The position numbers and the translations under genes are program-made. Under the pieces are notes generated by a model, which saw only the letters and a list, made by a program, of their open reading frames with translations, was not told the origin of the DNA and ran no database searches. Shown here piece by piece: positions 1 to 64,000 of a stretch of 64,000 bases of DNA. Positions within the stretch are counted from its first letter, which is position 1. The number at the start of each line of letters is the position of its first letter. The stretch comes from an uncultured Acidobacteriota bacterium (lineage in GTDB: Bacteria > Acidobacteriota > Blastocatellia > RBC074): contig CAWCKY010000001.1 of assembly GCA_963796275.1 (NCBI GenBank), forward strand, positions 768,001-832,000, in the 5' to 3' direction.

Positions 1-827
1 GATCCATCGTAGTCCTTGTAGCGATTGGTCCACGATTCCTGTTTGGTGATTTTCATCCCTAAATCGAGAGAAGTCGGATAGTGCGTTTGGATCTCCGAAC
101 CGATGCGGTCTTTAAGCGGCGTGATTATCTTGCCGCGGGCCGTATAATCTTCGGGGTTGGCGGTGAATACCAGCAGCACGTCCAGGGGCAGCCGCACCGG
201 ATAACCTTTTATCTGCACGTCGCCTTCCTGCATGATGTTGAAAAGACCGACCTGAATCTTTCCGGCCAGATCAGGCAGTTCGTTGATTCCAAATATTCCG
301 CGATTAGCGCGCGGCAACAATCCATAATGGATTGTCAGTTCGTCAGAGAGGAGGTGTCCCCCGCGTGCAGCCTTTATCGGGTCGAGGTCGCCGATCATGT
401 CGGCGATGGTCACATCCGGGGTAGCCAGCTTTTCGACGTAACGTGATTCACGGTTGACCCACGCGATTGGAGCTTGATCGCCTTTTTCGGCGACTAGATG
501 TTTCCCGAAGGCGCTGATGGGTTCGTATGGATTGTCGTTAAGTTCTGAGCCTTCCAGTGCGGGAATCTCATCATCGAGTAGATTCGTCAGCGCGCGCATG
601 ATTCGGCTCTTCGCCTGTCCGCGCAGACCAAGCAGGATCATATTGTGCCGGGAGAGCAGCGCATTGACGATTTGCGGGATTACCGAATCTTCATATCCGA
701 TTACTTTCGGGAAAAGCCCTTCTCCCTTTCTCAGTTTGGTAATCAGGTTATAACGGACTTCGTCTTTTACCGAGCGCCGGTGATAACCGGAACTTTTCAA
801 CTCACCAAGTGTTCGTGGTTTAGCCAT
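1..827 (-). CDS. Magnesium-chelatase ChlI-like AAA+ ATPase, 3' end truncated by window edge
   Basis: Not in ORF track. Manual translation from ATG 827 (GAGG SD upstream): [15 protein letters not shown]...[15 protein letters not shown] (Walker A variant)...[26 protein letters not shown]; runs to the window edge. Confidence 0.85.
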
Positions 828-924
828 GCCTTAAAAGACCTCAAATGATATTTTCGACGATTGAACTGAAATTGAGTACGGAAAGTCCACGGTTCAATTG
901 AGATTTGATCTTAACCTTCGATAC

Positions 925-957
925 AAAAAATGAAAAGGGCTGCAATTTTGCAGCCCT
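925..957 (-). terminator. Rho-independent terminator after 1000..1581
   Basis: Minus strand AGGGCTGCAA-AA-TTGCAGCCCT followed by TTTCATTTTTT. Confidence 0.75.
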
Positions 958-999
958 GAAGGATTTCGTATGTTTTAGAGAAAGGTGTATTTAAGCTGA

Positions 1000-1581
1000 C
1001 TATTGATCACGATTCTTGATCAGGGTATAGAGCGCGCCGCCGCCGCCGCCGAGCAGAGCTCCGACACCCGCGCCTTTCCCGCCTCCGATCGCACCACCGA
1101 CGCCCGCGCCGACTGCGGCTGGAGCAGCAATCGTCAATACGGTGTTAAGGGTGGATCTCTTCCTGCGCTGAGCAGGCGCTGATCGATAAACTACTTCACG
1201 GTCACGCTGGATAACTCTGGTAGGTCGCGCAACGCTGGTCACCACTGTTTGCGGCTGGTTCACGCGGTTCTGATATCCATCGGTGTAACCTTCTTTATAC
1301 CCATCGTTGTATCCGGTGCGTTGGGTCGTGACAACCGACGTTGATTCGGAGGATAAGCCGGCGTTGTATCCGTCAGTGTAGCCTGTCTTGAAATCGCTAA
1401 GATAAAACTGCTGGTCATCTTTGGCTGCTGTCAGCGGCGATGGCGCTGGTTGGCTCAGTGCCGCCTTGTTCTCCTCGGCCGCGTTTGTCTTGGGTGTTTC
1501 AGACAATCGTCCAAAGGCGAAACCGCCCAGCAGTAAAGAGCTGGCTATGGTGATTCCGACGATCTTATTTGCCCTGGTCAT
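1000..1581 (-). CDS. Membrane-anchored/exported protein with GYxxG repeats and C-terminal glycine zipper
   Basis: N-terminal hydrophobic segment; GYTDGYNAG and GYNDGYKEGYTDGY; C-terminal GAGVGGAIGGGKGAGVGALLGGGGGA. Confidence 0.75.
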   Translation of the reverse strand: MTRANKIVGITIASSLLLGGFAFGRLSETPKTNAAEENKAALSQPAPSPLTAAKDDQQFYLSDFKTGYTDGYNAGLSSESTSVVTTQRTGYNDGYKEGYTDGYQNRVNQPQTVVTSVARPTRVIQRDREVVYRSAPAQRRKRSTLNTVLTIAAPAAVGAGVGGAIGGGKGAGVGALLGGGGGALYTLIKNRDQ

Positions 1582-1696
1582 TTCTTATTTCCTCACTTTC
1601 CTACTTTGCTTTTCCTGCTTCAGGTGAATCTGGAATATCCCGATAATTCCGAGGGTGATTATACCAATTGATAACCGTATCAAAAGCAATTGCTAT

Positions 1697-1712
1697 GGCA
1701 AATGCAATGCCG
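1697..1712 (-). promoter_or_regulatory. Candidate sigma54 (-24/-12) promoter for 1000..1581
   Basis: Minus strand CGGCATTGCATTTGCC fits YGGCA-N6-TTGC, ~115 nt upstream of the ATG. Confidence 0.45.
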
Positions 1713-1995
1713 TTAAAGATTAATTACCAATTAGCATGCAAGTTTCATTGTTTGCAGAAAATTCGAGATGAAATCGAGTTAAGGTTGAAGAATGCACGGC
1801 CCGACAATCTACGATATAGGGTAAGCAGCCGAGAAAAATGCACGAAACGGTTGAAATGATATGAAACCTTTTTTGTCGTAATCTCACCAACCTTGCGACA
1901 TACCATCATCGGTAAAACAAACGCGGACAGAATTCATTGCGGTATTGCGGCGCGGAAGGCGGTGAATTTTGTCCCAAATCGCGAGGAGAGAAGAA

Positions 1996-2826
1996 ATGTT
2001 TAAAAGTACCCGGATCGAATCACTGATATTGTTGATGGCGTTCACATGTCTGGTCACCCCATCTGCTTTCGCTCAACGGGAACGGCTTGAGCGCGATGCC
2101 AAAGAGCTAGCTTGCAATGAAAATGGGGGCAGGGGACGCCCGCAAAATTGTATTATCAAAGAACTGAATATCCCAGCCAGCGGCGGCGCCCTGACTGTCG
2201 ATGGGAAGAAAAACGGTGGCGTCTCCGTCAAAGGTTGGAATCGGGCCGAGATTTTCGTGCGAGCGAAAGTTCAAACCTGGGGCGAGACCGATGCAGAAGC
2301 ACAAGCTCTGACAGGACTGATTCACATCGAGACAGGCGGCGGGCGAATTCATGCTGAGGGCCCTGCGACGAGCAGTGAACGGGGCTGGTCGGTCAGTTTT
2401 GAAGTCTTCGTACCTCACAACTCAAATTTGAACATCAAAACCCATAATGGTGGGGTGGGTATCGCAGACGTACGCGGTCAGATTGAGTTTGACGCTCTCA
2501 ACGGCGGTGTCTCGTTGAGACGGCTTGCGGGAAGCGTCAAGGGGCATACGGTCAACGGTGGGCTTTCGATCGAATTGACAGGTAATCGCTGGGATGGTGA
2601 TGGGTTGAACGTCAAGACGACGAATGGCGGAGTGAGCATGACCATACCCGAGGACTATTCAGCGCGGCTCGAGACGAGTACAGTGAACGGCGGTCTGAAA
2701 ATAGATTTCCCGATTACGGTGCAGGGCAAAATCGACCGTGAAATTTCGACCGATCTGGGCTCGGGTGGCACGATGATTCGTGCGACGACGACCAATGGCG
2801 GAGTTACGATAAAGCGTAAAGCGTAA
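1996..2826 (+). CDS. Secreted DUF4097 (putative adhesin) beta-strand repeat protein
   Basis: Signal peptide (MFKSTRIES...SAFA-Q), repeated T-x-NGG-V motifs; AGGAG SD before ATG 1996. Confidence 0.8.
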   Translation: MFKSTRIESLILLMAFTCLVTPSAFAQRERLERDAKELACNENGGRGRPQNCIIKELNIPASGGALTVDGKKNGGVSVKGWNRAEIFVRAKVQTWGETDAEAQALTGLIHIETGGGRIHAEGPATSSERGWSVSFEVFVPHNSNLNIKTHNGGVGIADVRGQIEFDALNGGVSLRRLAGSVKGHTVNGGLSIELTGNRWDGDGLNVKTTNGGVSMTIPEDYSARLETSTVNGGLKIDFPITVQGKIDREISTDLGSGGTMIRATTTNGGVTIKRKA

Positions 2827-2914
2827 TCCTTATCTACTTTAAAGAGCAAAGGAATGGGAGGAATTGTTATTGAACTTTCCCTCCCATTTTTTTATCTTCT
2901 GAATTTCGCGAGGT

Positions 2915-3760
2915 TCAATTAATCTGTATTCCCGTTCCCGTATTTCGATGTGTCGAGAGACGGCGGATCGCGCGCTGTCGCATTTTCGGATTGGGGTCGT
3001 TTTTTGCGATAGACATCAGTTTGTCTGTCGCTTTGCGGTTCTCAGTGCGCGCGATTCCTCCAATGATCTCTTCCTTTACTGATTCGATGGTCGCGTTATC
3101 GTAAAGTTCTATCAAAACATCCAGGCTTTCCGTCGTTCTCACGCGCGCGAGGTTCGAGACCGCCGATCGCTGAAGTTCGGGGCTCGTCTCTTTTGTGGCA
3201 ATCTCTTTGAGCAGGGGAATAACGCGCGGATTATCGTGTACCGCAATCGCCCGCAGCGCGTTTTTGGGAAGGTCCTTGCCGTCTTTTTCGGCTCGCATAA
3301 CACTTTCCAGCATGGATATGCTCTGAGCCCCATCCACATTGCCGAGCCAGTAGATCGGGCGATCTTCGAACACGTACGGTTCGCTCATATTAAGTGTTTT
3401 GATGCTTTTGAATTTCGGCTCAGGGCCGGTCGCGTCCGTGAGCATGAAGACCGCGGCCTCTGCCGGATCATCGCGGCGCTCGAGCCTGATCCCATTATCG
3501 TAATAGATCATCCCGTTAAACGGCCCGTATGACACTCCTTCACGCGCCGGGAAGTGATAAGCGATCCAGAGAGTCTCGCCCCGGTCGGCATTCTTGAACT
3601 GTTTGAATGCGCGGTCAATCCTTTCATCCAAATTCCCACCGTCAACTTTGATAAAATCGGCTTTGGTGTACGTGCGCTTCGCCTGCTGCTGGCCAAATGT
3701 AATACACAGGAGGAGCATCGACCAGGAAATGATAAAAACTATGCGCAAATTGTAAGACAT
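2915..3760 (-). CDS. Exported HEAT-repeat protein
   Basis: AAGGAGG SD before ATG 3760; signal peptide; C-terminal HEAT-like repeats (LQRSAVSNLARV, KLMSIAKNDPNPKMRQRAIRRL). Confidence 0.75.
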   Translation of the reverse strand: MSYNLRIVFIISWSMLLLCITFGQQQAKRTYTKADFIKVDGGNLDERIDRAFKQFKNADRGETLWIAYHFPAREGVSYGPFNGMIYYDNGIRLERRDDPAEAAVFMLTDATGPEPKFKSIKTLNMSEPYVFEDRPIYWLGNVDGAQSISMLESVMRAEKDGKDLPKNALRAIAVHDNPRVIPLLKEIATKETSPELQRSAVSNLARVRTTESLDVLIELYDNATIESVKEEIIGGIARTENRKATDKLMSIAKNDPNPKMRQRAIRRLSTHRNTGTGIQIN

Positions 3761-3874
3761 AGGGGCCTCCTTCTTGACTGATCGAAGATTCAAAGAATCA
3801 AAAATTTTCAAAAAAAAACAAAAGACAAAATCATTGCTTTTTGCCTTTTGTTTTTTTATGTCGCGTTTGGTGAT

Positions 3875-6800
3875 TCAGTCCACCGGCTTGACCGGCTTAA
3901 CTTTCGTCGGCGCCTTCTGCGCAATGCTAATGGCCTTAGCACGTGCAGGTTTTGGTTGCGCCGTTCTAAATTTCTGATAATGCCCCTCGAGCGTGTTCAG
4001 CATCTGGCGACTAGCATCGATCTTCGGATGCGACTCACCAAGCTGCAAGCTCAGTGATTTGATCTGATTTCCGACCTGGATCACCTGATGGCGCAGTTGC
4101 TGCTCGATTAAACTTCGTTGCTCGATCGTTCTACCGAGCTCGATCTCGTTTTCGAGTTCTCTCAACCGTAATTCGATCTTGGGCAGCTCGAACTGCAATT
4201 TGTCGAGATTCTCTATCTGGAGCTTTTCCAGAAGCTCATTTATGCTCTCCTGATTCTCCAACATCATCTTCTGAGTTTTCTTCCGTATCTCCTTCGTCTT
4301 CTCCTGCAGCTTAGAATCTTTCTCCTCCAAAGATTTATTCTTCCAGACCTCTATCTCCATCGGAAATTCAAAATTGAACTCAGTGCCCCTGCGGCTTACC
4401 TTCGGCCGCGCCTTCTCGACGAACTCAAGATATAGGCGTTCATCGACGCCATATAGAGTCCGGATTGCGGCCTGGCGAATCGTGGGATCCGGATCGTTCT
4501 TCGCGATCAGAATCAATTTATCTATCGCTTTTCGGCTTTTGTTGGCTCCCAGGCTGCGGATGGCAGTGTGCTTCATCTTCGCATCCTGCAGGCCGTTGTA
4601 AATCTCGATCAGGTTATTTGCCCCGTCATCGCCTTTTACCGCGCTGAGATAACGGATCGCCTTGCCGCGCAACTCTTCGTTGGTCTCCGACTTCGCTATC
4701 TTCACCAGCTTCGCCGTAGCTTTGCCGTTATCGGCGTTGCGCCGTAGCAGGTAACCGATGATCTCACTTCTGATCTTCACATCGTTGATTCCATCGTAGA
4801 GGTCGATGAGCGCGTTAATTGCCGCATCGCTGCGCATCCGGTAAATGCCCTGGAGCGCTTCGGTGCGCACGGTGGCATCGGAATCGCGCTTGATGATATC
4901 GGTCAGTACCGCGAGCAGTTCGCTTTCGGGAATCGTCGGCTTCTTGTTTTTGTCATCCTGACCCCATGGTGAAATTATCATCGGCGCTCCGAAACTAAAG
5001 GCCTTTCTGGGAGCCGGAACAGGCGCTGGAACGGGATGAGGTGCAGGTTCCGGCCTGACAGCCTTTGCCGGAGGAGCAACCGGGGCAATCGGGGCTACCG
5101 GGGCAATGGGGGTAATCGGAGCTATCGGAGCACCCGGGACAGCCGGGGGAACTTGAGCAACCGGAGCAATTGGAGCGACTGGAGCACCAGGGGCAGCCGG
5201 GGGAACTTGAGCAACCGGAGCGACTGGAGCGACTGGAGCACCAGGGGCAGCCGGAGCAGCTGGGGGAACCGGATCTTGCAGTAGCCGCTCGTAATCCATA
5301 TCTGCTCGGGCTCCGGTGAGTATGCCGAATTGTAAATTTGGATGGGTTAGCATCGCCGGTACGGCTGCCACAGCCGGAATCGCGGGAGTCGCGAAGAGGT
5401 CTTCATCAAATTCCCAGACATCGACCTCGGGCGCAATCGGTGCCAGAGGCGGCAATTCTATCTGACCTATTGACTCCATTTGTTCAAGGACTCGAAGATC
5501 GACGCGCGGTGCTTGAGAGGTCGATGCCGGCGCAACAATTACCGTCTGCGGTTGAGCGGTCGTTGTCGCTTTCCCTTTCTCCCGTTCCGCGCGATCCTGA
5601 ATCAGGGGGACGGCGATTACCGGGGAGATCAGGCTGCACAGGCCACCCAGCGTCAAAGCCAGTCCGATGGCGTATACCATGGCCGGTTTCGAAACGGCAG
5701 TCGTTGCGTTGCGGTCACGATTGAGAATCATTTCTACCCTCCTTGAAATCACGTGTTTTCCGAAAATGATACCGGCGGCGGCAGCAAACGTTTTGCTTTC
5801 GCTCAACAACTCAACCAATTTGGTCAAACAACATGCATAACGGCGAGGCTCGCATGTTTTGACGGCCCAGTCGTCGCAAGCCAGCTCCCGCTCGATCATC
5901 AGCTGTTTTCCGATAAACCAGACCGCCGGATGAAAGAAGAAAAGCGCCTGTACGAGCCGCTGCATCAAATTGGTCAGATAATCCCAGCGTTTTATGTGCG
6001 CCAGTTCGTGGGCGATGACGCTCTCGTATTCAGCAATGGTGAAGTTATGCGCCAGATCGGGAGGTAACACTATCACCGGTCTAAACGATCCGATCGTCAT
6101 CGGCACCGAAACCAGACGCGAAGTGAACACGCGAACGCGCCTTCTGATTCCGAATATCTCGGCCAGGCGTTGCACTCGCACACGCTGCTCGGAAGGGACG
6201 AATCCGAAACGGCGGCGCAGCCGTAAGAGCGATAGATAGCTGCGCGCAATCCTTCCCATCATTAAGATACAGACAGCCAACCATACGCAGACGATCGCCA
6301 GGGGGAGATGCCCGCTGAATAAGCTGGCTTCCCAATACTGCATCCGCTTCCGGATCGGGCGCGCTTCCGCTCTTTGAGCAATTGCCGGCTGCGTTTCGGT
6401 AGCGGTAGCGGTTTTTGTCGATTCAGGAATTGTGGCGATCTTCGATGAATCTTCTATCTGATTGGTAGGATTGAAAACGGTCGCCCGATCGGTTCGTGCT
6501 CGCCAGGCGCCGGCCCGAGCTTGAACTATCGGTGAGGCCGCGAAAATCGTCTCCTCGATCAGCAATGGCCTGGCAGCCGGAGTAAACGTAGGTTCCGCCG
6601 CCAGCGACTCGCCGGACGGCGACTCCTTTATATCCGGTTTTTGCTCTTGTGTTATCGGATCTGTGCGTGAGAGCGGTGAGAGAAGGACGATCGCCGGCAG
6701 GGCCCCGATACTGAACAGACAGACGAGCCAGACTGCATGGCGAGTGGTCGCGCTGACCCGCTTGAGGAAACGCAACAGAAGCCAGACCAACGCAGTGATT

Positions 6801-6880
6801 ATCGCACCCTGCCATAAACTATTGAGCAATGCCTCGAGCAGCGGGCGCGAGAGCGAATCGAAAAAAAACATTTCACCCAT
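3875..6880 (-). CDS. BlaR1/MecR1-type M56 peptidase fused to Pro/Ala linker, HEAT repeats and coiled coil
   Basis: LLNSLWQG first TM, HELAH zinc motif, FFFHPAVW, ERELACDD; C-terminal HEAT repeats; directly downstream of BlaI-family gene. Confidence 0.9.
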   Translation of the reverse strand: MGEMFFFDSLSRPLLEALLNSLWQGAIITALVWLLLRFLKRVSATTRHAVWLVCLFSIGALPAIVLLSPLSRTDPITQEQKPDIKESPSGESLAAEPTFTPAARPLLIEETIFAASPIVQARAGAWRARTDRATVFNPTNQIEDSSKIATIPESTKTATATETQPAIAQRAEARPIRKRMQYWEASLFSGHLPLAIVCVWLAVCILMMGRIARSYLSLLRLRRRFGFVPSEQRVRVQRLAEIFGIRRRVRVFTSRLVSVPMTIGSFRPVIVLPPDLAHNFTIAEYESVIAHELAHIKRWDYLTNLMQRLVQALFFFHPAVWFIGKQLMIERELACDDWAVKTCEPRRYACCLTKLVELLSESKTFAAAAGIIFGKHVISRRVEMILNRDRNATTAVSKPAMVYAIGLALTLGGLCSLISPVIAVPLIQDRAEREKGKATTTAQPQTVIVAPASTSQAPRVDLRVLEQMESIGQIELPPLAPIAPEVDVWEFDEDLFATPAIPAVAAVPAMLTHPNLQFGILTGARADMDYERLLQDPVPPAAPAAPGAPVAPVAPVAQVPPAAPGAPVAPIAPVAQVPPAVPGAPIAPITPIAPVAPIAPVAPPAKAVRPEPAPHPVPAPVPAPRKAFSFGAPMIISPWGQDDKNKKPTIPESELLAVLTDIIKRDSDATVRTEALQGIYRMRSDAAINALIDLYDGINDVKIRSEIIGYLLRRNADNGKATAKLVKIAKSETNEELRGKAIRYLSAVKGDDGANNLIEIYNGLQDAKMKHTAIRSLGANKSRKAIDKLILIAKNDPDPTIRQAAIRTLYGVDERLYLEFVEKARPKVSRRGTEFNFEFPMEIEVWKNKSLEEKDSKLQEKTKEIRKKTQKMMLENQESINELLEKLQIENLDKLQFELPKIELRLRELENEIELGRTIEQRSLIEQQLRHQVIQVGNQIKSLSLQLGESHPKIDASRQMLNTLEGHYQKFRTAQPKPARAKAISIAQKAPTKVKPVKPVD
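5063..5275 (-). repeat. Coding low-complexity repeat (9-bp P-x-A units with a longer duplicated block) in the M56 gene
   Basis: PVAPVAPVAQVPPAAPGAPVAPIAPVAQVPPAVPGAPIAPITPIAPVAP; CAGCCGGGGGAACTTGAGCAACCGGAGC occurs twice. Confidence 0.8.
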
Positions 6881-6905
6881 CTTCTCTCCTCTTTCACGGG
6901 GGTCG

Positions 6906-7280
6906 TCATTTCTCTTTTTCGATCATTTGTCTGAGTCGTTTGACTTCGTCGGGATCGACGTCTTCGGATTCCAGCAAGTTAACTACGAGCAACTCCGGCG
7001 AATTGTTGAAAAAACGTTTGAGCAAATACCCTATTACACTCCGCTGCGCCTGTTGTCGGTCCACCAGCGGGAGATAGACGAAGGCCCGCCCCTCCTTCTC
7101 GTGTGTGACATATCCTTTCTGCTCGAGGATCCGCATCATCGTCAGCACGGAACTATAGGCCAACCGCTCCTCCGGCAGTGCCTCCACAATATCCGAAACC
7201 GTACCCTTGCCTTTCTTCCAGAGCACTTCCATCAGTTCAAGTTCGACCTCTGTAAGTGTTGGTGATTTCCGGCGTGCCAA
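6906..7280 (-). CDS. BlaI/MecI/CopY family transcriptional repressor
   Basis: LTEVELELMEVLW...LAYSSVLTMMRILEQKGYV...EGRAFVY winged-helix signature; GAGGAGG SD before TTG. Confidence 0.93.
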   Translation of the reverse strand: MARRKSPTLTEVELELMEVLWKKGKGTVSDIVEALPEERLAYSSVLTMMRILEQKGYVTHEKEGRAFVYLPLVDRQQAQRSVIGYLLKRFFNNSPELLVVNLLESEDVDPDEVKRLRQMIEKEK

Positions 7281-7472
7281 ATTTTCACCTCCTCATCCGT
7301 AATGTTCCTCTGCTCAGATGCTCGCTCTTGATCGGAAATTGAAACCTTAAAACCGGAATCCCTTTCCATCTTTACAATTTGCCTCTGCATCTGAAGTCAA
7401 AATCTTTACCGGCAGGTCTGGACAACCCGCTGTAAATAGTTCGTTTACCTAACTATTAAATAATTCGTGCAA

Positions 7473-7514
7473 AGCCTAAACGATCGCCTGCGATCTGTCA
7501 ACTAAAAAATTAGT
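7473..7514 (-). promoter_or_regulatory. sigma70 promoter and candidate BlaI-family operator
   Basis: Minus strand TTGACA (7501-7496)-17 bp-TAGGCT (7478-7473); palindrome ACTAA-AAAA-TTAGT at 7501-7514 abuts the -35. Confidence 0.55.
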
Positions 7515-7717
7515 AGTATATGGAAATAATACTGGAAGAAATTAACTCATTGCATTTCATCGAGTTTCTTGTGCAATGGTATAATAATTACTGCATTGGC
7601 TCCAGACGCAACGAATTAAGAAGCTACACTTAATGCGTGAGTAAATTCAAAAGCGGTTCAAAGTGAGAGTATTAGTGTAATGAGACGTGTGGTCTGCAAG
7701 TTGCCCACTCAAGCCCG

Positions 7718-9682
7718 ATGAAGTGGCGGGGATGCAGCCATAACGTAAGTTCAGTGAACTCCCTGTTCCAACTATTTATCTTACCGGTTAAGGAACGCGA
7801 TTCGAGTCTGGAGAATGTATTGGAGAAGGTAAGGACGGCGTCGATGACCACTCCCCTTGAGAAAAAGCTTTTTATTTATCTTGGTGTAATCCTTATCGTC
7901 CTGATCATTCAAGTCTCATTGGTATATCAGGGCGAGCGGAATCTTGATTCATCCACAGACCGGAGCATGTTGTCGGACCTGGCTGCCGCGGTTGCTGTCA
8001 TCGGCATCCTTGGGGCATCGGCACTACTGGTGCTGACCGCTGGGCGGACGCGGCGCGAGATAGCCCGGCAAGTGGAACGGGACGAGCAGCTGTATGAAAG
8101 CGAAGAGCGTTTCCGTCAGATCGCAGAAAATATCGATGCCGTCCTCTGGGTAAGAAACGTGCGAAGCGGCCGGCTCGAGTTCGTCAGCTCGGGGATCGAC
8201 CGGCTATGGGGAATCAGCCACGATACACTGACGAATAAACATGGATTCTGGTCCGCATATATTCACCCGGACGACCGCGCATTTATCAACGAGTCTGAAA
8301 CGGAGAAATTCTCCGACACGTTAGATCGGGAGTATCGGATCATCACGCCTGATGGAAGAATACGGTGGGTAAGGGATCGCGTTTTCCCGGTCAAAGACAA
8401 ATATGGTAGTGTGCAGCGTCTGGTCGGTTTAACCACCGATACGACGGATCGGAAACAGGCGGAAGAGCTCAAGGCTAACCTGCTGGCGCGTGAACAGGCT
8501 GCCCGTGCGCAGGCTGAGGCGGCCAATCAAACAAAAGACGAATTTTTGGCGATCGTCTCACACGAGCTGCGATCTCCACTCAATGCCATGCTCGGATGGG
8601 CCCGCGTGCTGCGTAACGGAGGCGTCGACGAGGAGACTCAGGACCACGCGGTCAAAGTGATCGAGCATAGCGCTGAGATGCAATCCAGATTGATCGAAGA
8701 CCTGATTGATTCGGCGCGCATCGCCAGCGGTCAACTTCGGATAGAATCCAGACCCGTCAACCTCAACCCCGTCATCCAATCAGCTGTCGACACCGTACAC
8801 CCCGCGGCTGAGAGTAAGGGTGTCGAGATCCAAACCGATCTCGACATGCAGGCGGGTATCATCACGGGCGATGCGGAGAGAATGCAGCAGATCATTTGGA
8901 ATGTGCTCTCAAATGCAGTGAAGTTCACTCCTAAGGGGGGGCGTGTGGAGGCAAAGTTGAGCCGGCAAGATCCTTGGGTGATGATGACCTTCAGAGACAC
9001 GGGCCGGGGGATCAAGGCTTCCGATATACCTTTCATATTCGACCGCTTTCGACAGGCGGACAGCCCGACAACGCGGCGCGCGGGCGGGCTGGGACTCGGT
9101 TTATCGCTGGTTAAGAATTTAGTCGAGCTGCACGGGGGCAGAATAACCGCCGAGAGCGCAGGCGAGGGCAAGGGAGCGACATTTACGATCAAGCTGCCGC
9201 TCCGCGCCGTCAGTGGAGCTGAGCCTCCCAAGCCCCTCGGTCTCATAGATGTCCCCGGGCGTTTGAGCTTTTTGCCGGTGCTCGATGGGCTCAGCATCCT
9301 TACGGTGGATGATGAATCACAGGCGCGCGAGCTGGTCGCGACGCTCCTATGCAAATACGGAGCTCTGGTGACTCCGGTCTCATCGTGCGCTGAAGCGATA
9401 GAGGTCTTGACCAGCAATCAAGAGAATTTCGATTTGATCGTTTCAGATATTGGTATGCCTGAAGAAAATGGATACACTTTGATACGCCGCATAAGAAAGT
9501 TGCCTGACCCGATTGGAAAAATTCCTGCGGTTGCATTGACTGCTTTTGGCCGTGTCGAAGATCGCATCAGCGCTTTGGAGGCGGGATTTCAGATGCACGT
9601 GCCAAAACCGGTCGAGCCGACCGAACTAATGATGGTCATCGCCAGTCTGACAGGGCGGTCAGTGAGGTTGCCGGTTGAATAA
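7718..9682 (+). CDS. Hybrid sensor histidine kinase (2 TM, PAS, HisKA, HATPase, REC); start may be ~7844
   Basis: SHELRSPL H-box, NAVKF N-box, DTGRG, GLGLGL; C-terminal receiver DLIVSDIGMP. Confidence 0.93.
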   Translation: MKWRGCSHNVSSVNSLFQLFILPVKERDSSLENVLEKVRTASMTTPLEKKLFIYLGVILIVLIIQVSLVYQGERNLDSSTDRSMLSDLAAAVAVIGILGASALLVLTAGRTRREIARQVERDEQLYESEERFRQIAENIDAVLWVRNVRSGRLEFVSSGIDRLWGISHDTLTNKHGFWSAYIHPDDRAFINESETEKFSDTLDREYRIITPDGRIRWVRDRVFPVKDKYGSVQRLVGLTTDTTDRKQAEELKANLLAREQAARAQAEAANQTKDEFLAIVSHELRSPLNAMLGWARVLRNGGVDEETQDHAVKVIEHSAEMQSRLIEDLIDSARIASGQLRIESRPVNLNPVIQSAVDTVHPAAESKGVEIQTDLDMQAGIITGDAERMQQIIWNVLSNAVKFTPKGGRVEAKLSRQDPWVMMTFRDTGRGIKASDIPFIFDRFRQADSPTTRRAGGLGLGLSLVKNLVELHGGRITAESAGEGKGATFTIKLPLRAVSGAEPPKPLGLIDVPGRLSFLPVLDGLSILTVDDESQARELVATLLCKYGALVTPVSSCAEAIEVLTSNQENFDLIVSDIGMPEENGYTLIRRIRKLPDPIGKIPAVALTAFGRVEDRISALEAGFQMHVPKPVEPTELMMVIASLTGRSVRLPVE

Positions 9683-9736
9683 GATGCTCCTTGGTGGGAA
9701 GGATATCTCCAGCAAGCTGCCTCTTGGTTAGGGGAG

Positions 9737-11227
9737 ATGAATATGCCTAAATCGAGAATTCTGGTAATAGATGACGATATCAATGTCCTGGACCTGACGA
9801 GATTTCACCTCAGCAGGCACGGGACCGAGGCCACCACGGCCCAAAGCGGAGAAGATGCGCTCACATTGCTCTCTGAGAATCAGTACGATGTGGCGCTGAT
9901 AGACCTTAAACTGCCTGATATCGATGGGATTGATCTGGTCAGCCGCATCAAGGAGTTGTGGCCCGAGATCGAGATCATCGTGATTACCGGGTACAGCTCG
10001 GTGACCAAAGCCGTCGAAGCCACCAAGGCCGGCGCCTTTTATTTCGTCGAGAAACCTGTAAATTATGATGAATTATTGATCCTCATCGGCAAGGCGCTCG
10101 AACGTCGCGAGCAGACGACCGAGATCAAACAACTGCGCGGAAAACTGTCGGATAGAACCTCCTATTACAGTATCATCGGCAAGAGCAAGGCGATGCAGAA
10201 CATCTACGAGATCATCGACAGCGTCGCTCAGTCGGATGCGAACGTCCTGATAATGGGCGAATCGGGGACCGGTAAGGAGCTCGTCGCCAACGCCGTTCAC
10301 TACAAGAGCCTGCGGGGGAGGAAACCATTCGTCAAGATCAACTGCGCCGCTCTGCCTAAAGAATTGATTGAATCAGAGCTCTTCGGACATACCAAGGGAG
10401 CATTCACGGGCGCGGCCAAGGACAAGCAGGGATTGATCGGACAGGCGAACGGCGGCAGCCTTTTGATGGACGAGATCGGCGAGATGCCTTTGGGCCTGCA
10501 GCCGAAGCTGCTTCGCGTATTACAGGAGCGCGTCTATCTTCCACTGGGGAGCGATAAGCCGCAGGAGGTCGATTTCCGCCTGATCTGCGCCACCAACCTC
10601 AACCCGATCGAAGCAATCCGCAATGGTGCTTTGCGGGAAGACCTCTATTACCGGATTAATACCATCGAGATTCACGTGCCGCCCTTGCGCGAACGGGAAG
10701 AAGACGTGGAATACCTGGTCCAACATTTTATCCGCGTTTTCGCCGAGAAATATAATCGACCGATCCAGACGGCATCACAGGAGGCTTATGAGAAATTGTT
10801 CGCGTATAGCTGGCCCGGCAATGTCCGTGAATTACAGAATGTGGTCGAGCGCGCCGTCCTCATGACAAAAGGGACGACGATAGAGGGCAGTTCTTTGCCG
10901 CTCTCAAAAATCGTATTGAAGCCGGTCCAGGAGCAATCCAATTGGAGCCAATCGCACGGCTCAACTGCTGCCCCCTCGAACGGGCCTCAGCAGAAGGAAT
11001 TGGATTTCGACCAGCTATGCCGGCTGCTCGTCAGCCAGCTGACGCCTCCGGGCGTCGAAGGCGATTCTCAGAACATATTCGAAAAACTGGAAGGCGGCAT
11101 CGTTCAGGCAGCGCTTGAACGAACCAGAGGCAATAAGCAGGCGGCGGCCAATCTTCTCGGACTTTACCGGCCGCGTCTTTACAGCATCATCAAGAAACAC
11201 AACCTTTCTGATGCCGCTGGCACTTAA
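9737..11227 (+). CDS. NtrC-family sigma54-dependent response regulator
   Basis: Receiver domain, GESGTGKE Walker A, GAFTGA, WPGNVREL, Fis-type HTH. Confidence 0.95.
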   Translation: MNMPKSRILVIDDDINVLDLTRFHLSRHGTEATTAQSGEDALTLLSENQYDVALIDLKLPDIDGIDLVSRIKELWPEIEIIVITGYSSVTKAVEATKAGAFYFVEKPVNYDELLILIGKALERREQTTEIKQLRGKLSDRTSYYSIIGKSKAMQNIYEIIDSVAQSDANVLIMGESGTGKELVANAVHYKSLRGRKPFVKINCAALPKELIESELFGHTKGAFTGAAKDKQGLIGQANGGSLLMDEIGEMPLGLQPKLLRVLQERVYLPLGSDKPQEVDFRLICATNLNPIEAIRNGALREDLYYRINTIEIHVPPLREREEDVEYLVQHFIRVFAEKYNRPIQTASQEAYEKLFAYSWPGNVRELQNVVERAVLMTKGTTIEGSSLPLSKIVLKPVQEQSNWSQSHGSTAAPSNGPQQKELDFDQLCRLLVSQLTPPGVEGDSQNIFEKLEGGIVQAALERTRGNKQAAANLLGLYRPRLYSIIKKHNLSDAAGT

Positions 11228-11643
11228 TCGTAACCGAGCCAACTAAAGTTGATTGTGATCAAAAGATATTGAGCGGCCCCGGACGCCCCTTTATCTTTTG
11301 ATTGATGACAATATTCTTCACAAGTCCCCCGGAAGAATCGCTTGACCTCTGACGTACAATTGACCAGAGCGCGCGAGGCGCCGCGCGCCACCGGTGACCA
11401 ATTCATCTGCAATCTGTTGATGTAACTTACAATTGAGCCCCGTAGCGAGCATCGCACCGGCCCGGAGAGATCATAGATTACCGGGTAGCCCCGCATTCGC
11501 TGACTGTGTTAAGATATGTTGCTTTCATGAGACAAAAATTGGTGTCTAGATATTGGTGTCTATATAGTCGATATAAAGGTGTGGGAGCTCTTCAGCTCCC
11601 ACTCGTTTAAAGAGGAGCGCGTTAAAGAGGAGGAAGATCGTAG

Positions 11644-12772
11644 ATGCTGGATACATTTGCGTTATTAGAATTGCGCGAACGGAATGAGGAATTAAAGCGC
11701 CGCGTAGTCGAACTGAGGAGGTTTCTTTGACCCGGAAGCCAAGCGAGCCGAGCTGCGAAAGCTCGAAGAAGAGATAGCCAACCCCCATTTCTGGAACGAT
11801 CAAGAGAAAGCTCAGAAGATTTTACAACACCGCGCGCGGCTTGAGCGCGCCGTCGAGAAGGCCGAAAACCAGGCGCGGCTCGTGGATGATATCGAGGTGT
11901 TATTTGAATTCGCCGAAGCGGACGATGCCTCTGCTACTGAGTTGCTCGAATCGGTCGCGCGATTGACCGGAGAGGTCGAAGCGAGCGAAACGCAAATGCT
12001 GCTCGGCGGCGAAAATGATCAGCGCAACGCCATCGTCGCCATCAATGCGGGGGCCGGCGGCACCGATGCACAGGATTGGGCTGAGATGCTGCTGCGGATG
12101 TATCTGCGCTGGACTGAGAGGCGTGGCTTCAGGGTCGAGCTGATCGATACTCAACCCGGTGAAGAGGCCGGCATCAAATCCGCCACCTTTCGGGTCGAGG
12201 GAGAGTATGCTTACGGTCTGCTCTCGAGCGAAGTCGGGGTACATCGACTGGTGCGGCAATCGCCGTTCAATTCCGGCCAGAGCCGCGAGACAAGTTTCGC
12301 TTCTGTCTTCGTCACACCTGAAATAGACGAAGAGATCGAAGTCGATATCCTCGATAAAGACCTGCGGATCGATACGTATCGTTCGACCGGCGCAGGCGGA
12401 CAGCACATCAATACGACCGATTCTGCCGTGCGTATCACTCACGTCCCGACCGGAATCGTCGTCACTTGTCAGAATCAGCGTTCGCAGCATCAGAACCGTG
12501 AGGTCGCATTTAAGGTCTTACGGTCGCGGCTCTACGAACTCGAACTTGCCAAGAAGAGGGCTGAAACGGACCGGCTCGCCGAATCCAAGCGCGATATCTC
12601 TTTCGGCTCTCAGATACGCAACTACGTGCTACACCCATACCGCTTAGTCAAGGATGTGCGCACGAAACATGAAACGAGCGATGTTGACGCGGTGCTGGAC
12701 GGGGAGCTCGACGATTTCATCAAAGAATTTTTGATCTCGAAAAGAGGAGTTGCAGCGTATGGCAACCCGTAA
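11644..12772 (+). CDS. prfB: Peptide chain release factor 2 (programmed +1 frameshift)
   Basis: ATG 11644, 28 codons ending AGGAGG-TTT-CTT-TGA-C; +1 frame continues into ORF 11882..12772 with SPF and GGQ motifs. Confidence 0.97.
11716..11731 (+). other. prfB programmed frameshift signal
   Basis: Internal SD AGGAGG, 3-nt spacer, CTTTGAC. Confidence 0.95.
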
Positions 12773-15419
12773 ACCAGTAACATCCACCCCTGAGCGGCGC
12801 CGCAGCGCCTGGAATGACGGCCCCTGGAACGAGATTGCCGGAATTATCCTCATCGGGATAGGTTTGGTGGTCTTGATTGCGCTGCTGAGCTATACATCGA
12901 ACGATCCTTCCTGGAACACCACCGGGAAGAACCAGCCGGCGCACAACTTGATCGGGCCGGTCGGAGCGAACATCGCCGATATGCTTTTTCAGATGTTCGG
13001 TCTGGCCGCTCTTCTCGTTCCGTTCACCTTCGGTCTGGCGGGATTGTGGCAGTGGCAGGATGATCGCACTCAGCTCCATAAACCGAAAATACTCGGCATC
13101 ATTCTCATGATTATCTCGCTGACCGGCGCTTTGACGATGATCGGCTCGGATCGTCCGGACGATTATTATCTCGGTGGTTTTGTCGGGCGCTGGCTGCTAT
13201 ATGCGGATAAAATCGGATTATCCTACTTGCTCGGCCCGATGGGGGCGATCGTCGCCCTTCTCATCGCCTTTATCTCCGGCCTGGTCATCGCAACCGATTT
13301 TTCAATCATCGGAATAGTGATGCGCCGTGATCAGTACGACCGCGAACCGGGCATGTTCTCATTTCTCGGACAAAGGTTACGCAGTTGGCGACAGGAGCGA
13401 GACACTATTCGCGGGCAGAAAGAGACGGCTGACCAGCTCAAGGAAAAGCTGCAACAACGCCGGCGTATGCCTGTGATTGCGCGGCCGCCCGGGAACCAGA
13501 AAGATGAGATCAAGATCAAGACTATACCTTCTGCCGGGTCGAAAGGCGCGACGCGGGTGCGCGCGCAAGAACAGCAGTTACGGAACACGACCGAATATGA
13601 TGAAAATATAGCGGAAGACTTAACTCCCGCATTGTCCTCGCCATATGAAGACGACATCCCTCCGGCCGCACCTCCGAAGGTGAAAGCGACTCCAGCGAAC
13701 GGTTCAACTGCGCGTACGCAAGCGCGAATCGAGCGAAGGCCGGTTGAACCGGAACTCGACGATTCATACCTGGATGGCGATCTGCCGGCTGACGACACCG
13801 GTGACGTCCAATCGGCAGCGGCGGCGCGCACGGTTGACGAGATGATGGCGACCGCTTCCGTCAAACGAGCGGATACCAAGATGGATGAGCCGGAGAAGGT
13901 CTCGAAGGTCAAGAAGGTTGCCACAGTGATCACGCGGTTGGTGACGGATTACAAACTGCCTTCGACCGAGATGCTGACGCCGCCATCGCCACGTTCCGAG
14001 ATGGAAGAGACGGAACTCTTGGACCGCGCCCGTCAGCTGGCCGAGAAATGTGCGGAGTTCAACGTCTCGGGGCAGGTTAAACAGATCAGCCCTGGCCCGG
14101 TCGTGACGACCTTCGAGTTCAAGCCAGATCCGGGAGTTAAATACAGCCGCGTCACGAGCCTCGTCGACGACCTCTGCCTCGCGCTTCGAGCCGAATCCAT
14201 TCGCATCGATCGCATTCCCGGGAAATCTACGGTCGGCATCGAGGTCCCGAACTCGCAGCGTGAAACCATCCGATTGCGCGAGGTGATCGAATCGAAGAAG
14301 TTCCGCGAATCGGGATCGAAGCTCACGATCGCGCTGGGCAAAACCATCGATGGATCGAACTACGTGGCCGATCTGTCCAAGATGCCGCATCTATTGATCG
14401 CGGGCGCGACCGGCGCGGGCAAATCGGTCATGCTCAATGCGATTCTCATCTCGCTCCTGTACAAGGCGAATCCCAACGACGTTAAAATGATACTGGTCGA
14501 CCCGAAGCGCCTGGAGCTCGGACTTTATGTCGACATCCCGCATTTGCTGACCCCTATCGTCACCGATCCGAAGCGCGCCAGCTACGCGCTCAAATGGGCG
14601 GTCTCAGAGATGGAGACGCGCTATAAACATCTGGCCGCATTCGGCGTGCGCAATATTGAGCAATACAACAATGACGTCTGCGGGACGGTAGACCGTAAGA
14701 TGGCGGACGAGAGCGGCGAGTTACCGTCGCCCCTGCCTTACATCGTGGTGATCATCGACGAGCTCTCGGACCTCATGATGGTCTCGGCTCGTGACGTCGA
14801 AGAGAGCATCACGCGGCTCGCTCAAATGGCGCGTGCGGTCGGCATTCACCTCGTCCTTGCAACACAGCGTCCCTCGGTCGACGTCATCACGGGTCTGATC
14901 AAGGCCAACTTCCCGTCGCGTATTTCGTTCCGCGTTTCATCAAAGGTCGATTCGCGCACAATCATCGATACGAATGGGGCCGAAGCATTGCTCGGCTCGG
15001 GAGATATGCTCTTCCTTCCGCCCGGCACCTCACGCCTGGTGCGCGTGCACGGCGCATATATCGATGAAAAAGAGGTCAAGCGTATCGGCGATTTCGTGCG
15101 CTCGCAAGGCAAGCCCGCATACGATGATAAGGTCGTCATGAGCGAAAAAGAGGCGGATGGTGGGGAAGGAAGCGAGCTCGCAAAAGACGAGAAATATGAT
15201 GATGCCGTGCGAATCGTAGTCCAGAGCGGGAAAGCCTCGACCTCGCTCCTGCAGCGCCACCTGCGAATCGGCTATGGCCGCGCGGCTTCAATGATAGATA
15301 TGATGTACCGCGAGGGCATCGTCGGCCCTGAGGATGGGAGCAAGCCGCGGCAGGTTTTGGTTAAAGCGGATTTTCTTGAACGTCTCAATCAAATTCGTGA
15401 AGAAGAGAATATCAGATGA
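12759..15419 (+). CDS. ftsK: DNA translocase FtsK
   Basis: N-terminal TM region, linker, HLLIAGATGAGKS, LATQRPSVDVITG, gamma domain LQRHLRIGYGRAA. Confidence 0.96.
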   Translation: MATRKPVTSTPERRRSAWNDGPWNEIAGIILIGIGLVVLIALLSYTSNDPSWNTTGKNQPAHNLIGPVGANIADMLFQMFGLAALLVPFTFGLAGLWQWQDDRTQLHKPKILGIILMIISLTGALTMIGSDRPDDYYLGGFVGRWLLYADKIGLSYLLGPMGAIVALLIAFISGLVIATDFSIIGIVMRRDQYDREPGMFSFLGQRLRSWRQERDTIRGQKETADQLKEKLQQRRRMPVIARPPGNQKDEIKIKTIPSAGSKGATRVRAQEQQLRNTTEYDENIAEDLTPALSSPYEDDIPPAAPPKVKATPANGSTARTQARIERRPVEPELDDSYLDGDLPADDTGDVQSAAAARTVDEMMATASVKRADTKMDEPEKVSKVKKVATVITRLVTDYKLPSTEMLTPPSPRSEMEETELLDRARQLAEKCAEFNVSGQVKQISPGPVVTTFEFKPDPGVKYSRVTSLVDDLCLALRAESIRIDRIPGKSTVGIEVPNSQRETIRLREVIESKKFRESGSKLTIALGKTIDGSNYVADLSKMPHLLIAGATGAGKSVMLNAILISLLYKANPNDVKMILVDPKRLELGLYVDIPHLLTPIVTDPKRASYALKWAVSEMETRYKHLAAFGVRNIEQYNNDVCGTVDRKMADESGELPSPLPYIVVIIDELSDLMMVSARDVEESITRLAQMARAVGIHLVLATQRPSVDVITGLIKANFPSRISFRVSSKVDSRTIIDTNGAEALLGSGDMLFLPPGTSRLVRVHGAYIDEKEVKRIGDFVRSQGKPAYDDKVVMSEKEADGGEGSELAKDEKYDDAVRIVVQSGKASTSLLQRHLRIGYGRAASMIDMMYREGIVGPEDGSKPRQVLVKADFLERLNQIREEENIR

Positions 15420-16051
15420 AGCTCCAACTGGCACTGGACACTCCAGACCTGGCTCATGAGCTTGAATTGGCCGGGAAAGTTGCGGCCCATGTCGATCTGA
15501 TCGAGGCCGGGACTCCATTGTTGATTCGCGAAGGTATCAGGGCCGTGCGCGAGTTACGGCGGCGTCATCGCGGTCGCCCGATCGTCGCGGATATCAAGGT
15601 AATCGATGCCGGTGAGCCGATTGCGGAATTGGCGTTCGCGGCCGGAGCCAATGTCGTCACAGTGCTCGGATGCGCCACAGATGAGGTTATCGAGAGAGTG
15701 GTACGCTCGGCTAAACGATATGACGGCCATGTCATGGCTGACAGTCTAAGCGTCGAGAATATCACGGAGAGGGCTCAACAATTGAGTCAGTTGGGCGTCG
15801 ATTCGCTCTGCATCAACAGGCGCGGGATAAAAAAAGTCAGAAATCGCGAGGAAAGAATCAGCCAGATCGGAGAATTGATCGAAGGGATCGAACTCCCGAT
15901 CTACCTGGCCGGCGGCATCGACATCACGGAACTGACGCTCCTCCGCGACCTTCCTCTCGCAGGCGTAATCATCGGAGCAGCTATAGCAGAAGCAGCATCT
16001 CCGCTCGATGCGGCAAAGAAGATGCGAGCAGTACTGGATTGGAAGAGATGA
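15416..16051 (+). CDS. 3-hexulose-6-phosphate synthase / KGPDC-like (OMPDC superfamily) protein
   Basis: MKLQLALD, IEAGTPL, ADIKVIDAG (DxKxxD), LAGGI; ATGA overlap with ftsK. Confidence 0.8.
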   Translation: MKLQLALDTPDLAHELELAGKVAAHVDLIEAGTPLLIREGIRAVRELRRRHRGRPIVADIKVIDAGEPIAELAFAAGANVVTVLGCATDEVIERVVRSAKRYDGHVMADSLSVENITERAQQLSQLGVDSLCINRRGIKKVRNREERISQIGELIEGIELPIYLAGGIDITELTLLRDLPLAGVIIGAAIAEAASPLDAAKKMRAVLDWKR

Positions 16052-16321
16052 GCCGTATCTGAAGAAATACAAAAAAGGCGTATACACGTAAGAACCTGTA
16101 GATATGGGGTTTTTTCGTTTATTCCGCTGAAATAGTTTATTTCAACTTACGATTTACAAACTTCGTATGATTATAGAGTTACTAGAGACAAAGAGCTGAT
16201 GTTATATCTATCTTAAATCTTCAGATGTACAAATCAAGTTGAGTAAGATATTTTTCAACGCTGTAGTGAGAAGGTATACTTTTCTTCTTATAACAGAGTT
16301 CAGTTTGATAGGTAATTATAT

Positions 16322-16939
16322 ATGTTTCGCTTGTTGCCTAGGGAAGAGAAGTACTTCGATCTTTTCAATCGCGTCGCACAGCAGCTTAATATCTGCGCAC
16401 AGCTGCAGCAGAAATTGTTCGATGATTTCGATAATCGCGTCGAGTATGCGAATCAGATCAAAGATATCGAGCACATATGCGATGAGCTCACTCATGACAT
16501 AGTTAAACGCCTCAACAAAACCTTCATCACGCCTATTGATCGGGAAGACATTCACGCTCTGGCGACTGGATTGGATGACGTGGTCGACGCCATTGAATAT
16601 ACGGCGCGGCGCGTCGTTTTGTATCATCTGGAAGAACCTACCGAGCACACGCGCAAGATGAGCGACGTCCTGGTTCGGCTGGCACTCAAGCTGGAAGACG
16701 CGGTCAACGCGCTCGAACATGATGGCCAGCGAGTGCTTCAGATTTGCACGGTAATTCACACGCTCGAGGAAGAGGGCGACACTTACCACCACGATGCCGT
16801 CGACAAGCTCTTCGCCCATGAACGAGACCCGATAACCATCCTCAAAACAAAAGAGATTTACGAAAAGTTGGAACGCACGATCGATAAATGCGAAGACGTT
16901 GCCAACGTCCTCGAGACCATCGTGCTTAAGAATGCATAG
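16322..16939 (+). CDS. DUF47 / PhoU-like phosphate transport regulator
   Basis: EHICDELTH...TFITPIDREDI...LDDVVD signature; adjacent to PiT. Confidence 0.9.
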   Translation: MFRLLPREEKYFDLFNRVAQQLNICAQLQQKLFDDFDNRVEYANQIKDIEHICDELTHDIVKRLNKTFITPIDREDIHALATGLDDVVDAIEYTARRVVLYHLEEPTEHTRKMSDVLVRLALKLEDAVNALEHDGQRVLQICTVIHTLEEEGDTYHHDAVDKLFAHERDPITILKTKEIYEKLERTIDKCEDVANVLETIVLKNA

Positions 16940-16941
16940 TT

Positions 16942-17952
16942 ATGTCTACGACGTTTGCGCTTGTTTCGCTGATCATCGTCGTCGCTCTGATCTTCGATTA
17001 CACCAATGGGTTTCATGACGCCGCCAACTCGATAGCGACCGTGGTATCGACCAGAGTGCTGACGCCGGGCCGGGCAGTAATGATGGCGGCCTTCTTCAAT
17101 TTCGTCGCAGCCTTCACATTCGGAACGGGAGTGGCGAAAACCGTCGGTAAGGGTTTGGTTGACCTCAATCTGGTCAACGAATGGGTGATCTTGGCCGGGG
17201 TGCTGGGCGCGATCGCCTGGAACATCATCACGTGGTACCTCGGCTTGCCGACCAGTTCGTCTCATGCGCTGGTCGGAGGTTACGCCGGGGCGGCAGTGGT
17301 GAAATCAGGGTTCGCCGCCCTCGTCTGGACTAAATGGCCGGATGGATGGGCCGGGACGCTTTCATTCATGATCCTCTCTCCGATCATCGGGCTTATTCTC
17401 GGGACTAGTCTTATGGTCGCGGTCGCCTGGACCTTCCGCAATTTTGCGCCATCGAGAGTGGACCGGCTCTTCCGCATCCTGCAATTGATGTCAGCATCGG
17501 TCTATAGCCTCGCACACGGGCTCAATGACGCTCAGAAGACGATGGGGATCATGTTCGCCGCGCTGGTTACCGGTAATTTCCTCGGTCAAACGGCAGAGAT
17601 CCCGATCTGGGTCATCCTCTCGGCGCACGCCGCAATCGCGCTCGGCACGCTTTCAGGCGGTTGGAGGATCGTCAAAACAATGGGAACGAAGATAACGAAG
17701 CTCAAGCCCGTCGGCGGATTCTGTGCAGAGACTGGCGGCGCTATTTCGATACTTATGGTCTCAGCTCTGGGGATTCCAGTGTCGACCACGCAGACAATCA
17801 CCGGGGCCATCATCGGTGTGGGGTCGACTTCGAGATTATCCGCCGTGAGGTGGGGGGTTGCGGGGCGAGTGCTCTGGGCATGGGTCCTTACTATCCCTAT
17901 GTCTGCTCTTATCTCGGCAATTATTTACGGCATTATCTCGATTTTCATGTAA
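16942..17952 (+). CDS. pit: Inorganic phosphate transporter (PiT family)
   Basis: NGFHDAANSIAT, GLPTSSSH, HGLNDAQKTMG, PVSTT motifs. Confidence 0.93.
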   Translation: MSTTFALVSLIIVVALIFDYTNGFHDAANSIATVVSTRVLTPGRAVMMAAFFNFVAAFTFGTGVAKTVGKGLVDLNLVNEWVILAGVLGAIAWNIITWYLGLPTSSSHALVGGYAGAAVVKSGFAALVWTKWPDGWAGTLSFMILSPIIGLILGTSLMVAVAWTFRNFAPSRVDRLFRILQLMSASVYSLAHGLNDAQKTMGIMFAALVTGNFLGQTAEIPIWVILSAHAAIALGTLSGGWRIVKTMGTKITKLKPVGGFCAETGGAISILMVSALGIPVSTTQTITGAIIGVGSTSRLSAVRWGVAGRVLWAWVLTIPMSALISAIIYGIISIFM

Positions 17953-18080
17953 AGCGTGCGGCGCCTGCCGATGGCTAAAACCGCGACCGCGGGGCGCTCA
18001 ACGGCGGCGCCGAATCGAGTCTCTCAAACTCACTATACATTTTCCTTCAGCACGCAAACATACTTCAGGATTTTTAACGC

Positions 18081-20651
18081 TCACTGTTTTTCCACTACCG
18101 GTTCATTGGGATAAAGTATTTGATAGGCGGCGTAATAGTTCATTACTTTGAAAACGTAATCCTTCGTCTGCTTCTTCAACACTTCGATCACAAAGCGATC
18201 GATATCCTGACTCCCCGAACGCGCCCGCCATCGCCGCACTGAATCCTCGCTGCCGTTATAAGCCGCAGCGGCTGCCTGCGGCGAGCCGAATTCATCGAGA
18301 AGGTTTTTCAGATACTGGGAACCGAAAAGTATTGCGACATCGGGATCATAGAGATCGTTCTGTTCGAAATCGTTGAGCTTAAGCTGCTCGGCGATCTGGT
18401 TCGCCGTCGAACTTATGAACTGCATCATACCTCGTGCGGCCGCATAACTTTTGACACCCGGTTCGTAACGGCTCTCCTGCCTCACGATAGAGAGCACGAA
18501 CCGCGGATCGACGCCGCGCCCCTGTGCCTGCCGGGCGAGGCTATGACGGTATGGGTATGGGTAAAAGACCTCTGCCCAATCGCGGGGCAATAATTCGAGT
18601 CGGTAGTCCGCCGGCAGTGAATTCAAGATCGGCTCTGAATATTCGATGGTTTTATTCGCGCAATTCCCCCGAGCACATAGGAGCGCGAGCGACGGCCTGG
18701 GCGGTTGGGTCTGAGCGAGTTCCGAGGCTCCTTCGTCATAGAGACCGAGAAAGAGCAATTCTGCGGCGATCGTCTGATGGCTGTTCCCATTCGCAGGAGC
18801 TGTCCCCGCATCTAGCGGGAAAGCCCTTCCGGCATTCGTTATTGTGATATTCTGTAACTGATATCCGCGCAGCTCGCCATATGCTGCACGCAAAACTTTC
18901 AGCATCTCTTCGCGCGCCTTGTCGTTGAGGTCTAGCCTCAGGGCCTGGTGGGCGGCATTTTTTGCGGCGGCAGGGTCGCCGTTCGCATGCGCAATGCGCG
19001 CGTCAGCCAGAAACCGGTCGCGACGCTTATTGACCATGTTTCTGGCCCGCGTATCAAAGGTCAGCTTCCGCAACCGCTCGGTTGCGCGCCGGCTGTAATA
19101 TCCGGCAGCACCGTTTCCCCGGTTAGCTCCGTCGCGCACTTCAACGAGCGAGAGATATTCGGTGATCGCCCCGTCCATTTGCCCGAGCTTTTCCAGGCAG
19201 TAACCGCGCATAAACGTGACTTCAGACGCACTGGTCGATGCGGTGAGTCCTCGCGCATTGAGGTTCTTCGAACGAAGCGCGGTGAAATCGGCGAGGGCCG
19301 ACGCAAAATTTTCCTGCGCCAATCGGATATTCGCCTGTTTGAAGAGAGCCGTGACGCTAAAAAACTGGGCCTGGAGGTTCGTTTGGGCACGGGCCGCCCA
19401 CTTCAGCGCATCCGCCGGACGACCCGCCGACCGCAGAGTGTCGATCGCGTTGAGATACGCATAACCCACAAAATCGCTTTTGGGGTAGGCTTTTAGAAAT
19501 TCCTCGTATCGCGCGATTGCGCGGTCCGCATCATTGAGATACTGATAACAGTGACCGATGTAATAGAAACCTTCTTCGCCTTCATCCGTCTGGGGCAACT
19601 CTTGATGGACCTGGCGGTACCATTTGATGGCATCGATGTACTGGTAATCGAGGAAATAACCGCGGCCAAGCTGAAACAGAATCTCCGCGCGCCCGGCGCT
19701 GGCGGGAAAGTCCCTGGCGAGAACCAGCCAGTGATTGCGCGCTTCGGAGAATTGGCGATTGAATTGGTAGACGCGGGCTCGGCGCAATCGCTCGGCTTCG
19801 GTAAGGACAATCATCGGCTGCCCGGGCTGCCCCGATTGCCCCGTTTGATTGTTCAGCCGGTCGAGCCCCCTGACTGCCCTGAGCGAGGCATCATCCAATG
19901 AGCCGTTCGATAGTACCGCTTCGAATGAGAGGCGCGCAGGGGCGGCTTGACCGAGCGCAAGCTGAGCATCGCCGATCATCGCCGTCGCATCGCGGCGAGG
20001 ACCGCCCAACAAGCGTAGGGTATCGATAGCCGCACGGTAGTTCGCTGTTTTAAAGTAACTCTCGCTCAATCGTTCGATGGCCCGTTCCCGCAGCAAATGA
20101 TCGCTGAATTGCGAGATGAATTTCTGAAGCAGCTGCTGTTCTTCAGGGGGATGGCTCGTCGCGCGCTCGATCTCAGCCTGATGCCAGAGCGCATATCCGC
20201 TAAGAGGCGAGTTGCGCGAGATAACATTCTTGAACATTGAACTCGCTTCAGCATTCGCTTCTCGCCATTTCAACAGACGCGCGAGGAGATAATCATAATT
20301 ATTACGGGCAAATGCGTCTCCGGAAAGGCTCATCATCCTGCCGAGAATTTGTTCGGCGGCACGATAGTCGCCACGATCCATGACAGCCATTAAGAGTTTA
20401 TGCTGCTGGGGAGATATTTGAGTCTTTGTTGTGGATACGGGAATTGAAAGGAAGACGAAACAGAAGATAAAAATTAAGGATCTGTACTGAGAGCGAGTAT
20501 TCGCCGCGGCAGAGCATAAATCGCGGATGTTTAGTAGCAGTGGGATAAATATATTCTCAATAATTATCTCGCCGCGTCTCCTCCGCGGTCTCTGCTTCTC
20601 CTCGGTCAATCGACATTTATCGACTCGCTCATTCCGAACGGATTCGCGCAT
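18081..20651 (-). CDS. TPR-containing soluble lytic transglycosylase (true start uncertain, likely downstream of 20651)
   Basis: Multiple TPRs; C-terminal SLT motifs RQES, ARGMMQF, AAYNG, TKDYV. Confidence 0.88.
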   Translation of the reverse strand: MRESVRNERVDKCRLTEEKQRPRRRRGEIIIENIFIPLLLNIRDLCSAAANTRSQYRSLIFIFCFVFLSIPVSTTKTQISPQQHKLLMAVMDRGDYRAAEQILGRMMSLSGDAFARNNYDYLLARLLKWREANAEASSMFKNVISRNSPLSGYALWHQAEIERATSHPPEEQQLLQKFISQFSDHLLRERAIERLSESYFKTANYRAAIDTLRLLGGPRRDATAMIGDAQLALGQAAPARLSFEAVLSNGSLDDASLRAVRGLDRLNNQTGQSGQPGQPMIVLTEAERLRRARVYQFNRQFSEARNHWLVLARDFPASAGRAEILFQLGRGYFLDYQYIDAIKWYRQVHQELPQTDEGEEGFYYIGHCYQYLNDADRAIARYEEFLKAYPKSDFVGYAYLNAIDTLRSAGRPADALKWAARAQTNLQAQFFSVTALFKQANIRLAQENFASALADFTALRSKNLNARGLTASTSASEVTFMRGYCLEKLGQMDGAITEYLSLVEVRDGANRGNGAAGYYSRRATERLRKLTFDTRARNMVNKRRDRFLADARIAHANGDPAAAKNAAHQALRLDLNDKAREEMLKVLRAAYGELRGYQLQNITITNAGRAFPLDAGTAPANGNSHQTIAAELLFLGLYDEGASELAQTQPPRPSLALLCARGNCANKTIEYSEPILNSLPADYRLELLPRDWAEVFYPYPYRHSLARQAQGRGVDPRFVLSIVRQESRYEPGVKSYAAARGMMQFISSTANQIAEQLKLNDFEQNDLYDPDVAILFGSQYLKNLLDEFGSPQAAAAAYNGSEDSVRRWRARSGSQDIDRFVIEVLKKQTKDYVFKVMNYYAAYQILYPNEPVVEKQ

Positions 20652-20747
20652 ATCCTTATTTTTACCTCAACTTGTCGCTCTCAACCTTTTTGTCTACACT
20701 ATGGTTTCGCGTACACGTGCCCAAATTTCAACATAACGCTGTATCTT

Positions 20748-22340
20748 ATGTCTAATCGAAAGCGATTCTTTTTTATATCAATCATAACTGTCTTTGCGGT
20801 CGCGGGCGTCATCATCAATCTTCCGTACAGCTTAAACGATGTTTTTGCGCGGACTCAGACGCCACAGCCGAAGGATCGGTCGAGGAAGGACCGCGAAGCA
20901 TTGGCCAAGACTCCGGCGCCTTCCGGGACCCTGAAAGATCGCCTCGATAAGGATGACGGATATGGGATCGCAGTATTCATATCTTCATCTATCCACGGCA
21001 GTCTCGAGGTCTGCGGCTGCCCGATTCACCCGCTCGGCGGCGTGGCGCGTCGCGTTGGATACATCGATGCCTTTCGCAAGCGGAGCCCCCAGGCGGCGAT
21101 CATTCAGGTCGACGCGGGTTATATCTTCAGCGATGACGCCAACCCTGCAGCAGACGGCCTGCGAGAAGACGCGCGGCTAATGAACGAATGGATCGTCCGT
21201 GCAAACGAATTGATGAACCTCGACATAGTTAATTTATCCTATCGCGATCTGCCATATGCGAGCTCATTATTGGCGCCGGACGCAAAACTCAAACCGATAA
21301 AGTCTACGCTCATCTCGGCTAATATCAAACCGGCTGACGAGATGCGCATCGCCCCGAAGCCATACGTAATAAAGGTAGTTATGGGTGAGCGATTGCGTAA
21401 GCCGATCCGTATCGCTTTCATCGGCTTGAGCGACATTGCGCCCGACAAACACAAAGAAGCAGTCACCAAGAGCGGTTTCTTGATTGAAGACCCGCTGCCT
21501 GCTGCAAAAGCCGCGCTCGCCGAAGTCCGCGACAAAGCCGATGTGACGGTAATCGTGGGTTTTCTTTCAATGCCGACTGTCAACAAACTGGCTCGGCAGA
21601 ATGAAGACCTCGACCTGATCATCGCGACTGACGAACGCGGGCTGGTGCTGGATCCGAAACAGGTTAACAATGCGTTGATCGTTTACTCAGCAAAAGAGAC
21701 CAAGCATCTGGCCGAATTGCGTTTTTACACGGACGCCGAAGGCCTGATCGATCGTTTCACGGCGCGTTACATCGAGCTGGACGAAATCATCCCCGACGAC
21801 CCGCAGATGGCCGCTGTTACGAAAGAAGCGCGCAAGGAGATCGACATGGCGCAGATGCGTGTGGCAGAAGCAGAGGCCAAAGCACTGCTGGCGAAGGACC
21901 CGGCATCTCCATATGTGCTCTCCGAGACTTGCGGGAAATGCCATATCACCGAGTACGCCGTTTGGCAGAACACGCTTCACTCGCATGCCTTTGCGGCACT
22001 GGAGACCAAAAACCGCACCTTCGATGCCGCATGTGTGGGCTGTCATTCGCTCGGTTTTCAGAAGGACGGTTTTGTCAACATTAAGGCGACACCGCAATTC
22101 GCGAATGTCCATTGCGAATCATGCCACGGCCCCGGACTCGAGCACTCAGCTCAGCCGGCGGCGGGAAATTACAAAACGCCGCCGAAAACCGACAGCTGTC
22201 TGATATGCCACGACCGTGAAAACAGTCCGGATTTTGATTTCAATAAATACTGGGCCGTCATCGCCCATACCAATTCATTGAAGCCGCCGCCCGTGGTCCC
22301 CGAGAGCGGTAAGAAGAAGACCCGGAGAAGGCGAAAATGA
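20748..22340 (+). CDS. Exported 5'-nucleotidase-like domain fused to tetraheme c-type cytochrome
   Basis: N-terminal signal/TM; HGSLEVCGC...GGVARR; four CxxCH motifs (CGKCH, CVGCH, CESCH, CLICH). Confidence 0.8.
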   Translation: MSNRKRFFFISIITVFAVAGVIINLPYSLNDVFARTQTPQPKDRSRKDREALAKTPAPSGTLKDRLDKDDGYGIAVFISSSIHGSLEVCGCPIHPLGGVARRVGYIDAFRKRSPQAAIIQVDAGYIFSDDANPAADGLREDARLMNEWIVRANELMNLDIVNLSYRDLPYASSLLAPDAKLKPIKSTLISANIKPADEMRIAPKPYVIKVVMGERLRKPIRIAFIGLSDIAPDKHKEAVTKSGFLIEDPLPAAKAALAEVRDKADVTVIVGFLSMPTVNKLARQNEDLDLIIATDERGLVLDPKQVNNALIVYSAKETKHLAELRFYTDAEGLIDRFTARYIELDEIIPDDPQMAAVTKEARKEIDMAQMRVAEAEAKALLAKDPASPYVLSETCGKCHITEYAVWQNTLHSHAFAALETKNRTFDAACVGCHSLGFQKDGFVNIKATPQFANVHCESCHGPGLEHSAQPAAGNYKTPPKTDSCLICHDRENSPDFDFNKYWAVIAHTNSLKPPPVVPESGKKKTRRRRK

Positions 22341-22452
22341 TGGGATATAGAGTTTCAGTTTCAGATATGCAAGGCTTCAGATTCTGATAGACACTTCTCA
22401 GGTTCCCGGGCGAGGGCGATCGGATAACCTTCGGTTCTCGAGTATCGTCGAT

Positions 22453-22914
22453 ATGAACAGTCTCCTCAAAATGCTGCCATCGATCGTGCGCCTTTTAGGC
22501 GATAACGAAGAGACGCGGGAGCAGGCGGTCTTTGCCTCCTGGCGGGCGGCAGCCGGTGAGGGAGTGGCAAATGTCTGCGCACCATTCAGACTCTACCGCA
22601 AGCAGCTGATAGTTGCCGTCCTTGATCAGACCTGGAAGAAACAGATGGAGAAGATCAGCGGCGAGTATCTCTTCAAGATCAATTCGACGCTCGGAGCGCC
22701 GATGGTGACATTTATAGAATTCCGTATCGATCGAAATCACGTGGTGCGATCGCGTAAACGAAAAAAGAAATCTTTCGAGTTCCAGCATACGGACGAGATT
22801 GAAGAAGAGTTGAGATCGTCGGCCGCCTGCATCCGTGATGATGTGCTGCGCGAGAAATTTTTACGCGCGGCAGCCAAATATTTGGAGCGGAATGAAATGG
22901 CAAACGGGAATTGA
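22453..22914 (+). CDS. DUF721/DciA-like protein
   Basis: W..AAGE..A...P......LIVAV....W...M pattern of DUF721. Confidence 0.65.
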
Positions 22915-22970
22915 GTAATTTTCCCGTATTCAAATTACCTATTTCATTAAAGTCGATTCACGCAGGTTTT

Positions 22971-23273
22971 ATGCCGATTACACAAATCGAAGTCGATAAA
23001 ATAGCGGGACTCGCCAACCTCGAACTGACGGCGGAAGAGAAGGCCACGCTCGCGAGGCAACTAGCGGCAATAGTTGAATATATCGATCAGCTCAACGAGC
23101 TTGACACGTCAACGGTCAAACCGTGGCAACCGCAGAGTACGGGAGAGATGAGCGCTTCGTATACCACTCGTGATGACGTCGTCGAACCCTGCCTCGGCCA
23201 GAAGAAAGCTATGGAACAGGCGCCTGATCAGGATGACGGAAATTTCCTCGTGCCGAGAGTCATCGGAGGTTAG
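22971..23273 (+). CDS. gatC: Asp/Glu-tRNA amidotransferase subunit C
   Basis: [15 protein letters not shown]...LNELDT...RDD...AP...FLVPRVI; upstream of gatA. Confidence 0.92.
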
Positions 23274-23278
23274 TAGAA

Positions 23279-24694
23279 TTGACGGTAGAAGAAATATTTA
23301 AGCTCTACATTACGGGTCAGGCGAAACCTAGCGAGGTCTGCCGCGATGCGCTCGACCGCATCGAAAAAGATAACGACCGGCTCAACGCTTATGTCACTTT
23401 CGACCGAGAAGGCGCACTGCAGCGCGCTGAGGCGCTGGATGCCGGCATTCAAAATGCCGTCAAACAAAATCCTCTAGCGGGTATTCCCGTTGCCATCAAG
23501 GACAATATTTGCACGGAAGGGATCCGCACAACCTGCGCATCACGGATTCTCGCGAACTATGTCCCTCCATACACGGCGACTGCGGTCAAAAAACTTGAGG
23601 ATGCCGGCGCAATCGTCGTAGCAAAGACGAACCTGGATGAATTCGCGATGGGCGGATCGACCGAAAATTCCGCATTCGGCCCGGTGAAAAACCCATGGAA
23701 TGAAGAGTATGTGCCGGGTGGTAGTTCCGGCGGTTCAGCCGTCGCGGTCGCTGCAGGGCATGTACCGGTGTCGCTCGGCTCCGATACGGGCGGTTCTATT
23801 CGACAGCCCGCCTCCTTCTGCGGTGTGGTGGGTTTGAAACCGACATACGGGCGCGTCTCGCGTTACGGCCTCGTCGCATTCGCCTCATCGCTCGATCAGA
23901 TCGGCCCGTTTGCCAATAACGTGCGAGATGCTGCGCGCATGCTGCAGGTCATAGCCGGTCACGACCGCCGCGATTCGACTTCGGGGAACACGGCGGTTCC
24001 CGATTACCTGCGGGCCTTGAGCGGCGACATCAAAGGTTTGCGTCTCGGTGTGCCGCCTGAATGTTTCGGCGAAGGCGTAGACGAGGAGGTGCGAGAGAAA
24101 GTTGAAGCCGCCATCCGCAGGCTCGAAGAGCGGGGAGCGAAGATCGTCGAAGTACACCTTCCACATATGAAGTATGTGATAGCAGTCTATTACATCATCG
24201 CCACGGCCGAGGCGTCGTCGAACCTCGCACGATACGACGGTGTTCGCTACGGGTTTCGCGCTGAAGAAGCGCGCACGCTTTCGGAGATGTACCGCCGTAC
24301 CCGCAACCAAGGTTTCGGCCCGGAGATCAAACGCCGGATTATGCTCGGCACTTTCGCATTGTCCTCAGGCTATTACGATGCTTATTATGAAAAAGCGCAG
24401 CGCGTTCGCCAAATGTTGGTGAATGATTTCGCCGAGGCTTTCAGAAAGTGCGACATAATCGCTACCCCGACCGCTCCGACGCCGCCGTTCAAGATCGGCG
24501 AGAAATCCGATGATCCCTTGGCGATGTATCTATGCGACATATTCACGGTGACGATCAACCTGGCGGGAGTGCCGGCGATCAGCGTTCCCTGCGGTCAATC
24601 GAGAATGAAATTGCCGATCGGGCTACAATTGATCGGCAATCATTTTGACGAGCCGCGGGTGCTTAATACTGCTTACGCTTACGAGCGCGAGTGA
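23279..24694 (+). CDS. gatA: Asp/Glu-tRNA amidotransferase subunit A
   Basis: Amidase signature [35 protein letters not shown]. Confidence 0.97.
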
Positions 24695-24737
24695 AGGGAT
24701 TTACGAGAGAATGAGTGTAGGCGGGGAGGAATGATGA

Positions 24738-25025
24738 TTACGAAGACAGCTCTCGTCCGCTTCTCTCCCCGTCTGCCCGTCTCACTTTCTTCTTATCAGG
24801 CAGCCAATCGCCGGTGAACAATTCGATCGTATTTTTAAACAGGCCGACAACAGGTGTAGCATCGAGTGCAGTGTTCACCAGCCCGCGGGCAACACCTTTC
24901 TTCTTGATCTCATATCCGATCAATCCTACGGCTACCGCCGTGCCGATCAACGGCACCGATTTCGCGGCCCTCATTGCTATGCGGTATCCGCCCGCACGGA
25001 TGATGCGCCTCAGAATCCCTGCCAT
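24738..25025 (-). CDS. Small hypothetical protein
   Basis: GGAGGAGG SD before ATG; amphipathic 95-aa ORF filling the gatA-cca gap. Confidence 0.65.
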   Translation of the reverse strand: MAGILRRIIRAGGYRIAMRAAKSVPLIGTAVAVGLIGYEIKKKGVARGLVNTALDATPVVGLFKNTIELFTGDWLPDKKKVRRADGERSGRELSS

Positions 25026-25081
25026 TTATTCCTCCTCCCGGTTCAAATTCTATCGCAAAACAAAGATAATGATATCAACAT

Positions 25082-26470
<1,389 letters not shown>

Positions 26471-26479
<9 letters not shown>

Positions 26480-26558
26480 TGGATAATTGATAATTGATAA
26501 TTCGTATCTGCTGTGGCGACGACCTATTCAAACTATCAATTATCAATTATCAATTATA
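26471..26558. repeat. Inverted heptamer tandem-repeat element
   Basis: (TGGATAA/TTGATAA)x4 facing (TTATCAA)x3-4 between convergent genes. Confidence 0.7.
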
Positions 26559-26562
26559 TTTG

Positions 26563-28230
26563 TTATCTCATTTTGAGCACGATGAGGGTAATGTCATCGC
26601 CCTGAGGCAAGCCGCGCGTGAAACCCAGCAGTTCATCCAAGATGCGATTTTTTATCTCTTCCGCGCTCAGTGCGACGCTTTTTCTGACCAGCTCTTCCAG
26701 CTTCTCGTCTCCGAACATTTCGTTGTTTGAATTCACTGCTTCGGTCACGCCATCGGTATAGATCACAACGACATCGCCGCTCCTGATCACCGTCTCGCGC
26801 TCTTGATACTGGGCGAAATCGAATGCTCCCAGAACAACCGACTTTGTCGTCAGCAGTTCGGTCCCGCCACCGGCCCGAGCCAGTATCGGGGGGTTGTGAC
26901 CGGCATTGATATAGGTGAAATGGCCGTCACGATCGAGGATGGCGCAGAAGAGGGTGATGAAGTTATTACTCGCAGAACGCTGCACCAGGACCGTGTTGAG
27001 ATTTGTAATAACGCCGGTGAGCGGTAGGTGGCTCGCGAACTGAGCCTGCAATGCGCCCTGCGCCATGGCTGCGAGAAGTGCGGCGGCTATGCCTTTGCCC
27101 GAGACGTCGCCGAGCACGAAGACGGCTCTCCCGTCTTTTAGCGGGACCAGATCATAAAAGTCACCGCCGACATATCGCGAAGGGATGCTTTGCGATGCGA
27201 CTTCAAAGTGTTCCTGCTGCCGTAAAGCGGCCGGCGAGAGAGCTACCTGAACCTGACGCGCCGTCGACAATTCGAGCTCGAGATTCTTTTTCTCCTGCTC
27301 TTCGTGCATAAGGCGCACGCTCTCGAGCGATTTGGTGGCTTCGAAGGCGAGCGATTCGAGCAATCGCAGCGATGTCTCAGTCAACGACGCGCCGTTCACA
27401 TAGCTGTCGACATAGAGAACCCCTATTACGTCGCGTTTGAGCACGGCCGTCGCATCCATATTCTCACTCATCTGAAAACGCCGCAGGGGAATGCAGGCGA
27501 TCGAGCGAAGCTCGAGCATGCGGACGCTCTCGCTCGCTGGCTGCGGAGCCGTATCCAGCGTCTCGGAAACTGTAACGCTGCGGTTCTGTTTGAATGCTTC
27601 CTCGACCACCGACCGGCTCATCGCGAAGTCGTTGCCGACCAGCCAGTTCCTTTTATGGTCGCGCGCGACCTTGAATTCCAAATCGCCGTTATCATTGCGG
27701 AGCATGAGGAATCCGCGTCCAGCCCGTGTAATCTCGATTGCTGCGTCGACGATCAGGCATAGCACGTCGTCGGGAGTGAGCGAAAATTTGAATGCTTGAT
27801 TGACCTCGATGAAACGCGCGAGTTTCTGCAGCTCTTCATTGGCTGATGCCGCCCGCAAACGCTCCTCGGTCGAGGGCGATAAGGTCAACTGCGGGCTGCT
27901 GTCGAATATCGCCGAAGCGTTCTCGATCGAGTAGTCGAGGAAGAATATCTTCTGATCTTCATCTCCTCCGATGCGAATCCGATCCTGATGTTGCAGCGCT
28001 ACCCGCTCGACCGGCTGATCATTGACGAACGATCCGCGCTTACTCCCGATATCGACCAGATAATATACGTTCCCGTCATAAACGATCTCCGCGTGTTGAC
28101 GCGAGACGGTGTCGGAGAGAAGCTGGAGATCATTCTCCGCCTTGCGCCCGATGGTGAATACCGGTTTATTCAACGGCAGGAACCGCGTGACGCCGAATCG
28201 ATTGACGATTTTCAGTTGCGCCTGCTTCAT
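26563..28230 (-). CDS. FHA-GAF-PP2C (SpoIIE/RsbU-type) phosphatase
   Basis: FHA ([17 protein letters not shown]), GAF, VGGDFYD, GDVSGKG, YTDGV, DDIT. Confidence 0.92.
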
Positions 28231-28254
28231 CTGGCTCGGTTTAAGTTAATAACT

Positions 28255-28590
28255 TTAAAATGATGAGATTGCTTTCTTTTCATCCTCGAATGTTTCGAGG
28301 ACAGAGAATAGCCCGGTGATGATTAGCAACTGCCTGGCCATCCTCGACGGTTTGAGCACTTTCAGACTGCCATCAGCCGCCCTGAGACTGGTGAAGGATT
28401 TGATCATCGCGCCGATGCCGGAACTGTCGATGACAGGCACCTCGGCTAAGTTCAAAAGTAGATGCTTGCGCTCTTCCGCAATCAGATGGCTTACTGTGTC
28501 TCGCAGGGTTTCCTCGCTTTTACCGATCGTCAGATTCCCGCTCAGATCAAGTATCGTTACATCGCCTTTATTTCGTATTTGGATATCCAT
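28255..28590 (-). CDS. STAS anti-sigma factor antagonist
   Basis: 111 aa, LNLAEVPVIDSSGIG with the phosphorylatable Ser. Confidence 0.92.
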   Translation of the reverse strand: MDIQIRNKGDVTILDLSGNLTIGKSEETLRDTVSHLIAEERKHLLLNLAEVPVIDSSGIGAMIKSFTSLRAADGSLKVLKPSRMARQLLIITGLFSVLETFEDEKKAISSF

Positions 28591-28619
28591 CTAAGCACCT
28601 TTGATTATAACTCAATAGC

Positions 28620-29549
28620 TTAAGCGACGATTATATAGGTGTTCCTTCCCCCGACCACATCCGAAAAGTCCTTATTGTAAGTTGTGGAAATGCGCCGGAA
28701 CTGTTTTATAACATTGCCGATCTCGGCGGTCGTTATAAATCCGTCCTCGGTATGCGCGATGGCCCATTGGGGGATGTATTTGGCGTTGTCCAAAAAGTTT
28801 CCGACCAACTCCAGGTATTTCTCTTTCGACATCACATCATCGCCGAGTTTTCCGCGTTGATTTGCGATCAGCGCATCCCAGTCGTCATAGGTGCCGCGCA
28901 CCCACGTCTCACGCCAGCCGACTACTCCGCGGCGAAGCGAGGAGAGCCCTTCCGGGCGCGGGAAGCGTACGAACAACAATTCGCCGGTGGCTCCTCGGAT
29001 GAAATCGTGCGCCTCTCGATTGACACTGTAGTTGGCCTGTCCATTGTCGATGACATCACGCTGCCTGCGCCACAGGTTGATGAAGACCTCCGAGAGCGGT
29101 CGCCGCAAATCCGCTGTCTCTGGCCCGAATGAGAAGACATAGTCCGCCGTCTTGAGCGCATGCATTATCGCCAGCCCGCGGCAGTATTCGTTTTCAACCT
29201 GCTGTATATTGAGCCAGACATTATCGAACCAGACGGCATCTATCTCGCTCATCGCCCGGCCAAGAGCCAGATTGTGCAGCCGCCGTCGCGGAACATAAGC
29301 CTCGCTCAGGACCAGCGAGATGTCTTCTTCTTTCAATAATTCTTTCTGGTTTTCCACGATCGCGCGCGAAATCCACCACGCCCATTGGCAGATATCATTG
29401 GTTAATATCTGCTTGCCCCAAAATTTGAGATACCATTCCAGATCCGGCTCGCCAGCGAATGGAATTACGATTGAATTAAACTTGAGACGGCGCAATACGC
29501 TCAGCTCGAAGCCGAGCCAGCGCCGATTTGAATTGGATGTTGTGAACAT
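28620..29549 (-). CDS. Hypothetical protein resembling a degenerate D12-class N6-adenine DNA methyltransferase
   Basis: [10 protein letters not shown]...[12 protein letters not shown]...W..SRAIVEN parallels motif I/II; NREAHDFI...LLFVRFPRP lies where D-LVY-x-DPPY is expected. Confidence 0.55.
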
Positions 29550-29567
29550 AGGTGTTGGTGGTATCTC

Positions 29568-29660
29568 GTAGTCGGTAGTCGGTATCCGGTTGCCGGTTCA
29601 CGGCTCACATCCTCTACATGTAGCGAGATGTGAGCCGACAACCGATGACCGGTACACCGC
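29568..29660. repeat. Inverted heptamer repeat element
   Basis: GTAGTCG GTAGTCG GTATCCG GTTGCCG facing CCGACAA CCGATGA CCGGTA, with inner GGCTCACATC...GATGTGAGCC. Confidence 0.6.
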
Positions 29661-29673
29661 CTGCCTCATACTG

Positions 29674-30813
29674 TTATTGTTTCTGCTTCTCCCGCTCAGG
29701 CGGTTCGGTGGCCGGAACTCCTAGCTCTTCGATCACGTAATGAACTTCGGGTACTGGCGATTCAGCCCAGTTGTTCGTATTGCTTTCTTCGAATACCAGC
29801 GGGTCCGGAGCCGCGGATGATAATTCCACCCTCTCTTCAACGGCTATCGCCGGAGGCTCGACCATTAAGACCGGTTCCTGCTCATCTATAAGCAGAATGT
29901 GATCCTGTGCATCGACCGTCAATTCGACAATCTGAGGCTCTGCTTGTGCGGGTACCGGAATGTTTTCGAGGATGTCGGGTTCAGGGGGATATTCGGCGGC
30001 GACAATCGCCGGTTGCATGACGACCGGCATATCTTTCGGCGCTCTTTCAATTTCGGCGGCGACAATCGCCGGTTTCATGACGACCGGCACATCTTTCGGC
30101 GCTCTTTCAATTTCAGCGGCGACAATCGCCGGTTTCATGACGACCGGCACATCTTTCGGCACTCTTTCAATTTCAGCGGCGACAATCGCCGGTTGCATGA
30201 CCTCCTGCAATCCCCTCTCTTTGACAAGCAGCGCCACCAGTTTTTTGGCTACCTGCGGATCGAATTCGATTCCGGCAAGATCGGCGATCACTTGTTCGGC
30301 TTCCAGCGGATCAAAACGCCGTCGATGCGGGCGTTTCGAGACGAGCGCGCAATAGCTGTCCACCGCGCGTAATATTCTCGCGCCGAGCGGAATCGTCTCG
30401 CCGGCGAGGCCATCGGGATAACCCAGGCCATTCCACCATTCGTGATGCCAGCGGATCAGGAGCTGGACCTGTCTCGCGAGCTTCAGTTCGCTCGCGGCCT
30501 GTTCGCCCAGGATAGGATGCCGCCACAGGTCGAGCGTCTCCTCCCAGGTCAAATCATCCGGGCGCAGCAGATAGTTGCGCTTCATCACTCGTTCCCCGAC
30601 ATCGTGCAGGAGCGCGGCATATTTGAGCGCCGTGAGATCTGTGCCGTGTAATCCCATGAGCGATCCCAGGCGCTCCGATAGACGCGCGATCGTCACCGAG
30701 TGCGGCTCGCTGTAGCCTTCTATGCGATCTATCTCGACGGCAATTTTGAGCAGGCGGTCGCCGAGCGGCCGCTCCGCCTCGCTCAGCTTCAGGATCGCCG
30801 GTTGTGTTTGCAT
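29674..30813 (-). CDS. HD-GYP cyclic-dinucleotide phosphodiesterase with repetitive acidic C-terminal tail
   Basis: [34 protein letters not shown]. Confidence 0.88.
29992..30202 (-). repeat. 60-bp tandem repeat x~3.5 encoding [20 protein letters not shown]
   Basis: GACAATCGCCGGTT starts at 30001, 30061, 30121 and 30181. Confidence 0.95.
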
Positions 30814-31054
30814 GAATGACTCTCCCTTGAAAATAGACTGGACTTACCGATTTTTGCCGATAAATCCGTAGCCGGATTTTCATTGCTTACCAGTTCGTTC
30901 CGGATGACATGAACGAACCTTCATATTAAATAACCGTCCTTTTTAGGCGTATCGAGGGGAAAAATCAAGCGATTGCGGTTTCGTGAATGCCGGTTTCGAC
31001 GGATTCATTATCGCCAAGTTTCACTTTTACCAATATACATCAGGCGCACGGCTC

Positions 31055-31153
31055 TGGACAGGCAATCCCATGAATGGTCGGCCACAATTGGCATACAATT
31101 GGCCGTTTACACCTGTCCGATTCGTAATAAAATGGCCCGGTTTGAGGGGCCAA
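31055..31153 (+). promoter_or_regulatory. Candidate MocR-family operator sites
   Basis: Direct repeat ACAATTGGC at 31084 and 31095; inverted TGGCCC-N8-GGGCCA at 31133-31152, just upstream of the MocR gene. Confidence 0.5.
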
Positions 31154-31170
31154 TATGAAAGCGAGGCGAA

Positions 31171-32691
31171 ATGATATTCGCGCTGAATCGTGATAGTCAC
31201 ATCCCATTATACAATCAAATTGCGATACAGGTGCGGGAGATGATCAGCCGCGGCGCGCTCAAGGTGGGAGACCGTTTGCCAGCCAATCGCGAGCTGGCGA
31301 AATCTCTCGGCGTCAACCGCAGCACGGTGACCACAGCTTATGATGAGTTGACGGCGGATGGGTTGATTACATCGCGCGTCGGCAGCGGGACGTTTGTCAG
31401 CGCCCTCCCGCCCGCGCGCGCAACTATCGCTGAGGAGGCGCGCCGGCGGCCTTCGCCGATGCCGTGGAGCGCTCTTCTGGCCGATCAAAAGCGCGACGAA
31501 TGGCTGAGCGGAATGATCAGGACCTCGGCGGGGAAGGATGCGGTCTCGCTGGCCTATGCGCTACCTGCTCCCGAGTTATTTCCGGTCGATGATTTCCGCC
31601 GTTCCGTGGATCGCGTGCTGCGGCGTGAGGCGCGCAGCTTCCTTCAACTCGGCACGAGCGACGGGTATCCGCCTTTGCAGCAATTTCTTGCCGCACATAT
31701 GAGGCGCGCCGGCATGTCGCTCGAGCCGGGCGAAATTTTGATCACAAACGGGTGCCAGCAATCGCTAGATCTGATCAGGCAGATTCTGGTGCGGCCGGGC
31801 GAGGAAGTTGTCTTGGAGAATCCGACTTATCCGGGAGCGATCAGCGTATTTTGTGGCCACCAATCGAAATACATCAGCGTCCCGGTCGGCGCCGCGGGAC
31901 TCGATCTCGATATGCTGGAAGATGTGCTCAGACAGCGGCGTCCCAAACTGATTTATCTCGTGCCGAGCTTTCATAATCCAACGGGAATCACGATGGACCT
32001 GACATCGCGCCGACGACTGATCGAGTTGGCGGCCTTCTATCGCGTGCCGATTATCGAAGACGACATCTACGGCGAACTGCGTTACGACGGCGTTGCCGTG
32101 CCGTCCCTCAAATCCTTGGATGAATACGGGCTGGTGATATACATCAACAGCTTCTCAAAAATCGGGTTCCCGGGCCTGCGCGTCGGCTGGATCGTTGCTC
32201 CGCGGATAGTGATCGATCACCTGAACGCAGCGAAACAGCGAACCGATTTGCACGCCAGTTTGCTTTCGCAAGCCGTCATCTCCGATTTCGCCCGGCAGGG
32301 GCTACTGGCAAAGCATATCAGGAAGTGCCGGAAAGAATATGTCCAGCGACGTGATGCGATGCTTGCCGCGCTGGCGCGTTATTTCCCGAATGAAGCCGTA
32401 TGGAATAAGCCGGAGGGCGGGATGGCGGTTTGGGTGAAGCTTCCGGAATCGATCAGCGCGAGCCAGATTTTGATGCAGGCAATGGAACAGAGGGTGAGCT
32501 TCAGCCCGGGCGAATTTTTCTACTCCTGCACGCCGCGGCATGACACGATGCGCCTGTCATTTACGATGGCGAATTCCGCGATGATCGAAGAATCCGTCAA
32601 GCGGTTGGGGGCGGTCATCAAGGCTCGTCTAATGAGCGCGAAAAAACGGCCTGAACTCAGCCGAAAGGCTGCCGTCAAGCCTTTGATGTGA
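31171..32691 (+). CDS. MocR/GntR-family PLP-dependent transcriptional regulator
   Basis: GntR wHTH (RLPANRELAKSLGVNRSTV) plus aminotransferase domain (IIEDDIY, SFSK, GLRVGW). Confidence 0.93.
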   Translation: MIFALNRDSHIPLYNQIAIQVREMISRGALKVGDRLPANRELAKSLGVNRSTVTTAYDELTADGLITSRVGSGTFVSALPPARATIAEEARRRPSPMPWSALLADQKRDEWLSGMIRTSAGKDAVSLAYALPAPELFPVDDFRRSVDRVLRREARSFLQLGTSDGYPPLQQFLAAHMRRAGMSLEPGEILITNGCQQSLDLIRQILVRPGEEVVLENPTYPGAISVFCGHQSKYISVPVGAAGLDLDMLEDVLRQRRPKLIYLVPSFHNPTGITMDLTSRRRLIELAAFYRVPIIEDDIYGELRYDGVAVPSLKSLDEYGLVIYINSFSKIGFPGLRVGWIVAPRIVIDHLNAAKQRTDLHASLLSQAVISDFARQGLLAKHIRKCRKEYVQRRDAMLAALARYFPNEAVWNKPEGGMAVWVKLPESISASQILMQAMEQRVSFSPGEFFYSCTPRHDTMRLSFTMANSAMIEESVKRLGAVIKARLMSAKKRPELSRKAAVKPLM

Positions 32692-32743
32692 AATTTCAGG
32701 CATGAAAACCTGAGACCGAAATCTGAGACTGGAAATATTTCCT

Positions 32744-33574
32744 ATGCAAAATCCTATGCAAATTCCTATTCTGCAGATCGACGCATTCACGCACCAGCCT
32801 TTCAAGGGCAATCCCGCAGCCGTTTGCCTGCTGGATAAGCCGGAAGAGCCCGGTTGGATGCAGAAAGTGGCGATGGAGATGAACCTGTCGGAGACTGCGT
32901 TTGTCGTGCCGCGCGCTGATGGCGGTTTCGATCTGCGCTGGTTTACTCCGACCATCGAGGTCCCTCTCTGCGGTCATGCGACTCTCGCGAGTTCCCATGC
33001 ATTGTGGGAGACGGGGAAGTTGGCCGCCGATGAAATCGCCCGCTTTTCCACGTTGAGCGGATGGCTGACGGCAAAGAGAACCGGGGAAACGATCGAGATG
33101 GATTTCCCGGCGATATTCAGCGAGCCGGCGGAACTGCCGCAACCACTCGCGAACGCGCTCGGCCTTGATCCCAAGGATGTCATCTGTCATCGCGCGCGCA
33201 CTAAGCAAAACGGCAACATACTGCTGCAACTGAAAGCGGAAGAGTCGGTGCGAGAGCTCAGGCCGGATTTTGAATTCCTGCGGGGACACGCCGCCTCAGG
33301 CGTGATTGTCACCGCTCGCGGCACTTCATCGACTTATGATTTCGTCTCACGCTTCTTCGCCGGTTATGCGGGGATTGACGAGGATCCCGTCACCGGTAGC
33401 GCTCACTGTATGCTCGGGCCATATTGGTCGACCAGGCTCGGCAAAACCGAAATGAGTGCCTATCAGGCTTCGGCGCGCGGAGGCGAAGTTGATGTCAGAG
33501 TGCTGGGTGACCGCATCGGGCTCGGCGGGCGTGCCGTGACGGTCTTACGAGGGAGTTTGATATACCATCGATGA
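32744..33574 (+). CDS. PhzF-family isomerase
   Basis: DAFT..PFKGNPAAV, NLSETAF, LCGHATLA, EDPVTGSA. Confidence 0.93.
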   Translation: MQNPMQIPILQIDAFTHQPFKGNPAAVCLLDKPEEPGWMQKVAMEMNLSETAFVVPRADGGFDLRWFTPTIEVPLCGHATLASSHALWETGKLAADEIARFSTLSGWLTAKRTGETIEMDFPAIFSEPAELPQPLANALGLDPKDVICHRARTKQNGNILLQLKAEESVRELRPDFEFLRGHAASGVIVTARGTSSTYDFVSRFFAGYAGIDEDPVTGSAHCMLGPYWSTRLGKTEMSAYQASARGGEVDVRVLGDRIGLGGRAVTVLRGSLIYHR

Positions 33575-34473
33575 ATCAGGCTCTGATCGTTTGGCTCATC
33601 CTCAGCGTTATCTGGGGGACGACGTGGATTTTCATCAAGCTCGGGTTGCGCGATCTTCCGCCGATAACGTTCGCGGGCGTACGGTTTCTGGTTGCCGCCG
33701 CAATTCTCTGGCTGATAGTTCTTTGGCGTCGCCCATCCCTGCCGCGAAAAAGCAGCGACTGGTTGATGATTTCCTGGACGGGCTTTATCGCTTTTGCGGT
33801 GAATTACGGATTGATCTTCTGGGGCGAACAATACATCACTTCCGGGTTGGCAGCGGTCCTGCAATCTACCATACCCGCATTCGGGCTTGTGATAGCTCAT
33901 TTTTATCTGCCCGCTGAACGCATTACGATTCAGAAGCTGGCGGGTGTCGTGCTGGGCATGGCCGGAACAGCGGTCATCTTCTATGATCAGATGACGGTCG
34001 AAGGCACCGATGCGTTTTGGGGCAGCCTGGCATTGGTCATCAGTTCATGTTGCGTCGCTTATTCGAATGTCCTCGTGAAAGCGCGCTGCCGGCATATAGA
34101 GACGGCAACCCTTGCAGCCGGACAGATGACATTCGGCCTGGTGCCGCTGCTCGTCGTGGGTGCGGTTTGGGAAGGCAATCCATTCAAATTGCAATGGACG
34201 ACGCAGGCCATGGTTTCGCTCATCTATCTGGCGCTGATCGGTTCAGCAATCGCTTTTTTCCTCTACTACTGGCTGGTTAAGAGAGTCGCGGTGACGAAGA
34301 CAATGTTGATATCACTGGTCACACCTGTGATCGCGCTGCTAATCGGGATGGTGACTCTCAGCGAAAATGTAACGTGGCGTGTTGTAATGGGTAGCACCGC
34401 GATACTGGCCGGGATTTCACTGATTGTAATAGAACGGCGTTCCCTCAACCGATGTCGTGAGGAGAAACAGTGA
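33571..34473 (+). CDS. EamA/DMT family transporter
   Basis: About 10 TM segments, IWGTTW..IK, PPITFAGVRF. Confidence 0.9.
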   Translation: MNQALIVWLILSVIWGTTWIFIKLGLRDLPPITFAGVRFLVAAAILWLIVLWRRPSLPRKSSDWLMISWTGFIAFAVNYGLIFWGEQYITSGLAAVLQSTIPAFGLVIAHFYLPAERITIQKLAGVVLGMAGTAVIFYDQMTVEGTDAFWGSLALVISSCCVAYSNVLVKARCRHIETATLAAGQMTFGLVPLLVVGAVWEGNPFKLQWTTQAMVSLIYLALIGSAIAFFLYYWLVKRVAVTKTMLISLVTPVIALLIGMVTLSENVTWRVVMGSTAILAGISLIVIERRSLNRCREEKQ

Positions 34474-34853
34474 CAAAAGGGCAAATTGTTCCCTCCTTGC
34501 CCTTTTTCGTGACGCTCAGCATTTCAATCCGCCTCAGCTCATCTAACCTCGCATTTTCTTGTTCGTTGTCTTTTTTCGCACTTCGATGGTTATGTGCAAC
34601 ATCAACACCTACGTGCGTTTCAGTCAGCACGAATTGATGGGTATCAACAATTCTAAAACATTCATGATAGCGCTCACTGCAAATCCGATTGCTACTATCC
34701 AATCTGACTCGCGCCATTGCGCAAATATCTAGAGAAATACATGGCAACGCCTCTACCCATGATAAAAATTGTGGTTATTTAGAATAAAGAAGAGAAGACC
34801 CTACTCTATAGGGTTGGGAAGAGATTGGTTCGTGAATGTGTTTTGTTGGTATA

Positions 34854-34926
34854 TGAGGGCGGAAGGGCTCGAACCTTCGACCCAGAGATTAAGAGTCTCT
34901 TGCTCTACCAACTGAGCTACGCCCCC
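34854..34926 (-). tRNA. tRNA-Lys(CTT), CCA not encoded
   Basis: GGGGGCGTAGCTCAGTTGGTAGAGCAAGAGACT-CTT-AATCTCTGGGTCGAAGGTTCGAGCCCTTCCGCCCTCA; canonical cloverleaf. Confidence 0.97.
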
Positions 34927-35029
34927 TCGTTGCAATCCAATTTTGAATGAAAATCAATGATCCAATTTTGCTTGAGATGCTCGAAAACTGCCATTTCAAC
35001 GGTGTTTCCGTACTCAAAAGCTGTGACGC

Positions 35030-35058
35030 ATTTTAGATCCGTTTGCCAGCTTAGTCAA
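35030..35058 (-). promoter_or_regulatory. sigma70 promoter for tRNA-Lys
   Basis: Minus strand TTGACT-17 bp-TAAAAT about 100 nt upstream of the tRNA. Confidence 0.7.
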
Positions 35059-35386
35059 TAACAAACGAATATTTACACTGTGATAAATAGCGCTGTTTTG
35101 TATATCTCGCGATGAAGACGATTGAAATCCACCAACCATTATTAGGCGATAGGCGAGCATATCGTGTCAAAGAGAATTTTGAAGAGTCGTCCCCATCTGA
35201 TCCTTTTTGTCGACATTCCACAACATCCATAAATATTTCAACACTGCCATCGACATCACCAGAGTAGGCGGTTATGTAAAATGGGATTCTCGGTATTTGA
35301 TTTGTTTGTCAGCGAATAGTGATACTATGTCACAAAAACGCCTCGATTTCTTAGGAAATCGAGAGATGTTCAACTGATATTCAAAA

Positions 35387-35507
35387 GATGGCGGAGCTTT
35401 TGGAGTTGCGAACTGCAACGATTGGTATCATTACAGAGTAGCTCAGAGGGGCATCCTTTCACATTACGTATGGTAGCTTGCTACCGCATTCCAAAGGCTC
35501 CGCCATC
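35387..35507. repeat. REP-like inverted doublet
   Basis: 18-bp terminal inverted repeat GATGGCGGAGCTTTTGGA / TCCAAAGGCTCCGCCATC with inner GGTAGCTTGCTACC palindrome. Confidence 0.65.
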
Positions 35508-35901
35508 CCAGCGCGGTACACAGATCGCATATGCGAATTTCCAAGGAAATTCGAGAATTTTGTGACTCATGTGGCACAGTAGTAATAGCGCAACGCGCAC
35601 TTTTCAATTACAAGCACAGTTTGTCACCGCGGTGGCTATACGCTAGTCCGTTCCCGGTTCTCGGTAACTTGCAGAGTGGAAAGCGGTGGCTCTTCTCCGA
35701 CTACAAATATCCAGCTGAAACTGACGCGCCTTTTCGTCCGTCTATGCAACGGGCGACCGCCTGCTTGTACTGAAGACCCAATCAACCGCGCACGTGCAAT
35801 GACAATGTGAATGGTTGCGATCCAAGTGATGTGTGACCGCGCTGTTTCGGCCGCACGGATTACTTTGAGCGTGGAATTAACGATTGAAGAGAAAGTAAAG
35901 A

Positions 35902-37364
35902 TTGAAGAGCGATTTAATGGAGTCCAGGATGAAATTATTGTTCGCACGAATGATCCCCGCCTTATCCCTCGTCCCCTTCATTGGTTTGATTTCTTTCGCC
36001 CAGCCGCCGCAAAGAGAGCTAACGCCGGAACAGCAAGCGCAGCGCCAGGATTTGCGTGAGGCGACGCTCAAGGACCATCAGCAGATGTTGGAACAGTTAA
36101 AGATCACTTCATTGCGGCCCGGCGCTAACCCGAACGACCCGAACGCGCCTAACGCCGTCAATTACGACGAAGCGAAGGCCAATCCATATTCGAAGCTCCC
36201 CGACCCGTTGGTTTTGAAGAATGGGAAAAGAGTCACCTCGGCGAAGTTGTGGTGGAATCGGCGCCGACCCGAAATCGTCGAGGATTTCGACCGTGAAGTC
36301 TACGGGCGCGTGCCTAAGAACGTCCCGGCAGTGAAGTGGGAAGTCGTTAGCAGCGTCAACGAGACGAAATTCGGCATCCCCGTCATTACAAAGCAAATCG
36401 TCGGTCACGTGGACAATTCGTCTTACTCGGAGACCAGCGTTGATATTCAATTGACTCTGACGACGCCGGCGAATGCGCTCGGGGCGGTGCCGGTAATGAT
36501 GGAATTCGGATTCGTTTTCCCGCGTCCGCCCGCGAATACGCCGAATGCGAATCGAAGAGCATTGCCTGAACCGACATGGCAGAAGCAGTTGTTCAGCCAG
36601 GGTTGGGGCTTCGCGAGCCTCATCCCGACCAGCATCCAGGCCGATAACGGCGCAGGATTGACCAAAGGCATAATAGGCCTCGTCAACAAGGGGCAGCCCC
36701 GCCAGCCCGCTGACTGGGGGGCTTTGCGCGCGTGGGCGTGGGGAGCGAGTCGCGCGCTGGACTATTTGGAAACCGACAAGGCCGTGAATGCCAGGCAGGT
36801 TGGCATCGAAGGCTTGTCGCGGTATGGCAAGGCGGCACTCGTCACAATGGCCTACGACCAGCGCTTCGCCATCGGCTTCATTGGCTCATCAGGCGAAGGC
36901 GGCGCGAAATTGCACCGGCGTAACTTCGGCGAACTTGTAGAGAATCTCACAGGATCGGGCGAGTATCACTGGATGGCGGGGAACTTCATCAAATACGGAG
37001 GGCCGTTGACGGCTGATGACCTGCCGGTGGACGCGCACGAATTGATCGCCCTGTGCGCACCCCGGCCGACATTCATCAGCTACGGTGCTGCGGAGGGGCA
37101 AGGTGCGGAAGGTAAATGGGTGGACCAGCGGGGCAGCTTCATGGCCGCGGTCGCGGCAGGGCCGGTGTTCCGCTTGCTGGGCAAAAAAGATCTCGGGACG
37201 ACAGAAATACCAGCGATCGACATCGCACTGCTGGATGGCGATCTGGCATGGCGTCAGCACAGCGGCGGCCATACGGTCGTGCCGAATTGGCCCACGTTCC
37301 TGATCTTCGCCAGCCGTTACATCAAGGGGCTCCGCTTTCGTCAGCACCGCAAACCTCAAAGTGA
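35902..37364 (+). CDS. Secreted CE15-type (glucuronoyl/acetylxylan esterase-like) hydrolase; probable 3' frameshift
   Basis: WGALRAWAWGASRALDYL, GLSRYGK nucleophile motif, DAHELIALCAPRP, HSGGH. Adding one G to the G-run at 37326-37329 ends the protein ...GAPLSSAPQTSK* at 37364 instead of 37545. Confidence 0.8.
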
Positions 37365-37792
37365 AGGGAAAAGCTGGCGTTTGCGCAGCCCGTATTGGCC
37401 TTGCACGAATACGCGGATCACATCTGGGTTCTTGATCACCGGCACCGGGAGGATGATGGTCCGGGAAAACGCAACGAATAGCTTCAGAAACGCGGGCGCA
37501 CCCTGGTTCAGAGAGGGAATCTCATTGATCTACTCGCCCCTGTAATCGAAGGCGTCCTGGTGAGTCGGGATCGTGGATTCCTGAGTTGCGGATGTAGCGG
37601 AGAATCTCGTCAGAATCGCTCGAACAGAATTTCGATGACTGAAAATTGGTTTTCTTGTGTTTGTGGGCTTAACTTTTTCCCCTGATCAAATAGTACTGAT
37701 GTCGGAGAAGACTTTGGAGGAACCCGTCGACTCCGAGGTTAAGCGTCTTTTTCTCTAGCAGCGAGCTACGCCTCCATACGTCAGACGATATT

Positions 37793-38080
37793 TCAGATTC
37801 GAAGCTCTTTTACAAGCTGTGAGCGCAATTCCTGCTCGCGCAGCATCGCGTTGCGCAATAATTGTTGGTGATGCGTCACTGAACGTTCAGCTTGTACAAG
37901 TTCTTCTCGTAGCGAGCGAACCTCATTCTGAAGTTGTGAAATGTAGGCTAGCGCACGTCGCAATCGCTGCTCCGGCGCCATTTCAAAAACAGAGACATTG
38001 TTTGGCTGCTTTTCGAACTGTTTCTCAAGGAGTTCTGTTTCGGGTTCGGGTTGATTGAGTAATTGAATCGCTGCGCTCAT
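37793..38080 (-). CDS. Small coiled-coil hypothetical protein
   Basis: AGGAG SD; heptad pattern in ISQLQNEVRSLREELVQAE. Confidence 0.65.
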   Translation of the reverse strand: MSAAIQLLNQPEPETELLEKQFEKQPNNVSVFEMAPEQRLRRALAYISQLQNEVRSLREELVQAERSVTHHQQLLRNAMLREQELRSQLVKELRI

Positions 38081-38650
38081 TTTTGTCTATCTCCTGGTTG
38101 CTTTGCTCTATAAGTCTATCGATCTATTGAATTCATTCTTTCAGTCTATTTTGATTTCGCTTCACTCGAATCTCACCATAATTGAATGGTTTTATACCAT
38201 AAATATGACGCGACTCGTAGTGGCAATGCCTTGGAATCTCATCATCATCTATGTTAACCAACAAGCATCCCAGACAAAACAATTTGGAGGAGGAATACAG
38301 AAGGGCGACTTAGACCAGGATTGCCATAAAATTGGGGCGGCGGAGGTTTTGCCCGGCAATCAAATTTGGGCTATAACTCTTAACAAACTCTCCATCTTCT
38401 AAATATCAAATTGAGAAGCGGCGTCGCACTCTAATGTCAAGATTCTCGCAATCTCTATCGCGAAAATATCCATTGATTCATCGAATATAGTTTTTTATAT
38501 CAGGATTTACGACTTCTGATTTTGGGGCATTCGAGCCACGGCTGAATATAACACATACACCTTGAGCCGTGAAATAATTTTTGTAATGTTGATAAATTTT
38601 TTCCCTTGATTGATGGGCCAGCCCATCATCATCGCATGGAGGTCGATCTC

Positions 38651-38738
38651 GTTTGGAGTTCCGCGTTTACGCGGTCACCTCTCTTTTCGCATGATTGCCG
38701 ACGGACTGAGAGCGGAACTCCATGCGACGGCTCCAAAC
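38651..38738. repeat. REP-like doublet upstream of folD
   Basis: GGAGTTCCGC / GCGGAACTCC inverted pair with internal CCGCGTTTACGCGG hairpin. Confidence 0.55.
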
Positions 38739-38897
38739 AACGGCTTAATGCGTGGTGTCAGAGTTAAGCCGCCTTAAGACGATACAACATGGCGGGCAGC
38801 AGTTGAATTTGTGTTAAGATCAATAATCAACCTTGTGGAAATACCTGTGGAAAATACCAATTGATGGAAAATACCAATAGATGGAAAGGTATGTTAA

Positions 38898-39830
38898 ATG
38901 TCGGTCAAAGTGTTGAATGGAGTAGAGGTTGCTGAAGGGATCAAGCGGGATACGGAGGCGCGAATCCGTGAACTTAACGACCTTGGAATTAAGCCGGGCC
39001 TGGCTGCGGTGCTAGTCGGCGATAATCAGGCCTCGAAGGTATATGTCGCGAGTAAGGTTAGGGCCTGTCAGGCGCTCGGACTTCATTCTGAAAGATACGA
39101 ACTATCAGCGGAAACGACGACTAGAGAGCTACTGAGGTTGGTGATTGAGCTCAATGCGCGCGATGAGGTAGATGGAATTCTCATCCAGTTGCCGCTGCCG
39201 GCGCAGATCGATACCCATCGGATCCTCGAAGCTGTCGATCCGGCCAAAGATGTTGACGGGTTTCATCCGGTAAATGTCGGCCGACTGGTGCGCGGCGTAG
39301 AGGCGCTGGTCGCCTGCACCCCCGCAGGTGTGATTGAAATGCTCGATTATTACCAGATACCCGATCGCGGGTTCTCATGCGGTTGTAATCGGAAGGAGCG
39401 ACATCGTAGGGAAACCTATGTCATTTCTTCTCCTTCATCGGAACGCCACGGTCACTATCTGTCACTCCCGGACGCGCGATTTACCGGCGATCGCGCGGCA
39501 AGCTGATATCCTGATTGCCGCTATCGGCCAGACGGCGATGATCACCGCGGATTATGTGCGGGAGGGCGCCGTCGTCGTAGACGTCGGAATGAATAAGGCC
39601 ACGACGGAAGAGGAGATCAGACGGATTTTCCCAGAAGATGCTATTCAGAAGCGATTGGAGGATCTGGAAAAACGCGGCTACACGCTGGTAGGCGATGTTG
39701 AGCCGAGAACTGTTGTCGAGCGAGCGTCCTGGTTGACCCCTGTTCCTGGCGGAGTCGGACCGCTAACTATTGCAATGCTCATGAAAAATACCGTTCGTGC
39801 GGCCGAAATGAGGAGAATCTGGGGTGACGG
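38898..39830 (+). CDS. folD: Bifunctional methylene-THF dehydrogenase/cyclohydrolase, split by a frameshift (3' end approximate)
   Basis: First frame has [22 protein letters not shown]; second frame has [24 protein letters not shown]. Removing one C from CCC 39360-39362 joins them. Confidence 0.92.
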
Positions 39831-39970
39831 AGCAACTGAGCAACGAGGGCGCTTAGGGTGGGGAGGGTGGGATATAGACGGACAGGCAAATTTTAACTTC
39901 CTCATCGGCCCCGTTGTCCCGTCGCCTTGTTTCGATGGCCTCCTGTTCTCCTTCCCCCCATCGGAAGGCT

Positions 39971-40588
39971 ATGCTCAAAATTGGACTTACAGGCGGAATT
40001 GCTACGGGCAAATCGTATGTCCTTAGTCTTCTGCAGGGATTAGGCTGCGAGGTGATAGACGCCGACGCCATCGCGCATCGTGTGATCGAGCCCGGTCAGC
40101 CTGCGTTCGATGAGATCCTCGATCATTTCGGAGTCGGAGTACTCGATACTGGTGGAAAGATCGATCGGTCGAAGCTGGGGGCAATCGTTTTTAATGACCG
40201 GAGCCAGCGTGCGCAACTAAACTCAATCGTACACCCGCGCGTCTTTGAAATGCAGGAGCGATGGTTTGCCGAAGTCGAAGAGCGTAATCCTGATGCCATC
40301 GCTATAGTTGACGCGGCGCTCATGATCGAGACCGGATCATATAGCCGCTACGATAAACTGATCGTGGTCCACTGCCTGCCTGATCTACAACTTCAACGAT
40401 TGATTGCTCGCAACAACCTTTCGCGGGAAGAGGCTTTGGTGCGCATCTCAGCCCAGATACCGGCTGAGGAGAAGCTGAAATTTGCGGATTTCACGGTCGA
40501 TACTTCGAACGGATTCGAAGATACACGGCTGCAAGTCATATCGCTTTACACGGAGTTGTGCCGGTTGGCCAAGCTCCGCGAGAAATAG
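39971..40588 (+). CDS. coaE: Dephospho-CoA kinase
   Basis: [27 protein letters not shown]. Confidence 0.94.
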
Positions 40589-40597
40589 AGAGGTGGA

Positions 40598-41719
40598 ATG
40601 TCACAACAATCACTAAGGGCGACTGGCGAAGGAACGGCGAGATATAAAGACCGCTTTTCCGGTATTCTTGCTGACGGCCATTTCCGCAAGTCGCAAGGTT
40701 TATGGCACTCGTCCATCGGACTCGGCACTTATCTCGGCGGAACGGACGAGCGAACGGATGAGGCCTATCGCGCGGCGACCAAACGGGCTACCGAGTTGGG
40801 GTGCAATGTTTTTGACTCGGCGGCCAATTACCGCTGCCAGCGCAGCGAGCGCAATGTTGGTGATGCGCTCCTCGATCTCTTCTCACTGGGGAAGTTCACG
40901 CGCGATGAGGTGATCGTCGCTTCCAAGGCAGGGTTCATCGCCTTCGACACGGACCCACCGCGCAGCAGACAGGAGATGATCGATTATCTGGAAAAAACAT
41001 TCATAAACCCGGGCATCTGCCGATGGGATGACTTCGTCGACGGGAGTCATTGTATGACGCCGCCTTACCTCGCGCATGAGCTTGAACAGAGTCTGCGAAA
41101 CCTCAAGCTAGACTGTATCGATATTTATTATCTCCATAACCCTGAATCGCAACTTGCCCGGGTTCCGCGCGGAGAGTTTTACCAGAGATTAGGCCGCGCC
41201 TTCGAATTCCTGGAGACAGCGGTCGAAGCGGGAAAAATCGCAAGTTATGGGACGGCGACATGGAATGGATACCGAATATCGCCCGATAAATCAGATTACC
41301 TATCCTTGGAGGCGGTGGTAGGTGTAGCTCGTGAGGTGGCTGGCGATAGGCATCACTTCAAGGTAATTCAGCTGCCGGTCAATATAATGATGCTTGAAGC
41401 GTTCACGGACGTTAACCAGCCATTGGCTGGTAGGAACTATGCTTTTCTGGAAGCGGCCGCCGATCTTGGCATAACAGTCATGTCGAGCGCTTCAATTCTT
41501 CAATCCCGGTTGGCCTCTGGTCTGGACCCGATCATCAGGGATGGCTTGCCAGGGTTCAGGACGGATGCACAGATGGCCATTCAATTCACGCGATCGACGC
41601 CCGAACTGACGACGGCTCTGATCGGAATGAGTAACGTGTTACACGTCGAGGAAAACCTGGAGGTCGCAAAGACGCCTCCATTGACACCAGAGGATTATCT
41701 GAAGTTTTTCAAAGTGTAA
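40598..41719 (+). CDS. Aldo/keto reductase
   Basis: IGLGTY, FDSAANY, SLRNLKLDCIDIYYLHNP. Confidence 0.9.
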   Translation: MSQQSLRATGEGTARYKDRFSGILADGHFRKSQGLWHSSIGLGTYLGGTDERTDEAYRAATKRATELGCNVFDSAANYRCQRSERNVGDALLDLFSLGKFTRDEVIVASKAGFIAFDTDPPRSRQEMIDYLEKTFINPGICRWDDFVDGSHCMTPPYLAHELEQSLRNLKLDCIDIYYLHNPESQLARVPRGEFYQRLGRAFEFLETAVEAGKIASYGTATWNGYRISPDKSDYLSLEAVVGVAREVAGDRHHFKVIQLPVNIMMLEAFTDVNQPLAGRNYAFLEAAADLGITVMSSASILQSRLASGLDPIIRDGLPGFRTDAQMAIQFTRSTPELTTALIGMSNVLHVEENLEVAKTPPLTPEDYLKFFKV

Positions 41720-41722
41720 CTA

Positions 41723-42952
41723 TCAGGGTTGCGGCCGGCCGTTATCGGCTTGCACCCGGATATAACTTAGCAGCAGGCTTAAGTTACTGAAGCGAGCGAA
41801 GAGAATCTCTCTATCTTTTCCGTTCAGGTTAAACACTATCGCCACATTCCTCAGTATCTCCGCCCCGGCGACCAGATTCTCGGGCGTAAAGGTACTCCTC
41901 ACTGCCGCCAGATCATTTTCCGCTTCCAGGCGCGCTGCCTTCGATCGGATTTCAGAAAGGCTCGGACGCAGTAAGCCCTGTGGATCGCTGACTGCCCGAG
42001 TATAGAAATCATCGATATCTTTGGCGGTGATCGGGACGAGTGGCTGGCGGTCCTGAGGATAAAGCAACGTCACCATCGCCCATACTATTCCGCCATTGAG
42101 ATAAACTTTTTTCCGGTTAATCAGGCCGGGCCTCTTTTCCAGTTCACGTTGCAGAGGCTCGCGAACAGACTTACCGCTCAATATTTGTGCTTGACTGGCG
42201 AATTTCTTGATATCAGCACCTGCACCTGCCTCTTTTTCTACTTCATCCGAGAAACCGATCGTCCCCTGAGGAATTCCGAATGTGAAGAACACATTTTCGG
42301 GTTTGCCTTTCGGTAGAATTCGAATCTGCTGATAGCCGCCTTTGATATTACCGCTGCCGACATCTACCAACACTGACATTCCCCGGTTATCGAACCAAGT
42401 CGCTCTGTCTTGATAACGCCGGGGGATCGTGCCAGCGATACTGAGGCTCGCTTCAGACTGCATGTCGAGTAAAGCTACATTCTTACCGGTTTTATTAGTT
42501 ATCGTTTTTGTAAGTTCTCCGGTGTTGTCCGCGATGAGATCGCTGCAAATGATAATATAAATCTGCTCTCTGAGAATTTGATGCTCTTGTTGCATCCGCT
42601 TGTAGAGCGTATCTACTAACTGAGAGATGTTGATGATAGCTTCATCGGTCAAATTCCCATCTTTGTATTGAGCCAGCTTGTTATTTATTACTTCAGTGGA
42701 GATTATTTTTACTCTACCGCTGGATTCGGAAATCTGGATAGCAATAGATTTAATACTTTTAGATCCTATCTCAATTCCGCCATGCAACTCACTTCGATTA
42801 TTTTGTTTCCGGTTAAGTGGGTGTCCTTTAGTAGTGAGTAGTAGATTGAGGCTCAGTGTTCCTATAGAAAGAGTAACAAAAAAAATAATGTGCAACTTCA
42901 GGGTCAGGAGATATGAAAACCGCTCTCTTAACCCAGTAACCCCTACGAGCAT
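41723..42952 (-). CDS. Membrane-anchored Ppx/GppA-like (ASKHA fold) hypothetical protein
   Basis: N-terminal TM; GGIEIGSKSIK and LVDVGSGNIKGG resemble the two ASKHA phosphate loops; AGGAG SD. Confidence 0.6.
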   Translation of the reverse strand: MLVGVTGLRERFSYLLTLKLHIIFFVTLSIGTLSLNLLLTTKGHPLNRKQNNRSELHGGIEIGSKSIKSIAIQISESSGRVKIISTEVINNKLAQYKDGNLTDEAIINISQLVDTLYKRMQQEHQILREQIYIIICSDLIADNTGELTKTITNKTGKNVALLDMQSEASLSIAGTIPRRYQDRATWFDNRGMSVLVDVGSGNIKGGYQQIRILPKGKPENVFFTFGIPQGTIGFSDEVEKEAGAGADIKKFASQAQILSGKSVREPLQRELEKRPGLINRKKVYLNGGIVWAMVTLLYPQDRQPLVPITAKDIDDFYTRAVSDPQGLLRPSLSEIRSKAARLEAENDLAAVRSTFTPENLVAGAEILRNVAIVFNLNGKDREILFARFSNLSLLLSYIRVQADNGRPQP

Positions 42953-43116
42953 CTCACAATTCTCCTTTTTAGCTTACGACCGGCATGCTCAAAGTGGGCG
43001 TCGTTGTTGAATATTTATGAGGGCATCCGTGTTTCTAAGTCTTTATCTACGACTAATACTACAGCAGCCTGATCCGGGACGCAAGATATTCAATAATCGC
43101 TTCAAAAACTTTTATA

Positions 43117-43145
43117 TTGACTGTGTTTCTTGCTCGTGTTAAATT
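43117..43145 (+). promoter_or_regulatory. sigma70 promoter with extended -10
   Basis: TTGACT (43117-22), 17 bp spacer with TG at 43137-38, TAAATT (43140-45); AT-rich tract upstream. Confidence 0.7.
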
Positions 43146-43210
43146 CAAAATTCTCGTTGAATAAGACGAGAGGAATGTGTGAGCAGCTAAAAAGCAACTA
43201 AAAAAAAGTT

Positions 43211-43324
43211 ATGGTAATCATTGGTAGATACAATTATATGAATGATCTCCAATTCGCACAGGATCCGCGCACGCGGGTCTGGATGGGTGCAGGATACCGG
43301 AAGAGATTACTTGTCTACCCTTAG
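43211..43324 (+). CDS. Putative attenuator leader peptide MVIIGRYNYMNDLQFAQDPRTRVWMGAGYRKRLLVYP*
   Basis: 37-codon ORF between promoter and terminator; its codons 28-30 (GGATACCGG) are the antiterminator strand. SD is weak. Confidence 0.5.
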   Translation: MVIIGRYNYMNDLQFAQDPRTRVWMGAGYRKRLLVYP

Positions 43325-43347
43325 ATAATCTCCAAATCGGGTTAAAT

Positions 43348-43397
43348 AAACCCCGGCCGGTATCCAAAATAGGAATACCGGCCGGGGTTTTAGTTTT
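43348..43397 (+). terminator. Intrinsic terminator / attenuator
   Basis: Perfect 13-bp stem CCCCGGCCGGTAT (43351-63) / ATACCGGCCGGGG (43375-87) followed by TTTTAGTTTT. Confidence 0.85.
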
Positions 43398-43415
43398 CAG
43401 GTATCAGGGTATCGG

Positions 43416-43494
43416 GACGATGAAGCCAAAGCAATCGAGGCACGGCGAATAACAAATATAGCCGTAGTAGCTGGTGAGAGACCAGTCATCGTAT
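43416..43494 (+). ncRNA. Non-canonical tRNA-like element
   Basis: Acceptor ACGATG/CATCGT, D stem GCC/GGC, anticodon stem ACGGC/GCCGT with 14-nt loop, 4-nt variable region, T stem GCTGG/CCAGT with 7-nt loop TGAGAGA. Confidence 0.6.
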
Positions 43495-43504
43495 AACACC
43501 ACTT

Positions 43505-43647
43505 TCAGGATGCGTTGCCGTAGACTCGGCTGACATAGTTACACTAAAGCTGTTCCGGATGTGAAGGTACCGGTTTAGGTAGTTTCACATGGTGGCATTA
43601 GTGTGACCGTCGGTAGAATCCGTCAAGGCTCACTGGCGATGCCCTGA
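43505..43647 (+). ncRNA. Candidate rod-shaped structured RNA 1
   Basis: Nested helices TCAGG/CCTGA, GCGTTGCC/GGCGATGC, GTTACACTAA/TTAGTGTGAC, ATGTGAA/TTCACAT, TACC/GGTA. Confidence 0.55.
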
Positions 43648-43650
43648 GCG

Positions 43651-43713
43651 AATGTAGGGCAGGGTTTTATCCTGCCCTGTGAAGGGAAAGGCATTTAGAA
43701 ACTGCCCTACATT
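43651..43713. repeat. GTAG-type REP doublet
   Basis: AATGTAGGGCAG...CTGCCCTACATT terminal inverted repeat; internal GGGCAGG-GTTTTAT-CCTGCCC hairpin. Confidence 0.65.
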
Positions 43714-43746
43714 ATTGACATTCAGGTTCGAAACTTAAGTAAAATA

Positions 43747-43901
43747 TTTTCACAGGTCAGCCCGCGAAATGGGCGGAGGCATCTAGCACTGGGTATGCTC
43801 GTGATATAGCTTGGAGCCCATGAATATGGGCGACAAAGTTTGGGTAATGACAAGGGCTAAATCTCACCGCCCACTCCGTGGGCTGATATGGTTTGTGAAA
43901 A
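43747..43901 (+). ncRNA. Candidate rod-shaped structured RNA 2
   Basis: Nested helices TTTTCACA/TGTGAAAA, TCAGCCCGCG/CGTGGGCTGA, TGGGCGG/CCGCCCA, TAGC/GCTA and inner hairpin GCCCAT-GAAT-ATGGGC. Confidence 0.55.
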
Positions 43902-44285
43902 GCTGATTATCCGAAGATCAACAATGCTCACATCGCATGTGTGTACACCGACATCGGGCTAAGGAGCTGAATATAAGAAAGCGTCGGCAAGAAAGAGCTC
44001 ATAGTGCACCGTAGTATAACTTTGTAGGTATTTTTTTGTTATCGTCGAGGGTGCGCGGCGCATTCGAGAAGTGTGCATATGACAGTCGATTTTTATATGA
44101 AAGAATGACGGTTCGAAGAAGACCGGGAATATCGCGCAGCCATAGCACAACCTACCCAAATTAAAGCTGAGAAAATCAGTACCGCGAGCGGTGGCGAGCG
44201 TAGTTTCCAGAACTCAGAATATTCCAGAAACTAAGCTCGTTTCGTATGTTAAAGGTTTTACGATGACCGCTATGCCATACCCGAT

Positions 44286-45768
44286 TCACCATCCCAGCAC
44301 ACGATTTCCCGGGTCATTCCACCTGCTCAAGATCACTTTGTTATGCGTATAGAAGAGGAATCCTTCGGTGCCTTGAATATGCAGGTCGCCGAAGAATGAT
44401 TGATTCCAGCCGGTGAATGGAAAGATCGCCATTGGCGCGGGGACGCCTACATTCACACCAATCATCCCGCATTTGACATAACGGGCGAATGTGCGAGCCG
44501 AGCCACCGTCGCGCGTAAAGATTACGGCGCCGTTTCCGTAGGGCGAAGCGTTCGCGCGCGCGATCGCCTCGTGGATATCCGCGACGCGCATCACTGAAAG
44601 GACCGGTCCGAAAATTTCATCGGACGCAATGTGCATCTCCGATTCCACGCGATCAAAAATCGTCGGCCCCACAAAGAAACCTTCGCTGGATTGGGTCAAA
44701 GACGTGTTGCGGCCGTCAGTTGCCAGCCTTGCCCCTTCGTTCAACCCGGTATCGATATAGTTGCGGACCCGATCTCGGGCGGCGGGATCTATCACTGGTC
44801 CCATATCGACTGCGCCGCCATCATCGGTCGGTCCAACGCGCATCTTCCGCGCCGCGGCATCGAGGCTTTCGATCAATGCATCTCCCGCCTTGCCGACTGC
44901 GACGGCGACGCTGCCAGCCATGCAACGTTGCCCGCTGCATCCGAACGCCGCGCCTATGATCTGACTCGTCGCGGCATCCAGATACCGCATCAGGCATAAC
45001 CAGCATATAATTCTTCGCACCGCCGGCGGCCTGTACGCGCTTACCGTGCGCCGTCCCGGTTTCATAAATATATTTTGCTACCCCGGTCGAGCCGACGAAA
45101 CTGACGGCCGCAACATCGGGATGGGTGAGCAGGGCATCGACCGTTTCGCTGCCGCCATTCACAACGTTGAAGACGCCCTTTGGTAAGCCGGCGTCGGTGA
45201 GCAGTTCCGCCATCCGTAATGGGGTCAGCGGGACTTTCGGCGACGGTTTGAGGATGAAGGTGTTTCCGCAGACGATGGCGATAGGGAACATCCAAAGCGG
45301 GACCATGGCGGGAAAATTGAACGGCGTGATGCCCACGCAGACTCCCAATGGATGGCGCTGTACTTGTCCGTCGATTCCGCGCGCTATGTTGTCGAGAGTC
45401 TGTCCCATGAGTATAGACGGAGCGCTGCAGGCCAGTTCGACCATTTCTATTCCGCGCCGCACGTCTCCACGCGCTTCTTCGAGGGTCTTGCCGTGTTCGC
45501 GCGTGACCATGCGTGCTAGGGAATCGAAGTTTTCTTCGAGCAAGTGCGCGAAACGAAACATAATGCGCGCTCGCTCTACAACTGGCGTATCAGCCCAGGC
45601 TGAAAAAGCATTTTTGGCGGTTTGGACTGCTCGATCGACGGTTTGAGGGTCGCTGTCTGGGGTCTGCGCGATTACCTCTCCCCTGGATGGATTGTAGACT
45701 GGTGTGTAATGCGATGATGTGGCGGGTGTCAGATCGCCGCCGATGTAGTTGTGGCATATAGTGTTCAT
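44286..45768 (-). CDS. mmsA: CoA-acylating (methyl)malonate-semialdehyde dehydrogenase, split by a frameshift
   Basis: ITPFNFPAMVPLWM, SFVGST, GGAKN in one frame; GCSGQRCMA, EIFGPV, GVNVGVPAP in the other. Deleting base 44984 restores DADLDAA. Confidence 0.88.
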
Positions 45769-45848
45769 AGGCGCCTCTTCATTTAGCTATGGTGTTGGTT
45801 GTTATCAGTGCCTTTCTGAACATCCGGCGACCAAAAGCAACCGTGGAC

Positions 45849-46742
45849 TCAATAATTTACATATACATCTCCTAAAATAACACTCTGCAATCTCCTAAGA
45901 AACTCTTCCAGTAAATTTGCTCCGACGCTTAAACGATAATCGGCTGTTGATCGCATGTCATCGATGGGTATTAACTCCGCAGCGAGTTGCGCACGGGAAT
46001 CATCGATTAACGACTTATCTATCTTTCGATCTTTCATAACAGCTTCCGTCTTCAAAGCTCTCATCGGAACGGGCGCTACGCTTCCAAATGCCAGGCGAAT
46101 ATCTCTGAGCTCCTTGCCGTCCAATTGGGCCATCCCGGCGAAGCATACTTTGGAGATCGCCTGGGCCTTGCGCGTGCCAACTTTGCGCATCCGCTGATGC
46201 CACTCCTTCGTCGCACGAGGAAGTCGGATCGCTTTGATCAGCTCGTCCTGATGCATAATGGTCGTTTTGTATCCGGTGTGGAAACCCTGATACCCGACCC
46301 AGCGCGATCCTCGAGCAGAAACAAGCTCCAGTTCGGCTGCATAGACGAGCAGCGGCGGGAGCGAGTCTGCCGCGGGCGAAGCGTTGGCGATGTTCCCGCC
46401 GATCGTACCCCGATTCTGGATTGCCACGCCGCCGGTCAGGCTCGCTGCTTCACAGAGCATCGGAAATTCTTCGCGCAGTATGAAGTCCGCCTGCACACGC
46501 GTGTAGGTCGTCAAAGCGCCCAGCGTAATATGATCGTGGGTCGCTTCGATGCCTCTGAGTTCAGGCAAATGTTGAATGCTGAGATATTGTCGGTGATCGA
46601 GTTTGCCTGCTTCCAGCAAGACCATCAAATCGGTGCCGCCTGCAAACGGCTTCCATACCCCCGGTTCATCAGCCATCAGGTGTAATGCCTCATCGAGGTT
46701 CGCTGGAACACGAAGTTCATAATCGGGAAGATAGGCACGCAT
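45849..46742 (-). CDS. Xanthine dehydrogenase family FAD-binding subunit
   Basis: AGGTDL, IQNRGTIGGNIANASPAADS, PIDDMRSTADYR. Confidence 0.92.
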   Translation of the reverse strand: MRAYLPDYELRVPANLDEALHLMADEPGVWKPFAGGTDLMVLLEAGKLDHRQYLSIQHLPELRGIEATHDHITLGALTTYTRVQADFILREEFPMLCEAASLTGGVAIQNRGTIGGNIANASPAADSLPPLLVYAAELELVSARGSRWVGYQGFHTGYKTTIMHQDELIKAIRLPRATKEWHQRMRKVGTRKAQAISKVCFAGMAQLDGKELRDIRLAFGSVAPVPMRALKTEAVMKDRKIDKSLIDDSRAQLAAELIPIDDMRSTADYRLSVGANLLEEFLRRLQSVILGDVYVNY

Positions 46743-46747
46743 ATTAT

Positions 46748-47236
46748 TTATTCGTCACTTGCGATATTCGTTGTGGATTTTACCGCGTCGAATATCTTCA
46801 TATACCCGGTGCAACGGCACAGATTACCGGCCAGTCCATTGCGTATCTCAGTTTCGCTCGGCTTCGGGTTGAGTTGGAGCAGATATATCGCGGCCATAAT
46901 CATTCCCGGAGTGCAGATTCCGCATTGTGCGCCTCCGCATTCGATGAACGCACGCTGCAAAGCATGCAAGCTCTTGCCCTCTGCAACCCCTTCGATAGTA
47001 GTAATTTTTGTCGCATTGGCTTGCACGATCGGAACCAGACAGCTATTAACCAATTCTCCATCAATAATGACAGAGCAGGCGCCGCATTCACCTTCTCCGC
47101 AGCCTTCTTTTGTGCCGGTCATGCGCAACTCTTCGCGCAGCACATCCAGCAGCCGGGCCATCGGCCACGCCAGCGCATTGCGCATTTCTCCATTCACAGA
47201 GAAAGTTACTCTGATTTTTCCGCTGTCGTCAGACAT
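46748..47236 (-). CDS. Xanthine dehydrogenase family 2Fe-2S subunit
   Basis: GTKEGCGEGECGACS, QCGICTPG, NLCRCTGY. Confidence 0.95.
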   Translation of the reverse strand: MSDDSGKIRVTFSVNGEMRNALAWPMARLLDVLREELRMTGTKEGCGEGECGACSVIIDGELVNSCLVPIVQANATKITTIEGVAEGKSLHALQRAFIECGGAQCGICTPGMIMAAIYLLQLNPKPSETEIRNGLAGNLCRCTGYMKIFDAVKSTTNIASDE

Positions 47237-49478
47237 TGTTGCCTCCTGCTGACTTCGCTCTCAACATAGCAAGCATCAATGACTCGGGCATGAGGGGAAT
47301 GTGATTTACCTCGATCCCCAGGGCATCTTCGATAGCGTTCAAGATGGCCGGCGCAGCACCATCCATAGGCAATTCGCCGATGCCTTTTGCTCCCTCCGGG
47401 CCGTACTCATACGGCAATTCTTCGAAATAGGCGCGAATCGGCGGAATGTCGGCTGAAGTCGGCATGATGTAATTGGTCATTTGATTATTGATCATCCGGC
47501 CGTCCCGCCATACGACGTTTTCGTAAAGCGTATAGCCGATTGCCTGTGCGACACCGCCTTCGATCTGACCGGCTGCGAGTATGGGATGAATAACCTTGCC
47601 GACGTCCTGTAGAGCTACGAAGTCATCGATGCAAACCTCGCAGGTAACGGTGTCGATCGTTATTTGGGCGACATAGACGGCCCAGGCATAGGCGCCGTAA
47701 GCGTCGCCCTCATACTTTTCGTCATCCCAATGGATGCCTGGCGGAGGCTCGTATTTGCTGAATGATCTCAATGGCCCATATCGTTCGATATAACTGCTGC
47801 AGGCATTCGCAAATTCTGTCGGCCCGTAGTTTTCGCTGAGCATCCCGCTAGCGATCAGCATCTGTTTTAACGCGAATGCGGCGGATTCGACCAGTTTCCC
47901 GACGACCATACACGTGCGCGATGCGACGGTCGGGCCGCTATTGGGCACGCTCGCCGTGTCCGGCTGCGCGATCTCTACCATCTCGTAATCGAGGTTGAGA
48001 GCATCGGCGGCGATCTGCGAAAGGATCGTGTTCGTCCCCTGTCCGATTTCGGTGCTTCCCGTGAGAATTTTAACGCGGCCCTCTGCCGTCGCTTCGAGGC
48101 CGACTACCGAAGCGAGGTAGACCTCGCCTGACCCGGTGAAGCCGGCTCCGTGCATAAATGTTGCGAAGCCTATGCCCTTTTTCTCCGTCGTATTCCTCGA
48201 ATTGTGGATGGCAAAGAGTTCCCGTTTGTTATGGTAATCGCTTAACTCAAGGCCGCGACTCAGCAAGCGATTCAAATCGATCTTTTCGCGTATGACCTGA
48301 CCGGTGGCCGTCTTCTGACTTTCTCGGATGAAGTTGCGGCGGCGGAATTCCTCGGGCGTCAATCCCGCGGTACGCGCGACTTTATTCATATGCCGTTCGA
48401 GCGCGAAGATGCTCTGTGGTGCGCCGAAGCCGCGAAATGCGCCGTGCGGAGGGTGATTGGTCGCGACGGCCATGCTGCGGATGCGGATATTCGGACAAAA
48501 GTAGGGGCCCGCGGCGTGAATCGTCCCGCGCGAGAGCACTACTGACGACAAGGTCGCGTAAGCTCCGCCATCGATGACGAAGTCGATATCCATCGCCAGG
48601 AGTTTTCCGTCTTTATCGACCGCCGTGCGGTGACGCGTGCGTGAAGGGTGGCGCTTCGTCGTCGCCGCCATATCTTCAGCGCGATCATATGCGATTTTGA
48701 CCGGCATGCCTGATTTCCACGCGAGGAGTGCGGCGTGGCCGGCGATGACGGAAGGATATTCCTCTTTGCCACCGAATCCGCCGCCGGTCACCGTCTGAAC
48801 GACGCGGATTTTTTCAGCGGGCAGTCCGAACAGTTGCAAAAGCGCTTGCTGAACGTAGTAGGGGCATTGCATCGAGCCCCATACGGTGACGCCGTCGTCC
48901 GGATCGGCGACGGCGATCATCCCGTTATTTTCAATATAGAGCTGTTCTTGTGCGCCAGTCTCATATTCTCCTTCCACAATCAATGCAGCGTTCGCCCAGG
49001 CATTTTCTACATCACCCTTGTTTAGTTGAAAAGCTTTGATGACATTGTCAGCGCCCCAGATGATCTCCGATTTGTTGAGCGAATCTTCGATGGTGAAGAT
49101 AGGATTGAGCGGCTCTATCTCAAGTTTCACCGCGCGGCGCGCTTTTTCGAGCAGATACTTATCGCGGTGCGCCAGGAGCAGAATGGGCTCTTCGGGGTGG
49201 TTGACGAATTGATCGGCTAGATATGGCTGATCTTCAAGGATCAGTGCGACGCAGTTTTCGCCGGGGATGTCTCGTGCCGTCACGATAACGAACTCGTTCC
49301 ACGGAATATCACCATCAAATGAGATATTGCGGATACGCCCGCGCGGAACGGGTGATCTGACTGTGACCCCGTAGAGCATATCGGGGAACGTCAGATCGTC
49401 GACGTAGATCGCCTTTCCTGTGACTTTGTCGCGGCCTTCTTTGCGTTGAACTGGCTGACCGATAAACTGATTTGGCAT
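47229..49478 (-). CDS. Xanthine dehydrogenase family molybdopterin-binding subunit
   Basis: GGGFGGKE, AFRGFGAPQ, EIGQG, GQIEGG, GAKGIGE; ATG 49478 (MPNQF) is the likelier start. Confidence 0.93.
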   Translation of the reverse strand: MPNQFIGQPVQRKEGRDKVTGKAIYVDDLTFPDMLYGVTVRSPVPRGRIRNISFDGDIPWNEFVIVTARDIPGENCVALILEDQPYLADQFVNHPEEPILLLAHRDKYLLEKARRAVKLEIEPLNPIFTIEDSLNKSEIIWGADNVIKAFQLNKGDVENAWANAALIVEGEYETGAQEQLYIENNGMIAVADPDDGVTVWGSMQCPYYVQQALLQLFGLPAEKIRVVQTVTGGGFGGKEEYPSVIAGHAALLAWKSGMPVKIAYDRAEDMAATTKRHPSRTRHRTAVDKDGKLLAMDIDFVIDGGAYATLSSVVLSRGTIHAAGPYFCPNIRIRSMAVATNHPPHGAFRGFGAPQSIFALERHMNKVARTAGLTPEEFRRRNFIRESQKTATGQVIREKIDLNRLLSRGLELSDYHNKRELFAIHNSRNTTEKKGIGFATFMHGAGFTGSGEVYLASVVGLEATAEGRVKILTGSTEIGQGTNTILSQIAADALNLDYEMVEIAQPDTASVPNSGPTVASRTCMVVGKLVESAAFALKQMLIASGMLSENYGPTEFANACSSYIERYGPLRSFSKYEPPPGIHWDDEKYEGDAYGAYAWAVYVAQITIDTVTCEVCIDDFVALQDVGKVIHPILAAGQIEGGVAQAIGYTLYENVVWRDGRMINNQMTNYIMPTSADIPPIRAYFEELPYEYGPEGAKGIGELPMDGAAPAILNAIEDALGIEVNHIPLMPESLMLAMLRAKSAGGNNV

Positions 49479-49635
49479 AGGCGTGATATTATAATTCCAA
49501 CTTAGGAATGTAGGTGGAAGCAAAAAAGGAAAAGTGGGAAAAAGACGAAATCTTTTGCAATTATTGCAGTTTTTGCCGTTTCTGGTTCCACCGGCCTTCG
49601 CTAAGAGACATCAACCATCAGCGTAATAGATTGCC

Positions 49636-52389
49636 ATGAGAGATACACAGACTTATGCCTTGACCGTGAACGGCAGGCAGGTTGAAGTGACCGCGTCTCC
49701 GCAAACCTCTTTGATGGACGTCATTCGCGATCAGCTTCGCTTGACGGGCACGAAGGATGGCTGCGCCACTGGCCATTGCGGAAGCTGCATGGTCATTAAG
49801 GACGGCCAGGCTGTAAGGGCCTGCATTGTACCGATCAAGCGGGCCGATGGCGCTCAAGTGACTACAATCGAAGGCGTATCGTGCCCCGGCAGCGCTCTTC
49901 ACCCCGTTCAGCGGGCATACATAGAGCAGGGGGCAACGCAGTGCGGATTCTGCACGCCGGGTTTTATAATGGCCACCATCGCGCTACTCGAGAAGAATCC
50001 CAATCCGACAATCGACGAGATCTACGGCAGTCACAAGTGGAACATCTGCCGCTGCACCGGGCACAATGCCATCATCCGAGCCATCCAACAGGCTGCCGGT
50101 CAGGCGGTTCCGCGCACACCCCCTGTTAAGCGGCCCCTCAAGGCGATCGGGCATCCTTTCCCGCGCCCCGATGCAGTGGAGAAGGCGACTGGCAGGGGTA
50201 TCTTCGCGGATGACCTCTACGTCGAGGGGATGCTTTACGCGAGGGCGTTGCGTAGCAGATACCCGCATGCTCGCTTGCAAAACGTGGATGTGAGCAAGGC
50301 TAAGAATCACCCCGGCGTCGTCGCCGTGCTCACCGCAGAAGATATTCCGGGGCGCAAGGATTGCGGGGTGCATGAGGTCGATTGGCCGGTGCTCTGTTAC
50401 GACAAAGTGCGTTATGTCGGAGATGCCATCGCTCTGGTGGTGGCGGAATCGGAAGAGGCGCTCGCGCAGGCGATTGAGTTGATTGAGGTTGAATACGATG
50501 TTTTGCCCGTCGTCACCGGGCCGAAAGAGGCCGCTTTTCACGATGCGCCAATCCTGCACGACCACATCGCGCATCGCCCGGCCGGTGAGCATGGAAACTG
50601 TTTGAAACACTATCATCTGGAAAATGGCGATGTGGCCAAAGGTTTCGCCGCCGCCGATGTCATCATCGAGCGCGAGTACAGCACGCAGACGGTCGAACAC
50701 GCATTCATCGAACCGGAAGCCGGGTTGGCCGTTCCGGACCCTACCGGGCGAATCACGGTTTACTGCGGCGGTCAGATACCCTTTGGCGATCGCAGTCAGA
50801 TTGCGGCGACGCTCAACCTGCCTGAAGAGCGAATCAGAGTTATCAATTGTCTGATCGGGGGCGCATTCGGGGGCAAGGAAGACGTGTCGGTGCAGATTCA
50901 CGTCGCGCTCGCCGCCTGGGCGACGAAGCGTCCGGTGAAGATGGTCTTGAGTCGCCAAGAATCTTTGATGGTGCATCCCAAACGACACGCCACAATTATC
51001 AAGATGAAAACGGGGGCCAAGAGAGACGGCAGCATAACGGCGCACGAGGCTGAAATCTGGGGTGACGGCGGCGCCTATGCCAGCCTGAGCGGCCACGTCA
51101 TGCTGCGGGCCACGACACACGCGGCGGGGGCATATGAAGTTACGAATGTGAAGGTGGACACCTTTGCGATGTATACGAATAACGTGCCTGCCGGAGCGTT
51201 TCGCGGGTTCGGAGTAACCCAGAGTGTATTTGCGATGGAAAGCCAGATGGATCAATTGGCCGAGGCGTTGAGCATTTCGCCGCTGGAGATCCGGCGAAAA
51301 AATATTCTCAATTACGGCAAACAGACGTTGGCGGGACAGGTGATGACCGAGAGCTGCGGGCTTTCGGAAGCCCTGGAAGCCATCGCCACGGAGATGGAGA
51401 AACACCCATATATCGCGGTTGAAGGTGATAAAAGGCGCGCCTGGGGAGTGGCGTGTGGTTATAAAAATACCGGATTCGGCAGCGGAGCTTATGATGCTGC
51501 CGGGGCGGAAGTGGAGGTTTTCGGCGACGGGCGGGTCTCCGTGCGCGCGGGCGCGGCCGAGATCGGGCAGGGACTGGTCGGCGTATTGGCGCAGGTGGTC
51601 AGCGAGGAGCTGGGCGTACCTTATGAAAATGTAGATGTCCTGGTCGCTGATACCGATTTAACGCTGGATTGTTCGGCCACGACGGCATCGCGCCAGACGT
51701 ATGTGACGGGCAACGCCGCTCGCTATGCCAGTAGGGAAGTGCGCAGTATGCTCTCTCAGACGGCGGCGGAGATGCTTGGTTCGCCGCCCGACAGCCTTAT
51801 CTTTGCTGAGGGACAAGTGCGAAGTAACGGCCACAGCATTGAATTGACCGAGCTCGTTAAGATGGTTCGACGTGAAGGTCGTCTGCCCAAAATGAGCTAT
51901 CAATATGTGGCTCCGATGTGCGACCCATATCACCACTTCGCTTTTGGCTTCGGCGCACAGGCGGTCATGGTCGAAGTGGACGTGAAAACTGGTCAGACGA
52001 AGGTATTAAAGGTGATAGCGGCCAATGATGTGGGGCGTGTGATCAATCCGTTGGCATTGCAGGGGCAGGTCGAAGGGAGCATTTCAATGGGCTTGGGGAT
52101 GGCCCTTCAGGAGAATTTTGAAATGAAAGATGGATTTGTACTGACGGACACCCTCAACAAATGCCGTCTACCCACGATCGATCAGACGCCGGAGGTGATC
52201 TCATTCTTTGTTGAACACGAGACCAAGGATGGCCCTTATGGGTGCAAAGGCGTAGGGGAACTCGCCTCTATCCCCACTACGCCAGCAATTATCAACGCCA
52301 TCTACAATGCGACAGGTGTCCGGTGCTATGAGCTGCCAGCCGATAAAAAGTGGCTGAAGGCCGCGTTGTCATCAAGTCGGCATTTATGA
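49636..52389 (+). CDS. Single-chain 2x[2Fe-2S] + Mo-binding molybdenum hydroxylase (aldehyde oxidoreductase/XDH-like, no FAD domain)
   Basis: GTKDGCATGHCGSC, QCGFCTPG, NICRCTG, GGAFGGKE, AFRGFG, KGVGE. Confidence 0.92.
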   Translation: MRDTQTYALTVNGRQVEVTASPQTSLMDVIRDQLRLTGTKDGCATGHCGSCMVIKDGQAVRACIVPIKRADGAQVTTIEGVSCPGSALHPVQRAYIEQGATQCGFCTPGFIMATIALLEKNPNPTIDEIYGSHKWNICRCTGHNAIIRAIQQAAGQAVPRTPPVKRPLKAIGHPFPRPDAVEKATGRGIFADDLYVEGMLYARALRSRYPHARLQNVDVSKAKNHPGVVAVLTAEDIPGRKDCGVHEVDWPVLCYDKVRYVGDAIALVVAESEEALAQAIELIEVEYDVLPVVTGPKEAAFHDAPILHDHIAHRPAGEHGNCLKHYHLENGDVAKGFAAADVIIEREYSTQTVEHAFIEPEAGLAVPDPTGRITVYCGGQIPFGDRSQIAATLNLPEERIRVINCLIGGAFGGKEDVSVQIHVALAAWATKRPVKMVLSRQESLMVHPKRHATIIKMKTGAKRDGSITAHEAEIWGDGGAYASLSGHVMLRATTHAAGAYEVTNVKVDTFAMYTNNVPAGAFRGFGVTQSVFAMESQMDQLAEALSISPLEIRRKNILNYGKQTLAGQVMTESCGLSEALEAIATEMEKHPYIAVEGDKRRAWGVACGYKNTGFGSGAYDAAGAEVEVFGDGRVSVRAGAAEIGQGLVGVLAQVVSEELGVPYENVDVLVADTDLTLDCSATTASRQTYVTGNAARYASREVRSMLSQTAAEMLGSPPDSLIFAEGQVRSNGHSIELTELVKMVRREGRLPKMSYQYVAPMCDPYHHFAFGFGAQAVMVEVDVKTGQTKVLKVIAANDVGRVINPLALQGQVEGSISMGLGMALQENFEMKDGFVLTDTLNKCRLPTIDQTPEVISFFVEHETKDGPYGCKGVGELASIPTTPAIINAIYNATGVRCYELPADKKWLKAALSSSRHL

Positions 52390-52395
52390 TGGAGT

Positions 52396-52700
52396 AGCCG
52401 ATTATAGAGCACAGCATACGCTCCAGAGATTTGAAGCTATTTTACTTATGTGCCGGAGGCGCTACCGAAGTTAGCCGGTGGTAGAACGTCAGCGTAACCG
52501 CCGATACCGGCCACCCAACCTAGCTCGCGGTCACGAAAGGGCGCTGGGAGCAGCCGATTATAGAGCGCAGTGTACGCTCCAGATATTTGAAGCTATTTTT
52601 CTTATGCGCCGGAGGCGCTACGGAAGTTAGCCGGTGGTGGAGCGCAGCGTAACCACCGGTATCGGCCAATATACGCGCGCGCCCTGAAAGGGCGCTGGAA
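52396..52700. repeat. Tandem duplication (period 156 bp) of a palindromic MITE/REP-like unit
   Basis: Copies begin AGCCGATTATAGAGC at 52396 and 52552; both contain CCGGAGGCGCTAC..AAGTTAGCCGGTGGT and end GAAAGGGCGCTGG. Confidence 0.85.
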
Positions 52701-52823
52701 CGTTACTGATAATTTGGCAAATTCTTGATTCACACGATAACAGAGACAAAAGGGACTCGCTCACTGGGCGACCGTTATCCTTTTGGCTGTCCCCTTTGTT
52801 AAGGCGTAATACCGAAATCTAAG

Positions 52824-54218
52824 ATGAGCAAAGCCATATTCGGTCCCACATTCGAAGAAATGCTCCATCCGAACTCGGTGGATCCTGTATTCCGCCGGCG
52901 CGCGTTGGAGGCATCGTCAGAAGCTCCGCTCGATCCAATCAATCTGTATAACATCACCTGGCGCGGATCAAACGACGAGATCAAGTATGAAGTGCTGCCT
53001 GAAGAACTGACCGGGGTCGATGCCGCGATCGTGGTTTTGTATGGGCGTGATTTTCCCACCGGTTCGCACAAGGTAGGCGCGGCCTATTCGGTATTGGCCG
53101 AAGCTTTACTCTTCGGTGAAGTTGATATCGAGAAGAATACGGTTGTCTGGCCGAGCACCGGAAATTATGGGATCGGGGGCGCCTGGGTCGGTGGACGCGT
53201 GGGCGCTCATTCGATAGTTGTGCTTCCCGAAGGGATGAGCCGCGAGCGTTTTGAACGTATAGAAAATTATGGCGCACAGGTGATCAAAACTCCCGGCACC
53301 GAATCGAATGTCAAAGAGATATATGACAAGACATGGGAATTGCGCCGCGAGCCTGGCATACGCGTGCTCAACCAGTTCGAGGAGTTGGGCAATTACCGGT
53401 TCCACTATCATGTGACGGGCAACACTATCGTTGAACTCGCCGTTGATCTCGAAGAGCGGGGCATCGGTAATGGGACAATCGCGGCATTCTGTTCCGCCAT
53501 GGGCAGCGGGGGGACGATAGCGGCTGGCGACAGACTCAAGCAGGTCTGGCCCGATCTACGCATTATCGGTCTGGAGCCGATCCAATGCCCGACGCTCTTC
53601 AACAACGGCTATGGCGCGCACGATATCCAGGGGATCGGCGACAAACATGTGACGTGGATTCACAACGTCCTGAACACCGACGCGATTATGTGCATCGATG
53701 ACCTCGAGTGTAAGAAAGGCTTGCAATTGTTGACGAGCGATCATGGTCGTGAGGCGCTCACACGTCGTTATGGAATCGCGGAAGCCAAGGCGCGACAGCT
53801 TGCCACGATCTTCGGCATTTCGGGAATATGCAATGTGCTGGGCGCGATCAAGACAGCGAAGCATTATCGATTGGGCAAGCGCGACATAATCGTCACAGTA
53901 TGCACGGACGCAATCGACCGTTATCGCTCAGTGATGCAGGAGATGTCGGAAGCTTACGGCGAGATCGACGAGGCACGCGCAATGACTTACGCGGAAGCGA
54001 TATTTCATGGGGTTAAGACGGATTGGGTGAAGGAAGGGACTCAGGAAATGCGCAGACAGTGGCATAACTTGAAATACTTTACCTGGGTCGAACAGCAGGG
54101 TAAGACTGTGGAAGCGTTGAAAGAGCAGCGAGATCCCGATTGGTGGATCGGGCAACAGCGGTTGATTCCAGAGATCGATGCGCGCATCAAGGCTGCCCGG
54201 GTGAAGATAGAAGTTTGA
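52824..54218 (+). CDS. PLP-dependent fold-type II enzyme (cysteine synthase/TrpB-like, unknown substrate)
   Basis: FPTGSHKVG (PLP lysine), PSTGNYG, GSGGT loop, IQGIGD. Confidence 0.85.
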   Translation: MSKAIFGPTFEEMLHPNSVDPVFRRRALEASSEAPLDPINLYNITWRGSNDEIKYEVLPEELTGVDAAIVVLYGRDFPTGSHKVGAAYSVLAEALLFGEVDIEKNTVVWPSTGNYGIGGAWVGGRVGAHSIVVLPEGMSRERFERIENYGAQVIKTPGTESNVKEIYDKTWELRREPGIRVLNQFEELGNYRFHYHVTGNTIVELAVDLEERGIGNGTIAAFCSAMGSGGTIAAGDRLKQVWPDLRIIGLEPIQCPTLFNNGYGAHDIQGIGDKHVTWIHNVLNTDAIMCIDDLECKKGLQLLTSDHGREALTRRYGIAEAKARQLATIFGISGICNVLGAIKTAKHYRLGKRDIIVTVCTDAIDRYRSVMQEMSEAYGEIDEARAMTYAEAIFHGVKTDWVKEGTQEMRRQWHNLKYFTWVEQQGKTVEALKEQRDPDWWIGQQRLIPEIDARIKAARVKIEV

Positions 54219-54298
54219 GATAAAACAAAAAGACGAAAAGGAATAGCAAGCCGGGAGTTATCGTCGGGTTCCTACTATTCTGTTCCCCTGGTAAGTAG

Positions 54299-55532
54299 AT
54301 GAGTAATCTAACCGGATTCAGTTGTCTCGAATGCGCGCGCCTATTCAGTGTAAGCGAGATTGAGTACGTCTGTCCGGAGTGTGGAGGTAATCTCGATGCG
54401 CGTTACGATTATATTCGCGCCAGCTAAAAAATTAACTAAGGCAATTCTCGCCTCCGATCGCAATTACACAATATGGCGCTATCGCCCGCTTCTTCCCATT
54501 GAAGATTCATCGCCAGTGCCGCCGCTTTCAGTAGGATGTACGCCGGTCTACGATTGCCCGCGGCTCGCCTCCAAATATGGAGTCAAACAACTGCTCATCA
54601 AAGATGACGGGCGAAATCCGACAGCCTCGTTCAAAGACCGGCCCAGCGCTCTGGCCGTCGTCAAAGCCGGAGAAGCGGGAGCGCGAGTTATAACCACCGC
54701 TTCATCCGGCAATGCCGGAAGCGCCCTGGCCGGGATATGCGCGAGCGTGGGGATGGAATCGGTAATCTTCGTCCCCGCTAGCGCTCCTCCCGCTAAGATA
54801 GCGCAATTGCAAATATATGGCGCGCGAGTCGTGTTGGTCGAGGGCAGCTACGATGAGGCATTCGATCTCTGCCTGGCCGCGGGGCGCCGATACGGATGGT
54901 ACCAGCGCAGCACGGGATACAATCCATATACGGTCGAGGGCAAGAAGACGGCCGCGTTGGAGATCGGCGAGCAGTTGAATTGGAACATTCCCGATAAGGT
55001 ATTGGTCGGGGTAGGCGACGGCAACATTATTGGGGGAATGTGGAAAGGCTTCAATGATCTTCATCGGTTGGGTTTTATCGAACGGTTGCCGCAGATGATC
55101 GGTGTCCAGGCTGAAGGCTCCTCGGGCATAGTCGATGCCGTCAATGGAGATGGGATTGTACGCGTGGGGGCCGCTCACACTATTGCCGATAGCATTAGCG
55201 TCGGCAATCCGCGCGATGCTACCCGCGCGATACGCGCTATGAAAGAGTCGGGCGGATGCGGCGTCAAGGTCAGCGATGACCTGATTATCGCAGCTATTAG
55301 TCAGCTGGCTCGTTCGACGGGAGTCTTCGTCGAGCCGGCTGGCGCCGCCCCACTCGCGGGTTTCTTGATGCTATGCGAGCGCAACGCGGTTAAATCCGAC
55401 GAGCGCGTCCTCCTGATGCTGACAGGCAATGGGTTGAAGGATGTTGATGCCGCGCGCCGATCGATTGGTGAACCTTTGCGGGTTAAGCCTGATGAGCTAG
55501 ATATGGATTCTTTGAACTTAGCGATTAACTAA
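54299..55532 (+). CDS. Threonine synthase-like PLP enzyme with N-terminal Zn ribbon, split by a frameshift
   Basis: ATG 54299 gives MSNLTGFSCLECAR...VCPECGGNLD, stopping near 54427; removing one C near 54420 joins the ORF with NPTASFKDR, SSGNAG, EGKKT, LTGNGLKD. Confidence 0.85.
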
Positions 55533-55683
55533 TTAACAGATAATGGTCGCCAGGTAAATCCGGTTGCGAAAATGTGGCGGGATTTCAGAGGTCGCGTTCA
55601 AATGCGGACACGGGGACCACGGGAAGATTGAGGTATAAGTCCCCCGTTGCTCCCCGTGGTCAAATTCATGTCTCTTTAATTCT

Positions 55684-56550
55684 TTATGTTCTACCTATTG
55701 AGAGGTAATTTAGCGGATTGACGGGCCGGTCGTGCAGGCGAACTTCGTAGTGGCAATGAGGCGCCGTAGAGCGGCCAGTGCTGCCGACGGTGCCTATTAT
55801 CGTTCCGCGGCCGACGTGCTGGCCGGCTGCCACACCGATCTGCAGCATATGTCCGTAACGTGTCGTGATCCCGTAGCCGTGATCGATGACGACGACATTA
55901 CCATAACCGCTGTAAACACCTGCGAAAATTACAACTCCATCAGCTGTCGCTTCAATCGCCGCCCCTGGATTGGATGCGATATCCAGGCCGGAGTGCATCT
56001 CCGTACCACGCCCTCCGAATGGGTTCCGCCGCATCCCATAACCGTCAGTTATATATCCGCGGACTGGCCATCCACGAGGCGTCGATGAAAGTTTGAGCTG
56101 GTTCTTATCAAAAACCGCCTTGATCTGTCTCAGTTCCGATTCGAGGGCTGCAGTCGCTTGTTCGATTTCGCCAAGATCTGCGTCTTTAACCGGGCCTCCC
56201 CGTCCAATGTTTCTTCCGAGATCGGATTGGCGGCTGATGCCTGAAGATGCAGCAAGTTTTCGCTGGGTCGAATCGAGCGCCGCCAGACGGCTGAGCAGCA
56301 TTTCCTTTTTGTTGTTGACCTCCTGATTCTCTTCTTTGAGGAGCCGATTTTCCTGCTCCAGGATGTTGAGTTTCGCCATCACGATGGCTTGTTGTGCCAG
56401 TTTGTAGGCGCCGAATACGACGGTTAGGAGACCTACAACCGCAAACCCGAGTATTGTGTAAAGGATTTTGTGAGGTATGTTGAATTTGCGAAGGGGTGAT
56501 TTCGCTGTCGGTGCAAATACAAACGTGTAGAACCGTTTTTCATCATTCAT
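55684..56550 (-). CDS. M23 family peptidase with TM and coiled coil
   Basis: AGGAG SD before ATG 56550; HSGLD, YGH, STGRSTAPHCHYEV. Confidence 0.9.
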   Translation of the reverse strand: MNDEKRFYTFVFAPTAKSPLRKFNIPHKILYTILGFAVVGLLTVVFGAYKLAQQAIVMAKLNILEQENRLLKEENQEVNNKKEMLLSRLAALDSTQRKLAASSGISRQSDLGRNIGRGGPVKDADLGEIEQATAALESELRQIKAVFDKNQLKLSSTPRGWPVRGYITDGYGMRRNPFGGRGTEMHSGLDIASNPGAAIEATADGVVIFAGVYSGYGNVVVIDHGYGITTRYGHMLQIGVAAGQHVGRGTIIGTVGSTGRSTAPHCHYEVRLHDRPVNPLNYLSIGRT

Positions 56551-57052
56551 TTTATCTCCTTCAATCACCTCAGCCAAACACCATGGTGTTAGGGAGTATG
56601 GAGAAGCCACACTGTAATCGGGGGCATTCATTTTCAGCGGGCTGGGAGTGGGTAACGAGCACCACTGAAAGCGTCGTCTATTGGAAAATCTGGAAAATAT
56701 TCCGGCGACAAAGTGGTGTAAACTGCCGTGGAGGCTAACATATGTCTGCCGCCGATTCAATAGACCTATATCCCGAAATCGGACTTCTCACCAAAAAATA
56801 TCAGATTTAATTACTTGATAAAGTATTCTTGGCTTGTGGGCGATATTGCGGGGCCGTTTATCGACATTATGTAATGTCGATCTCAACTATAGGTGCATTA
56901 ATCCGGATTTTGTCACGCGAAGCCCCGTGGCAAAAATCCGTTTTTTCATTAGATCGCGAGCTTTTCAGGACGCAAGGCTTTTGCTACACTGAACATATTG
57001 GTCAAGCGGTGAGAATATGCGGACTGGCCCCTACAATCGAGGAATCGCCTTT

Positions 57053-58306
57053 ATGAACAAAATATTGAGAATAGTTATGGTTTCCGTCATTGCACTGACT
57101 GTCGCAATAACCTGCAGCAATCTGCTGGTAGACGACCAGGCATTCGGGCAAGCCGGCCGTAAATCCTCCGACAAGAAGAAAAAGAATCCGAGTTCGAGCG
57201 GGGATCCTGAAGAACAGCGCAAGGAACAGGAGAGGCAAGAGGAGAAGAAGGTCGATAAAACCATCGATCCTTCGAGTATCAGCATCGGCACCGATGTGGT
57301 CAACGTCGAAGCGGTCGTCTTCAATAAAAAGACGGGCGGAATTTTTCAGGGCCTGAAGAAAGAGAATTTCGAGATATACGAGGACGGCATCAAACAGGAG
57401 ATCGAAAATTTCGCTACGCCTGATGCTCCCGTCACGATGGTTCTTGTTCTGGAATACAGCAAACTGGTCGATCTCCTCGGCAGCGCAACGGGCGGATATT
57501 TTGAAGCGGGCCGCGTCGAGATACTCCGTCCGGCTTATGAATTCGTCAGCCGCTTCGTACAGCCCAAGGATTTCATCTCGATGGTCGCCTATGATATTCG
57601 GCCGACGCCGATCGTGGATTTTACCGACGACCGCAACAAGTTGATGCAGGCCATCAACCTGCTGCTCCGCAATAATCCGGCCTTCAGCGAGAGCAACCTC
57701 TTCGACACCATGCAATTCGTCCTGCGCGGCGGCGTCGGCGATAACGTTGTGCTCGAGGAGAACAAGGACAAGGACGCTAAGTCAGATAAGACGGATTATG
57801 CCGGTCTGTACGAGATAAATGCCCGCACGGCGATGTTATTGATATCCTCGGGGATTGACACATTCAGCAAGATAAATTACGACCAGGCTCGCAAGATCGT
57901 GGAGAACTCGGGCGTCCCGATCTACGTCATAGGGACCGGCAATCTTTTCCTGAAGAAATATGACCAGTACCTCGATCCCGGACGCGGACTGGAGATGTAC
58001 GGTATCCCCGACCGGATGACGCTGCTTCAGGCGCAGAACACGCTCAAGACATTCTCCGATTCGACCGGCGGCCGATACTTTCCGGTCACATTCCCCGGCG
58101 AGATCCCGAGCGTTCTGCAATCGATCTCCGCGCTCGTGCGCAACCAGTACAGTCTCGGCTATACGCCGACAAATTCGAGACAAGAAGGCAAACGGCGCAA
58201 GATTCAGGTCAAGGTCAACCTCGGCGATGTGGTGGATCCCAAGCTGGTAGTAATCCAGCATCGACAGAGTTATATCGAGGCGGGTGGCAAGAACAAGAAG
58301 AAATAA
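57053..58306 (+). CDS. Secreted VWA-domain protein (acidobacterial VWFA type)
   Basis: Signal peptide, LKKENFEIYEDG..QEI..F, LLISSGID, TGG, LVRNQYSLGYTP. Confidence 0.82.
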   Translation: MNKILRIVMVSVIALTVAITCSNLLVDDQAFGQAGRKSSDKKKKNPSSSGDPEEQRKEQERQEEKKVDKTIDPSSISIGTDVVNVEAVVFNKKTGGIFQGLKKENFEIYEDGIKQEIENFATPDAPVTMVLVLEYSKLVDLLGSATGGYFEAGRVEILRPAYEFVSRFVQPKDFISMVAYDIRPTPIVDFTDDRNKLMQAINLLLRNNPAFSESNLFDTMQFVLRGGVGDNVVLEENKDKDAKSDKTDYAGLYEINARTAMLLISSGIDTFSKINYDQARKIVENSGVPIYVIGTGNLFLKKYDQYLDPGRGLEMYGIPDRMTLLQAQNTLKTFSDSTGGRYFPVTFPGEIPSVLQSISALVRNQYSLGYTPTNSRQEGKRRKIQVKVNLGDVVDPKLVVIQHRQSYIEAGGKNKKK

Positions 58307-59023
58307 ATGGGACTGAGCGAGCGGCTTGCATTTATCAATCAACAGATTGCTTCAGCCTGTGAGCGTGCCGGTCGTTCCGTCTCGGAAGTAACCTTGGTGG
58401 GGGCCAGCAAGACGGTCGCCTCTTCTCTGATCAGGCTCGCCATCGATGCGGGCCTGAGCGTGCTTGGTGAAAACCGTGTACAGGAGGCCGCTCCGAAAAT
58501 CGTCGAACTTCGTAATGCCATCTCTCAAAATCAAGTCCAATGGCATCTAATCGGTCATCTGCAATCGAATAAGGCGCGTCGCGCGGTTGAGCTCTTTGAC
58601 GCGATTCAGAGCATTGACAGTCTCAAGCTGGCGGAGCGGATAGATGACATATCCGGCGAGTTGGGAAAACGTTTACCGATTATGATCGAGGTCAACCTGG
58701 GCAGCGAATTATCGAAAGCGGGAGTCGTTAGTGGAGACGCTCTCTCGTTATGCGAACGAGCGGGTAAACTGGGTAATCTTGAGCTGATAGGTTTAATGGC
58801 CGTCCCGCCGCTCCTGGAAGACCCTCAAGAAATGAGGCCATACTTTCGCCGCCTGCGCGAATTACGCGACGAGGCGATCCGCGTCGGGATTGTCGATCGG
58901 CAATTCAGAGAACTATCGATGGGTATGAGCAAGGACTTCCAAGTCGCGATTGAAGAAGGCGCCACATACATCCGCGTCGGCACGGCCATCTTCGGTCCGC
59001 GCGTTGCTAAAATTGACAGCTAA
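58307..59023 (+). CDS. yggS: PLP homeostasis protein YggS
   Basis: LVGASK, GENRVQE, WHLIGHLQSNK, LSMGMS, RVGTAIFG. Confidence 0.95.
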   Translation: MGLSERLAFINQQIASACERAGRSVSEVTLVGASKTVASSLIRLAIDAGLSVLGENRVQEAAPKIVELRNAISQNQVQWHLIGHLQSNKARRAVELFDAIQSIDSLKLAERIDDISGELGKRLPIMIEVNLGSELSKAGVVSGDALSLCERAGKLGNLELIGLMAVPPLLEDPQEMRPYFRRLRELRDEAIRVGIVDRQFRELSMGMSKDFQVAIEEGATYIRVGTAIFGPRVAKIDS

Positions 59024-59140
59024 TGAGGTCAAAAAGAGAGATACGAAATAAGAGAAAATAAGAGACGGTCGAAAAATTGACATTATTTTTGCCTGTTTCG
59101 TTTTTTCGCTTATTCGTACTCTCTCTTTTATTTGAGTATT

Positions 59141-59785
59141 ATGACAATTCTTCTCACTTTACAAATTGGCAGACTGATCTTTTCGGCGGTCGAAATAATG
59201 CGTGAGATAGTTCAGCTTGTCATCGGCATTACCATCGGTCTGGTGATCGCTCTGCTGCTCATTCGACTCTTGACCGACGTATTTAAGCTCAGTCCGTTTG
59301 GGAGGATCTATCAAAATGTCCGCCGTCCTACGGACGAACTTTATCAGAAGATGCGTACTTCGCAATTATACTATCCCTTAAGGAGATCATTCGGTTTTGA
59401 TCCCACCGTAATAATGATACTCATTGCGCTGGCGATCTCATGGTATGTCATTTACATTATCAGTAATTACCTATTTCAGATATTGACCACCCTGGGGATC
59501 AGCTTGATCTCGTTCGGCAACGGCGAAATTTTGGGTGGGGCTCGCATCCTGATCGGCGCCTCGTTGTTAGCGGTAATCTTCTTTCTCATGACGTTGATGA
59601 CGATCGTTTTCGTTAACTGGATTTTCGGATTGATGAGGCGAGCGGCCTTCTGGTCTATGGAACGACTGAGGCCGCTGCTGAAGATATTCGAGTTCGGCGG
59701 AATGCTCGCAGGGTTTTCATTTATCATCCTCTGGCTCGCTCTTATTTTTGCGGCAACTGCCGTAGAAGCTATTTTCTTGCCGTAG
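59141..59785 (+). CDS. YggT-like membrane protein
   Basis: Multi-TM protein between yggS and DUF167, the usual yggT position. Confidence 0.55.
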   Translation: MTILLTLQIGRLIFSAVEIMREIVQLVIGITIGLVIALLLIRLLTDVFKLSPFGRIYQNVRRPTDELYQKMRTSQLYYPLRRSFGFDPTVIMILIALAISWYVIYIISNYLFQILTTLGISLISFGNGEILGGARILIGASLLAVIFFLMTLMTIVFVNWIFGLMRRAAFWSMERLRPLLKIFEFGGMLAGFSFIILWLALIFAATAVEAIFLP

Positions 59786-59818
59786 AAGCCGACACTTCTA
59801 TTTCATCGTCGGAATCAC

Positions 59819-60118
59819 GTGATCAAGTTAACAACGACACATTACGGAGTGACTTTTTCTGTCCGAGTTCAAGCGCGTGCATCACGCAGTTGCATCGCCG
59901 GAGAGATTGATGGGGCGCTGCGAATCCGCATCGCCGCGCCGCCGGTTGATGGCGAGGCGAATGAGGAGCTTGTTCGCTTCCTGGCCAGGCATCTGGATAT
60001 CACCCGCGATCAAGTCGAAATCGTCTCGGGTCAGAGGTCGAAGAATAAGGTGGTACGTGTGAAAGGAATTTCGGCTGAATTATGCGAGAAGAAAATATTA
60101 GATGGTCAGTTGGCCTGA
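59819..60118 (+). CDS. DUF167/YggU family protein
   Basis: [28 protein letters not shown]. Confidence 0.9.
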
Positions 60119-60200
60119 TGGGATCCACCCTGGACTATCACAACTTTCAACTACTCCCTGAAAACTCTTAACTATCAGCTCAACTCTCAACAACTTCCTA

Positions 60201-60914
60201 TCAACTATCAATTTTATCTATCGATTTTGGCAGCTTCCCGCAGTGACCATTGGTTCTGGCCATCTGATGAACGGCCGCTCTTCTTTCAAATTCGTCGGTG
60301 AGTTTTTCGAGGGTTTCGTTCACCTGTCGCATTCGGGCGTCGGTGCTGGTCAATTCGAGCAACCTCTGCTTCACACTCGCTTCGATATCAAGATAGGCCG
60401 TGATGATGAATGTTAGTGCTTGGGCATCTTCCGGCAGATCCGGAACCTCGCCGGATTCCCGGTCGCTATCATCCTTGAGCTTCCGGTTAGCGACGAGCCA
60501 GCGGTGGAAAAGGTCTTTCGCGCGTTCCATCTGAGGAGACAAGTCTTCGAAGATCGGTTCATCGTCGAAGATTTCCACTTCGGCCTGAAGATACGGCTCG
60601 CCTTCAACGTAGTTGAGCAAGTGAAAGCGCTTCTCGCCGACACATAAAATATTGGAACGCCCATCCGGCAACCCCTGCACTACTGCGACTTCGACAGTGC
60701 AGCCAACGCTACCAGCCGGCATCCGTTCCGAATCGTCCGTCAAATCATCGCTGCGGTAGATGATGCCGAAGATCTTGTCGCCATCCATCACGTCTTTCAG
60801 CAGTTTGCGGTAGCGCGGTTCGAAAATATGCAGAGGGGTCAGCGCGCCGGGAAACTGGACGTGCGCCAGCGGGAATATGGGGATAACGCGAGTAATGGGA
60901 GTTATATCAGTCAT
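60201..60914 (-). CDS. Stand-alone LON substrate-binding domain protein
   Basis: PIFPL...FPG...[18 protein letters not shown]. Confidence 0.88.
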
Positions 60915-62703
60915 TAACCTTAAGTACTGCCAGAAAGGCTTCCTGCGGGATTTCGACTTTGCCCACGCGCTTCATTCGCCTCTTGCCTTCTTTCTGCTTT
61001 TCGAGCAGCTTCCGTTTGCGCGAAATGTCGCCGCCGTAACATTTGGCTAGAACGTTTTTTCCGAGCGCTTTGATCGTTTCCCGCGCGATGACGCGCGATC
61101 CGATCGCAGCCTGGATCGGCACTTCGAACAATTGCCGTGGGATGAGTTTGCGCATTTTGTCGACAAGTGAGCGGCCGCGCGCATACGCCGCTTCTTTGTG
61201 CACAATCAGAGTGAGCGCATCAACCGGCTCACCGGCGACCAGGATATCGAGTTTCACCAGGTCGGCCTCGCGATATCCGGCGAAGTGATAATCGAGCGAA
61301 GCATAACCGCGCGAACTGGATTTCAACCGATCGAAGAAATCGAGCACGATCTCATTCAGCGGCAATTCGTAGGTCAACAGCACTCGTGTCGGCGTGATGT
61401 ATTCGAATCCCTTCTGCAAGCCGCGTTTTTCGTCGAGCAACGCGAGGATGTTCCCGAGGAACTCCTCATTGGTCATGATCATCGCCTGGATAATCGGTTC
61501 CTCGAATTTCACGATATCGCCCGGCGGCGGCATCTTGGAAGGATTATCGATCTCGCTCACCTCGCCGCGCACGTCGGTCAGGCGATAGCGTACGCCGGGG
61601 GCGGTCGTGATCAAATCTACATTGAACTCGCGTTCAAGCCGCTCCTGCACGATCTCCATATGCAGTAACCCGAGGAACCCGCAGCGGAATCCGAAGCCGA
61701 GCGCCGTTGATACCTCCGGATCGAAGAAGAATGAAGAATCGTTGAGACGTAATTTTTCCAGGGCATCGCGCAGCTCTTCGTACTGATTCGCCTCGACCGG
61801 ATAAATGCCCGCGAAGACCATCGGTTTGATCTCCTGGAACCCGGGAAACGGTTCTTTTGTCCGCCGCGCCGCCTCCGTGATCGTGTCGCCTATGTTCACG
61901 TCGGCGACCGTCTTGATGTTGGCGACTATGAACCCGACCTCCCCGGCGCCGAGTTTATCTATCTCGCGCGGCTTCGGCGTTAGCACCCCAAGTTCTTCGA
62001 CCTCGTAATCACGTCCTTTAGCCATCAACCGAATTTTCATTTTCGGACGTAATTCGCCGTCAATGACGCGCACCATGACGATCACGCCGCGATACGAATC
62101 GAACCAAGAATCGAAAATCAGAGCCTTGAGCGGCGCTTCGGTGGACCCCATCGGTGGAGGAATTTCGCGCACGATTGACTCGAGAATCTCGTCGATGCCT
62201 ATACCCGACTTCGCCGAAGCCATGATCGAGTTTTGTGTGCCCAGCCCGATAATGTTTTCGATCTGCTCTTTAACTTTCTCCGGCTCGGCGCCTGGAAGAT
62301 CGATCTTGTTGATGACCGGGATCAATTCCAGATTGTTATCTACCGCTAGATACGCGTTCGCCAGCGTCTGCGCCTCAACGCCCTGGCTCGCATCGACGAC
62401 TAGCAAGGCACCTTCACAGGCCGATAGGCTGCGGGAAACCTCGTAGGAGAAATCGACGTGGCCAGGCGTATCGATCAGATTCAGGATATAACTCTGACCA
62501 TTACGCGCCTGGTAATTGAGACGAACGGAGTGGGCTTTGATCGTAATGCCACGCTCGCGCTCGAGGTCCATAGCATCCAGCACCTGGTCCGACATTTCGC
62601 GCGATTCGAGGGCGCCGGTAGCCTCCAGCAGACGATCCGAAAGCGTAGTCTTACCGTGGTCGATATGCGCGATGATAGAAAAATTTCGAATATTTGATGA
62701 CAT
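60907..62703 (-). CDS. lepA: Elongation factor 4
   Basis: [47 protein letters not shown]. Confidence 0.98.
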
Positions 62704-63023
62704 AGAACATTAGGAGAATAGAAAATTGAGGAGGAAAAGGCAATGAGGATAGAGGCTGGGGTGAGGGCTGGCCCTGTACTCTGCTTGACAAACTTTAAAA
62801 TGTCACATTTTTAGACGCATAAGCGGTGATCATCATGCCCCGGCATTCAAGCCTCGAACGCCTACAAACGCTGAGCCGGGCTCACTCGCCACAAACGAAA
62901 CGAGCTGCAATGTGTGAAATAGCCTACTAATCTGCCCGTTTCATATGGCTTCCCGAAGAGCATTGAATCGCAGCATTTGACGGCATTCATTAGCGATAAA
63001 AGCAATAACTGCCTCTGACTCAC

Positions 63024-63674
63024 TCAATTTTTATTGGCGACGACCCTCCACAAATACCAGGAAGCAACCGAGCAATAGGGCCGCCATCCTCGTTCATCCG
63101 CGACTTGTTCAATCTGTTGCGCGTCTGGCAGGTCATCTAATTCATAAGCGATTTGTATTGCTTTCCTGATGCCGAGGTCTCCCACAGGCAGGACATTCAA
63201 TCGCCCGAGCGAGAAGATCAGGAACATGTGCGCAGTCCAGACGCCGATGCCCTTAACTTTGATGAGCATTTCGATCACCTCTTCGTCGCTCATCCGTGAA
63301 AGGCGCGTAAGTTTGAGTGTGCCGTCCGCGGTCTTCGCAGCCAGATCTTTGATGAATGAAACTTTCCCATTCGACATCCCGGTTGCGCGCAACTTTTCGT
63401 CCGGCGTCAGAAGAACTGACTCCGGTCTGGGAAATCGAGCGGGGGAATAAAGTGCTTTAAAACGGCCGATTATCGTGTTGGCGACTCTGGTCGAGAGCTG
63501 CTGCGAGATGATAGCGTCGACCAGCGTCTCGAAATAACGCGTGTGCGGGCGTAATAAGCAAGGCGTATGTTTTTTGATGTACACCCGCAAAACGGGATCG
63601 CGGCGTGAAAGATGATGCTCCGCCGCTCGCAGCGTCTCCCGATAGATATTTATCTTGTCGCTCTCTTTCTGCAT
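63024..63674 (-). CDS. DNA-3-methyladenine glycosylase II (AlkA/HhH-GPD)
   Basis: [37 protein letters not shown]. Confidence 0.9.
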
Positions 63675-63681
63675 TTTCGGA

Positions 63682-64000
63682 TCAGGTGGAATGATGTTTT
63701 GCTAATAGCTTTTTAGTGAATTTTGCAGTGACCTTGCCGCTATCAATATCTGCCTTTAATCTGTCCAGTTCAGCCGGCGTGTCGACGTCGTACCAGGTGG
63801 GTAACAGATTCAATTTCAAGCCTGCATCGCGCACCCGATCATTGGTCGCCGAAAGCACACCGCCGGTACCCCACGGAATGTCGGCGAAGATTTCCCGTCT
63901 GAACTTGCGCATCCCGATCAGATAATACCCGTCGTCTTCCGCGGGGCCGAGGACGACATCATCTTCATCGGACAACCTTTCAAATGCTTCGAACACATAA
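63682..64000 (-). CDS. DUF2064/CofC-like glycosyltransferase, 5' end beyond window
   Basis: [30 protein letters not shown]. Confidence 0.8.

Follow-up and report, generated by a model that had tools for sequence, protein, structure and literature searches.

The window is a 64,000-nt stretch of the genome of an uncultured Acidobacteriota bacterium (hereafter G000). Between an aldo/keto reductase (AKR) gene (40598–41719, + strand) and a convergent mmsA-like aldehyde dehydrogenase gene (44286–45768, − strand, split by one extra base near 44984), it carries on the + strand a promoter, a 37-codon open reading frame (ORF), an intrinsic terminator and a cloverleaf-shaped RNA element. In related genomes, the AKR gene is the conserved upstream neighbour of this leader and mmsA is the conserved downstream boundary. 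A preliminary description of the locus had interpreted it as a leader-peptide attenuator that controls non-coding RNAs (ncRNAs) instead of a protein gene. We compared the window with 29 loci fetched from related genomes; counts out of 30 refer to these 29 loci plus the window.

Promoter and leader ORF

The predicted promoter (43117–43145) is of the sigma-70 type with an extended −10, and reads TTGACT-17-TGtTAAATT: the −35 box TTGACT is at 43117–43122, the spacer is 17 nt, the TG is at 43137–43138 and the −10 box TAAATT is at 43140–43145. Taken alone, it is at chance level, with 5 promoter-like sites against a shuffle mean of 4.5. It has a counterpart in relatives: at 24 of the 30 loci, a TTGACn-N16–18-(TG)-TAnAnT site lies 61–144 nt 5′ of the leader ATG. 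The predicted leader transcript has a 5′-proximal hairpin (43152–43171, + strand) bearing a CTCGTT motif, and a CTCGTT-like motif with a hairpin recurs immediately 3′ of the −10 in most relatives, as judged by eye. The sole RNA-library contig that we detected, from metatranscriptome run X2 (200 nt, 0–1 mismatches), spans 43057–43248; it begins 5′ of the predicted start site, its strand and ends are not shown, and it may be DNA. We conclude that this contig is no evidence of expression, and the lack of coverage over other parts carries no information either.

The leader ORF (43211–43324, + strand; MVIIGRYNY...GYRKRLLVYP) ends with a TAG stop codon at 43322–43324. Its frame is open for at least 31 codons at all 30 loci, as compared with 7/30 and 4/30 for the other two frames. 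Lengths range from 37 to 85 codons with a median of 65, the ORF in the window being the shortest. Across 15 close pairs, dN/dS was 0.11–0.90 and mostly below 1; within one genus it was as low as 0.11–0.32, and other pairs reached 0.7–0.9. The peptides are scarcely alignable across genera. An M-N-x-x-Y-x-x-N pattern is repeatedly found at their N-termini, and 27 of the 30 have an R/K-x-R/K motif at the C-terminus. We searched the 30 peptides for a conserved run of a single amino acid and found none. Upstream of the leader ATGs, that of the window included, Shine-Dalgarno motifs are weak or missing. At every one of the 30 loci, the leader stop codon is 7–13 codons past a TAC (43295–43297, the Tyr codon within GGATACCGG) and 25–32 nt from the terminator.

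Antiterminator and terminator

The end of the leader ORF overlaps a structured region that we refer to as element A (43292–43397, + strand). GGATACCGG (43292–43300) is exactly complementary to CCGGTATCC (43357–43365), and the two strands form helix P1, the 5′ strand of which lies 8–10 codons ahead of the leader stop. Nested in P1 is P2 (43303–43309/43326–43332; GAGATTA/TAATCTC), whose loop contains the stop codon. Together with a tentative P3 (43339–43343/43349–43353; 60–66% paired in alignments), these helices make up an antiterminator three-way junction (43292–43365) that is the minimum free energy (MFE) structure of the nascent RNA in RNAfold. The competing terminator (43351–43397) consists of a 13-bp stem (43351–43363/43375–43387), directly 5′ of TTTTAGTTTT, and a U-tract (43388–43397). 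RNAfold gave −34.6 kcal/mol for the terminator (z −7.8); a consensus terminator scan overlooked it because of the loop-size limit of the scan. The promoter, the ORF, the terminator and both complementary pairings listed in the preliminary description are all present.

Both structures are conserved with covariation across relatives. The terminator is paired in 91.5% of cells in an alignment of 30 sequences, with changes on both sides at 4 pairs, and P1 is paired in 93.9–94.4%, two of its pairs showing compensatory changes; at one P1 pair, A-U becomes G-C in 3–4 sequences and the 3′ arm changes alongside. P2 has covariation at 7 of 7 pairs. Element A of the window scored 106 bits, in the top 3 of 33. 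The energies calculated for the window were −28.3 kcal/mol for the antiterminator in the nascent RNA (its MFE), −33.1 kcal/mol for the forced antiterminator and −45.7 kcal/mol for the terminator state. With the terminator favoured over the antiterminator state by ~12 kcal/mol, read-through would require a kinetic trap.

The locus therefore has the geometry of a ribosome-dependent attenuator, as had been proposed: a promoter and a short leader ORF with predicted translation, an intrinsic terminator between the ORF and the downstream unit, a conserved antiterminator with one strand in common with the terminator, and an ORF whose end reaches into the antiterminator and keeps a fixed spacing to the terminator. 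The leader frame, antiterminator and terminator are found at 30/30 loci. What the window lacks are downstream structural genes to be regulated. We considered whether the three-way junction, which overlaps the terminator, could instead be a riboswitch-like switch that binds a ligand or protein, with the ORF being incidental. This is very improbable: loops and junctions of the antiterminator are variable, few unpaired bases are conserved, the region 5′ of GGATACCGG is unalignable between genera and no Rfam family matches, while the ORF and the position of its stop are kept at all 30 loci. By its sequence, the antiterminator region appears to contain no aptamer.

We also considered a minus-strand reading of the locus, as a small ORF (43502–43404) or as an sRNA ending at the hairpin. 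This was ruled out, because only the + strand T-tract of the terminator is kept across relatives, the − strand T-tract being unconserved, and because covarying helices place the downstream cloverleaf on the + strand.

A cloverleaf RNA downstream of the terminator

Element B (43417–43492, + strand) is predicted to fold (z −3.75) into a cloverleaf with a four-way junction. It has a closing stem, P1 (43417–43422/43487–43492); P2 (43425–43427/43439–43441), with a conserved 11-nt loop; a variable P3 (43442–43446/43461–43465); and P4 (43470–43475/43481–43486), with the loop UGAGAGA, which is UGAGAGU in most relatives. Among 38 distinct sequences, 91.3% of cells are paired, and 12 of 19 pairs have changes on both sides; element B of the window scored 74.7 bits. 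Thus, the tRNA-like element of the preliminary description is both present and conserved. tRNA-like processing elements, such as t-elements and mascRNA, offer a comparison. Element B resembles tRNAs and tRNA-like elements in its closing stem, three hairpins, 7-nt loop of the last arm and variable middle arm, but differs from them in having neither CCA nor anticodon-like conservation, and in matching neither ARAGORN nor the Rfam tRNA model RF00005 (E ≤ 10). No other Rfam family matched element B, and none matched element A; in the entire window, tRNA-Lys (34854–34926) is the only tRNA detected and the only Rfam match at gathering score. Sub-threshold Rfam matches obtained in E-value mode (NsiR1, PrrF, CRISPR-DR37 and others) were rejected because they are driven by terminators. 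We conclude that element B is an undescribed tRNA-shaped RNA supported by covariation.

Element B is also found without the attenuator in other genomes. As would be expected of a riboswitch aptamer, it is a conserved structured element with invariant unpaired bases in the 5′ UTR, and occurs in two UTR contexts. By eye, we noticed no consistent terminator or helix masking a ribosome-binding site 3′ of element B, and it has no Rfam match. Element B probably provides a second cis-acting layer, for example by binding a protein or ligand or by offering a handle for processing.

Homology to relatives stops after element B (~43495). From 43398 to mmsA, the ORF list has no + strand ORF longer than 42 aa, in agreement with the earlier statement that no credible + strand protein gene lies there. 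A segment unique in G000 (43496–43710, + strand) contains a long rod hairpin (43512–43630), a second hairpin (43651–43713) and a terminator-like site with a T-run (43640–43661). It is followed by a nested dispersed repeat (43711–43925) that holds the second "rod" of the preliminary description (43753–43890); segments of this repeat recur at ~8 further G000 loci with 70–97% identity. A REP-like palindromic repeat (44170–44240) has 69 BLAST matches in G000, often as inverted pairs, and is present in several genomes of the family too. The rods at 43512–43630, 43651–43713 and 43753–43890 are foldable (z −3.7 to −5.1), but they are unique sequence or dispersed repeats, such that among the proposed downstream ncRNAs the cloverleaf alone is conserved. 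A DNA contig that another study obtained from a soil metagenome, ~95% alike, bridges the terminator, element B and position 43577.

Genes behind the leader in related genomes

Using nhmmer, we found element A followed by element B on the same strand at all 29 fetched loci as well as in the window; the promoter, leader ORF, antiterminator/terminator and element B co-occur in constant order and strand. The gap between the two elements is 10–136 nt, leaving no room for a separate promoter at several loci. Downstream is a cargo operon encoding p150, a ~150-aa protein, and a DHA3-like exporter of the major facilitator superfamily (MFS), assigned to MFS_3 by Pfam. p150 is present at 23 of the 29 loci, the MFS gene at 26, and one or both at 27. 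This is at odds with the earlier proposal that the attenuator controls ncRNAs instead of a protein gene, and no search bore out the suggested similarity to trn arrays or Rtc/Y-RNA loci. The NCBIfam models nearest to the relatives' MFS proteins were TIGR00900, Mef(A) and EntS, none of which was matched above its cut-off. p150 belongs to no Pfam or NCBIfam family and has no fold match in the PDB at E ≤ 0.001; its AlphaFold model has a pLDDT of 84.7. Elsewhere, homologues of p150 have neither a peptide leader nor an MFS gene alongside.

We asked whether the small ORF might be a real gene for a small protein or exported peptide, encoding, for instance, a precursor that p150 handles and the MFS protein pumps. 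The hairpin would then be a leaky terminator fixing how much peptide is made relative to the downstream products, and there would be no ribosome-sensing switch. The conserved length (median 65 aa), the recurring N-terminal pattern, the low dN/dS within one genus and the exporter downstream in relatives are all consistent with such a gene. However, the peptide hardly aligns between genera and dN/dS reaches 0.7–0.9 in other pairs, a plain terminator needs neither a conserved upstream sequence that covaries with its 5′ arm nor fixed spacing from the stop codon, and p150 homologues elsewhere do without leader and exporter. Hence, we regard a peptide gene as unlikely.

Synteny indicates what happened in the window. 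In G001, a member of the same genus with collinear flanks on either side of the locus, the order is AKR gene, leader, p150, MFS gene and convergent mmsA; in the window it is AKR gene, an extra gene, leader, repeats and mmsA. A tblastn search of G000 found no p150 anywhere and no cognate MFS gene, just two MFS paralogues at 29–31%.

raiA RNA in some relatives

Between element B and p150, 7 of the 29 first-fetched loci contain a raiA RNA, and 9 genomes do so altogether. These raiA RNAs start 22–26 nt 3′ of element B and score above or near the Rfam cut-off. Relatives without raiA retain just a hairpin resembling the outer stem of raiA, as judged by eye. The raiA covariance model (RF03072) matched neither the window nor any other part of G000, even at E ≤ 10. 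We therefore rejected a raiA remnant 3′ of element B in the window, given the absence of a model match and a rod that is unlike the raiA outer stem. The raiA motif RNA, or ModT, has been described as having its own promoter and no expression platform (PMC10861870, PMC11706538); in contrast, transcription of the copies linked to element B would depend entirely on read-through of the attenuator. The word "Acidobacteria" does not occur in the main texts of these two papers, supplementary lists aside.

A probable stranded leader of a lost operon

Since the cargo genes have been lost here, we favour the interpretation that the region is a stranded leader and not a purpose-built ncRNA operon: probably the 5′ leader of a lost operon, combining a bmrB-type ribosome-sensing attenuator with a tRNA-shaped RNA. 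The family layout is promoter, ~65-codon leader ORF, terminator, element B, raiA in some lineages, then p150 and MFS_3. The last ~10 leader codons overlap the 5′ strand of P1 and the P2 hairpin with its stop codon. A ribosome keeping abreast of RNA polymerase would reach the leader end and melt P1 and P2, whereupon the more stable terminator would fold and transcription would end at ~43397. If leader translation were slowed or blocked, by translation inhibitors or starvation, the P1-P2-P3 junction would fold first and sequester the 5′ arm of the terminator, so that polymerase would continue into element B and the downstream genes. A ribosome positioned on the stop codon would leave the 5′ strand of P1 uncovered; hence, the masking step would depend on kinetics. 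In G000, the part 3′ of element B was lost by deletion, unique sequence and repeats took its place, and a gene was inserted upstream. The read-through product would here be an orphan RNA only, consisting of element B and a rod, with a possible 3′ end at the terminator-like site near 43661.

The promoter and elements A and B of the window are undecayed although both flanks have been remodelled, which would be expected equally if the deletion is very recent or if function has been retained. A function could mean that the attenuator, originally or by exaptation, gates a stand-alone ncRNA (element B with or without the rods) upon translation stress, and that the leader RNA or peptide may act in trans. 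The high scores of the intact elements fit this idea, the occurrence of element B apart from the attenuator suggests that it can work as a module, the site at 43640–43661 could end such an RNA, and rnTrpL/peTrpL of Sinorhizobium are described as an attenuator-derived RNA and peptide with roles in trans (PMC7968998, PMC7298713). Nevertheless, cargo across the family is protein-coding, the rods are conserved nowhere else and a recent deletion accounts equally for the intact state, so we hold this to be rather improbable. A stranded leader could also be combined with such a function. Element B would then represent a novel class of tRNA-shaped RNA that only one Blastocatellia-type family has and that is made only upon read-through of a translation-sensing attenuator. 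Recognized or processed by, for example, RNase P or a factor that binds tRNAs, it would serve as a handle for releasing or tuning the sequence downstream, which is raiA/ModT in nine genomes; in G000, the switch and element B would persist as a self-standing ncRNA gated by translation stress after operon loss. This joint reading is speculative, and we give it only a small chance.

Relationship to known attenuators

The trp, his and pheA attenuators comprise a promoter, a leader ORF and mutually exclusive antiterminator and terminator, with ribosome position as the signal. The window family shares this layout but has no conserved amino-acid run and no identified anti-antiterminator, and its downstream genes are non-biosynthetic. 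A close match in design is bmrB-bmrCD of Bacillus subtilis, for which a 53-codon leader, an antiterminator weaker than the terminator and read-through upon slowed translation are reported from experiments (PMC4191407). Both systems have a long leader ORF (37–85 codons here, median 65), a terminator that outweighs the antiterminator, termination upon efficient translation (the predicted mechanism here) and a drug-type exporter downstream (here, in relatives). They differ in that the terminator lies within the ORF in bmrB, whereas the stop codon in the window family is 25–32 nt ahead of it; in cargo, an ABC transporter there as opposed to an MFS_3/DHA3-like pump and p150, gone from the window; and in the additional cloverleaf RNA 3′ of the terminator. 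The likeness is one of design, as predicted here from sequence.

Attenuation by a leader peptide also controls mef(E)/mel. Similarly, a leader peptide controls the macrolide efflux/protection gene msrD (PMC10314930). The window family resembles these systems in having a leader peptide 5′ of an efflux-type gene, and the relatives' MFS proteins are weakly, sub-threshold similar to Mef(A). In contrast to macrolide leaders, a ribosome arrested at the R/K-x-R/K motif would favour termination and not induction. We made no use of this motif as a macrolide-type +x+ arrest motif, because it overlaps bases tied by P1/P2 pairing and arrest would oppose induction.

Our analysis documents a well-conserved leader-peptide attenuator 5′ of an exporter in a barely studied soil phylum, with a design that matches antibiotic-sensing leaders of Firmicutes. 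That a gene-less attenuator can be explained through synteny, by deletion of its cargo, guards against over-reading such loci as "ncRNA operons". The comparison has also brought to light element B, an undescribed cloverleaf RNA backed by covariation. In some genomes, raiA/ModT, an abundant RNA whose function is still unknown, sits 3′ of a putative translation-sensing switch, so that a connection between raiA and translation stress can be put to the test.

Conservation and repeats in the leader region

The region is a 1.33-kb stretch without a credible gene. On one side of it lies a minus-strand ORF of 409 aa (41723-42952), on the other a convergent minus-strand gene for an mmsA-like aldehyde dehydrogenase (44286-45768). 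The preliminary description had listed a promoter-like site with an extended -10 (43117-43145), a leader ORF of 37 codons (43211-43324), an exact complement between GGATACCGG (43292-43300) and CCGGTATCC (43357-43365) that encloses the pair GAGATTA/TAATCTC, and a terminator with a 13-bp stem and U-tract (43351-43387); we recovered every one of these at its coordinates. The terminator folds at -34.6 kcal/mol (z -7.8), and is absent from the output of a simple consensus scan because of that scan's loop limit. Nothing in the 1.33 kb matched Rfam at gathering score, and the matches obtained in E-value mode were rejected as weak and terminator-driven. ARAGORN placed a single tRNA in the window, distant from this region. 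The 409-aa ORF has no Pfam family and a faint exopolyphosphatase-like match (E 0.0018).

We compared the region by BLAST with 41 related genomes and with the genome that holds the window (G000), and obtained three unrelated kinds of match. Other genera of the family keep positions 43292-43492 at 71-85%. Positions 43711-43925 are repeated at about eight further G000 loci. The REP-like palindrome at 44170-44240 matched G000 69 times, mostly as inverted pairs, and also occurs in several family genomes. Between the first two, 43496-43710 had no further BLAST match in G000 or the relatives. The rods downstream of the conserved piece are unique sequence or repeats. The 43711-43925 unit is a nested dispersed repeat with a long rod fold (z -5.1), whose left and right parts adjoin at two other G000 loci and are split here by another repeat unit.

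A 207-nt query over the conserved piece matched 38 of 87 family genomes, usually at one locus per genome. We divided this piece into element A, the antiterminator/terminator (43292-43397), and element B, a cloverleaf RNA (43417-43492), both on the plus strand. Profile searches spanning GGATACCGG to the U-tract for A and 43415-43495 for B found the pair in the window and in every one of the 29 loci fetched from related genomes, always on one strand and with A ahead of B. The gap between them ranges from 10 to 136 nt; at 10 nt in L006 and L007, 19 nt in the window and 27 nt in L002 it is too small for a promoter, so B would have to be made by terminator read-through.

The leader ORF and its promoter

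The leader ORF is real. The frame that reads the TAC of GGATACCGG (43295-43297) as Tyr extends upstream without a stop for 31 or more codons in 30 of 30 loci (median 72) and ends 7-13 codons past that TAC, whereas the other two frames are open for 28 or more codons in just 7 and 4 of the 30. If translation is taken to begin at a recurrent M-N-x-x-Y-x-x-N-like start, peptide length is 37-85 aa (median 65), with the window's peptide the shortest. With the last 11 codons excluded, dN/dS (Nei-Gojobori) was 0.11-0.90 over 15 close pairs, a sixteenth being saturated, and 0.11-0.32 inside one genus. The peptides are scarcely alignable across genera, no conserved run of a single amino acid was found across them, and Shine-Dalgarno sequences before their ATGs are weak or absent. 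A conserved promoter of the form TTGACn-N16-18-(TG)TAnAnT lies 61-144 nt ahead of the ATG in 24 of 30 loci, with a CTCGTT hairpin just after it.

Antiterminator pairing and a putative attenuation mechanism

The antiterminator of element A is a three-way junction of helices P1, P2 and P3, of which P1 joins GGATACCGG to CCGGTATCC. In the window, the nascent RNA to 43372 folds as exactly P1+P2+P3 (-28.3 kcal/mol), while the full leader favours the terminator (-45.7 versus -33.1 kcal/mol with P1 forced). The proposed antiterminator/terminator pairing is conserved in homologues: P1 is paired at 94.4% in a MAFFT alignment (n=30) and at 93.9% in a model-fitted one (n=33). At one P1 pair, three to four sequences have G-C in place of A-U, and the terminator 3' arm is altered in the same sequences; at a second, A-U is replaced by G-C or U-A. 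All seven P2 pairs are altered on both sides (69-75% paired), and P3 is weak (60-66%). The 13 terminator pairs are 91.5% paired in the MAFFT alignment of 30 sequences, against 24-58% in slid controls, with four altered on both sides. DNA contigs from metagenome run X3, about 95% alike over 43276-43577, keep the stems intact, and their differences cluster in the loops of P2, P3, the terminator and the variable hairpin of B (43447-43460).

On comparative grounds, reading element A as an attenuator is supported. The ribosome-dependent geometry suggested in the preliminary description holds across the window and its relatives, in which the ORF is open (30/30), P1 is kept, and the leader stop codon falls in the P2 loop or its 3' side; in all 30 loci the terminator begins 25-32 nt (median 28) beyond that stop. 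The loops and junctions of A are variable and the sequence upstream of GGATACCGG is unalignable across genera, a pattern that speaks for the ribosome as sensor and against an aptamer that binds a ligand. A translating ribosome would melt P1 and P2, giving termination, and slow translation would give read-through. A ribosome parked on the leader stop would cover about 43310-43340, short of the P1 5' strand, and since this leaves that strand uncovered the decision would have to be kinetic. The nearest worked example of such leader anatomy is bmrB-bmrCD (PMC4191407), whose leader has 53 codons and whose antiterminator is weaker than its terminator. In that system transcription terminates while translation runs unimpeded, and drugs that target the ribosome make polymerase read on into a drug exporter.

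The cloverleaf RNA, element B

In nearly every genome element B folds as a four-way junction. Its parts are a closing stem; a GCC/GGC stem of 3 bp, whose 11-nt loop (AAAG.A.UCGA) is rich in invariant bases; a hairpin that varies; a joint of sequence AGUAG; and a 5-bp stem with the loop UGAGAGU. Among 38 distinct sequences aligned to its profile model, R1, 91.3% of cells are paired and 12 of 19 pairs are altered on both sides; this alignment is fitted to the model and hence favours pairing, and a MAFFT alignment gave 78%. Only three of 500 shuffles reached the level of the R1 alignment, and slid controls gave 21-56%. R1 matched B in 26 of 38 sampled family genomes and, weakly, in 1 of 112 genomes from other families of the class. 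B had no Rfam match and was not called a tRNA by any detector applied. Three genomes carry a second B without A (L146 in G099, L147 in G094, L148 in G096), 4-39 nt upstream of a gene for a 405-413-aa secreted signal-peptide protein with a BP74_N domain; these copies point to B being a portable 5'-UTR module.

Genes behind the leader and their loss from the window's genome

Downstream of B, a gene for a protein of about 150 aa (p150) is present in 23 of 29 loci and an MFS transporter gene in 26, with at least one of the two in 27. The remaining loci are L025, which ends 213 nt past B, and L026, with neither gene inside 1.5 kb. The transporter belongs to MFS_3, its nearest full-length matches being TIGR00900, Mef(A), EntS and Tet(V), all under their cut-offs. 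p150 has no family in Pfam or NCBIfam; it is predicted to be all-helical (pLDDT 84.7), and a fold search of the PDB with this model gave nothing at E<=0.001. Its relatives comprise 579 confirmed stretches, whose titles include Blastocatellales, Blastocatellia, Pyrinomonadaceae, Acidobacteria and many filamentous cyanobacteria. Among the best 80 p150 loci, A and B occur at 12, and MFS adjoins p150 at those same 12 only. Across these loci (L054-L133) p150, an uncharacterised, widespread protein, has invariant W, H and C residues and a GYHE motif. L020, L023 and L024 have an insert of about 780 nt between B and p150, with a small ORF encoding two CxxC pairs behind a strong AAGGAGG ribosome-binding site.

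In a same-genus genome (G001), the order is upstream gene, aldo/keto reductase gene, 79-codon leader ORF, A, B, p150, MFS and convergent mmsA, intact at 493 aa, and the genes beyond match the window's. By comparison, the window has the extra 409-aa ORF between the reductase gene and the leader promoter and wholly lacks p150-MFS. In its mmsA a single additional base near 44984 splits the reading frame in two; the gene could be a pseudogene, or the base an assembly error. tblastn of G000 (94.7% complete) found no p150, and MFS paralogues just 29-31% identical. A DNA contig about 95% alike, from a different soil study, spans 43355 to 43577, and 43494 to 43732 is matched at 100% by a contig that may come from the source sample; given these bridging contigs, the junction after B is, as far as can be told, no assembly artefact. 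The orphan copy shows no decay: its element A scores 106 bits, in the top three of 33, and its element B 74.7 bits (family range 66-89.5). The earlier proposal that the leader controls non-coding RNAs instead of a protein gene is not borne out for the family, since p150 or MFS lies behind it in 27 of 29 relatives and has been lost in G000. The gene-less leader is an accident of gene loss in this genome, not an evolved design.

raiA RNA behind the leader in relatives

raiA/ModT RNA (RF03072) was detected with Rfam starting 22-26 nt past B in five of the first seven loci and in two of another 15. It is present in 28 of 87 family genomes (26 above cut-off), and directly behind B in nine (L002, L005-L008, L031, L036, L046, L047), where its position 22-26 nt after B means that it would be transcribable only through the attenuator. 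Excerpts of two accounts (PMC10861870, PMC11706538) report raiA in Bacillota and Actinomycetota only, and describe it with its own promoter and without an expression platform. Eight fetched loci from three other genera carry raiA without A, B or p150, and loci without raiA have either 40-250 nt between B and p150 or the unrelated insert of about 780 nt; in G000 raiA was not found, even at E<=10. raiA is an optional tenant of the leader locus. Two features of this family are worth keeping: the cloverleaf RNA, element B, and the layout in relatives that sets raiA behind the putative attenuator.

Follow-up and report, generated by a model that had tools for sequence, protein, structure and literature searches.

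A conserved tRNA-shaped RNA stripped of its decoding parts lies behind a predicted transcription attenuator in a family of soil Acidobacteriota

The window analysed here is the whole stretch of 64,000 nucleotides taken from an uncultured member of the Acidobacteriota (GenBank assembly GCA_963796275.1, contig CAWCKY010000001.1, positions 768,001 to 832,000 of the forward strand). It contains a tRNA-shaped RNA element on the + strand, preceded by a small ORF and an intrinsic terminator, with an aldo/keto reductase, a 409-aa ORF and pieces of an aldehyde dehydrogenase as neighbours. The features of the region, in positions of the window, are the following:

43117..43145, + strand: promoter-like site (TTGACT, 17 nt, TAAATT, with TG), from a consensus scan only
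43211..43324, + strand: small ORF of 37 codons with a C-terminal G-Y-R-K-R motif, from frame statistics and peptide alignment
43292..43300, + strand: antiterminator 5' strand GGATACCGG, complement of CCGGTATCC (43357-43365) in the terminator 5' arm
43303..43333, + strand: hairpin P2 of the antiterminator fold, GAGATTA / TAATCTC, from sequence and fold, conserved in the alignment
43348..43397, + strand: intrinsic terminator, a long G+C-rich hairpin followed by TTTTAGTTTT, from the minimum free energy (MFE) fold and compensatory changes
43416..43493, + strand: tRNA-shaped element, from fold, homolog alignment, covariation and covariance-model searches
43417-43422 with 43487-43492, + strand: closing stem of the element, with a G43416/A43493 mismatch at its end, from sequence and fold
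43423-43424, + strand: linker AA, from sequence
43425-43441, + strand: D-like arm, 3 bp (GCC 43425-27 with GGC 43439-41) and an 11-nt loop without GG
43442-43465, + strand: anticodon-like arm (variable hairpin), 5 bp (43442-46 with 43461-65) and a 14-nt A-rich loop (43447-60)
43466-43469, + strand: linker AGTA, from sequence
43470-43486, + strand: T-like arm, 5 bp (43470-74 with 43482-86) and a 7-nt loop TGAGAGA
43499-43501, + strand: CCA near the 3' end of the element, from sequence
43640..43670, + strand: terminator-like hairpin and T run about 150 nt past the element, from a pattern scan only and not conserved in relatives

On the + strand, 43416-43493 folds into a cloverleaf that is both the MFE and the centroid structure in RNAfold (-24.9 kcal/mol). 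Dinucleotide shuffles of the element (n=200) had a mean of -13.56 and a standard deviation of 2.37, giving z = -4.78, and none of the 200 equalled the native fold. A first-pass annotation of the sequence had described a tRNA-shaped RNA here, with all four cloverleaf arms in tRNA order, a T loop TGAGAGA, no GG in the D loop and an A at tRNA position 8, and each of these is found in the window (position 8 is A because the linker at 43423-43424 is AA). The 1:72 G-A mismatch, the A-rich 14-nt loop and the CCA displaced to 43499-43501 that it also listed are real too, but they belong to the window copy alone and are not common to the homologs.

A covariance model (E<=1e-5) found the element in 46 of the 87 genomes of the family to which the window belongs, distributed over 12 of its 17 genera; the order holds this one family alone, so that a search of the order is a search of the family. 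Among 112 genomes of nine sister families the model matched a single one, the match was an array tRNA, and no true element was present. BLAST similarity to the relatives ends at about 43493. The fold is maintained across the family: in the alignment of 30 homologs 97.6% of the paired cells are paired, against 25-49% in slid controls, and 11 of the 17 modelled pairs have changed on both sides. The closing stem plus three hairpins were recovered by MFE alone in 31 of 39 distinct homologs, and the G-U pairs of the relatives are compatible with the + strand only. Unpaired parts are conserved very unequally. The T-like loop (UGAGAGW), the D-like loop (AAAGYAWUCGA), the AGUA linker and the A at position 8 are nearly invariant, and the anticodon-like arm varies freely, with a loop of 4 to more than 18 nt that differs in length and sequence in almost every homolog. 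Covarying stems together with a free anticodon loop support the tRNA mimic that the first-pass annotation had offered as one possibility, and they point to a mimic under selection. No CCA, 3' end or own terminator is conserved among the homologs.

The closing stem is longer than the acceptor stem of a tRNA. In homologs its outer pair is usually G-C and it extends to at least 9 pairs. The two positions past the 7-pair acceptor length are each paired in 27 of 30 homologs, and they covary; the same two positions are paired in 28 and 20 of the 47 real tRNA genes of the genome. The number of uninterrupted pairs has a median of 9 and reaches at least 9 in 20 of 39 homologs, with the window copy as the weakest of the set (6), but we prefer the per-pair counts because the uninterrupted count is blurred by bulges.

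The element is thus a conserved RNA of tRNA shape, stripped of its decoding parts. It is single-copy, on the + strand and about 78-100 nt long, and it retains the tRNA architecture. In the four-arm cloverleaf seven acceptor positions (within a closing stem that runs past seven) are stacked on a T-like arm of 5 bp whose loop has 7 nt; a linker of 2 nt leads to the D-like stem of 3 bp, a single purine precedes the third arm, and the "variable" linker measures 4-6 nt. The consensus of real tRNAs includes a T loop UUCRANY, GG in the D loop and U8. None of the three is found in the element, nor is a 7-nt anticodon loop with the conserved U33 and an anticodon (the loop has 14 nt in the window). That it could be a functional tRNA that decodes through an unusual anticodon loop, as the order and spacing of the cloverleaf and the frequent U at the discriminator-like position might suggest, we regard as practically negligible given these losses and a loop with no conserved length or sequence. 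The prediction programs agree. ARAGORN called only a tRNA-Lys in the window, at 34854-34926, and neither the element nor a tmRNA; it made no call in the 11 homologous loci scanned. Rfam gave no tRNA match (RF00005) at the site, with the gathering cut-off as well as with E<=10, and no tmRNA in the window. Its search at E<=10 over 42800-44400 returned ten weak rows, most of them aligned mainly to the terminator hairpin, and the sole one touching the element was P15 on the opposite strand, with 16.5 bits against a cut-off of 70. We take the ten as chance matches.

Descent from a tRNA is likely, since the only other matches of the model are real tRNAs: all ten weak matches examined were tRNA genes (four Cys, two Met, two His, one Gly and one array tRNA). 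As for the ancestor, the model ranks tRNA-Cys first among the 47 tRNAs of the genome, Cys is favoured inside the element-bearing genomes, and it is the last gene in 3 of the 9 arrays of at least 10 genes described below. Among 128 array tRNAs no type stands out; genes for Asp, Pro and Gln score as high as Cys.

In relatives the order downstream is the element, a raiA RNA in some genera, a gene for a protein of 150 aa and an MFS_3 exporter. The 150-aa gene was located at 80 loci. Eleven carry the element and none of these has tRNA genes, while 10 of the 20 non-cyanobacterial loci without the element have 6-14 tRNA genes on the same strand just upstream; nine of these loci hold arrays of at least 10 genes (10-14). 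The link to tRNA arrays made in the first-pass annotation therefore stands, as in relatives the 150-aa gene is preceded, at the site of the element, by 10-14 tRNA genes. An MFS_3 gene follows the 150-aa gene in 11/11 element-bearing loci and in 0/69 of the others. The raiA RNA begins 15-21 nt past the model match in all nine genomes with both, and no tRNA or element was found upstream of stand-alone raiA genes in 8 loci. Since the tRNA shape is kept, decoding is lost and the site is taken by a tRNA array in relatives, the element looks like a tRNA put to a new use.

Like the element, L-array tRNA genes (those of cyanobacteria, PMC8421152, and of the acidobacterial relatives studied here) stand upstream of the 150-aa gene on the same strand and share the cloverleaf geometry, and some have T loops starting with UG (UGCGAGU, UGCAAGU) that are one letter off the UGAGAGU of the element. 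The element differs from them in being a single unit with no anticodon loop, with non-tRNA D and T loops, a closing stem of more than 7 pairs and no call by ARAGORN or by the Rfam tRNA model. According to the published account of a cyanobacterium, translation inhibitors induce long tRNA arrays, which have RNA-processing genes nearby (PMC8421152); the link with translational stress comes from that work for the arrays and would follow for the element from the attenuator in front of it. The 150-aa protein matches no Pfam family at E<=1, and has 1711 relatives, among which all the source-given names of the 120 listed are "hypothetical protein". Its AlphaFold model is good (pLDDT 88.7), but the fold search found no match: the best Foldseek E was 0.8, and the best VIA-align hits (Z 5.5, saposin-like chains) are under the level that is meaningful for helical proteins. 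That this protein binds the element, in autoregulation by mimicry, lost weight because four element-bearing loci and the genome of the window have no 150-aa gene.

Array origin being plausible, the element might also be a functionless relic, the pseudo-tRNA of a lost array drifting to decay, and the first-pass annotation had offered a decaying array tRNA as one possibility. The window copy by itself might be taken for one, with its six uninterrupted closing pairs, the terminal G-A mismatch and its lost downstream genes. However, compensatory changes run through the whole family, and the new loop sequences are near-invariant in 12 genera, unlike a drifting pseudogene and the opposite of decay. 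Neither a chance fold nor a decaying pseudogene is what this family is, and the relic is very improbable.

The module before the element has, in sequence and modelled folds, the properties of a ribosome-dependent transcription attenuator, with a leader ORF and two exclusive helices that share one strand. At 35 loci the frame of GGA-TAC-CGG stays open upstream for a median of 71 codons, against 25 and 9 in the remaining frames; 33 of the loci have an ATG 15 or more codons upstream, and in 26 the stop lies exactly 10 codons past the motif start. In relatives the small ORF has mostly 58-85 codons. The 11 codons at its end, counted from the G-Y-R motif through the final sense codon, overlap with the antiterminator strand and with P2, and the stop codon of the ORF (43322-43324) sits in the P2 loop. 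For the nascent RNA 43285-43368 the MFE structure is the antiterminator helix plus two hairpins, at -28.3 kcal/mol. For the full stretch it is the terminator, at -45.7 kcal/mol versus -33.1 with the antiterminator enforced. Both helices covary: the antiterminator strands change together in relatives (GGATGCCGG/CCGGCATCC, GCTACCGG/CCGGTAGC, GGTACCGG/CCGGTACC, TTTACCGGT/ACCGGTAAT), and the terminator stem is found as CCCCGGCCGG, CCCCGACCGG and CCCCGCCCGG, each with the matching 3' arm. As in the trp/his-type and antibiotic-sensing leaders, the end of a small ORF overlaps an antiterminator strand that competes with an intrinsic terminator. Unlike in those leaders, the upstream ORF is long and has no run of regulatory codons, and a tRNA-shaped RNA, not a coding gene, comes next. 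The promoter-like site could be the start of a transcript with the small ORF, the attenuator and the element, but the scan gave 4 such sites against 2.4 expected in shuffles, which is no evidence of function. One run of a soil metatranscriptome contained 9% of the sampled words, and its sole contig (200 nt, 43057-43248) ends short of the element.

On the observed fold, conservation, tRNA likeness, attenuator pairings and synteny we would place the following reading, to which we give a probability of roughly 0.35: the element is a tRNA-shaped handle embedded in cis in a read-through transcript, most likely for processing of the RNase P / RNase Z type. A processing signal, one of the functions named in the first-pass annotation beside a nuclease decoy and a ligase substrate, is the leading guess among them. 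The element is not an independent tRNA gene but would be made when RNA polymerase passes the intrinsic terminator, as this lies only 20 nt ahead of it in the window. By the logic of trp-type attenuation, a ribosome at the end of the small ORF would block the antiterminator and transcription would stop; with translation stalled or absent the antiterminator would form, and the element and what lies downstream would be transcribed. In relatives the read-through RNA would continue into the raiA RNA (in some genera), the 150-aa gene and the MFS_3 exporter. The element would be bound in cis by machinery that reads the tRNA L-shape, and a cut of the RNase P / RNase Z type may part the leader from the downstream raiA RNA or mRNA, the same job that real tRNAs would do in the arrays at this position in related genomes. 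If so, an array can shrink to one functional "punctuation mark".

Longer transcripts are known to carry tRNA-like processing signals, such as the mascRNA of MALAT1, the mitochondrial "tRNA punctuation" and tRNAs cotranscribed with mRNA as in the tufB operon. Like them, the element is a tRNA-shaped module between functional RNAs, with the raiA RNA close behind; unlike them, its leader and trailer are paired, its loops are not tRNA-like and its cleavage is only proposed. An RNA whose 5' end is buried is a poor substrate for RNase P. The closing stem past 7 pairs and the paired leader and trailer count therefore against a handle for RNase P. So does the attenuator pattern CCCGNCCGGTATCC, which, with 1 mismatch allowed, was matched at only about control level in 5 array-bearing genomes. 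Furthermore, a dedicated partner or ligand is suggested by the fixed non-tRNA sequences of the D and T loops, for which generic tRNA-processing enzymes would have no need.

One genus has a second type of copy, about 45 nt ahead of a different operon of BP74_N-domain and FecR/DUF6600 genes and without an attenuator in front. This is the pattern expected of a riboswitch-like regulator and counts against the handle. In such a rival explanation, which we hold as a tentative possibility on the unlikely side, the four-way junction would be a riboswitch-like or protein-binding domain, an aptamer that arose from a tRNA, detects a metabolite, ion or protein and tunes the MFS_3 exporter operon and, in the one genus, the BP74_N/FecR-type operon. 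Near-invariant unpaired nucleotides in junctions and loops, next to a long closing stem and a peripheral hairpin free to vary in length, are typical of aptamers, the same motif heads two unrelated gene sets, and MFS_3 follows at the element-bearing loci only. Ahead of the BP74_N/FecR-type operon, a GGAG lies about 20 nt past the end of the closing stem and the start codon 45 nt past it, and a downstream CGAUG could pair alternatively with the 3' strand of the stem. Measured against what defines riboswitches, the element is a conserved structured domain in the leaders of two gene sets, but no consistent expression platform is seen: the next start codon lies about 40 to about 400 nt away, with the whole raiA RNA between in 9 genomes. 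No known class is matched, no Rfam riboswitch family appearing at E<=10. The element is moreover placed after, not before, the regulated terminator, and an aptamer has no evident need for such detailed tRNA geometry (the 7+5 stack, the 2-nt and 1-nt linkers, the 7-nt T-like loop).

The element could also act in trans, as a stable small RNA released under translational stress as a tRNA decoy for, as examples, ribosomes, a tRNA-binding protein or a tRNA-directed nuclease. It would be produced under the control of a translation-sensing attenuator, and raiA RNA, to which it is linked, has itself been discussed, in the paper that treats it, for a possible tie to translation control (PMC10861870). 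The genome of the window, in which the downstream operon is missing, retains all the conserved nucleotides. On the other hand, the sole RNA contig found lies outside the element, neither 3' end, CCA nor own terminator is conserved, the extended closing stem points to an element that remains part of a longer RNA, and no partner gene is conserved alongside (the 150-aa gene being missing at four element-bearing loci). We find the decoy quite unlikely.

The bacterial Y RNA YrlA is encoded beside the rsr (Ro/TROVE) gene. It shares with the element a non-decoding, tRNA-like module and 5' and 3' ends in a long stem, and a Y RNA was another idea that the first-pass annotation wished to see searched. 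It finds no support here, as the ten sub-threshold Rfam rows (E<=10) include no Y RNA family, among whatever Y RNA models Rfam 15 holds, and the search for TROVE/Rsr (PF05731) in the genome (94.7% complete), which was positive in 2 of 14 control genomes, found none. Unlike YrlA, the element thus has no nearby rsr and no Rfam match, and its arm corresponding to the would-be Ro-binding arm is unconserved. With the tRNA-Ala-like domain of tmRNA it shares the mimicry of acceptor and T arm without an anticodon, but it has the full four-arm cloverleaf, no tag reading frame and no conserved CCA end.

The element is absent from Rfam 15, and we found no description of it in open-access papers or bioRxiv, including the literature on tRNA arrays and tRNA-like RNAs. 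To our knowledge, few RNAs of tRNA shape do not decode: tmRNA, Y RNA modules, viral tRNA-like ends and mascRNA are the examples, and all of them have taught something about how cells read that shape. The element adds a lineage-wide, strongly covarying case in soil Acidobacteriota, and its setting, behind an attenuator, in the place of an array and before raiA RNA and an exporter, makes it testable. It also ties together three subjects that are poorly understood, namely tRNA arrays induced by stress, raiA RNA and a family of array-associated proteins that is uncharacterised. A bolder proposal, which we judge speculative and rather unlikely, is that a tRNA gene at the end of a stress-induced array became a new class of regulatory RNA. 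This sensor or decoy would be made only when translation falters, as a ribosome-sensing attenuator stands in front; its re-modelled elbow, formed by the D-like and T-like loops, would bind a specific ligand, a protein or the ribosome, and in this way it would control the exporter operon and the linked raiA RNA. If the element were such a sensor, it would document how an aptamer or riboregulator evolved from a tRNA and would give raiA RNA a testable functional neighbourhood.

The copy in the window is an orphan. The genes seen after the element elsewhere are missing from this genome; all the conserved nucleotides are nevertheless kept. As the downstream genes are gone, it is probably a leftover of the arrangement found in relatives, and may no longer be in use. 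The first-pass annotation had covered neither this loss nor the operon context and the upstream attenuator. The terminator-like hairpin at 43640..43670 is a possible end of the read-through transcript in this rearranged copy.

The tRNA-shaped RNA at 43416-43493 (+), hereafter the element, carries in the window sequence all the features that the first-pass annotation had listed for it:

43417-43422 with 43487-43492 (+), closing stem, ending in a G43416/A43493 mismatch
AA at the place of tRNA nucleotides 8-9 (+)
43425-27 with 43439-41 (+), D-like stem of 3 bp, with an 11-nt loop without GG
43442-46 with 43461-65 (+), third-arm stem of 5 bp, with a 14-nt A-rich loop
AGTA linker between the third arm and the T-like arm (+)
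43470-74 with 43482-86 (+), T-like stem of 5 bp, with the loop TGAGAGA
43499-43501 (+), CCA

The cloverleaf is both the MFE and the centroid structure of the element (-24.9 kcal/mol, RNAfold), and none of 200 shuffled versions folds as well (mean -13.56 kcal/mol, sd 2.37; z = -4.78). The element fails the tRNA gene finders and departs from tRNA in its anticodon loop and loop consensus. Over the full window ARAGORN called only a tRNA-Lys at 34854-34926 (-), without the element and without any tmRNA, and the same tRNA-Lys was the only Rfam match at gathering scores. With the Rfam search of 42800-44400 relaxed to E<=10, the element was touched only by an opposite-strand 16.5-bit P15 row. As to bacterial Y RNA, which the annotation suggested checking, no such family was among the Rfam rows at E<=10, and a TROVE gene was not found in the genome. 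The element is single-copy in its own genome, where it has retained every conserved nucleotide and has the shortest closing stem among the copies compared (6 uninterrupted pairs). CCA is not conserved among element copies and that of the window looks accidental.

In a BLAST comparison of window 43000-44300 with 40 related genomes, 12 from the window's family had 43414-43492 at 72-84% identity, a thirteenth, G008, gave a partial match (local BLAST), and none of the 16 genomes from the class's other families gave a match to the element. A covariance model built from element copies (R1) matched 46 of the 87 family genomes, in 12 of the 17 genera, at E<=1e-5, and 51 of 87 at E<=1e-3, weak matches to true tRNAs being included in the latter count. 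On a sample of the class, R1 matched 27 of 38 family genomes versus 1 of 112 in nine further families, this single match being a tRNA within a tRNA array.

The RNAalifold consensus of 14 aligned copies has three helices, a 9-bp closing stem, an invariant GCC/GGC D-like stem and a 5-bp T-like stem with a 7-nt loop. Covariation among homologs, which the annotation had named as a check, is present, with compensatory changes in 8 of the 17 consensus pairs. In 30 copies aligned to R1, a fitted alignment that somewhat flatters the structure, changes on both sides affect 11 of 17 pairs, 97.6% of cells are standard pairs, the observed pairing or covariation score was reached by 0 of 500 shuffles, and sliding the partners by 1-3 columns gives pairing of 25-49%. 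The independent MAFFT/RNAalifold result goes in the same direction. Furthermore, plain MFE gives the closing stem and three hairpins in 31 of 39 distinct copies, and wobble pairs such as UUGG/CCAG and GGUG/CAUC are compatible with the + strand only. The closing stem is longer than a seven-pair acceptor: each of the two positions that follow is paired in 27 of the 30 copies, with exchanges between A-U and G-C, and the corresponding positions are pairable in 28 and 20 of the window genome's 47 real tRNA genes.

Three stretches are nearly invariant, the linker and D-like arm (GAAGCCAAAG, then N-A-W-Y-CG-R-GGC), AGUAG, which is linker plus first T-stem base, and the T-like arm (GGUGAGAG-N-CC). The third arm is always a hairpin, of 3 to more than 12 pairs with a loop of 4 to more than 18 nt and no common sequence. 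Because this whole arm is free to vary it cannot decode anything, and that the element is a working tRNA has next to no probability.

The ten weak R1 matches examined (22-43 bits) are all real tRNAs, R1 otherwise matching true copies only. They comprise four tRNA-Cys(GCA) in genomes G000, G061, G020 and G062, two tRNA-Met, two tRNA-His, one tRNA-Gly and one array tRNA of genome G198. The latter has the element's 5' half (GACGAUG-AA-...-AAAGCGGUCG), and the T loops of some array tRNAs, UGCGAGU or UGCAAGU, are one letter from the element's UGAGAGU. The window genome's tRNA-Cys resembles the element in its acceptor pattern, D arm (GCCAA...GGC) and T stem, and a simple arm-by-arm alignment placed it first among that genome's 47 tRNAs (13.2 versus 11.6 for the next); in 128 array tRNAs drawn from 13 loci, no amino-acid type was prominent. 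That the element descends from a tRNA is well supported, with tRNA-Cys as the particular ancestor being only a lead. The G198 array tRNA (L068:309-382, -) has A at positions 8-9 and scores 42.6 bits with the Rfam tRNA model, and ARAGORN does not call it. The non-canonical T loops that start with UG (UGCGAGU, UGCAAGU) were seen in array tRNA-Phe and tRNA-Met genes of L141, L143 and L146.

In relatives, the element is followed on its 3' side by a raiA RNA (in some genera), the gene of a 150-aa protein and an MFS_3 transporter gene. The upstream gene is not constant, encoding an aldo/keto reductase in most genera and other products in genus g12, which argues that attenuator, element and exporter travel as one module. 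The raiA RNA (Rfam RF03072, 102-115 bits in relatives) was found in 28 of 87 family genomes and starts 15-21 nt past the R1 match end in all nine genomes having both; at element-free loci raiA stands alone, and a tRNA in front of it was not found. Its carriers include L002, L005, L006 (1673-1918), L014 and L074. According to one article, raiA is a class with good representation in Bacillota and Actinomycetota (PMC10861870, 2024).

The 150-aa family is all-helical and has 1711 relatives (representative P0001, L004:860-1312, -); it matches no Pfam family, and its structural model (pLDDT 88.7) gave no fold match. We took 80 loci with such relatives (L074-L153), labelled Blastocatellia/Pyrinomonadaceae (Acidobacteriota) and filamentous cyanobacteria. 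The element is present in 11, all with a downstream MFS_3 gene (versus 0 of the 69 others) and none with a tRNA gene within 2.5 kb. Among 20 element-free non-cyanobacterial loci, 15 have at least one tRNA gene and 10 have 6-14 same-strand tRNA genes just upstream (at least ten in 9). In Acidobacteriota the 150-aa gene directly follows long tRNA arrays; the last gene is tRNA-Cys in 3 of the 9 arrays of ten or more. One array locus, L131, belongs to a genome flagged unpublished, and the array claim is independent of it. In filamentous cyanobacteria, too, the gene is found next to tRNA genes, and 9 of 15 cyanobacterial loci have such neighbours on the same strand. Long tRNA arrays of Anabaena are described as silent until translation inhibition and as lying near RNA-processing genes (PMC8421152), and these arrays are described elsewhere as repressed by TrcR (PMC10272220).

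Together these data establish that the element is a real, unusual RNA domain, non-decoding, tRNA-derived and under purifying selection, and that it holds the place of a tRNA array before the raiA RNA and exporter operon. The annotation had proposed a mimic or a decaying array tRNA; the element's non-decoding character and its link to tRNA arrays are borne out, but decay across the family is not, given the purifying selection, and a functionless relic family-wide is very improbable.

Wherever the element precedes the exporter operon, it has a conserved block on its 5' side, consisting in order of GGATACCGG, a hairpin, GGGTT and a terminator hairpin that is long and G+C-rich and has a T run. The spacer between block and element measures 14-140 nt in relatives, versus 20 nt in the window, where we located:

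43117-43145 (+), promoter-like site, by pattern only
43211-43324 (+), previously unannotated small ORF of 37 aa (mostly 58-85 aa in relatives)
43292-43397 (+), antiterminator-terminator region, one antiterminator strand being the small ORF's last codons

GGATACCGG is complementary to CCGGTATCC within the terminator's 5' arm, and the two strands change jointly (GGATGCCGG/CCGGCATCC, GCTACCGG/CCGGTAGC, GGTACCGG/CCGGTACC, TTTACCGGT/ACCGGTAAT), with compensatory changes also in the terminator stem. GGA-TAC-CGG gives Gly-Tyr-Arg codons close to the ORF's end. Over 35 loci this frame is open upstream for a median of 71 codons, versus 25 and 9 in the other frames. In 33 of them an ATG lies 15 or more codons upstream (in the remaining two the script mislocated the motif), and in 26 the stop comes exactly 10 codons past the motif start. 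Apart from an N-terminal Asn, a central Trp and GYRKR, the peptides have little in common. In the window, RNA that extends as far as the terminator's 5' arm adopts an antiterminator three-way junction (-28.3 kcal/mol), and the complete stretch favours the terminator (-45.7 versus -33.1 kcal/mol with the antiterminator enforced). At the level of sequence the upstream module qualifies as a ribosome-dependent attenuator, and small ORF, antiterminator and terminator form a candidate translation-sensing one. Following trp-type attenuation logic, a ribosome at the ORF end would block the antiterminator and transcription would end; with translation stalled or absent the antiterminator would form and the polymerase would continue into the element. 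With just 20 nt from T run to element, a separate element promoter would hardly fit in the window, and the element would be transcribed, if at all, by read-through of this terminator; coverage by the one RNA run found extends over 43057-43248 only. A semi-conserved motif, GCGTCCTCAGCC or, in one genus, TTCGTCCGTCAGTC, was seen in the terminator-element spacer of, among others, L003, L008, L009, L012, L015 and L056-L063, and not in that of the window.

As to function, we tentatively favour (probability about 0.35) a cis-acting tRNA-shaped handle for factors that read the L shape, most likely for RNase P/Z-type processing, whose cut would free the downstream RNA from the leader. The tRNA geometry retained in detail, the fixed spacing to raiA and the positional equivalence to real tRNAs favour such processing; the paired leader and trailer, the loops fixed in non-tRNA sequence and a second genomic context speak against it. 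That context is a second copy type of 86 nt, in one genus and without attenuator, which ends some 45 nt short of the start codon for a BP74_N-domain protein, with a FecR/DUF6600 protein next. A riboswitch-like or protein-binding regulator is also possible, and a released decoy RNA rather unlikely. Array tRNAs and tRNA-like punctuation signals are the most similar working kinds, membership in neither being claimable; the element belongs among tRNA-derived non-decoding RNAs and has a rich, testable context, its handle function being a proposal. It is not described in Rfam 15, nor was a description found in open-access or bioRxiv article texts on tRNA arrays, tRNA-like RNAs and raiA. In one genome (L058:3858-4930, +) the element precedes a DUF433/nucleotidyltransferase gene and a HepT-like gene, an MNT/HEPN-type toxin-antitoxin pair, in place of the usual operon.

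In the window's own genome (94.7% complete) the downstream partners are likely absent. Eight queries for the 150-aa protein gave no match below E = 0.1, the top MFS_3 match has 28% identity and a different location, and raiA RNA was not found. Similarity to relatives stops after 43493. A 409-aa ORF (41723-42952, -), with no Pfam family and only a sub-threshold HEAT-repeat row, is an insertion that separates the aldo/keto reductase gene from the small ORF, where relatives have no gene. The window's copy has probably been orphaned from the arrangement that other genomes show, and a functionless relic is more plausible for it than for the family. The 790 nt past 43493 contain short repeats recurring in this and related genomes: those at 43713-43925 and 44173-44239 have copies of 82-97% identity on several contigs of the same genome, and the 44173-44239 unit has many, often in inverted pairs, in related genomes including G004 (flagged unpublished). 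After the repeats, an aldehyde dehydrogenase gene (44286-45768, -) is split into two overlapping ORFs, by a frameshift, as a pseudogene or through an assembly error:

44821-45768 (-), aldehyde dehydrogenase ORF, Pfam positions 7-248
44286-45065 (-), aldehyde dehydrogenase ORF, Pfam positions 250-460
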